Virus record (IMG/VR): IMGVR_UViG_3300049058_000014
Location: 1 to 36,005 of that record
Source of the DNA: a virus
Lineage: Duplodnaviria; Caudoviricetes
Strand: one strand, 5' to 3'
Length of the DNA: 36,005 bases
Shown here: piece by piece, positions 1 to 36,005 of the stretch
Position numbering within the stretch: position 1 is the stretch's first letter
Layout of the letters: each line of letters begins with the position of its first letter
Made by a program: the position numbers and the translations under genes
The notes under the pieces: model-generated
What the model saw: only the letters and a program-made list of their open reading frames with translations
Databases searched by the model: none
What the model was told of the DNA's origin: nothing

Positions 1-4
1 AAAT

Positions 5-328
5 ATGAAAACTGAAAAAGTACCTGTCTCTTATCGGGACAAGACCACAAACTCCAATGTCTCATTGGGAGAGATTGAGGTCCAAATTCCCGAGACCGTA
101 GAGGAGGCCACTGTGTTGTTTGGGGAGGGCGACAACGACAAGGGCGTTGAAGTTCTGCTCGACTACGCAACCAAAGCCTACGTGATCGAGAAGCAGCGGC
201 AGCATAGGGATGCGAACCGACCTGACAAACCAAAGTCGGCTTCCAACCTTAGTAAGTTTAAGCAGCTGTCTGCCGATAAGCAAGAGGAGTTACTCAAAGC
301 CGCAGGTTTACTGCAGGCCCAAGAGTAA
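5..328 (+). CDS. hypothetical phage protein
   Basis: 107-aa ORF, co-oriented with the early arm and followed by a hairpin; no recognisable motif. Confidence 0.7.
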   Translation: MKTEKVPVSYRDKTTNSNVSLGEIEVQIPETVEEATVLFGEGDNDKGVEVLLDYATKAYVIEKQRQHRDANRPDKPKSASNLSKFKQLSADKQEELLKAAGLLQAQE

Positions 329-362
329 TAGGTGTGAGATGTTAGTGCACTAGATGTGATCT

Positions 363-388
363 GGAGGGGCCCCTAAAAAGGCCCCTTC
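363..388 (+). terminator. GC-rich stem-loop, possible terminator or processing site
   Basis: GGAGGGGCC-CCTAAAAA-GGCCCCTTC inverted repeat in the intergenic gap; weak U-tract. Confidence 0.4.
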
Positions 389-428
389 AATTACTTCACA
401 ACTTTAATCGTTATTATTAGGAGCAGCA

Positions 429-614
429 ATGAGTCTTGTCAAAGACGGTCAGAAATCAGTGAGAGTAGTGCTACCTGCCGTTATGTATGAGAAGCTGAAA
501 CAAGAGTGTCCAGACCACGGCGATATGAGTAAACTCATTCGCAACCTCTTGCGGCGGCATCTCAAATCCCTCGAATCAGGCGACATAAACACCCAATTAG
601 ACGCTAGAGGTTAA
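429..614 (+). CDS. ribbon-helix-helix (CopG/Arc-like) DNA-binding protein
   Basis: SVRVVLPAVMYEKLKQEC...MSKLIRNLLRRHL fits the beta-alpha-alpha RHH pattern; AGGAG SD upstream. Confidence 0.7.
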   Translation: MSLVKDGQKSVRVVLPAVMYEKLKQECPDHGDMSKLIRNLLRRHLKSLESGDINTQLDARG

Positions 615-615
615 A

Positions 616-939
616 ATGGGCCTTGGACCTAAGGGATCATCCCTCCTGCATAAACTTGGCCAAAAGCCAGCCTACGAACTAACAGAAGGCGAGCTACTTC
701 AACTCGTATCTGCTGATCGTGAACGTAGGGTAACTCAACGCACGTTGGGTCGAGTTATGCGCCAAGCAGCCGATAAAAAGCCTAAAACGACTAAATCCGG
801 TAAGAAAACTGCACCTGCAGGACCAACGTCACTTGAATCTCTTGGGTTAGACCCTAATGTGATAGCCAAGCTCCGCGCTGATGGTAAGACCGATGCACAA
901 TTGATCTTGCTGCTCAGAAAGGCTGGATTAGTTAAATGA
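616..939 (+). CDS. hypothetical basic protein
   Basis: 107-aa K/R-rich ORF, tightly packed, ATGA overlap with the next gene. Confidence 0.7.
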   Translation: MGLGPKGSSLLHKLGQKPAYELTEGELLQLVSADRERRVTQRTLGRVMRQAADKKPKTTKSGKKTAPAGPTSLESLGLDPNVIAKLRADGKTDAQLILLLRKAGLVK

Positions 940-1130
940 CAGAATCAGATAGGCAGTTTGACTGTGCTGTATGTGATGAGCAGATAGTTATCCCTGATGA
1001 CGTGGAGGTCTCAGAATTCGCTAACTGGCTGGAAGAAGAAGGGTGGAGTCGTTGTGGTACTGAAGATGATGGGCAGTGGATGTGCGAGGAGTGTTGCGAT
1101 AGCAGTGAAGCCGGCGACGAGGGGGACTAA
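936..1130 (+). CDS. small acidic Zn-binding protein
   Basis: CAVC...CEECC motifs; ATGA coupling. Confidence 0.65.
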   Translation: MTESDRQFDCAVCDEQIVIPDDVEVSEFANWLEEEGWSRCGTEDDGQWMCEECCDSSEAGDEGD

Positions 1131-1135
1131 AGTCC

Positions 1136-2140
1136 ATGGACCTAACACAAGTACCCGAACTGGTAACTAACGCTGACATAGACATTAGTAAGGCGGTAAT
1201 TATAGATGCTCATCTATTGAAAACCTATAGAGCATGCCAGCAGAAGTTCAACCTGTTCGAGTTACTTCACATTGTTGGGCGTAGCCGTAAAGCAGCGCCT
1301 AGTTTCGGTATTGCTATGCATGAAGGGATTGAGCACTTCCGTAAAGCCAAGATGGCTGGCAAGAAGTACACTGAAGCATACAAGATCGGGGCTGAGGCGC
1401 TGCTTGCAGCCTACAAGAAGTTCATGCCTAAAGAGAGCATGATGGAGGTAATGCAGGATGATCGTCGCTCTCCAAAGAATGCCTTGCGGATCTTTACAGG
1501 TTATTGCGAGCACTACGAGCCGGTTGCCCTCAAGTTTTTGTACGTCGAGTCTCCCTTTGCCTTGTACCTCGGGCCAGTGGAGACTATCAATGGTCCTAAA
1601 GACGTTGTCTACGTGGGGATCATCGACGGAGTCTTTGACATGGGCGGTCAGATCTATGTTAACGATCTCAAGTCTACGGCTTGGACTATAAGTGAGCATT
1701 ACCTGGAAGGCTTTAAGATGGACCAGGGCCTCCTGGGCTACATGGTCGCAGCGCGTGAGTTACTAAATGTAGACACACATCAAGCCATAGTCCATGCAAT
1801 GTGGATTCAGGCCGAGGCCAAAGACCCTAAACGTGCTAAAAAACTGGATGAGTATTTCCATACCAAGGAGTTGTATTGGGAGGACTCGCAAATAACGGAG
1901 TGGCACCAAAATGTACTTAACACTGTTGCTGAGATTGAGATGCGTAAGGCAGACGGTAAGTGGATCATGGACTTCGGACAGAACTGCGGAGCTTTTGGCG
2001 GTTGTGACTATCGTGCTATTTGTAGCGCTCCTCCTGCCATACGCGCTCAACTAATCAAAATGGACTACGACTTCGGTATGTGGTCCCCTCTAGAAGATGA
2101 AAGGATGCAGAAATTAGATGCCTCAAGCGCAAGTATGTAA
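1136..2140 (+). CDS. PD-(D/E)xK nuclease (RecB/Cas4-like phage exonuclease)
   Basis: FGIAMHEGIE, VESPF, GIIDGV, VNDLKST, QGLLGY motifs; one N-terminal and three C-terminal Cys (C..GGCDYRAIC), as in Fe-S staple nucleases. Confidence 0.85.
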   Translation: MDLTQVPELVTNADIDISKAVIIDAHLLKTYRACQQKFNLFELLHIVGRSRKAAPSFGIAMHEGIEHFRKAKMAGKKYTEAYKIGAEALLAAYKKFMPKESMMEVMQDDRRSPKNALRIFTGYCEHYEPVALKFLYVESPFALYLGPVETINGPKDVVYVGIIDGVFDMGGQIYVNDLKSTAWTISEHYLEGFKMDQGLLGYMVAARELLNVDTHQAIVHAMWIQAEAKDPKRAKKLDEYFHTKELYWEDSQITEWHQNVLNTVAEIEMRKADGKWIMDFGQNCGAFGGCDYRAICSAPPAIRAQLIKMDYDFGMWSPLEDERMQKLDASSASM

Positions 2141-2324
2141 TCACCCTAATTTAATTAGTACGGCCTACCTCAAACTCATTAAGTGCACCACGTGTGGTAC
2201 TTCTTGGGCTCATAGTAAGGATGGCCATTCAGGAACAGTTTGGATCTTAAACGAGAAAGGAGGTGACAAGCGAAATGATGCTAATGTTTCATCGCAAGGT
2301 GCTCAAGGCCGACGACTCAGTTGA
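2118..2324 (+). CDS. small hypothetical protein, possible Zn-binding
   Basis: CNH...CTTC motif; fills the gap between nuclease and next gene. Confidence 0.4.
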   Translation: MPQAQVCNHPNLISTAYLKLIKCTTCGTSWAHSKDGHSGTVWILNEKGGDKRNDANVSSQGAQGRRLS

Positions 2325-2550
2325 AACAACTATTGAGTTGTTCCGAGATGGTGGGCGTGATGATGTAGGAACCGTAAGGTTCCCTGATAAGCATACCTGG
2401 ACGAAGTTCTGGGGTGCTATTCAGCGTGGATCTATCCATATCCAAGATCTAGAAGTACATATGGAGAACGTACCAGATGATAGTGAACCAAGCAACCAAG
2501 GTGAAAACCTTGGAGCAACTGGCAAAGGAGCATCAATTGAAACTAAGTGA
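2275..2550 (+). CDS. hypothetical protein
   Basis: Perfect SD AAGGAGGTGA at 2257-2266 points to ATG 2275 rather than GTG 2263. Confidence 0.65.
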   Translation: MMLMFHRKVLKADDSVETTIELFRDGGRDDVGTVRFPDKHTWTKFWGAIQRGSIHIQDLEVHMENVPDDSEPSNQGENLGATGKGASIETK

Positions 2551-3274
2551 AATGCTAGAAGCGGACCCAATCCGCGCCTTAGTTTACGGAGTAAGCGGGA
2601 CGGGGAAGACGACTTTGGCTGGTCTACTAGCGGCTCAGCCAGAGCTGCGTCCCGTTTACTTCTTCGACTGGGATATGCGCCTTGCAGGACTGCAAAGTAG
2701 GATTCCTAAGGAATTGTGGGAGTTCATTGAAGCTGATACCTACCGAGACAAGAATGTGCCTGGTGAGGCCTTCACACTGATGGAGGCAAAGATCGAGCGC
2801 CTCGAGTCGTCCGGTTTCCGGACAGCGGTAGTTGATTCAATGACCTTTGCAATGCAAGGGATTATGGCTCGAGTACTTTTTTTAGACGGCAACAAACTAC
2901 CAACTTCAACCCCTCAGCTGCAACACTACATGCAACAGCAGTCATTAGTAACCAGTCTAGTTAGCCGACTATGCGCTAAGAAGATGAACATTATCCTAAC
3001 AGCGCATGAGGACACGTCCAAGGACGAGATCACTGGCCGGCTGTTCAAGGCCATTGACCTAACTGGAAAGTTAGCCCAGCGCATACCTGGTTACTTCAAT
3101 GAGTTTTGGCATACGGAAGTAGTCCAGCAAACTGGTAAGGACCCTGAATTTAAGGTGCGGACGCGCAGCGATCAGGTGTATGCAGCTAGAACCAGTTACA
3201 AAGGCCTGCAAACATTGGAAGACCAGGGTAAAATCTGGGAAAAGATAATCAAGGAGAGAGGAGGAAACAAGTAA
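2477..3274 (+). CDS. AAA_24 / Sak4-like P-loop ATPase (recombination)
   Basis: Walker A YGVSGTGKTT, Walker B AVVDSMT, ILTAHE and GKLAQRIPGYFNE motifs. Confidence 0.85.
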   Translation: MIVNQATKVKTLEQLAKEHQLKLSEMLEADPIRALVYGVSGTGKTTLAGLLAAQPELRPVYFFDWDMRLAGLQSRIPKELWEFIEADTYRDKNVPGEAFTLMEAKIERLESSGFRTAVVDSMTFAMQGIMARVLFLDGNKLPTSTPQLQHYMQQQSLVTSLVSRLCAKKMNIILTAHEDTSKDEITGRLFKAIDLTGKLAQRIPGYFNEFWHTEVVQQTGKDPEFKVRTRSDQVYAARTSYKGLQTLEDQGKIWEKIIKERGGNK

Positions 3275-3600
3275 TGCTATCACGATTCTATGCAGAACAT
3301 TGGTTAGACGAGAACGCTAGGCCTCAGGGCGGTACAGCTTGGGGACCGGGATTTGCAATTAGTTGGCAGCATGGGCCCTTGGGGAAGATTGAATCTAAAG
3401 ACCGTAGGGAGCCTAATGGTGCCTTTGTTGAGACAGTCATTGCGGCTGTAGTCAATAGAATCAGCCACTACCAACAGTATTTTCCTTGCCAGGAGAACGC
3501 TGAGGCGTTGGACTATCTCAACCATGCACTAGAAGCACTAAACCGGAGAACACACCGCCGCATTAATGAGGGTGTCGAAGGTACGCACGAAGGCTCCTAA
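3274..3600 (+). CDS. tad1: Tad1-family anti-defence sponge protein
   Basis: ISWQHGP...NGAFVE...NRISHYQQYFPCQENAEAL...ALEALNRRTHRRINEGVEGT follows the Tad1 pattern (FQxG, RLxxFQ, ENAxA, RxxxR..V.G). Confidence 0.8.
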   Translation: MLSRFYAEHWLDENARPQGGTAWGPGFAISWQHGPLGKIESKDRREPNGAFVETVIAAVVNRISHYQQYFPCQENAEALDYLNHALEALNRRTHRRINEGVEGTHEGS

Positions 3601-3679
3601 AAAGGTTTAGCTTTTTTTTTCGCTCCGCTTACTAACTACGCCCTACCGGGTCTAACCCTGTTTCTAGGAGGAAACAATT

Positions 3680-4084
3680 ATGCCAACATTAGACATTAAC
3701 CTGGATGAGGTCAAAGAAAAGCCTCGTATGCCAGCAGACAAATACTTCACCTTCATGATTAAGCAAGCGACGGTGGAGATGGCTAAACAAGCCAACAAGA
3801 ATACTGGCAAGATCGAGCCGTATATCAAGGCCGTTCTGTCGCCACTTGAGGCCGATTGGAATAGCTATACAGTCTATCATAACTGGAGCCTCAGCCCTGG
3901 GGCCTTGGAGTCTCCTGAGCCAGCGTTCTCCATTCGGAAGTTCTTCTTGGTAGTTGGTCATGAGTGGGGTAGCGACGGTAAGTTCTCGACTGAGGACTTG
4001 ATGACCATTAAGTTCATCGGTACTGTCAAGTACAAGGAAGGCGATAGCAGGCCTAATTTGGATAAGGTGCTAAAGGCAGAGTAA
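3680..4084 (+). CDS. putative ssDNA-binding protein (DUF669/OB-fold-like)
   Basis: Beta-rich 134-aa protein downstream of the AAA_24 ATPase, the usual position; strong SD AGGAGG. Confidence 0.55.
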   Translation: MPTLDINLDEVKEKPRMPADKYFTFMIKQATVEMAKQANKNTGKIEPYIKAVLSPLEADWNSYTVYHNWSLSPGALESPEPAFSIRKFFLVVGHEWGSDGKFSTEDLMTIKFIGTVKYKEGDSRPNLDKVLKAE

Positions 4085-4096
4085 AGGCTAGATAAA

Positions 4097-4384
4097 ATGA
4101 GCGGTTATCCATTCTCCGACGGGCCAGAGTTCAACGGCTCTGACTATGAACCACAATTTGATAAGAAGCGCCTTTCAGGTCAGTTGCTCAGGGTCTACAC
4201 CCTCATGGCAGATGGCAAGTGGCGTACATTATCAGAGATAGCCGATTCCACAGGTGATCCTGCTGCGTCTGTATCGGCGCAGTTAAGGCACTTACGGAAG
4301 GCGCGCTTTGGTTCATATGAAGTGCAGAAGCGTTCTAGGTTCCGTCGGAGTGTTGGGCTCTTTGAGTATCGCTTAAAAATATAG
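4097..4384 (+). CDS. winged helix-turn-helix protein
   Basis: DGKWRTLSEIADSTGDPAASVSAQLRHLRK followed by a beta-wing ending FEYRL. Confidence 0.8.
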   Translation: MSGYPFSDGPEFNGSDYEPQFDKKRLSGQLLRVYTLMADGKWRTLSEIADSTGDPAASVSAQLRHLRKARFGSYEVQKRSRFRRSVGLFEYRLKI

Positions 4385-4389
4385 TCTTT

Positions 4390-4634
4390 ATTGCCTTGCC
4401 CTGGGATGACACTACCAGCCCGCCACTACACACGGCGTCGCTCCGGTAGATTACAGTTTAATCCTTAAGGGCAATGTAGCTGAGGGGTGCGGTTTCAGCG
4501 TTTACATAGGAACCTCTAAGTTCATTAGGAACTTTGATATCAAGGACGTGGTGTGTAGCGGATGCAGGTTGAAGTGCTTGTCGAAAGCGCTCCCTGATGA
4601 CGTGGGAAAGCCGTGGTTCCGTCCCCTTGGCTAC
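4390..4634 (+). ncRNA. candidate structured non-coding RNA or leader (two domains plus pseudoknot)
   Basis: About 300-nt gap with no ORF in the track and at least seven mutually compatible helices containing G-U pairs on the + strand, including 12-bp 4476-4487/4623-4634 and loop pairing 4426-4433/4551-4558. Confidence 0.6.
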
Positions 4635-4681
4635 TTCATTATTGTTGTTTTACTAAAAAATAGAAGGAGTGCGCAGCGCGC

Positions 4682-6067
4682 ATGAAAATTGCAATTAAGG
4701 ACATATTTATACCACCTGATAGACAACGTAAGTCTGTCAATGAAAGCAAGATTGCTGAACTGGCAGTAAGTATTCAGTCTCATGGATTGTTACATTCACT
4801 AACCGTGGCGCCACTTGACACTGTCCGCTTTCCGGACGCGCCAAGTCATTTACCCTACCAACTAGTAGCTGGCTATCGTCGTCTACTTGCGCACGCCTTC
4901 ATGAAAATCCCTGAGGTGGAGGCTAACTTCCGTGAGCAACTAACCGATTTAGAGCGTGAGGAGATTGAACTCGATGAGAACCTCGTACGTGAAGAACTCA
5001 GTTGGCAGGACTCCGTTGCCGCTAAAGCTCGCATTGCTCAGCTTCGCGGTAGGATTTATGGTGATGGTGTTAGAGAGGTGGCCGAGCACTTGGGGGAGGC
5101 AAAAAGTGTTACGGCTGACGACATCAAACTCGCGAAGGCTATGGAGATACTACCAGAACTCAAGGGCAGTAAGAACAAGCATCAGGCAATGAACAAACTC
5201 CGGATGATTGAGAATAGGGCTCGCTTGCATGATCTAAGCGAAATCCATTCTAAGATGGTCCGGGAGGTCAATACTGGTCGTGTAGGTGATGTGAGCACTA
5301 GAGTGCACTTAGGAGATGCCCTTGAGATTGTTACTAGATGGAACTCTGGCATTGCTGGCTGCGTGGTTACAGATCCGCCTTACGGCATTAATCTTGATGA
5401 AGGTGCGACGAAACGTGACTCCTACCATCCGACTATCTATCACGATGACACTTATGACATTATGGACCTCACTAGTCGTATTGCTACTGAAGCTTTTCGA
5501 CTACTAAAGGAGGACGCCCATGCCTACTTCTTCTTCGATATTAAGGCGTATGCCAAAGTCTACAAAATGCTCTCAGACGCCGGATTCAAAGTTGACCCAA
5601 TGCCACTCCTCTGGGTTAAGCCTGGGCCTGGTCAAGCTAATCACCCTGAGAGTCGATGGGCATCTGGGTACGAAGCCTGCTTTTTTTGCCGTAAGGGTAA
5701 CAGACAACTACTCAAGCAAGGACAATCAAACGTCCTTCCTCATGATCCGGTTCCACCTGGTAGAAAAATCCATCCAGTCGAGAAGCCCGTATCCCTACTA
5801 CGGCAACTTATCGAATCTTCAACAGTTCCTGGAGAAGTGGTTGTTGACTTCTTTGGCGGAAGTGGAAGCACTGGTGAGGCTGCAATTCAGACAGGCCGTA
5901 ATTTCCTTATATGTGAGAAAGATGCCGCCTATCATGCAGGGATCATCGAACGCCTCAACAAACTTATACAATCTCCTACTAGCGAGGGAGATAAGCCTGA
6001 TGGCAGTGGAGACGAGCCAGCTTCAAGGTTCGACCCCCTCGGAGGAGATGAAGCAGAGGGCGAATAG
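4682..6067 (+). CDS. ParB-like N-terminal domain fused to a beta-class N6-A/N4-C DNA methyltransferase
   Basis: ParB motifs LVAGYRRL and ENLVREEL; MTase TDPPYG precedes HPVEKP and DFFGGSGST. Confidence 0.9.
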   Translation: MKIAIKDIFIPPDRQRKSVNESKIAELAVSIQSHGLLHSLTVAPLDTVRFPDAPSHLPYQLVAGYRRLLAHAFMKIPEVEANFREQLTDLEREEIELDENLVREELSWQDSVAAKARIAQLRGRIYGDGVREVAEHLGEAKSVTADDIKLAKAMEILPELKGSKNKHQAMNKLRMIENRARLHDLSEIHSKMVREVNTGRVGDVSTRVHLGDALEIVTRWNSGIAGCVVTDPPYGINLDEGATKRDSYHPTIYHDDTYDIMDLTSRIATEAFRLLKEDAHAYFFFDIKAYAKVYKMLSDAGFKVDPMPLLWVKPGPGQANHPESRWASGYEACFFCRKGNRQLLKQGQSNVLPHDPVPPGRKIHPVEKPVSLLRQLIESSTVPGEVVVDFFGGSGSTGEAAIQTGRNFLICEKDAAYHAGIIERLNKLIQSPTSEGDKPDGSGDEPASRFDPLGGDEAEGE

Positions 6068-6090
6068 TAAACTAGAGGATGTACTAAGAA

Positions 6091-6372
6091 ATGTATCTAT
6101 CAAAAGTAGACAAGGAAAGGCTAGACCCACTCCTGGAGAAGGTGATCTTAGTGACACCCCAGGAGCTGGGGTACGGCTACATTAAACTAACCCTTAATCA
6201 CCTGGACCTCGTGAGTGGTAAACTCTCAGATTCTCAGCTGTCCAATATAGTTGGAGTCATGGAGCGGGCTAAAAGTGAGTTTATTGAGCGTGTAGTTAGA
6301 GTCAATGATCTGCATGTTAGACGAGTTACAGCAGACTCATTCCATGACTTCATCCGAAGGCGGAATATCTAG
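6091..6372 (+). CDS. hypothetical helical protein (resembles DUF6899-type phage proteins)
   Basis: NIVGVMERAKSEFIERVV motif; abuts the polymerase start. Confidence 0.6.
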   Translation: MYLSKVDKERLDPLLEKVILVTPQELGYGYIKLTLNHLDLVSGKLSDSQLSNIVGVMERAKSEFIERVVRVNDLHVRRVTADSFHDFIRRRNI

Positions 6373-8844
6373 ATGGAAGTTAAGCTCGGATACGAAATTC
6401 AGTGTCCGCCTACAATCATTCCTGGAGCTACGATCACCTTCATTGGTGAGAGCCCAGGCCATCAGGAGGTACTTAAACGTGAGGGATTCATTGGAGGCTC
6501 CGGAAGCGTACTTCGTAAGATTTGCTCAAGTGCAGGTATTGACTTTGAGCGATGCAACCGCACTAACGTTGCCAAAAGGCGTCCGCCAGCTGATAAGTTC
6601 GGGATCTTCTATCAAGATCCGAAGCGAACAAAGCCTACAGCAGAGTTATTGTGGTGGCGTCAGTTGTTACTTGCTGAGCTTAACGCGCACAAACCTAATG
6701 TCGCAGTTGCGCTCGGTAACGAAGCTCTACGGACGCTCGTAACTTATGCCGATAGTATTACGAAGTGGCAAGGGAGCTTACTTGATAGTGACACCGTGCC
6801 CGGCCTCAAAGTCTTGCCTTGTGTTCATCCGGCCTGGATCATGCGAGACAACTGGCATTACTATTACATTACGATCAGGTATTTTAAGCGGCTCAAGGCA
6901 GAGTCCGTGTCTCCACGTCGCGTACTTGGTGAACCAGTTGACCAGTTCTGGATTCAGCCTACCTTTGAGGTGTGTGCCGACTGGCTACGCCATATTAGGG
7001 ATAAGCCAAACTTGTGGTGGTTTCAGGATATTGAAACGAGAGGAGATACAATAACTTGCTATGGATTATGGGTTGAGGACAGACCGAATGAGGCTCTATG
7101 TGTGCCTATCCATACAACAACAGGTCCTTACTTCGACTTACATCAGGAGACCCAACTTTGGAGGTTGCTATCTGAAGCGATGGCTGCTAATCCGAATTGG
7201 TCCAACCAGAACGGAGTTTACGACCTCGACTATCTGCTGGACTATGGCTGTGAACCCTCGGGAGTACGTTTCGACAACATGCTGGCGATGAATGTTCTCT
7301 ATCCCGAGTTCCCTAAAGCGTTGGACTTCCAAGCTAGTATTTACACTTACTACCCCTATTACAAGGATGAAGGCAAAACCTGGAAGAAGAAAACTCCTGA
7401 TCGTGACGTCTGGAATTACAACTGTAAGGACATGGTCACTACTCCCAAAACAGCCCATGCCTTAGTTAGAGACCTAAAAGAACATGACCTATTCGAGACG
7501 TTCCAACGGCGCAGCCAACGGTTCTACCCTATTGCTATCGAGATGCAACGTAATAAGTTAATGCTCCACCGGCAGTGGCACAAACAATTAGCCCAATACT
7601 TACAGGACGAAAGGGACAAGAAGCAAAGTGAACTCAACCAGCTCGTCGGCTACGAGATCAATGTCAAATCTACGAAGCAGATACAAGAGCTGCTATTTAC
7701 AAAACTTCGTCTCCCTGTTAAAAAGAAACGTGGTAGTGATTCGTTTACCAGCGATGAGAACGCACTGCGAGAATTACGTGCTCAGTACCCGCAGGTGCCA
7801 GCACTTAAACTCATCATTGAAGTTCGGCACTTGCGAACAAAGGAGTCAAATTACATAAATGTGGAGTTTGATAATAGTCCTGACGGTGATCTTTATCTTG
7901 GCTATACTGCTAACATACCTGGCACTAAGAGTGGCCGTTGGAGTTTCTCTTCTAGCCCAAAGTGGCGTGGCAGTTCGCCCCAAACTATTTCTAAAGTTAT
8001 GCGTCTCATGTACCAACCTCCTCGTGGCAGTGTGTTTTGGCAGAGGGACCTTTCGCAAGCTGAAGCTCGGGTTGTTGCTTGGCTCTCTAATTGTAAGTTT
8101 CTCCTTGATGTTTTTGCTAGCCCTATCAAAATACATAAGTTGGTTGGTGGTCGTATCTTTAAGAAACCTCCAGATGCCATAATTAGTGATGGAATCGAGT
8201 ATGATATTAGCAAGCGGGTAGTGCACGCATATAACTACATGATGCAATACCGAAAATTGGCTGTTACTGCAAACGTGAGTCTTGCCTTCGCACAGACCAC
8301 ATTGGAGGGCTATGGAAAAGAAGTACCAGAAGTTGCTGACTGGCACCAAGCAGTCAAGCGCACCGTTATCTCCAAAGGGTATCTACGAACCCCGATGGGG
8401 CGAATTAGACAATGCTACAAAGCGTGTGGTGCACTTGCACACACTGGCCAGCTGCCTGATGAAATCCTTAGGGACCTTGTGTCTTATGTCCCCCAATCAA
8501 CTGTTCCTGACGTGCTCAACGAAGGAATGTATAAGTGCTGGGAGTGGCTCCCCTGGGTCAAGTGGCACCAGCAAGGTCACGACAGCTACTTGGCCTCTGG
8601 CGACCCCAAAAGAACGCACGAGTTCTATGAATTCTCTGAAGAAGCTGCTAACGTCCATTTCCTCATCAACGGCAGGGATTGTCATATCCCTGGTGAGTTC
8701 CAGTGGGGCTACCTCTGGGGCGCGATGCTCTCGTATCGTCCTGGTGAAGATACGTCCTATGATGCATGGCAAGCACGTGCTACCGCAGAAGGATACTTCG
8801 ACGAAGCCAAAATCAAAGAGAAGCTCTATGCCCTTAATTTCTAA
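6373..8844 (+). CDS. polA: family A DNA polymerase with N-terminal family-4 uracil-DNA glycosylase-like domain and 3'-5' exonuclease
   Basis: UDG: IGESPG, FIGGSG, TNVAKRRPP, HPAW. Exo: DIET, NGVYDL, YNCKD. Pol: TKSGRWS, motif A DLSQAEAR, motif B KRVVHAYNY, motif C GHDS. Confidence 0.92.
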   Translation: MEVKLGYEIQCPPTIIPGATITFIGESPGHQEVLKREGFIGGSGSVLRKICSSAGIDFERCNRTNVAKRRPPADKFGIFYQDPKRTKPTAELLWWRQLLLAELNAHKPNVAVALGNEALRTLVTYADSITKWQGSLLDSDTVPGLKVLPCVHPAWIMRDNWHYYYITIRYFKRLKAESVSPRRVLGEPVDQFWIQPTFEVCADWLRHIRDKPNLWWFQDIETRGDTITCYGLWVEDRPNEALCVPIHTTTGPYFDLHQETQLWRLLSEAMAANPNWSNQNGVYDLDYLLDYGCEPSGVRFDNMLAMNVLYPEFPKALDFQASIYTYYPYYKDEGKTWKKKTPDRDVWNYNCKDMVTTPKTAHALVRDLKEHDLFETFQRRSQRFYPIAIEMQRNKLMLHRQWHKQLAQYLQDERDKKQSELNQLVGYEINVKSTKQIQELLFTKLRLPVKKKRGSDSFTSDENALRELRAQYPQVPALKLIIEVRHLRTKESNYINVEFDNSPDGDLYLGYTANIPGTKSGRWSFSSSPKWRGSSPQTISKVMRLMYQPPRGSVFWQRDLSQAEARVVAWLSNCKFLLDVFASPIKIHKLVGGRIFKKPPDAIISDGIEYDISKRVVHAYNYMMQYRKLAVTANVSLAFAQTTLEGYGKEVPEVADWHQAVKRTVISKGYLRTPMGRIRQCYKACGALAHTGQLPDEILRDLVSYVPQSTVPDVLNEGMYKCWEWLPWVKWHQQGHDSYLASGDPKRTHEFYEFSEEAANVHFLINGRDCHIPGEFQWGYLWGAMLSYRPGEDTSYDAWQARATAEGYFDEAKIKEKLYALNF

Positions 8845-8858
8845 GGAGGCATCACCTA

Positions 8859-9224
8859 ATGCTAATTAGAGTTGCGGTTTACCGCATGGCCTTCGCTATT
8901 ATGGAGTTTGAGGGTTACAGGAAAGGTAGTGTTAGCTACAAGAATAATAACCCTGGAAACATTAAGTTCGCCGGCCAAACTGGAGCTACTGGCGGCGACA
9001 CTCAAGGCCATGCCAAATTCACTAGCTTCCAGACTGGGTGGGATGCCTTAATTAATCAACTAACCATGATGTTTGATGGTAGGTCTAGAGTCTACAAGAA
9101 GGACATGTCTATAACTAAGGTCTTTAGTATTTATGCTGAGGGCAATAGTAGCCAGTACGCCATATTTGTAGCGAGTAGGCTAGACGTTACCCCAGACACT
9201 AAGTTGAAGGACTTAATAGGATGA
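8859..9224 (+). CDS. lysozyme-like (NNNPGNI family) putative peptidoglycan hydrolase
   Basis: AIMEFEG...NNNPGNI...AKF...GWDAL...YA pattern; SD AAGGAGG. Confidence 0.65.
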   Translation: MLIRVAVYRMAFAIMEFEGYRKGSVSYKNNNPGNIKFAGQTGATGGDTQGHAKFTSFQTGWDALINQLTMMFDGRSRVYKKDMSITKVFSIYAEGNSSQYAIFVASRLDVTPDTKLKDLIG

Positions 9225-9388
9225 AGGTAATTCTAATTCCTGAACTCATCCTCGATAAAAAGTTTGAGGAGTTGGAGCGGCGCATAGACGTATGGGTGGA
9301 GGTCTACTCTAAGAGACCTGACTTAATCGTCCAACGTGTCAAAGGCGAGTTAACTATACTACAAAATGATCTGAAGGAGTCGAAATGA
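9221..9388 (+). CDS. 55-aa hypothetical protein (absent from ORF track)
   Basis: MKVILIPELILDKKFEELERRIDVW...KESK; ATGA overlaps at both ends. Confidence 0.65.
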   Translation: MKVILIPELILDKKFEELERRIDVWVEVYSKRPDLIVQRVKGELTILQNDLKESK

Positions 9389-9645
9389 CTGATCCAGTAA
9401 ATAGGAAGTTTATCTCTGATATAGAACTAGCAATGCGCTTCTGGGCTAAGGAAATGAGCCTAGCCCTAAATGAACGCTTCGGTAAGGATAAGGTGGGGCA
9501 CATACTGATTCTATTCCCTTTTGGGCAGACTACTAGTGCTAGTTGGATTAGTAATGCCCGTAGGGCCTCCGTTGTTGCCATGCTCCGCCTACTGGCTGAT
9601 TACATAGAGCGTAGCGATGCTCCTTCAGCTAACGAGCCATCCTAA
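9385..9645 (+). CDS. hypothetical protein
   Basis: 86 aa, SD AAGGAG, ILFPFG...WISNARR motif. Confidence 0.7.
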   Translation: MTDPVNRKFISDIELAMRFWAKEMSLALNERFGKDKVGHILILFPFGQTTSASWISNARRASVVAMLRLLADYIERSDAPSANEPS

Positions 9646-10963
9646 GTGGGCTGAGCTAAAGATGAAAGCAGAGCCTAAACCAGTAGGGAGGAATTTGCGC
9701 AACTGGATCACTGCCTACGCGGAGTATACAGACGCGACCGAATCGCCTCTACAGTATCACTACTTCGTTGGGCTCTCATTGATTGCAGCTGCGTCAAAGA
9801 GGCAAGTATGGCTAGACATGAGTTATTTTCAAGTTTATCCGAACCTTTATGTCATTTTAGTTGGACCCTCGGGAGCACGGAAGTCGATTGCGACTGGTAT
9901 TGGTATGCAGATAGCCGAGAAAGTAGGATTACGCAAGTTTTCGGACAAGATTACTGGTGCCGCTTTAATCAGGGATCTCGCGAATGCACAGGAGAAGCGA
10001 ATAGAGGAGGGGAAAAGTGAAGTACAATTCTGCTCACCAGTACTCATATACGCGTCAGAACTGGGCGTTTTTATGGGAGCGGACGCCTACGGATCGGGAG
10101 TTATTGCAGACCTTACTGATCTATATGACTGTCCTGGTAAGTGGGAGAAGAAAACCATTGCCAGGGATTCGGAGTTGGTTCTTGCGCCTTATGTTAGCAT
10201 GTTGGCAGCGACGACTCCACAAACACTTAAAGATGTCATACCGCAAGGAGCGGTGGGTCAAGGTTTCACTTCACGTATCCTCTTCATCTGGGGTGGAGGT
10301 CGACGAAAACGTATACCTGTCCCTGCCTTCTCAGCAGGCGACCGAATGCTTAAGGAGAATTTAATACATGATCTGCGGCACATATCTACCCTGCGGGGTG
10401 CGTTTAAGTTCAGCGTGGATGGACTGGACGCCTACAATCGTTTATACTACGACAGGCCAGAACCTGAAGATGAGTTTGAAGATGAGCGCCTGCGTGGATA
10501 CTCCTCCAGGAAGGACATTCATGCGCTCAAGCTCGCAATGTGTTTTAGCTTGGCTGAGCGAGATGATCTTACAATCACGGGACCTGATATCGCCTGTGCA
10601 AGGGAGGCTATTGAGAAGTCCATTGACCCAGGCCTCGCCAATGTCTTTGCCGGGCATGGTAACGAGACTAAAAGCGAGGATGTAGTTCGGGTGTTCAAGC
10701 AGATAGAAATGGCAACTCGAAAGCATGGCTTTGCTAGTCATGCCGAGTTATTAAAAAGGAACTACTATCATTTAACTTCGCAGAACTTCGCGATGGTCAT
10801 AGAAACGTTGGCGCAGAGTAACGCTATCGAGGTGGTGATAACTAAAGATCCTAGAACTGAGAGGATGACCAAGATATATAAGTGCATAGACGCTTCATTT
10901 GTAAGTGAGACTAAACTCTGGAAACCTAAACAAAAGAAATGGGAGAAGGAGGATGGCTCTTAA
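9617..10963 (+). CDS. DUF3987/YfjI-like AAA+ ATPase, putative replicative helicase
   Basis: YPNLYVILVGPSGARKS Walker A, variant Walker B ASELG, LTDLYD, GFTSRILF arginine finger. Confidence 0.8.
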   Translation: MLLQLTSHPKWAELKMKAEPKPVGRNLRNWITAYAEYTDATESPLQYHYFVGLSLIAAASKRQVWLDMSYFQVYPNLYVILVGPSGARKSIATGIGMQIAEKVGLRKFSDKITGAALIRDLANAQEKRIEEGKSEVQFCSPVLIYASELGVFMGADAYGSGVIADLTDLYDCPGKWEKKTIARDSELVLAPYVSMLAATTPQTLKDVIPQGAVGQGFTSRILFIWGGGRRKRIPVPAFSAGDRMLKENLIHDLRHISTLRGAFKFSVDGLDAYNRLYYDRPEPEDEFEDERLRGYSSRKDIHALKLAMCFSLAERDDLTITGPDIACAREAIEKSIDPGLANVFAGHGNETKSEDVVRVFKQIEMATRKHGFASHAELLKRNYYHLTSQNFAMVIETLAQSNAIEVVITKDPRTERMTKIYKCIDASFVSETKLWKPKQKKWEKEDGS

Positions 10964-10965
10964 AT

Positions 10966-11151
10966 ATGTTACGTGGGCAAGATGTAGTCGCCGTCTTCGT
11001 ACAAAGGCATCCCGAATTGCTGAGATCGCAACTTATTCGACAAGAGTTAGCGGATTTAGTCAGTACGGCCCTCACGGAAGCCTACGAACTTGGCGAGAAG
11101 ACTATGATAAGGGCTATAATAGCGAGATTAACCAAGGAGGTTCAACTATAA
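10966..11151 (+). CDS. hypothetical protein
   Basis: ATG just after the helicase stop; TAATG coupling to the next gene. Confidence 0.55.
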   Translation: MLRGQDVVAVFVQRHPELLRSQLIRQELADLVSTALTEAYELGEKTMIRAIIARLTKEVQL

Positions 11152-11465
11152 TGGATGAGCATACAAACCAGGTGGAAGATACCACTTGTGACAGTTGCGG
11201 TAGGGACTTAATGGTAACCTACAAGGACCCACTGAGTAGTGCAGAAGTCAAAGGAATGGCGCCGACTATGGAAATGTGCCTGCATCTGGGGCCAATGCCA
11301 GAGGACGCCGTTAAGAAGGTGTATCCTGAACTAGTACTGAACCACCACTACAAAGTCTGTATGGTGTGTTCCTTAAAAGCATTAGGAGTCAAACTTGAAG
11401 ATTCGAGACCTGAACAAGTTAATAGAAGCGGTCAGGAGCAAGCAGGACGAGCTCCTACGAACTAA
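11151..11465 (+). CDS. Zn-finger hypothetical protein
   Basis: SD AAGGAGG before ATG 11151; CDSC...CMVC. Confidence 0.65.
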   Translation: MDEHTNQVEDTTCDSCGRDLMVTYKDPLSSAEVKGMAPTMEMCLHLGPMPEDAVKKVYPELVLNHHYKVCMVCSLKALGVKLEDSRPEQVNRSGQEQAGRAPTN

Positions 11466-11859
11466 AGGCAACGACTACACAATGGCGAATGAAGATCGCT
11501 GTCACAACTTCAAACAGGTGGCTGCGTTCTTAGGTATCACTCCCATGCAAGCCTGGGGTGTTTACTATCTCAAGCATGTCTTTGCAGTTTGCACCTTCGT
11601 CCAAAAAGGCGAGGTTGCCAGTGAGGACATCTTTGAGCGTTTTGTAGATGCTAACAACTATGCTTACTTAGGGCTTGCGCTAATAGAGGATGAGCGGAAT
11701 GAGGCCACGGCGAGAAAGTTGGCGACGCATAATCAGGCTGAGGAAAGTGTTAAGAAGGCGGTCTTGTCCCCGGTGTCAGGGCAAGGGGCGCCTCTCAGTC
11801 ACGATGCCGCTCCTGAATATACAGGGGGCAGAACTCGTGGTCAGTTGTGGCCAACGTAA
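11395..11859 (+). CDS. MazG-like all-alpha nucleotide pyrophosphohydrolase fold (DUF1599/Nmad1-like)
   Basis: KGNDY...D..HNF...YYLKH...SEDIFERFVDANNY motif; TTG start with AGGAG SD. Confidence 0.65.
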   Translation: MKIRDLNKLIEAVRSKQDELLRTKGNDYTMANEDRCHNFKQVAAFLGITPMQAWGVYYLKHVFAVCTFVQKGEVASEDIFERFVDANNYAYLGLALIEDERNEATARKLATHNQAEESVKKAVLSPVSGQGAPLSHDAAPEYTGGRTRGQLWPT

Positions 11860-11949
11860 AGTTAAGGCATGTAACTATCACCTTGTGCTATTTGAAGGGA
11901 AGGGTTGTCCGGATTCCGGACAGCCCTCCTTACTCAACCTGGAGGGTCC

Positions 11950-12162
11950 GTGGGACGACTAAAAGGACAGCAAGCAGGGCCACAAGTAGTCGATAACATT
12001 AGAGGTTATCATTTTAGTCGTACTTGTTGGGACTGTGGGCAATATGATGTTTGTAGGTGTGACTGGGGAAGGGTAACCTTCAGGGTAGCTACTTGGTATC
12101 GTTGTGTAGAATGTAAGATTAAGAGGGGTGAGCTAGACATAAATGGGTATCCGCTTCGCTAG
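11950..12162 (+). CDS. small Cys-rich Zn-finger protein
   Basis: CWDC...CRC...CVEC; GGAGG before GTG 11950; start uncertain. Confidence 0.45.
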   Translation: MGRLKGQQAGPQVVDNIRGYHFSRTCWDCGQYDVCRCDWGRVTFRVATWYRCVECKIKRGELDINGYPLR

Positions 12163-12448
12163 CCATAGTGATCCTAACAACAAGTCAGGGATGCGCCTCG
12201 AGTGGTGGGAAGACGACTTCTGTCTTCTTGGCCTAGATCTAGATGAACCGTTACCGCGTGAGCACTGGCAGCACGCCGAGAAGATACTCCTTCATTATTT
12301 CGGGGACTGGATCTTTGATCCTAAGTCTAGGTTCCACGAGGGGGATGCACGGTTAGCTGCACGAGTACATGAGGACTTGAGGATTATGCGGGAGAAACAA
12401 TATGGCGGCTCCTTTAGATCGAGGGCCAAGCCCCGAGCATACCAATGA
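12143..12448 (+). CDS. hypothetical protein
   Basis: 101-aa ORF with GAGGGG upstream. Confidence 0.55.
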   Translation: MGIRFASHSDPNNKSGMRLEWWEDDFCLLGLDLDEPLPREHWQHAEKILLHYFGDWIFDPKSRFHEGDARLAARVHEDLRIMREKQYGGSFRSRAKPRAYQ

Positions 12449-12761
12449 GAGAATGACACGCCTCTATAATATAGTTTTAGAGATGGATAGAATAGAATCG
12501 AGAATAGAAGTTATTGACGCATCTGCGGCGTCACATTTAGCACGGGTTCCAAGGGAGGCATCGCGGACATACAAGTATGAGTGCCCTGCCTGTGGAGACA
12601 TAATAGCAGTACATGTTCTCCTCAAGACAGGGCACCATCATATCTGCCCTCAATGTTGTGAGATTGTAATTATGAAGGTCATTCTCCTCCACCTTCATCC
12701 CCACCAGGAATCCGCTCCAGGCGAAAGTCCTGCCAAGAAGGATGACGTTGAAGAGCTTTAG
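12402..12761 (+). CDS. Zn-ribbon protein, last gene of the + arm
   Basis: CPAC...CPQC; GGAG SD; 3' end overlaps the convergent gene. Confidence 0.6.
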   Translation: MAAPLDRGPSPEHTNERMTRLYNIVLEMDRIESRIEVIDASAASHLARVPREASRTYKYECPACGDIIAVHVLLKTGHHHICPQCCEIVIMKVILLHLHPHQESAPGESPAKKDDVEEL

Positions 12762-15700
12762 GCTGTCTCTTCATCATGCGCATTCTGGTGTCTTCATTAG
12801 CTGATTCTTTAATAGCTTCACCGCGGCGCCTAATCTCAGGGGCTACAATAGGAAACTCTGGCCACATACCGTTCCAGCCATCTAGAAGTTTTTGTAGCTC
12901 CTGTTCCATACCCTGGCCTAGTCCAATGCCACTGGCTTCAGCTTGCCCACGACGTGCAGCTATAAAGTCAATTAGGTGATCTCTACGAGCTTTGACTTCC
13001 ATCAAGGCTGTAATTGCCGTGTCCTGAGTAGCCTCACGGAGGGGTTTAGCGCCTAGCATAATTTTGAATAGATCCTTGGCGTCTGCCCGATACTTTAGCT
13101 TACCGCCTGGAGTACGCAAATCGTAGTCACCATACATGAGCTTGACAACTGCATTAAGTTGCTTAGCTGCAGGGATCTGCTGGACTAAGGAATTGAACGC
13201 TCTCATAGCAGCGTAGGGCTCTGGCTGTCTAGCGTCCATTGCTGCACCTATCACTGAGCCAGTCACTGAACCAATTACGCCAGTGGTGAGCCTACCAATC
13301 TTCTCAAACCAGTTGTCTCCAAATGGTGGGTTTAGGAACATGACGCTACTAGCCATGTCTATGCCTACCAAGCCCGGCAACCCTGAGTGGATGAAGGCGG
13401 CAACGCTCTCTCCATAACGCTTCTTGATATCATCGTACATCTTGTGAGTTAGCCAGCCAGCATTACCCATTGCAGTAGACCTAGCACCACCCATGAGGAA
13501 GTTAACTGCTAACCACTTAGCAGCCGCAGGGAAGTTCTTATCCTTAACTATGTCCATCAGCATCTCAAACTGCTTAACTGGATAACGCTGGAACATAGTT
13601 AATACACCAAAGGGGTCCATACGTCTAAACAAATCAGGAGTGTCAGTAACCAAGCCCAGAAATTGTGAATAGACCTGACCACGTAGTTTACCGTACATAC
13701 CAGCCTGGAGATCGTTCAAGCCCAAGCGTCTAGCCTTATCATACATTACAAGGAAGGCTTTCTCCTGGTTAAACTTCTCACTAGCATTGGTGATCTTATC
13801 GTACCACTCACGAACTTTACCTGCTTTAGCAGAGCCGAATAGAGTCTGCCCTTCTATCTTGTTCTGTATTCCAAAGACACCATGGCGCTGTAAGACCTCG
13901 CGACCTTCCTTACTGGCTATCAAACTAGCACCACGAGCCATGTCCTTAGTGTCTACAATAGGGTAAAGTGTTTGCAGTAACTGCACACTGTTTTGGCCTT
14001 GATATCTAGGACTCACCTTGAGGAATCCAGTCACGATTGCAGACTTTAGGCTGCCAGCCCAACGCTCTAAGGCATACTCTCCAATGTATTTACTCGTTAA
14101 TGGGTTACTAGCAATATACCGATCAAAGGAGATACCAATATCACTACGGACGCCTTTCAGGGAGTCGTATGCTCGCTCAAGAGAATGAGCCATAGTCTTG
14201 AGGCCTCTTGAGGATAATTCCTCAATCATGGGGCCGACCTTACGCTCAACATCAGAGAGCATAAGTAGACGTTCAGTTTGCCCGTCTAGAATATCAAAGG
14301 TCTTCATTAAGTCTACAGAGTAACCTGGGCCTTGATTCTTACCTTCTAGTAGACCTCTAAAGAAGTTAGTTCTGCCTTTAGTCCTAACACCATTCCACAT
14401 ATCGTCAAGGTTAGTATGAGTACGAACATCACCTAGTAAGTTATCGACAACCTTTTGTGTTCTACCTCCACCAAGTTCCCTGATAAGATCGTCATCGAGG
14501 AAAACACGTTTACCAGTTAGCTTTAGATCACTAAGCTCAATCTCTGGATGAAGCTCCTTGATCTCTCGAATAACCTGACGTAGGCCTTGTGGGGTTCTAG
14601 CCTCCCAAGTTATACCTTGCCTGGACGTGAGTTTGTATTCACCATGGAGTAGCTCACCAAGGTGGTCCTCAATAGTCCAGTCATTAGGCACTTCCTGCAT
14701 GACTCGATGGTTGACTTCCTTAGCAATAAATTTCTCTTTATCCTTGATCCATCCTTGCTCCCAAGCCTTAGAACCACGTGCCACCTCAGCTCTGACTTGG
14801 CGCTCGATTTTAGGTCTAATCGAAGCCCTTAATCGAGGAATCCAAACTGCATCCATTATTGAGATCTTATCATCCATCCACTTGACGACTTCTTTAGTGG
14901 GTTCGTCAATGGTAGTCTCAGCAGCTACATTCCTTGTAATATGTGTCTGCTTTGTTCTGTCATTACGGTAAGTTACAGCAGCCCTAGTGGTCTCATCGCC
15001 ATATCCACTTAAGCCAGCTATAGTACGTTCATGATGAACCTTCTTGGCCTCAATCAAACGCAGCTCATTTAGTTGAAGTTGGTACGCAGCCTCCACAGCA
15101 TAAGGGGATGAGCTCTGAGCAGCATGAGCAGTTGTGCCTATAATAAACTTAGGATCACGTCCTTCAGGTGTAAACTCAGCTTGGACTGGAGCCTCAGCCG
15201 TTGGCGGCTTATCGCCAGGCTTAGCAATCTTTGGCCCTTTTACAAAGCGCCCTTTAGCATCACGAGGAGTATAGACGTAAGTAGGGCTTTCAGGGATCTC
15301 ATGAGCAGCACTATAGTCACCATTGGCGACCTTGGCATCCCAGACCTCACCTTCAGCCTGGAGTTGTTTGAGCCTAATCGAAGCGATAGAAGGCTTCTTG
15401 GCAGCTATAGCCAAGTCACCAATGCTCTGGTTAGACATACGACTGAGTTCTTCAATAGGTGACATGCCTATAGCTTGCTTCTCGGCGGCAGTCATACCTG
15501 CTTGACCAGCTGCATAGTCTAGATGCACATCATGGAGGCGTTGAGCAGCTAAGCTCATTGGCCTTCCAGCACCAAACTTTTGGACTAGCTTAAGTGCAGG
15601 CATTCCTAACTTGCCAGCGGAAGCTAATCCACCAAATAGCCATGCTGCTGGTAGTTCACTTATATCACCTATATCACGTGCAATCTGAGGATCGCCACCC

Positions 15701-16149
15701 AGGGCTAGACCAAGCTTCTCAACAGCACCGCTAACTGGAGTAAGGATTGAGCTACTAACAGACCCCAAACCTTTCAGGAAATCAGTAGCAGACTTCATAC
15801 GGCCTTCAGGATTGCCACCCATAATCATCTGGTACTCATTGACACCTAAGCCACGGAAGGCATCAATGTTCTCACTCCAGCGCCGCTTTAGGATATCGCC
15901 ATAGCTAGTGTTGGCAGAGTCGCTTAAGTAAGTTTGTCCTTGTGGCGGTCGTAGAAGGTCCTCACGCCCAACAGGATCTTCATTGGTGAGCCTATCAACG
16001 TCCATCTCAGGGCGGTTCCCAGTCGTGCCCCTTGCACCTACTGTACGGTCAATCTCGCCCATGACTTCGTCAAGGGTCATTTCAGTAGGGCTGTCGATAG
16101 TGTAGGAACGACCATCAGGCTCGTCGATTGTGTAGCTATAGCTTGGCAT
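12679..16149 (-). CDS. large internal virion / DNA-ejection protein
   Basis: 1156 aa, last gene of the structural arm; C-terminal TMFQRYPVKQF and GLPGLVGIDM segments typical of large podoviral ejection proteins. Confidence 0.7.
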   Translation of the reverse strand: MPSYSYTIDEPDGRSYTIDSPTEMTLDEVMGEIDRTVGARGTTGNRPEMDVDRLTNEDPVGREDLLRPPQGQTYLSDSANTSYGDILKRRWSENIDAFRGLGVNEYQMIMGGNPEGRMKSATDFLKGLGSVSSSILTPVSGAVEKLGLALGGDPQIARDIGDISELPAAWLFGGLASAGKLGMPALKLVQKFGAGRPMSLAAQRLHDVHLDYAAGQAGMTAAEKQAIGMSPIEELSRMSNQSIGDLAIAAKKPSIASIRLKQLQAEGEVWDAKVANGDYSAAHEIPESPTYVYTPRDAKGRFVKGPKIAKPGDKPPTAEAPVQAEFTPEGRDPKFIIGTTAHAAQSSSPYAVEAAYQLQLNELRLIEAKKVHHERTIAGLSGYGDETTRAAVTYRNDRTKQTHITRNVAAETTIDEPTKEVVKWMDDKISIMDAVWIPRLRASIRPKIERQVRAEVARGSKAWEQGWIKDKEKFIAKEVNHRVMQEVPNDWTIEDHLGELLHGEYKLTSRQGITWEARTPQGLRQVIREIKELHPEIELSDLKLTGKRVFLDDDLIRELGGGRTQKVVDNLLGDVRTHTNLDDMWNGVRTKGRTNFFRGLLEGKNQGPGYSVDLMKTFDILDGQTERLLMLSDVERKVGPMIEELSSRGLKTMAHSLERAYDSLKGVRSDIGISFDRYIASNPLTSKYIGEYALERWAGSLKSAIVTGFLKVSPRYQGQNSVQLLQTLYPIVDTKDMARGASLIASKEGREVLQRHGVFGIQNKIEGQTLFGSAKAGKVREWYDKITNASEKFNQEKAFLVMYDKARRLGLNDLQAGMYGKLRGQVYSQFLGLVTDTPDLFRRMDPFGVLTMFQRYPVKQFEMLMDIVKDKNFPAAAKWLAVNFLMGGARSTAMGNAGWLTHKMYDDIKKRYGESVAAFIHSGLPGLVGIDMASSVMFLNPPFGDNWFEKIGRLTTGVIGSVTGSVIGAAMDARQPEPYAAMRAFNSLVQQIPAAKQLNAVVKLMYGDYDLRTPGGKLKYRADAKDLFKIMLGAKPLREATQDTAITALMEVKARRDHLIDFIAARRGQAEASGIGLGQGMEQELQKLLDGWNGMWPEFPIVAPEIRRRGEAIKESANEDTRMRMMKRQPKALQRHPSWQDFRLERIPGGDEGGGE

Positions 16150-16152
16150 TAG

Positions 16153-17535
16153 TTATTCCTTTGTCTCCTCAATGAACCTCTTTAGGCGTTTGAGAACTTC
16201 AGGATGAAATTCTGGTTCGTAGGCCTCCCCAAAAGAGATCTTCCTCAAATGTGGTTCTAGTGCTTCTTCATTAACTAATCCATATTTATCTAGGTGTTGT
16301 AGAATACCGCGAAACTTGCTTAGCGGTGCGCCACCACCTAAATTCTTTCTTATCTGGTTTACGCTAGGTTTGAACATACCACCTGAAGTCATCCCCTGCG
16401 CTATGTTATCCATGATGTGTGAGATTAACTGATCACGGCTAACACCAGTAGGATAGATCTCACTACTAACACGATTTAAGTCTATATCCTTAGCCATATC
16501 ACTTAGGACTTTACCTCCAGGTTCAGCTGGTCCTTTGAACTTACCGAAGGTGGCATCAAGTCCTAGTTTTTGCTTTAACGCCTGGAAAGCCTCCAAGGCA
16601 CCTTGGCTTATTCTACTTCGTGAAATATCTACTGCGGCTGGCATTCCTCTAGGAGGCATCGGCACATCTCGAGGGTTCCACTTAGGACTGTTCTTACCTC
16701 CAAATAGAACTTCCTTAGTTTTGTCCTCCCAGCTAACGCCCATATCCTTAGCTAGTTTTCTAATCTCAGGAGAAGCACCTGGTCTAGAAGAAGCCTCACT
16801 CAAATGAGCTAGGGCCTCATCCATAGCAGCCCAACCCTCAGTAGCATGAGTTCTTGGGCCCTGCTCCATTAATTGTCTAGTATCCCACTTGTCCCAACCT
16901 TTACCGGCAACAGTATTTTCGTCTACAATTCTGTCTAAACTACCCCTAACATTAGATGGTATTTTACTTTGAAGTAATCTAGCAATCGTCCAGGCATCAT
17001 TTGGATCAGTGTTAGTGGCACGCTTACTAACTTCATTTTCATTATGTAGTAGTTCATGTTCTAAGATACGTCCAGTCTGTAGATCTTCGGGATGCATCTT
17101 AGAGTTTAACTTAATGACTGCTGGCGCATCTACTGTGGATGATACTACATACCCAGGGCGGTAATTACCAGCTACACCTGATCGCAAGTTATCATCCATC
17201 TTAGTATAGATATCCATAGGATTATCTAAAACCTTCTCTTTGAAGGCTTGTGGATATCTATTAGCCACTCCAGTCATTTGAGCCTTAGCTTCGGGAGTAT
17301 ACTTAGCCCACGTGGAGGGCTTGATCATACCCCCTACTGAAGTCATAGGATTAGCTTGATTGATGTACTCATCAGTCATGGCTTGGCGCTGCTCTGGATT
17401 GACTTGCTGCGCTCCACCGCTACGGTAGGCATCGATCAATTGCCTATCACGTTGGTTAGATTCAGCAAACGAAGTACCAGCCTTGATGATGTTCTCTCGA
17501 GCAAAGCCGATTAGATCTTCTAGTAAGCTATTCAT
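16153..17535 (-). CDS. putative ejection protein with zincin-like HExxH motif
   Basis: GVAGNY...IKLN...ILEHELLH...DEALAH; lies among ejection genes. Confidence 0.6.
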   Translation of the reverse strand: MNSLLEDLIGFARENIIKAGTSFAESNQRDRQLIDAYRSGGAQQVNPEQRQAMTDEYINQANPMTSVGGMIKPSTWAKYTPEAKAQMTGVANRYPQAFKEKVLDNPMDIYTKMDDNLRSGVAGNYRPGYVVSSTVDAPAVIKLNSKMHPEDLQTGRILEHELLHNENEVSKRATNTDPNDAWTIARLLQSKIPSNVRGSLDRIVDENTVAGKGWDKWDTRQLMEQGPRTHATEGWAAMDEALAHLSEASSRPGASPEIRKLAKDMGVSWEDKTKEVLFGGKNSPKWNPRDVPMPPRGMPAAVDISRSRISQGALEAFQALKQKLGLDATFGKFKGPAEPGGKVLSDMAKDIDLNRVSSEIYPTGVSRDQLISHIMDNIAQGMTSGGMFKPSVNQIRKNLGGGAPLSKFRGILQHLDKYGLVNEEALEPHLRKISFGEAYEPEFHPEVLKRLKRFIEETKE

Positions 17536-18971
17536 TATGGGTTCTCTTTTATCGTGAACTTACGTCCACCACCTATGTCAAACGATCTGGATTTAGCTGG
17601 CTTACCATCACCGCGCTCAAACCCTGGTTGAGTATGGCTTCCATCAGGGTTAGTCACTACTCGCGGTGCCGATGACTGTGCCGCAGGCGCTGGCGCTGTT
17701 GCCGTAGGCGCCTTAGACTCACGTTCCAGACGTTGAATGGTAGCCTTATCACCAGGTGAGTTACGCTTGACTTCCTCTAGCTGTTTGGCAGCCCTAGCCT
17801 GTGGTGTAGATTTGGCAGCTAAGTTGTCGCGCTCTAACTGCGCCTTTGTTTTGGCACCAGGTTCATTTCGCCAGTCCCAAGGCTGCTCCTCAGATTCAAC
17901 TCCAGCACCAGTCACACCTGCATACGGATCATGTGCAGGTTCTCGCGGCAATCCATAGGGCGCTGGTCTATTGCCCATGAAAGCCTCAGAGTTCATGATT
18001 AGATCATACTGCATTCTGGCTAACCTATCAGCCATTTTGAGTAGGTCCTGTGGTGGAGTTCGGCCTCCACTCTTAGCAGCATTGTAGATTTTCTCGAAGT
18101 CCTCGTAAGCCTTGACTTTGGAGTTATGCTCAGCACTCCGCCGCAGCCTTACAACTTCATTTTGGTACTCAGCTTGGCGGTCCTCCTTATCGTATCTGGC
18201 GTCTAATGCTGCATCTTTATAAGGCTTGTCGATAGCCTCCTTCTCACGGAGTCTAGCTATGTCCTCAGTTAGCTTACGGCGTGCAGCATCTGGAAACATT
18301 TGGTAGAGGACCAAATCCTGGATCTGCGCCGGTATCTTAGCCTGAGTCATAAGCTGCGCTGCATCGAGCATCTTGCGCAGCATTAGCCTATTATTTTCAA
18401 CCTGTGCATGGCGCTGCTCTATGATAGCAGATGGAGGCCTAAATGGATCTCTAGCAGGATGCACATCAGTAGCACCTTCAACGCTGCTAGGTTCGCCACC
18501 TGGAATCCCACTAGGCATACCCCCACCACTCCTGGCAGCCTTAGCACGTGCTTCAGCCAGCGGTCCTGCATTGTAACGCTGAGCTAGATCACGTTGTCGA
18601 GGGTCCAAGGACTCAAGCTGGTCAGGTTGATCTGCAATCCAGCCCATGTTATTCCAAGCCCTAGTGCCAGTCTTAGGGTTAGCACCATAGGTGATGGGCA
18701 TTTCTTGCTCCTCATCACCACCAGGGCCAGCAAGGCCAAGTAGCTTACTACGTAAATCTTGAGCACTTTGCTGCTGGAGCTGGTACTTTTGCAAGACTTT
18801 ATCCGCGGCAGCTTGCTGTGAGTCATCCTGCCGAGCTAGTGCAGCGTGCGATTGGATAGCACCGCGGATTACTGCCTGCGTTAGATTGTTAGTGGCTTTC
18901 TGGTCTAAACCAGCAGCCCTGGCATCGTTCTGAACTTCAGCTAGAAGATCGTCATCAATGTACTCTGCCAT
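17535..18971 (-). CDS. putative ejection protein
   Basis: 478 aa, A/Q/R-rich helical, TAATG-coupled. Confidence 0.6.
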   Translation of the reverse strand: MAEYIDDDLLAEVQNDARAAGLDQKATNNLTQAVIRGAIQSHAALARQDDSQQAAADKVLQKYQLQQQSAQDLRSKLLGLAGPGGDEEQEMPITYGANPKTGTRAWNNMGWIADQPDQLESLDPRQRDLAQRYNAGPLAEARAKAARSGGGMPSGIPGGEPSSVEGATDVHPARDPFRPPSAIIEQRHAQVENNRLMLRKMLDAAQLMTQAKIPAQIQDLVLYQMFPDAARRKLTEDIARLREKEAIDKPYKDAALDARYDKEDRQAEYQNEVVRLRRSAEHNSKVKAYEDFEKIYNAAKSGGRTPPQDLLKMADRLARMQYDLIMNSEAFMGNRPAPYGLPREPAHDPYAGVTGAGVESEEQPWDWRNEPGAKTKAQLERDNLAAKSTPQARAAKQLEEVKRNSPGDKATIQRLERESKAPTATAPAPAAQSSAPRVVTNPDGSHTQPGFERGDGKPAKSRSFDIGGGRKFTIKENP

Positions 18972-19972
18972 TAGAAGCCCTCATCTCCACCATAAGGAGT
19001 ATCGAAGTAGAAGTCGTTCCAGTCGTCTCCGCCACCGCCTGCGGTATTTAGTCCCAAGCCAGGCACCTCAACCTCAGTATTCAAGTTGTAGTAGCCAGTA
19101 TCCTCTGCTGGTCGATTGTAGTAGGAATTCCAATCATCACCACCACCTCCACCACCTCCACCTCCGTAGAAGTTCCAATCACCAGGGGCTCCACCACCAT
19201 TGAAGGTGGTATCTTCTGGCTGTTGAGGTGCTGGTTGGCCACTTCCGCCACCACTAAGCCCACCACTAGGGCCACTGAGTCCACCACCACTTCTACCACC
19301 ACTGGTGCCACCGCCACTAACATTACTGCTAGAGCTTCTAGTAGTTGGGTTCTGGAAGCTAGTACCCTGACTAGTGCCCTGTGAGGATGCTTGTTGAAGC
19401 TCCAAAGCCTGAATTAGCGGCGCCATCTGGCTCAGTGGTAAACCGAGTAGCTGACTCATCTGTTGGATGGTTTGACCTAACAAGGTCCCAGCAGCGTTTT
19501 GCCGCCTGCCAATTATATCTCCCTCCAGACGAGCACCAGCTACCCCATGCGCTCCAGATCGCAGTCCACCGGCTGCTCTGAAGCGATCTGTAAGTTGTCC
19601 ACGTGAGTCATTTTCGCCAGGTGCTAGTGAAGCAAGTAATGACTTCAGCTGTGTTTGGAAGACATTGCTGTTTACTGGATCTTGCATGAACTCATTGTAA
19701 ACAGGGACTACATTCTCATACAAGCCAGCAAAGTTCCTAGCCATTGAGTCAACCAAAGCTGGATTAGAGAAGTAACTTCCAGATTGGCTGGTTTGCTGAG
19801 ACGAATGTTGAGATGAGCCACCACCACCGCTACCGCTAGTTGTTTCGCTACCAGAGAGTGAGCTGCTAGGCGAATATATCCCAGTAATACCATTAGGGAG
19901 TGGTCCACCAGATAGCTGAGTAGGCGTAATCTGAGTTTGTTGGACGTTAGGGTCCATTAGATTGAATGGCAT
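18971..19972 (-). CDS. putative DNA-transfer/pilot ejection protein, G/S/Q-rich
   Basis: RFRAAGGLRSGAHG segment like small podoviral ejection proteins; low-complexity ends. Confidence 0.6.
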   Translation of the reverse strand: MPFNLMDPNVQQTQITPTQLSGGPLPNGITGIYSPSSSLSGSETTSGSGGGGSSQHSSQQTSQSGSYFSNPALVDSMARNFAGLYENVVPVYNEFMQDPVNSNVFQTQLKSLLASLAPGENDSRGQLTDRFRAAGGLRSGAHGVAGARLEGDIIGRRQNAAGTLLGQTIQQMSQLLGLPLSQMAPLIQALELQQASSQGTSQGTSFQNPTTRSSSSNVSGGGTSGGRSGGGLSGPSGGLSGGGSGQPAPQQPEDTTFNGGGAPGDWNFYGGGGGGGGGDDWNSYYNRPAEDTGYYNLNTEVEVPGLGLNTAGGGGDDWNDFYFDTPYGGDEGF

Positions 19973-19973
19973 T

Positions 19974-20261
19974 TTACTTACTCTCCTTCGCGTTTGCTGC
20001 TTGCAATACTGCTAACCTATCACTGTCCGGTTTTCGGACAGATTCGAGTACAGGCGGTATTTGCCTATACTCTTTTATTTGACTTATTAATCGTTCGTTC
20101 TCAGCTCTACCGTCTGTAATGCGCCTGTTTAGTGACTTAATCTCCTCCTGCTGCGCATCAGCGACGCGCTTGAGATCATCACGCTCCTTCGCCAAAGTCC
20201 TAATAATTTGGTCTACCTCGACAGCATACTGTGCTAGTTCGCCTACTAAGTTCATTGCCAT
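19974..20261 (-). CDS. coiled-coil hypothetical protein
   Basis: Heptad-rich 95 aa, tightly packed. Confidence 0.65.
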   Translation of the reverse strand: MAMNLVGELAQYAVEVDQIIRTLAKERDDLKRVADAQQEEIKSLNRRITDGRAENERLISQIKEYRQIPPVLESVRKPDSDRLAVLQAANAKESK

Positions 20262-20262
20262 T

Positions 20263-20688
20263 TTAATCTGCCTCCCCTGAGTCTATTTTGTTGTTAATAC
20301 TTGTTTTCGCCTGTGCTAATGTTCTTTGAGGATAATCAGCGATGAGTCCAATTCGTGTTTTCAAGTCAGCTAAGCTAGTAGCTGCGTCCACAGCACTGAG
20401 AATAGCATTGATCTTATCAGCGTGGGCATTGAGTTCATCTAGTAATACTGCCGCGACAGCCCTTGCAAACACCGATGCAGATACACCAGCTATGACTAAG
20501 TCTTTAGCTAAGTTTTGCTGTACTATATTCGGCGCATCAGGGCCATCGAGTATAGGGTTATCTGGTAAGCTATCGGGGTAGAAGAGTAATCCATTTGATA
20601 CATAGAACTCATTTATTGTAATGTTGTAGCGCGCCATGAACTTAGCGCCATCAAATGGAGGAGGTGCTACTAAGATTGACTTCATCAT
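20263..20688 (-). CDS. hypothetical protein, possible tail-fibre partner or chaperone
   Basis: ATGA-coupled directly after the tail fibre. Confidence 0.65.
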   Translation of the reverse strand: MMKSILVAPPPFDGAKFMARYNITINEFYVSNGLLFYPDSLPDNPILDGPDAPNIVQQNLAKDLVIAGVSASVFARAVAAVLLDELNAHADKINAILSAVDAATSLADLKTRIGLIADYPQRTLAQAKTSINNKIDSGEAD

Positions 20689-22337
20689 TCACCTATATAA
20701 GCTGCAAAGAAATGACTATTCGGTGCTCCAAACTGTACATCTAAGTTACCACCACTATCCTGATAGCCATGAAGCTCAATATAATCTGCAGCTGTCAAGG
20801 ATACTAGCCACACCGTGGCAGGTCTAGAATTGTCACCTGTTATAGCCCCGATGGCAGATATCCTGATTGGAGTACCACTACCATTAAGGTGCAAGCGTAA
20901 TTGCCTGACGCCAGTACCATTAGTAGCATAGTTGAGAGTTCCACCGATTAGGTATTTACCAGTCAAGGCTACGGTTATGCGCGTATTGTTAGTTACATTA
21001 TCATGTAAGGTATCAGTATCCACGTCCTCAGCGCCGAAATTAATAGCTGTAACTGTAGCATTGCTAAGTGTTTGGTCTCCAGACTGCTTGACTGACGCCA
21101 TCGAGTTAAGGTGCCTAAACCTATTTTGGGCTGACATTCTAGCCCTAGTACCAGAACCTAGGAGGAAGTCAGTTCCATCGTAAGCTAAGTTAGCTGACTC
21201 ACCATATGTGTTACTAGCACTGGCATAGGCTATTCTATTTGCAGTGGCTGCGTTGGGCAGTATTAACGTGCTCCAAACAGTAGCTACTCCAGCCCCGCCT
21301 GAGCGTAAGTAACTACCAGCTGATCCAAAGGTTGCCCCGTTAACTCCAATAGCGCCAGTGTTGTGAAGTGTTAGACCTTGCACAAAACTACCAGCATTGT
21401 TAAGGTAAAACTCTAATTGTGAAGTTGGGTTAGTAACCCCACTAGCAGTCAAGCTACAATTGATTACAGCTCCACGCTTGTCACTGGCGCTAGCTCCACG
21501 TGAGCCCCAAGAGATACCGCCAAGTGAACTAAGACTGGCAGTAGCGATATTAGCTATCTGCACGTCCACGCCTAGCGTAGTGCTATTCCTGAAAAACTGA
21601 CTAATGAACGTCGTTAGTGTAGGATGAATAGATCCTGGCGAAGCAGCTACTTCATTAAGGTAGATATTTCCATCATTATTGAACCTCATCCGCTCAGTTA
21701 GGCCCGAGGTGTTATTAGCTGATGTGAATATCCCTAAAGCGCCACCACGGTTATTGGCTGTAGCACCCTGCAAGGTGCCACTAATTGCCGCCCTACGCTT
21801 GTCAGCCAATCCAGAGTTCTTATCACTCCACTGAACTATACCTAAACCATTCCCGTCAGCGTCGGCCTGGGCAGTTGCAAACTCGACACCTCCTGATAGT
21901 GAAGCACCCTCAAGGGTGATATACCTACGCCCTGCTAGTACCTGGACTACAGCGGTTCGCCCAATGCCTAAATTCTTGTTAGTGTTATCCCAATGGAGGG
22001 TAGTATCAAATGTAGGAAGGCCATTGGTATCAGCGAATAGAACCTTACTAGCCGTAATCGCTGATACGTCATCAATAGTTTGAGCGCCTGTCCAGTAAGT
22101 GATTCGATTAGCTGCACCTGTACCAGTGACTATCGTTGCAGGCACAGCAGCTAGTGGACCAGTCTCAACTCCATTGTCATCCTCGTAGTATAGACCGCCA
22201 GACTTACCATAGAGGTTCCAATGCCCACTACCTACGAGCAGACCACCAGGCGCAGCTGATTGTTCAGTAAAACGAACATAGCCATCTAGAGCAAAGCGCC
22301 CCTGATTTTGGACTAAATCCCAGTAGGTATCAAGCAT
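20685..22337 (-). CDS. tail fibre with C-terminal C1q/TNF-like domain
   Basis: Fibre motifs (ERMRFNNDGN, LTLHNTG, repeated ANRI-Y); C-terminal QTLSNATVTAINF...RITVALTGKYLI...DYIEL...FFAAYIG. Confidence 0.8.
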   Translation of the reverse strand: MLDTYWDLVQNQGRFALDGYVRFTEQSAAPGGLLVGSGHWNLYGKSGGLYYEDDNGVETGPLAAVPATIVTGTGAANRITYWTGAQTIDDVSAITASKVLFADTNGLPTFDTTLHWDNTNKNLGIGRTAVVQVLAGRRYITLEGASLSGGVEFATAQADADGNGLGIVQWSDKNSGLADKRRAAISGTLQGATANNRGGALGIFTSANNTSGLTERMRFNNDGNIYLNEVAASPGSIHPTLTTFISQFFRNSTTLGVDVQIANIATASLSSLGGISWGSRGASASDKRGAVINCSLTASGVTNPTSQLEFYLNNAGSFVQGLTLHNTGAIGVNGATFGSAGSYLRSGGAGVATVWSTLILPNAATANRIAYASASNTYGESANLAYDGTDFLLGSGTRARMSAQNRFRHLNSMASVKQSGDQTLSNATVTAINFGAEDVDTDTLHDNVTNNTRITVALTGKYLIGGTLNYATNGTGVRQLRLHLNGSGTPIRISAIGAITGDNSRPATVWLVSLTAADYIELHGYQDSGGNLDVQFGAPNSHFFAAYIGE

Positions 22338-22340
22338 TAG

Positions 22341-22655
22341 TTATTTCTTGAAGGTAGCCTTTAATCTACGTAAGGTTTCAATCCAGCCTAACTCACCCAT
22401 ACGCCTGAGGATTTGACTCCTTAATTGACAAGTTGGACATTTCTGGATGCCTAGTGCTTTACCTAGCCTCGTTACAGTCTCATCAATAGAGATCCCAACA
22501 ACCTGCGCAATTTTAGATATGGAGTCCTCTAACTGCTTCTCCTCAACAGTCTGTTGTGTCTCAACTTCAACCCAATCAGCACCTTTCCTAAAAGGCACAT
22601 TTTCAGGGATTTTGAACTTCTCTCCCTTTGAATCTTGATAGATTACGTATCCCAT
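22341..22655 (-). CDS. small CxxC protein
   Basis: LGKALGIQKCPTCQLR motif; sits between the two fibre genes. Confidence 0.7.
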   Translation of the reverse strand: MGYVIYQDSKGEKFKIPENVPFRKGADWVEVETQQTVEEKQLEDSISKIAQVVGISIDETVTRLGKALGIQKCPTCQLRSQILRRMGELGWIETLRRLKATFKK

Positions 22656-22656
22656 A

Positions 22657-23985
22657 CTATCCCGTTATTACCTTAACTACACTCACTCCATCAGCATCGG
22701 TTACAGTCACAGTCTTGGTAGGCATAGAAGTTCCACAAGGATTACAGCCGCCTGAGATCATACCAGCACTGCGCATATCACAGAAGGTACCTTGTGAGTT
22801 ACAAGGTGTATGGCCACTACTAGCACCATGATCTATAATCGTCATCTGTGTCCCAACTGCCTGGTTGACTGCACATGTAGGGGAAGCTGAATACTTATCA
22901 TTACTAGTCGGACTGATGTTAATACAACCGGCAGTAGTGTCATTACACCCATAGGTAGATTGGTCAGTGTTGTTACAACTATTACTACATTCTTTATGAA
23001 AGACAAACTTCCTATAAGCATTACCAGCTACTCCACTTCCAGAATTAGTTGGAGGTACTATCTTCTTAGTATTACTGTTAACTGTAGAGAATGTACCACC
23101 TGAGTTAGTGCTGAATGTGTAGGGTGGACGGCCTCCTGTTACCCGTAGCCGCATAGCATTATCAGAGCCGCAAGCCATACTGCAAGTGCTGTTAGCTGCA
23201 CCAGTATTAGTTTGGCACGTTACGGTGAGAGCACCGCCGCCACCCCCACCACCGCTGCCAGTACCACCAGTGCCACTCCCACCTGTACCGCTGGGTGTAT
23301 TTGCTCTAACTCCAGTGGAGTTTCCACAAAAACCCACTCCCACAGTACGCCCATTAGTACCGCCAGAAAGAGGAGCGTCAAAACACTCATTGCCAGAAAA
23401 CCCAAAGTTACTAGGAAAGCCACATACCCTCCATGTCTCACCTGCCGGTATCTTGAAGTTAATGTGTCCATCTCCAGCATCTTCACACCCAATTATTGAT
23501 ATGGAGTTAATATCCTCAGTTACAGATATATTGAAGTCTCTACAACCCTCGGCGCAGTTAAGGACGATAGCACCATCACTAGAGCAAATAACACAGTCAT
23601 GACCATCTGACTGAGTTCTAATGATAGACTCCAGCCTACGCATGGCATCGTTAAACTGGTCATCAGTTACCTCACCATCCGCGGTAGGGAGTGCTATAGG
23701 CGAGACAGTACGAACATCTAGGCCAAAGCAAGTCTGCGTAATGACGGACTTAGCACTTGATTCAGTCGCTGATTCATTAATGATCTTGTACCAGTAACGA
23801 GTTTCAGGAAGCAGACCGCTGTCGGTATAGTCAACATCACTGGCTATTGCGGTGTCTACCAAGTCATAACTGACACCATCTTCACTACGCCAAATAGCGT
23901 GAGTTTGAGTCGGCGCAACTGAATCCAACCACTTCAGGTTGACTGCGTCTACCGAAACAGACTCTATGTAAAGTGTAATAGCCAC
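22657..23985 (-). CDS. Cys-rich tail/receptor-binding protein with N-terminal fibronectin type III domain
   Basis: VNLKW...IWRS...YTDSGLLPETRYWYKI FN3 signature; poly-Gly linker; GGRPPYTF Ig-like motif; 21 Cys by manual count. Confidence 0.7.
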   Translation of the reverse strand: MAITLYIESVSVDAVNLKWLDSVAPTQTHAIWRSEDGVSYDLVDTAIASDVDYTDSGLLPETRYWYKIINESATESSAKSVITQTCFGLDVRTVSPIALPTADGEVTDDQFNDAMRRLESIIRTQSDGHDCVICSSDGAIVLNCAEGCRDFNISVTEDINSISIIGCEDAGDGHINFKIPAGETWRVCGFPSNFGFSGNECFDAPLSGGTNGRTVGVGFCGNSTGVRANTPSGTGGSGTGGTGSGGGGGGGALTVTCQTNTGAANSTCSMACGSDNAMRLRVTGGRPPYTFSTNSGGTFSTVNSNTKKIVPPTNSGSGVAGNAYRKFVFHKECSNSCNNTDQSTYGCNDTTAGCINISPTSNDKYSASPTCAVNQAVGTQMTIIDHGASSGHTPCNSQGTFCDMRSAGMISGGCNPCGTSMPTKTVTVTDADGVSVVKVITG

Positions 23986-24002
23986 TGCGTGCTTGTACTT
24001 AC

Positions 24003-25538
24003 TTAACTCTTTTGGGAGTCTAACACTCCACGATCAGCCTTCTCACCAGTTTTGAGTAGAGGTGTGACTTCAAAGCCTACACGGCGCAGCTGAGTCTCCG
24101 CTGAAGTTGAGTCATGCAGGAACTGTATCTTCACATTTACCCACTCCACGAACACTGGCGCTATCCTGTAAGTTAACTCTACATGGTCATCACCTACAGC
24201 GCCGCCCTTGAGCCAGAACCACTGTGGATACTTAAATGTATCCTCGTAGTCACATGCTACACTGACTTTGATTCTAGCGGCCTTGTTCTTCTTACATACG
24301 ATTCTAAGCCCATGCAGCCATCCCTCCTCAGCGATTTGCTGCCACCCAGAGGTCCAGTATCGGCTAATCGCAGTCCCATCATCATCCGTTGCAGTGCCGT
24401 CAAACTCCTCCACAAGTGTAGTAGTTGACACCAATTTCTTCTCGGCAGCTTGATCTGTAGATTTGTAACTTGTACAAGCAATAATCGACGGGCCAAGGTT
24501 ACCTTTAACCCACTCCTTGGTCCTGTAGTTATATTCGACGTAGGAGTCAAGGAGTTGGTTGGACAGTCCAGTTCGGTCGTAAAATAGAACATAAGAGTCC
24601 GCCTTTGAGTCGATTAGACCACGGGCATACTTTAGTTTACTGAGACTGGCAGTATTAGGGATAGTCTCAAATAACGACTCATAGCTAATAGCCTGGGCAC
24701 CCTGCTCAGTTATCATGTAGATGATACCATCGTTGCCTAGGTAGAATCCCATAGCGTTGTCGGTAGTTCCAGCGGCGCTCAGCGGAGCCACAATACCTTC
24801 AGCTCCTGGGATGAGTTCCTGATTGAAGATGGTATTCCCACCTACCCATCTGATCCGTACAGCGCCATCTGACTTCAAAGCAGCTAAGGACTTACCTGTA
24901 AGGATAGCGCTTAGCCAAGCTCCAGGAGTCTCATCTAGCGTGATTTCATTGCCTTCGCAGGCGGCCCAGTCAGTGTCCCAATCGTCACTAAAGCGTCCGA
25001 TTCTATGTCCATCCACAACATCTGTGAAGGTTCCATCATCTGAGACGTTGAAAATAAACAAGTAGCCAAAGTATGATGCGAGGCCTTTACCCCATGGACT
25101 AAGGCTAGATGCAATTGGAGCTGAATTACCGCTTGCGCTAAACTTTCTTGGGAGATCTTCGCCTTCATTTGTGAACACCAGTGTTGGAACTCCAGTTGAG
25201 CCATCTATAACAGTGTATTGAGGCCTAGTAGTAACAGCACCAGTGAGAGCAGTACCAGTAACGTCGGCCCAAACACCTCCAGTAAAGTGCTCCAGCGCGG
25301 TCGGAAGCATCCTAACAAGTTCATGAGTCCCATCAGATTGTTTATAGTTAAAGAGACCAATAATAGCAGCAGAAGCTGCAGTGCTAATACTCTCATACTT
25401 GGTCATACCTCCGCGGCCTATAATCCGCCCAAACCTGCAATGGACGTTTAGGAGATCGCTAGTAAGCTTAGGGTTATCGCCAGGGTTAACTATATCAGAA
25501 TAACCTACAAAGCGATCTACCCAAGTGGTTTTTCTCAT
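24003..25538 (-). CDS. tail nozzle / packaged-DNA stabilisation protein (P22 gp10 / T7 gp12-like)
   Basis: 511-aa beta-rich protein; GRGG near the N-terminus, YWTSGW near the C-terminus; follows the adaptor. Confidence 0.75.
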   Translation of the reverse strand: MRKTTWVDRFVGYSDIVNPGDNPKLTSDLLNVHCRFGRIIGRGGMTKYESISTAASAAIIGLFNYKQSDGTHELVRMLPTALEHFTGGVWADVTGTALTGAVTTRPQYTVIDGSTGVPTLVFTNEGEDLPRKFSASGNSAPIASSLSPWGKGLASYFGYLFIFNVSDDGTFTDVVDGHRIGRFSDDWDTDWAACEGNEITLDETPGAWLSAILTGKSLAALKSDGAVRIRWVGGNTIFNQELIPGAEGIVAPLSAAGTTDNAMGFYLGNDGIIYMITEQGAQAISYESLFETIPNTASLSKLKYARGLIDSKADSYVLFYDRTGLSNQLLDSYVEYNYRTKEWVKGNLGPSIIACTSYKSTDQAAEKKLVSTTTLVEEFDGTATDDDGTAISRYWTSGWQQIAEEGWLHGLRIVCKKNKAARIKVSVACDYEDTFKYPQWFWLKGGAVGDDHVELTYRIAPVFVEWVNVKIQFLHDSTSAETQLRRVGFEVTPLLKTGEKADRGVLDSQKS

Positions 25539-25551
25539 GCTGCGATATTCC

Positions 25552-25866
25552 TTATAGCGTTCCTAGTTGCTTATCGCGGACTCTGACTTCCACCAATCTA
25601 CAAGCATCCCGGCTGGTAGTAGTGCCACGCCCAAGGAATGTGTATAAGTAGTCCTCACCATCCTCGCCACCCTGCACGACACACCGTAGTTTCATTCCAG
25701 ATTGGCTAACAGTTCCTACGACTGCGGATGCCGCATCGCCATCACTATCAACAGCAGATACTGCACTACCTGAAGAAATGCTAGTATCATCAGGGAGATC
25801 TTCAGTGAAGTCCACTTCGTGGAGGAACTCCACACTAGAATGTTTTTCAATAACTTCATGGGCCAT
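25552..25866 (-). CDS. small acidic beta-sandwich virion protein
   Basis: VDFTEDL...VQGGEDGEDY motif in the tail module. Confidence 0.65.
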   Translation of the reverse strand: MAHEVIEKHSSVEFLHEVDFTEDLPDDTSISSGSAVSAVDSDGDAASAVVGTVSQSGMKLRCVVQGGEDGEDYLYTFLGRGTTTSRDACRLVEVRVRDKQLGTL

Positions 25867-25869
25867 CAG

Positions 25870-26034
25870 TTATCCCTCACACACATCTGGCACTAGGCGT
25901 TTAGCACACCAAGGGCAATATTTGATTAGAGTACCACGCACATCTCCATTTTTGTCATCGTAGTAGTACAAGCCTTCAATTTTGACTATCAATTGGAGTG
26001 CTAAGTCACAGCATCCATGAACTGCATAGCTCAT
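25870..26034 (-). CDS. 54-aa Cys-motif protein (absent from ORF track)
   Basis: MSYAVHGCCDL...IKYCPWCAKRL; ATGA overlap with the adaptor stop; fills the gap. Confidence 0.65.
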   Translation of the reverse strand: MSYAVHGCCDLALQLIVKIEGLYYYDDKNGDVRGTLIKYCPWCAKRLVPDVCEG

Positions 26035-26741
26035 CTGTAAATTTGCATACGGTCTAAACGCCTACGACCACGCTGACCAGGCCCCATGTGCGGCTCTAGA
26101 TTTACTTTGTCCTTCCAACCACGCTTGAAGTTCTCTCGTCGCATCTTGAATAGTTCACCACCCTTACCTTCAAGCAAACTACGCCAGTAAGTAGCACCTT
26201 GTGGATCTTTGAGGTAAACCTCATGAATCCACTTGTAAGCTGAATAGACTAGCGCCATTGGAAAGTGAGCAGTCAACTCATCAGACTCTAGGTTGGTGGT
26301 ATTGCTAGTGTATTCCCAATAGTAGATCCTAACATCGTACTCATCATCTGGAATTGGGTAGAGGATTAGGTTATCACCCTCAACTATGGCTAGCTCAGGA
26401 TCGCCAGTCTCATCCTCGTCGTACATACCATCTAGGTCTTCCTTGGTGTGAGTACCCACATCAACAGGCTGCCAATCAACCTCAGTTTCTTCCTTGAACT
26501 TCAACGCCCTGATATCCTTGAAGTTGGTGATCTCCAGGCCATTGGTAGTATCAACCTTGAGTGGGTACGCTGCCTGATCCACTACAGTTAGCCAGTCCAA
26601 ATCAGCCTGCATCCACCAGAAGTTCTGGAACTTCTCAATATCAAGGCGAGCATTCTCTAGACACAAGTCTAGCATGGTGGTAGGGAGGCCAGTTTTGCCG
26701 GCGTACTCCCGAATGATGTCTTTTACTTGATGAAGTAGCAT
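26031..26741 (-). CDS. head-to-tail adaptor protein
   Basis: NFWWM, LILYPIPDDEY motifs; position before the nozzle. Confidence 0.75.
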   Translation of the reverse strand: MLLHQVKDIIREYAGKTGLPTTMLDLCLENARLDIEKFQNFWWMQADLDWLTVVDQAAYPLKVDTTNGLEITNFKDIRALKFKEETEVDWQPVDVGTHTKEDLDGMYDEDETGDPELAIVEGDNLILYPIPDDEYDVRIYYWEYTSNTTNLESDELTAHFPMALVYSAYKWIHEVYLKDPQGATYWRSLLEGKGGELFKMRRENFKRGWKDKVNLEPHMGPGQRGRRRLDRMQIYR

Positions 26742-27097
26742 TAAAACACTCCAAACATCTTGAGCAAGGTAGTCATTAATAGTATAAAGTTTAGGAAGCC
26801 AAATATACCACCTGCTGCCCAGATGATCCTATTGAGTTTACCGAATCGAGTGTCATCATCTTTACTATGACTATCCATAGCATGACTTAGGTCATCACGC
26901 GCCTGAACGACGGCTGCCTGACTGACAGAGAATTTCTTCTCCAGTTCGTCAGACAACCGCCGCAGTTCCACGTTGACGCCATTGACAGTTAACAACATAC
27001 TAGATTGAACACCTTGCAGCTTGCCAATTTCTAGGATGAGGAACGGCCCTACTGCAGGTAACACAGGCGATTCAAGTGGATTCATGCCGTCAGTCAT
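26741..27097 (-). CDS. coiled-coil protein with C-terminal transmembrane helix (holin/hemolysin-like candidate)
   Basis: IIWAAGGIFGFLNFILLMTTLL hydrophobic tail. Confidence 0.55.
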   Translation of the reverse strand: MTDGMNPLESPVLPAVGPFLILEIGKLQGVQSSMLLTVNGVNVELRRLSDELEKKFSVSQAAVVQARDDLSHAMDSHSKDDDTRFGKLNRIIWAAGGIFGFLNFILLMTTLLKMFGVF

Positions 27098-27101
27098 CTC
27101 C

Positions 27102-27452
27102 TTATGGAGCCTCCTTGATTACTACATCGAAGGTTAGATCGTTGCCTGCACCGGCTGAAGCGACCGCGATTCGATAGAATAGGTAACCAAGGTCGGCTAC
27201 CGCCACTGACTTTATACCGACTGCTGAGTGAGATACCGCGGTAGGTAAGGCAACGAACGTAGAGTTATCATTGCTCCCTTGTATCGCTACAGTTCCAGCA
27301 GCGATAGTTCCGCGGAGTTGAGTGGACATTGCGAGGAGAGGTCTAGTCGCCTCAAAGTCTACGTTGCCATCATTAGCGCCGCTTTGCGTATAGCGCAAAC
27401 GACGCACTCGCTGACCATATCGCTGAGTTGATGATAGTGCTATTGCTGCCAT
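27102..27452 (-). CDS. small beta-sandwich structural protein
   Basis: VAIQGSNDNSTF...FYRIAV motif; SD AAGGAG. Confidence 0.65.
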   Translation of the reverse strand: MAAIALSSTQRYGQRVRRLRYTQSGANDGNVDFEATRPLLAMSTQLRGTIAAGTVAIQGSNDNSTFVALPTAVSHSAVGIKSVAVADLGYLFYRIAVASAGAGNDLTFDVVIKEAP

Positions 27453-27469
27453 CTGTTAGTTACTCCTTC

Positions 27470-27973
27470 CTACCAACCCACTGCTTCGCACACTAGGCTT
27501 TGTGCGGCAGGTGCATGTTCAGTAGCTAGAAGTTCCTTCAAGTTACCGAAATAGACAACACCAGCAGCAGTAGTATTGCCTAAGCCAAGTGAAACAACGC
27601 CATTACCAGGTTGGCGAGCAGCAGCTGCAAGAGGATCAGCAGTACCATCCAGCGGGTAGTCATCGAGTGTAGCAGCACCGGCAGCCTCAATAACGGCACC
27701 AGGAATATAACCACGGAACTTCTTGTTGGTGTAGTCCCACTTCCAATGGATACCAGTTGCACAACTGCCATCAACAATGACTAAATACTCGATCTCACGG
27801 CGCATCCCAAAGGATGGGAAGGTAGGTATCGGCACTCCACCAGAGGGGTAAGTGAGTGTAGCATTACCAAATGCAATGCGGACTAGATTACGTTGGAGGG
27901 CTCCAGGCGAGCCTTTGACGAGCCTGTTCTTGAGAATAGTGATAGTTAAATCACTGCTTGCGATATCTGCCAT
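27470..27973 (-). CDS. virion structural/decoration protein
   Basis: TYPSGGVP...WDYTNKKF...EAVGW pattern; head module. Confidence 0.65.
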   Translation of the reverse strand: MADIASSDLTITILKNRLVKGSPGALQRNLVRIAFGNATLTYPSGGVPIPTFPSFGMRREIEYLVIVDGSCATGIHWKWDYTNKKFRGYIPGAVIEAAGAATLDDYPLDGTADPLAAAARQPGNGVVSLGLGNTTAAGVVYFGNLKELLATEHAPAAQSLVCEAVGW

Positions 27974-28030
27974 GTTTTGAGTTCCTCTAGGGCGTCCCCT
28001 ATGTTAAAATGCAGTTAATTTAGCTGATAA

Positions 28031-28741
28031 TTATTCCCTGATTCTACGTTTATCTCCTTCCTCATCTAAAGGTGGTAATGGCCGCTCCAAGTGTGGCCCT
28101 GCTGAGGGTGGCCGCTTGTGTGTCGGAATAGGTGTATCCATGTCTAATTCAACGGACTTTATGTGTTTAAGGCTGAGTCCAAACACCCTAGGCTCGATCC
28201 ACGGGTTGTCCCAGAAGAAGTTAAGATCTTCACCACCGAAGGCTCCGTCCTCGTGGAACTTGTAGTCCAAGGGCAGCCATCCATAGTAGAAGCCGAGCCC
28301 TGCGTTGGCGACTCGGTCCCAGGGGCGTAACTGACGGGTTTCTTCGACTGTATATAGAGAGCCGTTTTCGTGAGCCAGTGCAACATAACCATCCCTCACT
28401 CTGTACGGTGCTACGAAGTTCCAACCGTACTGGTCTGCTACAGTGATAGCTTGGATAAGGCCTAGTTGATCCTTAATCAAGATATCATCATCAATTAGTA
28501 TGCCGCGAATGCGATCTGTGTTAAATTCCTTTTTTAGTTCCTTGAATACGCCTGCTCTTACGAAGGCATAGCCATGAGCTGCAAACTGCACATAGACAGG
28601 TTCTCTACCCATTGCATTTAGGGCATTCCATATGGTTGCTATGGAATAGGCTACTGCGCCTTGACTGTCTCGAGTGGCGCAGATTACAGGAACAACTATT
28701 TTCTCCTTAGGGGGTGCTGAGGATTCCATTTGTCCTTTCAT
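28031..28741 (-). CDS. GT-A fold (GT2-like) glycosyltransferase
   Basis: ILIDDDIL (DxD), AGLGF, GGEDLNFF, LKHI motifs. Confidence 0.75.
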   Translation of the reverse strand: MKGQMESSAPPKEKIVVPVICATRDSQGAVAYSIATIWNALNAMGREPVYVQFAAHGYAFVRAGVFKELKKEFNTDRIRGILIDDDILIKDQLGLIQAITVADQYGWNFVAPYRVRDGYVALAHENGSLYTVEETRQLRPWDRVANAGLGFYYGWLPLDYKFHEDGAFGGEDLNFFWDNPWIEPRVFGLSLKHIKSVELDMDTPIPTHKRPPSAGPHLERPLPPLDEEGDKRRIRE

Positions 28742-28745
28742 TTGG

Positions 28746-28778
28746 GAGGTGGGCTAGTTGGCAGTCCTAGCCCATCTC
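28746..28778 (-). terminator. 12-bp stem-loop after the capsid/decoration genes
   Basis: GAGGTGGGCTAG (28746-28757) / CTAGCCCATCTC (28767-28778); no U-tract. Confidence 0.45.
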
Positions 28779-28802
28779 GGGTTACGCAGGGCCTAGCTGC
28801 AA

Positions 28803-29324
28803 TTAGGCGTTAATCGTCAGTGGACCTTCGTTGTACACTACGGTAGACCGATAACCTTTACCGGCCGCCCGAGCGATAACAAAGGGCACGAGATCGCCAG
28901 TTGCAGAGCCTGCAGTAGTCATTCCACGCAGCCTAATGATCGACCCAGCAGGGAATACGTGCGCGCCTGTCATACGCTTCATAACAATAAGCCCAGCCGT
29001 GAAGGCAAGGGTAGTAGCCGCAGCTACGGTTCCGCCGTAGTCGTGGACTCCATCACCTGCATACAGGTTGTTACTGTTATTACACGTTTTCAGTACTTCA
29101 AGCACTTCTTCCACACCCGCAATCACTCGGCACAGGGCATAGCCCGATGCTGTAGTGATCGTATTACCAAGGGCCACCGCTACAAGTAAACCAAAGTCCA
29201 CCACGTCCATATTTACTGGAGCGACGTACTCTACCAGACCTGTAGAAGTAGCTTCCTCGGCAATTGAGTTAGCTGCTGTGGTCAGAGGATTAGGGATCAT
29301 GAACACATTATCTTGAAAACCCAT
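28803..29324 (-). CDS. capsid decoration/cement protein
   Basis: A/G/T-rich 173 aa directly after the MCP; AGGAG SD. Confidence 0.6.
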   Translation of the reverse strand: MGFQDNVFMIPNPLTTAANSIAEEATSTGLVEYVAPVNMDVVDFGLLVAVALGNTITTASGYALCRVIAGVEEVLEVLKTCNNSNNLYAGDGVHDYGGTVAAATTLAFTAGLIVMKRMTGAHVFPAGSIIRLRGMTTAGSATGDLVPFVIARAAGKGYRSTVVYNEGPLTINA

Positions 29325-29353
29325 GATAGTACTCCTGTTCCTTTCCTCTTACT

Positions 29354-30322
29354 TTAAGAGCTAGTGAAACGGATGATGTGTTCTTCGCCATCCGTCGAGT
29401 AGTCCCAGGGCTTTTTGAACCCAAGGATTGCGTACCAAGCCAGACCTTTATCGCGGCCGTACTTAACCGCAAGCTTGTATCGCAGCTCTTCCTTTAGTGC
29501 AACGCCTTCAATGACTGAATCGTCACCGATGAGGAGGGCCTCACCAATGTCGTTAGAACCCTTGTTGTTATCCAAGGAGTCATTGTCATCAGTTACGATG
29601 ATACGGCAGTTGTACACGATTTCAGACATGATCTCGCCGTTGAACAACTTACGAGGGTAAGTGAACTTCGCGGCTTCCTGGAACTCAGGATCATCGAACA
29701 GACCACGCTGAGCACGAATTGAGAGGATCAAAGCATAGTTCCCATCCGGCATCGGAGGGATGATCTTCCCAGTGTTCGACCCGAATAGACCCATACGGGC
29801 TGCATCAACCATTTCCTTAAGATGGAAGTAGTTGAACTGTGCAGTCCCGGCAGTGGAAGGAGTACCGTCCACGTCCCAGACTCCGACAGCAGCACCAGTG
29901 GGAATATAGCACAGGTCGCTAGTTTTCATCATAGCCGAGACGGCGTGATCTAACACGGCCTTCTCGTCGTTCATGATGACCTTTTGAACTGGCTGGTTAG
30001 GGTTAAACTCACTGAGTGTTTCGAGCTTGCCAGTCCAAGGGATGCTATTCCCCCACTCAGTTACCCGTAGGTTATCTTTAGTGATCGAGAACTTAGTTTC
30101 AGGAATATCCTGGAACTCCCCGATCTCCCCACCTGCAGTCACCGCCATCGTTACTTTGTCGAAGTCAATGCTTTCGCCTCGACCCTTGCCATAACCTGGC
30201 TCAGGACGAGTAAACTGACGAAAGATGTACTTCGCCGTATTGACGTAACGAAGCTTAGAACTCAGGCGAGGGTTAGCAAAATGACCACCGTCACTAGCGA
30301 TGGTCCAATTTTGACCTGCCAT
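29354..30322 (-). CDS. major capsid protein (HK97 fold)
   Basis: GKGRGESIDF, VTEWGNSI, KYGRDKGLAWYAILGF motifs; follows the scaffold. Confidence 0.9.
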   Translation of the reverse strand: MAGQNWTIASDGGHFANPRLSSKLRYVNTAKYIFRQFTRPEPGYGKGRGESIDFDKVTMAVTAGGEIGEFQDIPETKFSITKDNLRVTEWGNSIPWTGKLETLSEFNPNQPVQKVIMNDEKAVLDHAVSAMMKTSDLCYIPTGAAVGVWDVDGTPSTAGTAQFNYFHLKEMVDAARMGLFGSNTGKIIPPMPDGNYALILSIRAQRGLFDDPEFQEAAKFTYPRKLFNGEIMSEIVYNCRIIVTDDNDSLDNNKGSNDIGEALLIGDDSVIEGVALKEELRYKLAVKYGRDKGLAWYAILGFKKPWDYSTDGEEHIIRFTSS

Positions 30323-30375
30323 AGTTTTCTCTAGCTCCTAAAGACTAGTTTAACTTACGAGGGTCCTAGTCCTTA

Positions 30376-31218
30376 CTAGGACTTAATTCCAAAGCTAGCG
30401 TTGATGTTCGCATTGCGCTCTTTGATATAATCTAGTAGCTCTTGCTCTTCAGCACCTACTTGGTTAGCAGGATTGAACCCGCCACCTGTAGGTGAGCCAT
30501 CTGGATTAGTACCAGGTGCGCTATACGAAGGCCCTCCGCTAGTAGGAGGTTCTACGTAAGTCCCTGCCCCAGGCACCGTGTTAGGCACACCATTCGGCCC
30601 AGCTCTTACACTGGTAAGATACTGTCGCGCTAGTTTACCGGCCTGTTCTAGACGTTCACCGACTGTGCGGAATTGACGAGGGTCTAAGTCCCGCATGAAT
30701 GTCTGAACCACACGCTCGTGAGGTGCCAAGTCTGAATTTCTGGACTTGAACTCTTGGACTGCCATTGCATTAGCAACTACGTTTCCGACTAGATCGCCTA
30801 CCTTACTCAAGATACGCTCTTCACGTTGTTGAAGAACCTGATGTGGGTTCGACAAGAACTGTGCTGCGTCTACTTGATCTGGGTCTACACGACGACCATA
30901 GTCATCTCCGCGTCCTGTTCCGCCCGATCCGACTGGGACTCCGCCACTTGCACCCTGACCGCGGTCGCGAGGATCAGGGGTTGTGAGAGCTGCTTCCATC
31001 ACACGAGTTAAAGCACCTACTTGCTCGCTCAGTTGATGGTAGCCACGCTCAAGTCCTCCATAACCATGCTCTACAGCTTCTTCCACTGTTTTGAACTTGC
31101 CTGCAATGAGCCTTGGAGGCGCACCAGGGTTAGGATTGTTAGGGTTGTTTCCGGTTCCGTCATCCTGAGGCTCCGAACCAGGGGGAGTTGTCCCAGGGGT
31201 GAAAATTGGGTCGGCCAT
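30376..31218 (-). CDS. capsid scaffolding protein
   Basis: AGKFKTVEE..GY..LE motif, P/G-rich linkers; directly upstream of the MCP. Confidence 0.75.
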   Translation of the reverse strand: MADPIFTPGTTPPGSEPQDDGTGNNPNNPNPGAPPRLIAGKFKTVEEAVEHGYGGLERGYHQLSEQVGALTRVMEAALTTPDPRDRGQGASGGVPVGSGGTGRGDDYGRRVDPDQVDAAQFLSNPHQVLQQREERILSKVGDLVGNVVANAMAVQEFKSRNSDLAPHERVVQTFMRDLDPRQFRTVGERLEQAGKLARQYLTSVRAGPNGVPNTVPGAGTYVEPPTSGGPSYSAPGTNPDGSPTGGGFNPANQVGAEEQELLDYIKERNANINASFGIKS

Positions 31219-31249
31219 TTCTAGCTCCTTTTTACCCTTGTGTTACTGA

Positions 31250-31546
31250 CTAGACCCGAGGGGGCCAAAGCCACTGACCTTGTTCTGGACCATGCGCAAT
31301 GCCTTGCACTGGATAAGGGACTTGGTTCTTAAAGAAGACGGTTAGGTCTACTGTATTCCAGTCCTCACTCACACCAGTGATTATAGCCGGCGCAGTACTG
31401 TTTTCCTCACTGTAGAGATCATGTCTAAAAAAGACAATCCTTCCCAGTGTAGGCTGCTGTACAGGGTTTGTATCTACAAGCTGTCCGGAATCCGGACGGG
31501 CGCCATCCGGCGGACTATCTTGAGCTTGAGCTTGCTCGGCTGCCAT
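31250..31546 (-). CDS. hypothetical phage protein
   Basis: PTLGRIVFF...PAIIT...VDLTVF...WLWPPRV motif. Confidence 0.7.
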   Translation of the reverse strand: MAAEQAQAQDSPPDGARPDSGQLVDTNPVQQPTLGRIVFFRHDLYSEENSTAPAIITGVSEDWNTVDLTVFFKNQVPYPVQGIAHGPEQGQWLWPPRV

Positions 31547-31847
31547 TATTCTCTCCTTTCCTTTCTATTCCTGCCACGATATTATTGAGGGCATCCGACG
31601 CATTCTGGCCCTTGTTCTTGAAGGCAATAAACTCTTTTCTGATACGCCACACTTCCCCAAGTTGTGCCTTGATGTCTAGAATGGGTCCTAGCTCAGGTGG
31701 ACATTGCTGAAGCTTGTCCAGAAGTTGTGCTAAGCGACGGTCCATTATAGGCTCCAAGGCTGTTACTACCACACTTGCACTGACGCCTAGCTCAGCCATC
31801 TGGCTTAGGTCATCAATCACCTTGAATTTAGAGTCACCGATAGGCAC
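31515..31847 (-). CDS. hypothetical helical protein downstream of the portal
   Basis: 110 aa between portal and scaffold. Confidence 0.65.
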   Translation of the reverse strand: MPIGDSKFKVIDDLSQMAELGVSASVVVTALEPIMDRRLAQLLDKLQQCPPELGPILDIKAQLGEVWRIRKEFIAFKNKGQNASDALNNIVAGIERKGENNGSRASSSSR

Positions 31848-31849
31848 AA

Positions 31850-31948
31850 CTATTTCCCTTTCTTGTAGCCCTGAAGTAGGCTAGTTTTGGCGCCTTTCGG
31901 CACGTTGACTGGTTTGCCACCACCTTTAGATTTACTTGCTTTTGCCAC
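31850..31948 (-). CDS. 32-aa Lys/Gly-rich peptide (absent from ORF track)
   Basis: GTG start with AAGGAAGGAG SD; MAKASKSKGGGKPVNVPKGAKTSLLQGYKKGK. Confidence 0.6.
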   Translation of the reverse strand: MAKASKSKGGGKPVNVPKGAKTSLLQGYKKGK

Positions 31949-32063
31949 TTGCTGTGCTCCTTCCTTTATGATAAGTTATTGACATATCCTTGCGACGTCT
32001 GGGAGAGCACATTGTATTATAGTGCACCTTCCTACGTCGTGCTCGACGAACGATCCTCATTGC

Positions 32064-34289
32064 CTACATTCGCTGCCTAGTTTTGTTCATCAACTGTGCG
32101 ATAGCTTGCATCATTTGAGGAGGCAATCCGCCACCAGGGGCGCTACCATTAGGTTGGCCTCCACCGGCAGCAGGATTACCGCCTCTAGCCGCAGGGTTGT
32201 CGCGTGCACCCCCGTACTTCGCTCCATCATCTGCAGCTCGCTGAGCCATTGGAGTGCGTCCTGGACCGCCTGCGTTGCCACCTGGTCCTTGTGCTCCCCC
32301 TGGAGGAGGTAGCATAGGTTGGGGTGCTGGAGGTACAGCTCCGACAGTGGGCATACTTACTCCCATCGCTCCTGGGTTAATCAGGAGCCTAGCAGGGTCC
32401 CACCCTAATGGCATCAAGACTTCTTCGAGAGTAGCTATTGGATTTAGCTGCTCGATGAAGCCAGGTAGGTAGCTTAGCAATTGTAGGATTTCCTTCAGTT
32501 CACCTATCTTTTGCTGTCTATCAATCATAATAGACATGCCGCGAACCTTAAAGTTGTAATCTCCAACCATTGTGGAGTAGCGTTCCGCAGGGGTCATTCC
32601 TTGTAAGATGCCCGAAAGATCCGGATAGTTCTCAACAAGCCGTGGTAGAGTATAGTTCTCCTGGAACTGATAGATAGTCCTCGCAACTTTGTCCAGCGTC
32701 GGCTCAATAACAGTAATTTCCAGGTTTCTAGCAGACTCGTCCAGTCCTTCAAGAGCAGCCGCCGTCTTAATATTAACCTCGCCAAGAGTTCTACCCTGCT
32801 GATTGCCTTGACCGGAAACCCACTCATTAACGTATGAGCCCTCCTGCATGTACTTCTCGTACAGTTGGATCATATTCATGGCCTCGGCAGGTACCTTACC
32901 TACGTCAACCGTCTGAACTAGCTGTTCGTTAGGTGCTACGGCGTTGCCACTCTTGCGGATGAAGGTTTTACCAGGGTAGACGCCCTGACGAGCCTCATTA
33001 GGGTCATCAAGTTGGTCTATATCGATGGCAAAGGCCTTCATGGCGTCATATAAGGCGCCATCGGCTATTAGATTCGCCATTTCAGTGATGGCTTCAGCTA
33101 TTTCAGCAACATCCTCAACCATACCTCTGTTGTAGGTGCTAAATGGAATAGTATAAGGAGTGCCAATAACGTAAGGATGTTCCTTATGATAGAATGGATT
33201 ATCATGAGGTGCTCTAATCATTATATCTTTGTTTGCTAGGGTGAAAGAGGCGTCACATTTCACTAGAACGCCCTGAGGAGTATAGATATCACCCCAGTAA
33301 TGGTATAGATCGACTAAGCGAAGGTACTGATTCGCCTGTGCGAGGCCCTCAACAGTCTGACGGGACGTATCGAGAGCAGTTTCGGTAGGTCCGCAAATCT
33401 GATCTCGTAGTCTTTTGACCGCAGCCTTATCGTACACTCCAATATCCGCAAGAGCCTCGATCTCCTGGAGGCTAGCTTGGGAGCGTTCGATGATACCCTT
33501 GCCGTTTGTTCCTGGGATAATCCATAGATTCCGAGGGTTGACAGCCACCACTCCGAGTTTTCCCTTGTAGTAGGGATCGAGACGGGATTTTTTCTCTTCC
33601 TGGAGGCTGGTTCCTGTTTGAAGGCCAAATTCATAGGTTGGAATCTCCTTAGATTCTGTATAGAGTGTAGGTTTGAAGTCCTTTACTCGCATCCACCAGA
33701 TTTTTAGCGCAGCTACGCTAGTTACCAGGCCAGTTTTGAAGGCCTGCATCATCTCATCTTGGATGTTAGCCTGGTCAAACCAGTAGTCAGTGAGCAGCAT
33801 AGTGTAGCGGCCCTTGGTTCTACCAAGTTTTGACTCGGCCTGGACACCATACCAGGGGTTCATCTTCAAGAGTGTCTTCCTAAACAGCGCTACAGCCCTA
33901 TCCACGGATGCGCGTACCTTAGGAATAGGCGCACGATGCTGCCACCAGGCCTTTGTAGACCAGTCGTACTGATTATTATACAGCCGCCAGCAATTATCCC
34001 AAATCAACTCACGAGGCCTGCGGTGTTCATCGGCGTAACTGAACATAGCCCCGAAGAAACGCTTGATTTCAGGCTCTTCTAAGTAGTCAATACCGACTTC
34101 CTTCTTACCATAGAAGGGCGGTCCTGACTCAGTGTCAGAGTAGCCAAGGACATAGGAGCCCTCACCAAGGGTGGCATCATCTTCCTGGCCATTATAAGAA
34201 GGTGCAGCGCCGCCTCGAGGAGTGTAACCCTTGTTACCAGCCTTAATTGTGGCGTAGCTATTAGGGTTATCTGGGATGATTGTAGCCAT
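32064..34289 (-). CDS. portal protein
   Basis: 741 aa after the terminase; NPFYH..PYV, YNRGMVE, VYPGK, RTLGEV motifs; P/G/Q-rich tail. Confidence 0.9.
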   Translation of the reverse strand: MATIIPDNPNSYATIKAGNKGYTPRGGAAPSYNGQEDDATLGEGSYVLGYSDTESGPPFYGKKEVGIDYLEEPEIKRFFGAMFSYADEHRRPRELIWDNCWRLYNNQYDWSTKAWWQHRAPIPKVRASVDRAVALFRKTLLKMNPWYGVQAESKLGRTKGRYTMLLTDYWFDQANIQDEMMQAFKTGLVTSVAALKIWWMRVKDFKPTLYTESKEIPTYEFGLQTGTSLQEEKKSRLDPYYKGKLGVVAVNPRNLWIIPGTNGKGIIERSQASLQEIEALADIGVYDKAAVKRLRDQICGPTETALDTSRQTVEGLAQANQYLRLVDLYHYWGDIYTPQGVLVKCDASFTLANKDIMIRAPHDNPFYHKEHPYVIGTPYTIPFSTYNRGMVEDVAEIAEAITEMANLIADGALYDAMKAFAIDIDQLDDPNEARQGVYPGKTFIRKSGNAVAPNEQLVQTVDVGKVPAEAMNMIQLYEKYMQEGSYVNEWVSGQGNQQGRTLGEVNIKTAAALEGLDESARNLEITVIEPTLDKVARTIYQFQENYTLPRLVENYPDLSGILQGMTPAERYSTMVGDYNFKVRGMSIMIDRQQKIGELKEILQLLSYLPGFIEQLNPIATLEEVLMPLGWDPARLLINPGAMGVSMPTVGAVPPAPQPMLPPPGGAQGPGGNAGGPGRTPMAQRAADDGAKYGGARDNPAARGGNPAAGGGQPNGSAPGGGLPPQMMQAIAQLMNKTRQRM

Positions 34290-35254
34290 TAACTAATGAT
34301 TCCTGGCCTTTCATATGGCGTCTGTGGCACCATTCCTTGAGGTCCGCGCCCAAACCTGGGCTCGATGATCTTAATAGGAGTGTCGGACACCATTTTGACT
34401 GAGCGGATCTTAGAACATAGATATTGCAGGCCGTCATGGATGTGAGAAAACAGATTTTTATCTGGTTTGGCTGATAACGTCCCGTTCTTATAAGGATAAT
34501 GGTAGCCACCACCGAATCCTTTTAGTAAAATCTCACATGAAGGGTCTATTAGACAGCAAGGAAGACCCTTTACATTCTCTTTTAGGAAGTCAATGACCGC
34601 ACTTCGCCTAGCCGCAGGGGCATTTGCCCCAAGATAAATCCTTTTGGCTCGCAAGGGTCGAGCAGAAAGAAGGTTGGTATAACTTCTTCCATCAGTTCCC
34701 GCCCTATTTCGGCCTGTAGGATCGACAAATTCAGCGAACTTGGCACCCGGAAACCATTCATGGCTAAGCCTATCGACTTCGTAGATAAATCTCTCAGTGT
34801 CAATATCCTCACCAATACACTCCCTTAGGACTATTAGACGAGAGTGTGGGAAGAGCTGGGCAAAGATACATGCTGGATAGAGTCCAAAGTCCCACCCACG
34901 CCCAACCACAAGCGCAGGGTTCCACCCAAGGGAGGTTCTACTTGTATGAAACTCATGACTGAACTCATCAACATAAACAGGGCGCCCGTCTAGCGCTTCC
35001 CACACTAACTCGTACTCGCGTAGCCAATCGGAAGTAGAAAGACCACTACGAGCCTTGGTAATCCAATCCTGACTGCGCTTTTCAGGGTCTGCAGTTCGAT
35101 GTAAGCGCAGGACCCTAAACTTGTTTATAGGGTTACGCCAGCCTTTCAGACCAGGTAATACTTCCTCAATATCACCGACTGAATCAGGTAACTCCTCCTT
35201 GATTGCTTCAAGGGCCTCAACTGTTTGAGGTATATCGAGGGCAGTTATCTTCAT
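34289..35254 (-). CDS. terL: terminase large subunit, C-terminal nuclease half only
   Basis: RNase H-like acidic motifs GWDFG, FVDPTG, SHIHDGLQY; no Walker A/B; directly upstream of the portal. Confidence 0.85.
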   Translation of the reverse strand: MKITALDIPQTVEALEAIKEELPDSVGDIEEVLPGLKGWRNPINKFRVLRLHRTADPEKRSQDWITKARSGLSTSDWLREYELVWEALDGRPVYVDEFSHEFHTSRTSLGWNPALVVGRGWDFGLYPACIFAQLFPHSRLIVLRECIGEDIDTERFIYEVDRLSHEWFPGAKFAEFVDPTGRNRAGTDGRSYTNLLSARPLRAKRIYLGANAPAARRSAVIDFLKENVKGLPCCLIDPSCEILLKGFGGGYHYPYKNGTLSAKPDKNLFSHIHDGLQYLCSKIRSVKMVSDTPIKIIEPRFGRGPQGMVPQTPYERPGIIS

Positions 35255-35922
35255 ATTATTACGCCTGCCGACTGACTTTTAGCTCTCGCCGTCACTGCAG
35301 GTCGTACAGCAACTGTATTTGCCAGCCATATGGCAGCAGCTACACCTTCCAATGTCCAGTTACCGGGATTCTCAGATGCTGCATTGCGTTCCCTGCCAAC
35401 TACACCACCAGTGTAACGGTTAGTAGTAACATCTGTTAGCTTACTTTTATCGTAGCTACTTGGCTCAGTAAATGTAGGAACACCGGCCGTAGTATGGATG
35501 AATGAAGAAATCCATAATGTATCAGCTGCACCCCAGCTAGGAGTTAGCGAAGGTGAGTCTGGTGTTAAGCTATTACCATTTGCTACTGAGCCTACCTCTG
35601 GTGGTGTAACTCCATGCCAGTCAGTAATTCTATAGACAAAACCACTATGCCTTGGTCCGCCAGCTGGTAGTGTAACAGTAACTGTTGTACCATCACTAAC
35701 GCCATCAGCTATACGGTAGGCATGGGAGAGGAGTATATCAGTTAGGAAATCATCTGATATCTCAGTCCATCCTGCAGGCCATGTTACCCCTGCCCCACTA
35801 GGGCCAGTTAGCAAGGTAGCTATAAGTAGATTACCGGCTGCAATGTTAGCTGGTAAGTTTAAGAGGCCAGCTGCAACGCCGAATCCAGCAACGCCAGTGG
35901 CTGCTATTTGTGGAAATGCCAT
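35251..35922 (-). CDS. virion-associated beta-rich (adhesin-like) protein
   Basis: LP..IAAGNLLI...TWPAGWT...YRIADG...SPSLTP pattern; A/G/T-rich. Confidence 0.65.
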   Translation of the reverse strand: MAFPQIAATGVAGFGVAAGLLNLPANIAAGNLLIATLLTGPSGAGVTWPAGWTEISDDFLTDILLSHAYRIADGVSDGTTVTVTLPAGGPRHSGFVYRITDWHGVTPPEVGSVANGNSLTPDSPSLTPSWGAADTLWISSFIHTTAGVPTFTEPSSYDKSKLTDVTTNRYTGGVVGRERNAASENPGNWTLEGVAAAIWLANTVAVRPAVTARAKSQSAGVII

Positions 35923-35943
35923 GTTAGTTAGTTAAGTAACCTA

Positions 35944-36005
35944 CTAAGTTCTCTTGTATTCCAAAGCTAAAGTTACACGCTGTGTAGTAGTGACACTATC
36001 CACAT
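35944..36005 (-). CDS. 3' end of a gene truncated by the window edge
   Basis: ...VDSVTTTQRVTLALEYKRT* followed by a second TAG; looks like a structural beta-sandwich terminus. Confidence 0.5.
   Translation of the reverse strand, partial: VDSVTTTQRVTLALEYKRT

Follow-up and report, generated by a model that had tools for sequence, protein, structure and literature searches.

New ribozymes and riboswitches usually come from new RNA folds in which a covarying pseudoknot is combined with a multistem junction and with unpaired bases that are invariant, and a pseudoknot together with a multistem junction has been described as a mark of demanding function (PMC5737381). Among described systems, the pistol ribozyme has a six-base-pair pseudoknot to its P2-P3 junction, the residues G40-C41-G42 and a G-U cleavage linkage (PMC6154101); the hammerhead ribozyme carries the core words CUGANGA and GAAA flanking stem II (PMC10085705); the THF-I riboswitch has three pocket uracils, U7, U35 and U42, at its loop-receptor (PMC6614920); ROOL RNAs average 581 nt (PMC5737381); and T4 gp32 nucleates on a pseudoknot that has an unstructured A/U-rich stretch behind it (PMC535899). 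The phage element analysed below, 202-245 nt long, has points in common with several of these systems. Its structural family is apparently new, not in Rfam 15, while its job may be of a known kind.

The window, the whole stretch of 36,005 nt that was analysed (IMG/VR record IMGVR_UViG_3300049058_000014), is the record of a podovirus-like phage with portal, adaptor and major head matches; a search for a close cultured relative found none. Its left arm is a replication module in which genes for a PD-(D/E)XK exonuclease, a Sak4-like annealing ATPase, an ssb-like protein and a winged-HTH protein are followed by a 297-nt gap (4385-4681), and then by genes for a ParB-methyltransferase, a UDG-fused family A polymerase and a primase-helicase. 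A reading made from the sequence alone had called this the largest gap in the genome and had placed a pseudoknotted two-domain RNA in it. The gap is the largest in the window, but a sister record (G001) has one of 748 nt in a part absent from the window. The ssb-like gene, predicted to encode a single-strand-DNA-binding protein, had no match in Pfam or PHROG, and its nearest ESM Atlas clusters are DUF669 (13-37% of members). Among the 48 window proteins and 17 from the missing part we found no integrase or reverse transcriptase, and hence no evident partner of the retron type.

Searching with the methyltransferase and its alignment, we recovered 3 close viral loci and at least 15 close metagenome loci (27 of 64 metagenome parts). 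Logan, ENA and JGI also contain about 100 clusters of the methyltransferase at 45-77% identity. Among these 18 loci and the window, 12 hold the full element, three hold part of it (L037, L038 and L044), and four contigs (L040, L041, L046 and L048) stop short of ssb and lack the element. All 11 loci that hold the clade's ssb-like gene carry the element, as does one more locus, and there is one copy per genome in all four records. Domain 2 identities are 53-73% in a generous global alignment, except among L004, L034 and L035 (90-93%), which leaves about 10 independent lineages. As far as record names and run labels show, the sources are soil, rhizosphere, groundwater and sediment. The structure descriptor was tuned on these same loci, and two held-out loci, L045 and L047, were missed by covariance models even with filters off; L045 is counted on the descriptor, synteny and sequence shared with L039, and L047, whose P1 is poor, is tentatively a member. 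The most divergent copy, that of L047, is flanked by a 20-nt direct repeat (95%; L047:818-837 and 1132-1151) that is absent in the 7 other loci checked. In L044, a host rbfA fragment (Pfam RBFA; L044:106-440) sits directly against the element's last 30 nt; as rbfA looks truncated at either end, an assembly chimera is more probable than an attachment site. The window polymerase (6373-8844) is a family A DNA polymerase that carries a uracil-DNA glycosylase domain at its N terminus, and its pairing with the adjacent ParB-fused methyltransferase is kept across the clade and in distant relatives.

The element appears so far to be confined to one uncultured soil and groundwater phage clade. Three DNA-pattern scans of IMG/VR (8, 55 and at least 120 loci, the last over 24 of 64 parts) gave no member outside the clade among the matches listed; five descriptor passes among the at least 120 loci were rejected, being near the chance rate, lying in open frames or a tRNA-like cluster, and giving no match to model R2. 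Neither the descriptor nor R2 matched in 47 distant polymerase loci or in distant methyltransferase loci, three element sequences found nothing meaningful in BLAST searches of phage or plasmid collections, and a scan of GTDB gave no element and only two weak ParB matches.

The features of the locus, in window coordinates, are as follows.

3680 to 4084, + strand: ssb-like gene (DUF669-like), the constant upstream neighbour of the element.
4097 to 4384, + strand: small winged-HTH gene with weak HTH_5/HTH_20 matches, between ssb and the RNA in this phage only.
4390 to 4475, + strand: domain 1, an extended irregular hairpin that is bulged on its 3' side and has an apical loop rich in A; a long stem is present in 12/12 loci.
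4425 to 4433, + strand: apical loop of domain 1, proposed from the sequence alone as a kissing strand; a perfect 8 bp in this phage only.
4476 to 4487, + strand: P1 5' strand, pairing with 4623-4634; double changes in 4/4 scored P1 pairs.
4488 to 4494, + strand: invariant unpaired U4488 and the P2 5' strand (4489-4494), which opens with G.U (9/12) or G.A (3/12).
4500 to 4508, + strand: conserved linker GUUUACAUA, with G, U, A and A invariant in a 10-sequence MAFFT alignment.
4509 to 4514, + strand: pseudoknot 5' strand GGAACC; positions 1-5 are Watson-Crick in 60/60 cells.
4515 to 4607, + strand: variable inner hairpin domain, 49-98 nt across loci, containing the G/U-rich candidate kissing strand 4551-4558.
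4608 to 4614, + strand: conserved A4608 and the P2 3' strand (4609-4614), from the homologue alignment.
4615 to 4620, + strand: pseudoknot 3' strand GGUUCC, directly after P2, from covariation.
4623 to 4634, + strand: P1 3' strand, within which the RNA contigs of all six runs end (4626-4631).
4682 to 6067, + strand: ParB-N6/N4 methyltransferase gene, the usual but not constant downstream neighbour, without RNA cover in six runs.

Domain 2 thus runs in the order P1, U, P2, GUUY linker, pseudoknot strand, inner hairpins, A, P2', pseudoknot strand, 2 nt, P1'. The nine short helices of the sequence-only reading all pair at the positions it gave. Inside domain 2, however, its core is wrong: the helix AACCT 4511-4515/AGGTT 4566-4570 is excluded by the covarying pseudoknot 4509-4514/4615-4620, and the irregular stem 4489-4510/4593-4614 conflicts with the homologues, in which 4489-4494 pairs with 4609-4614. 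The nested and the corrected fold lie less than 1 kcal/mol apart. Folding energy says little for this phage's copy of the element, the 245 nt being barely above chance on the + strand (z -1.42; 21 of 200 shuffles as good) and at z -1.13 on the - strand; domain 1 alone reaches z -2.8, a value inflated by boundaries taken from the fold. Across the loci, z for the whole element on the + strand is negative in 12/12 (-0.4 to -3.3; 40 shuffles each), and the - strand is lower in 3.

The case for the fold is carried by covariation, which lies in a pseudoknot that the sequence-only reading had missed. Its two strands read GGAACC/GGUUCC, GGGACC/GGUCCU, GGGGCC/GGCCCC, GGAGCA/UGCUCC, AAGAC/GUCUU, AGUGCG/CGCACU, GAGAC/GUCUC, GGCUAU/AUAGCC, GUGAC/GUCAC and GAAGGC/GCCUUU in different loci, with 2-4 pair types at each of positions 1-5 and a sixth position that pairs in 9/12. 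When the strands were dealt among 10 lineages, none of 200,000 trials reached the observed 55/60 (the mean was 28.8), and the chance of such a helix arising is 0.4-1.8% per locus. Because the descriptor had demanded the pseudoknot pairs, we repeated the count on a sequence-only alignment (11 rows, three of them out of register): pairing holds in 85% of cells, double changes occur at 12 of the 16 pairs, and 0/500 shuffles match, in a shuffle that ignores relatedness, with slid partners pairing in 36-53%. Compensatory changes were thus seen in three helices on an alignment not fitted to structure. P2 is Watson-Crick at positions 2-6 in 57/60 cells, and U4488, G4489, C4490, G4492, U4494, G4500, U4502, A4506, A4508 and A4609 are invariant in the MAFFT alignment of 10 loci. 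The gap therefore encodes a genuine RNA fold, and the proposal of a two-domain, pseudoknotted + strand RNA holds as a conserved element with GGAACC/GGUUCC as its covarying pseudoknot; the + strand is probably the sense one.

Two partners considered for the GUUY linker, a local stem 3' of the pseudoknot strand and the AAAC of domain 1, each fit some loci by eye without covariation, and were set aside. CTACACA as a DNA operator was also rejected, its 10 copies in 47 kb being near chance. The inner hairpin region contains GACG or UACG in 9/12 loci (4536-4553 and 4591-4609 in the window); ACGU is self-complementary, so dimerisation is conceivable.

The loop-loop pseudoknot that the sequence-only reading had put at the centre of the structure fares less well. 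The 8-bp complement of CTACACAC (4426-4433) and GTGTGTAG (4551-4558) is exact, with a duplex energy of -10.1 kcal/mol and p about 0.01-0.03 in this sequence. GTGTGTAG, which had been taken as otherwise unpaired, is only partly so in the constrained ensemble, with a probability of being unpaired of 0.37-0.72. Among homologues, by contrast, a Watson-Crick version of at least 6 bp occurs in only 1/11, and the best partner of the loop, though often found at a comparable position within a G/U-rich stretch, is imperfect; the combined Fisher p is 0.011 with this sequence and 0.064 without it. In this phage the helix is perfect and can coexist with the corrected fold, so there may be two pseudoknots here, the loop-loop helix being a plausible second contact rather than the defining feature. 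Domain 1 itself has z values of -0.65 to -6.1 across the 12 loci, with boundaries chosen from folds, and A[AC]AC near its apex in 10/11.

Known RNA families did not account for the fold. Group II intron domain 5 has an AGC triad at the base of a hairpin, with its strands in 5'-3' hairpin order; the element has AGCC in 6/12 loci, with the strands in reverse order. RNase P RNA carries CR-I and CR-V words around P4, patterns found in 0/12 loci, where Rfam was also negative. Twister and HDV-like ribozymes, defined by class-specific double pseudoknots and catalytic bases, were compared through Rfam, which gave no match, and by eye. Both hammerhead core words occur only in the window (1/12), 5 nt apart. 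In line with the novelty claimed from the sequence alone, Rfam 15 (4227 models) gave 0 matches at E<=1 in the window, only 2 chance matches at E<=5 (E 1 and 3.7) in the 11 homologous loci, both outside the element, and none at gathering score in four related records totalling 117 kb, and the ARAGORN gene model gave no tRNA or tmRNA. Literature searches returned no description of the element. A set of 10,006 viral RNA candidates of 29-151 nt (PMC10690425) had 0 matches for four motifs and two contig ids in the part of its supplement that was searched, so a fragment may be listed elsewhere in it.

We used this stretch to find six rhizosphere metatranscriptome runs, from one year and maybe one campaign. 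In all six, the RNA contig ends at the base of P1 (4631, 4631, 4626, 4630, 4631 and 4630), with adapter letters joined to the contig end in four; two DNA runs continue through 4626-4631. Contigs in 6/6 runs bridge 4390, 4488 and the entire element with no loose end inside, which speaks against a constitutively self-cleaving ribozyme. Element-bearing contigs start at scattered positions (3890-4278, or 110-500 nt ahead of domain 1), and other pieces reach back to 3744, indicating that the element is the end of a longer RNA. They cross the winged-HTH gene into the element, so the two are co-transcribed. Elsewhere in 1000-9000 there are only four short pieces at depth 3-4, the element region being the main covered part in four runs. 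All five adapter ends, presumably identified correctly, are oriented as expected for + strand RNA in a dUTP-type library, if such was the protocol. The element is expressed in soil, as part of an RNA that includes upstream genes. Contigs cannot prove an RNA end, strand or level, and missing cover, beyond 4631 or elsewhere, is not proof of absence.

Position ties the element to ssb rather than to either gene that flanks it in the window. It lies 3' of ssb in 11/11 ssb-bearing loci, with domain 1 starting 6-28 nt past the ssb stop in 10/11. The winged-HTH gene, by contrast, is present in 1/11 of these loci, with no tblastn match in the others, and the ParB-methyltransferase follows directly in 7/12, unrelated small ORFs intervening in 5/12; the loci thus give no support to a link with the former gene or to a fixed link with the latter. 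We found no promoter or terminator consensus at the element, no sigma-70 promoter nearby, and no short GC hairpin with a U-tract in any of the 12 clade loci (1 kb before the methyltransferase); at least 5 U in the first 10 nt after P1 occur in 2/12. An A/U-rich stretch follows the element in the window (4635-4660), the spacer being as short as ~7 nt in some loci. In distant relatives with the same gene order, which lack the element, a terminator-like plain hairpin lies within 62 nt after the ssb-position gene in 4/13, the ssb identity of these genes being assigned by position and by eye, and two annotated distant phages have only 101 and 73 nt at the element's position.

Since soil RNA stops right at the end of the fold, the element likely caps and protects the ssb transcript, and we tentatively favour the reading that the pseudoknotted core forms a nuclease-resistant 3' end stabilising the ssb(-wHTH) message. 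The transcript would run from the upstream genes into the element and stop at the base of P1, its end being made by a cut in the A/U-rich spacer and 3'-to-5' trimming up to P1, or else by structure-driven termination. P1, P2 and the pseudoknot would stack around the invariant U and the GUUY linker as a compact fold, on which domain 1 may dock. The message of the SSB-like protein, needed in bulk, would be kept stable, while those of the downstream methyltransferase and polymerase would be cut off or decay, giving unequal expression within the replication operon. The covarying fold, its fixed place after ssb, the variable downstream gene and the RNA ends at P1 all fit this reading. So does the plain terminator at the ssb position in distant relatives, where the clade has none; 9/13 distant loci, however, lack a terminator there. 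Like an intrinsic terminator or a 3' stabilising stem-loop, the element lies where an RNA ends, behind a gene in high demand and ahead of genes for enzymes; unlike an intrinsic terminator, it has 100-150 nt, a conserved pseudoknot among them, inside its closing helix. Should mRNA stabilisation be its only role, it would still be a new means for a phage to reach unequal expression within an operon, where relatives use a plain terminator.

One hairpin would suffice for such a role, and a 200-nt fold with invariant unpaired bases suggests something more, whether a partner, a ligand or chemistry. This excess of structure keeps several other readings alive. The element might be a stable trans-acting RNA that is transcribed together with ssb, set free afterwards and used as a scaffold or decoy for a phage or host protein, as has been proposed for other ornate phage RNAs; we consider this possible but unlikely. 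Genes are inserted on either side without loss of the element, each genome has a single copy, the element region dominates the RNA cover, and the pseudoknot and multistem junction are of the kind taken to mark demanding function (PMC5737381). Like ROOL and GOLLD, it is phage-borne, multistem, pseudoknotted and of no known function (PMC5737381; bioRxiv 10.1101/2024.12.08.627333), although it is less than half the size, lacks tRNA neighbours and is found in one clade only. Arguing against release are the scattered contig starts, with no sharp 5' end at domain 1, the lack of pairing between the element's two ends and the missing promoter. Any stable trans-acting RNA cut from the operon would likewise end at its closing helix, and a free 245-nt RNA could coexist, lost in library preparation.

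Somewhat less probable is a new catalytic or ligand-sensing class, in which P1, P2 and the pseudoknot would form a pocket around the invariant U, the 80-nt hairpin would dock on it, and the whole would let SSB, a metabolite or a host nuclease decide where the replication transcript ends. We know of no other pseudoknotted, two-domain switch at a 3' end in a phage operon, so this would be the first. The element is directly testable: it comes in about 10 independent sequence solutions, natural samples show a sharp RNA end, and 200-245 nt is a size within reach of probing and cryo-EM.

In its narrower form, as a riboswitch-like sensor whose P1/P2/pseudoknot junction binds a small molecule at the invariant U and sets read-through or translation of the methyltransferase and polymerase genes, the idea is improbable. 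On a mapping of our own, the helix order resembles the THF-I loop-receptor arrangement, with a long-range pseudoknot that joins an internal strand to the 3' side of the P1/P2 junction and a conserved U on the 5' side (PMC6614920); an RNA truncated after the fold is what an OFF state would give, and a ribosome-binding site lies close behind the element in several loci. Few bases are invariant, however, and the other two pocket uracils are not conserved: a U stands before the pseudoknot strand in 1/12 and directly after it in 6/12. There are no folate genes and no expression platform, and the downstream gene varies. The leader role suggested from the sequence alone is weakened further because the RNA ends at the element, not in the downstream gene, with no conserved terminator or switch helix.

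There is little to recommend a feedback operator by analogy with T4 gene 32, in which the SSB-like protein would load on the fold and change how its own message decays or how the next gene is translated. The link to ssb is tight and an A/U-rich single strand follows the pseudoknot, as in T4 (PMC535899), but the T4 operator is ~28 nt and 5' of its own gene, far smaller than this 3' element, and the spacer shrinks to ~7 nt in some loci. The STAXI motif, also a pseudoknot near ssb genes, is a short one repeated two or three times (PMC2864571), whereas the element has no repeat and no Rfam match.

We hold out equally little hope for a new ribozyme class with its cleavage site at, or close to, the invariant U|G that separates P1 from P2, whether it acts conditionally or in trans with docked domain 1 as substrate. 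Read as a circular permutation, a mapping we infer, the helix order is pistol-like, with an outer helix, a short junction, an inner helix, and then a 5-6-bp pseudoknot strand between the helices, preceded by A residues (PMC6154101); the pseudoknot sits at this place in 12/12 loci, and the invariant unpaired U lies beside a G.U or G.A pair. The pistol G40-C41-G42 is missing, though, GCG occurring in 0/12 and a first-base G in 8/12; G precedes the U in 7/12, no consistent hairpin closes the pseudoknot loop, the 49-98-nt inner domain and the 80-nt hairpin are extra, and the RNA contigs are unbroken.

ColE1 RNA II is the model for a replication primer RNA. A primer or origin RNA for the phage family A polymerase would suit an element with a defined end within the replication module, but is very doubtful given that no conserved A/T-rich or repeat element lies behind it and that the sister record has a more origin-like, repeat-rich non-coding region elsewhere. 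Least probable of all is that there is no functional RNA, only chance pairing, a DNA-level element or a small ORF, a reading that has in its favour the weak single-sequence z, a descriptor tuned on these loci and the count of only ~10 lineages, and that is largely refuted by the compensatory changes in three helices, the G.U pairs kept, the RNA end at the helix base, and inner lengths that fall in all three frames with no ORF shared among the homologues.

The whole window record lacks the 6-bp palindromes GGATCC, TTCGAA, ACCGGT and TTTAAA, consistent with restriction avoidance. The 748-nt non-coding stretch of G001 (L235:7811-8558) separates divergent early and late genes and is much richer in ACGCG/CGCGT words, at ~22 per kb, than other parts of the genome, making it a candidate promoter, origin or packaging region. 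Nearby (L235:7017-7337 and 7371-7866) a 105-nt inverted repeat (74%) encloses a long A run, and the arms of another, of 29 nt (93%), flank one gene. Two related-looking small lysine-rich early proteins, encoded at 5-328 of the window and at L235:7448-7810, have no family match; the window protein is 71-75% identical across the clade, above any neighbour.
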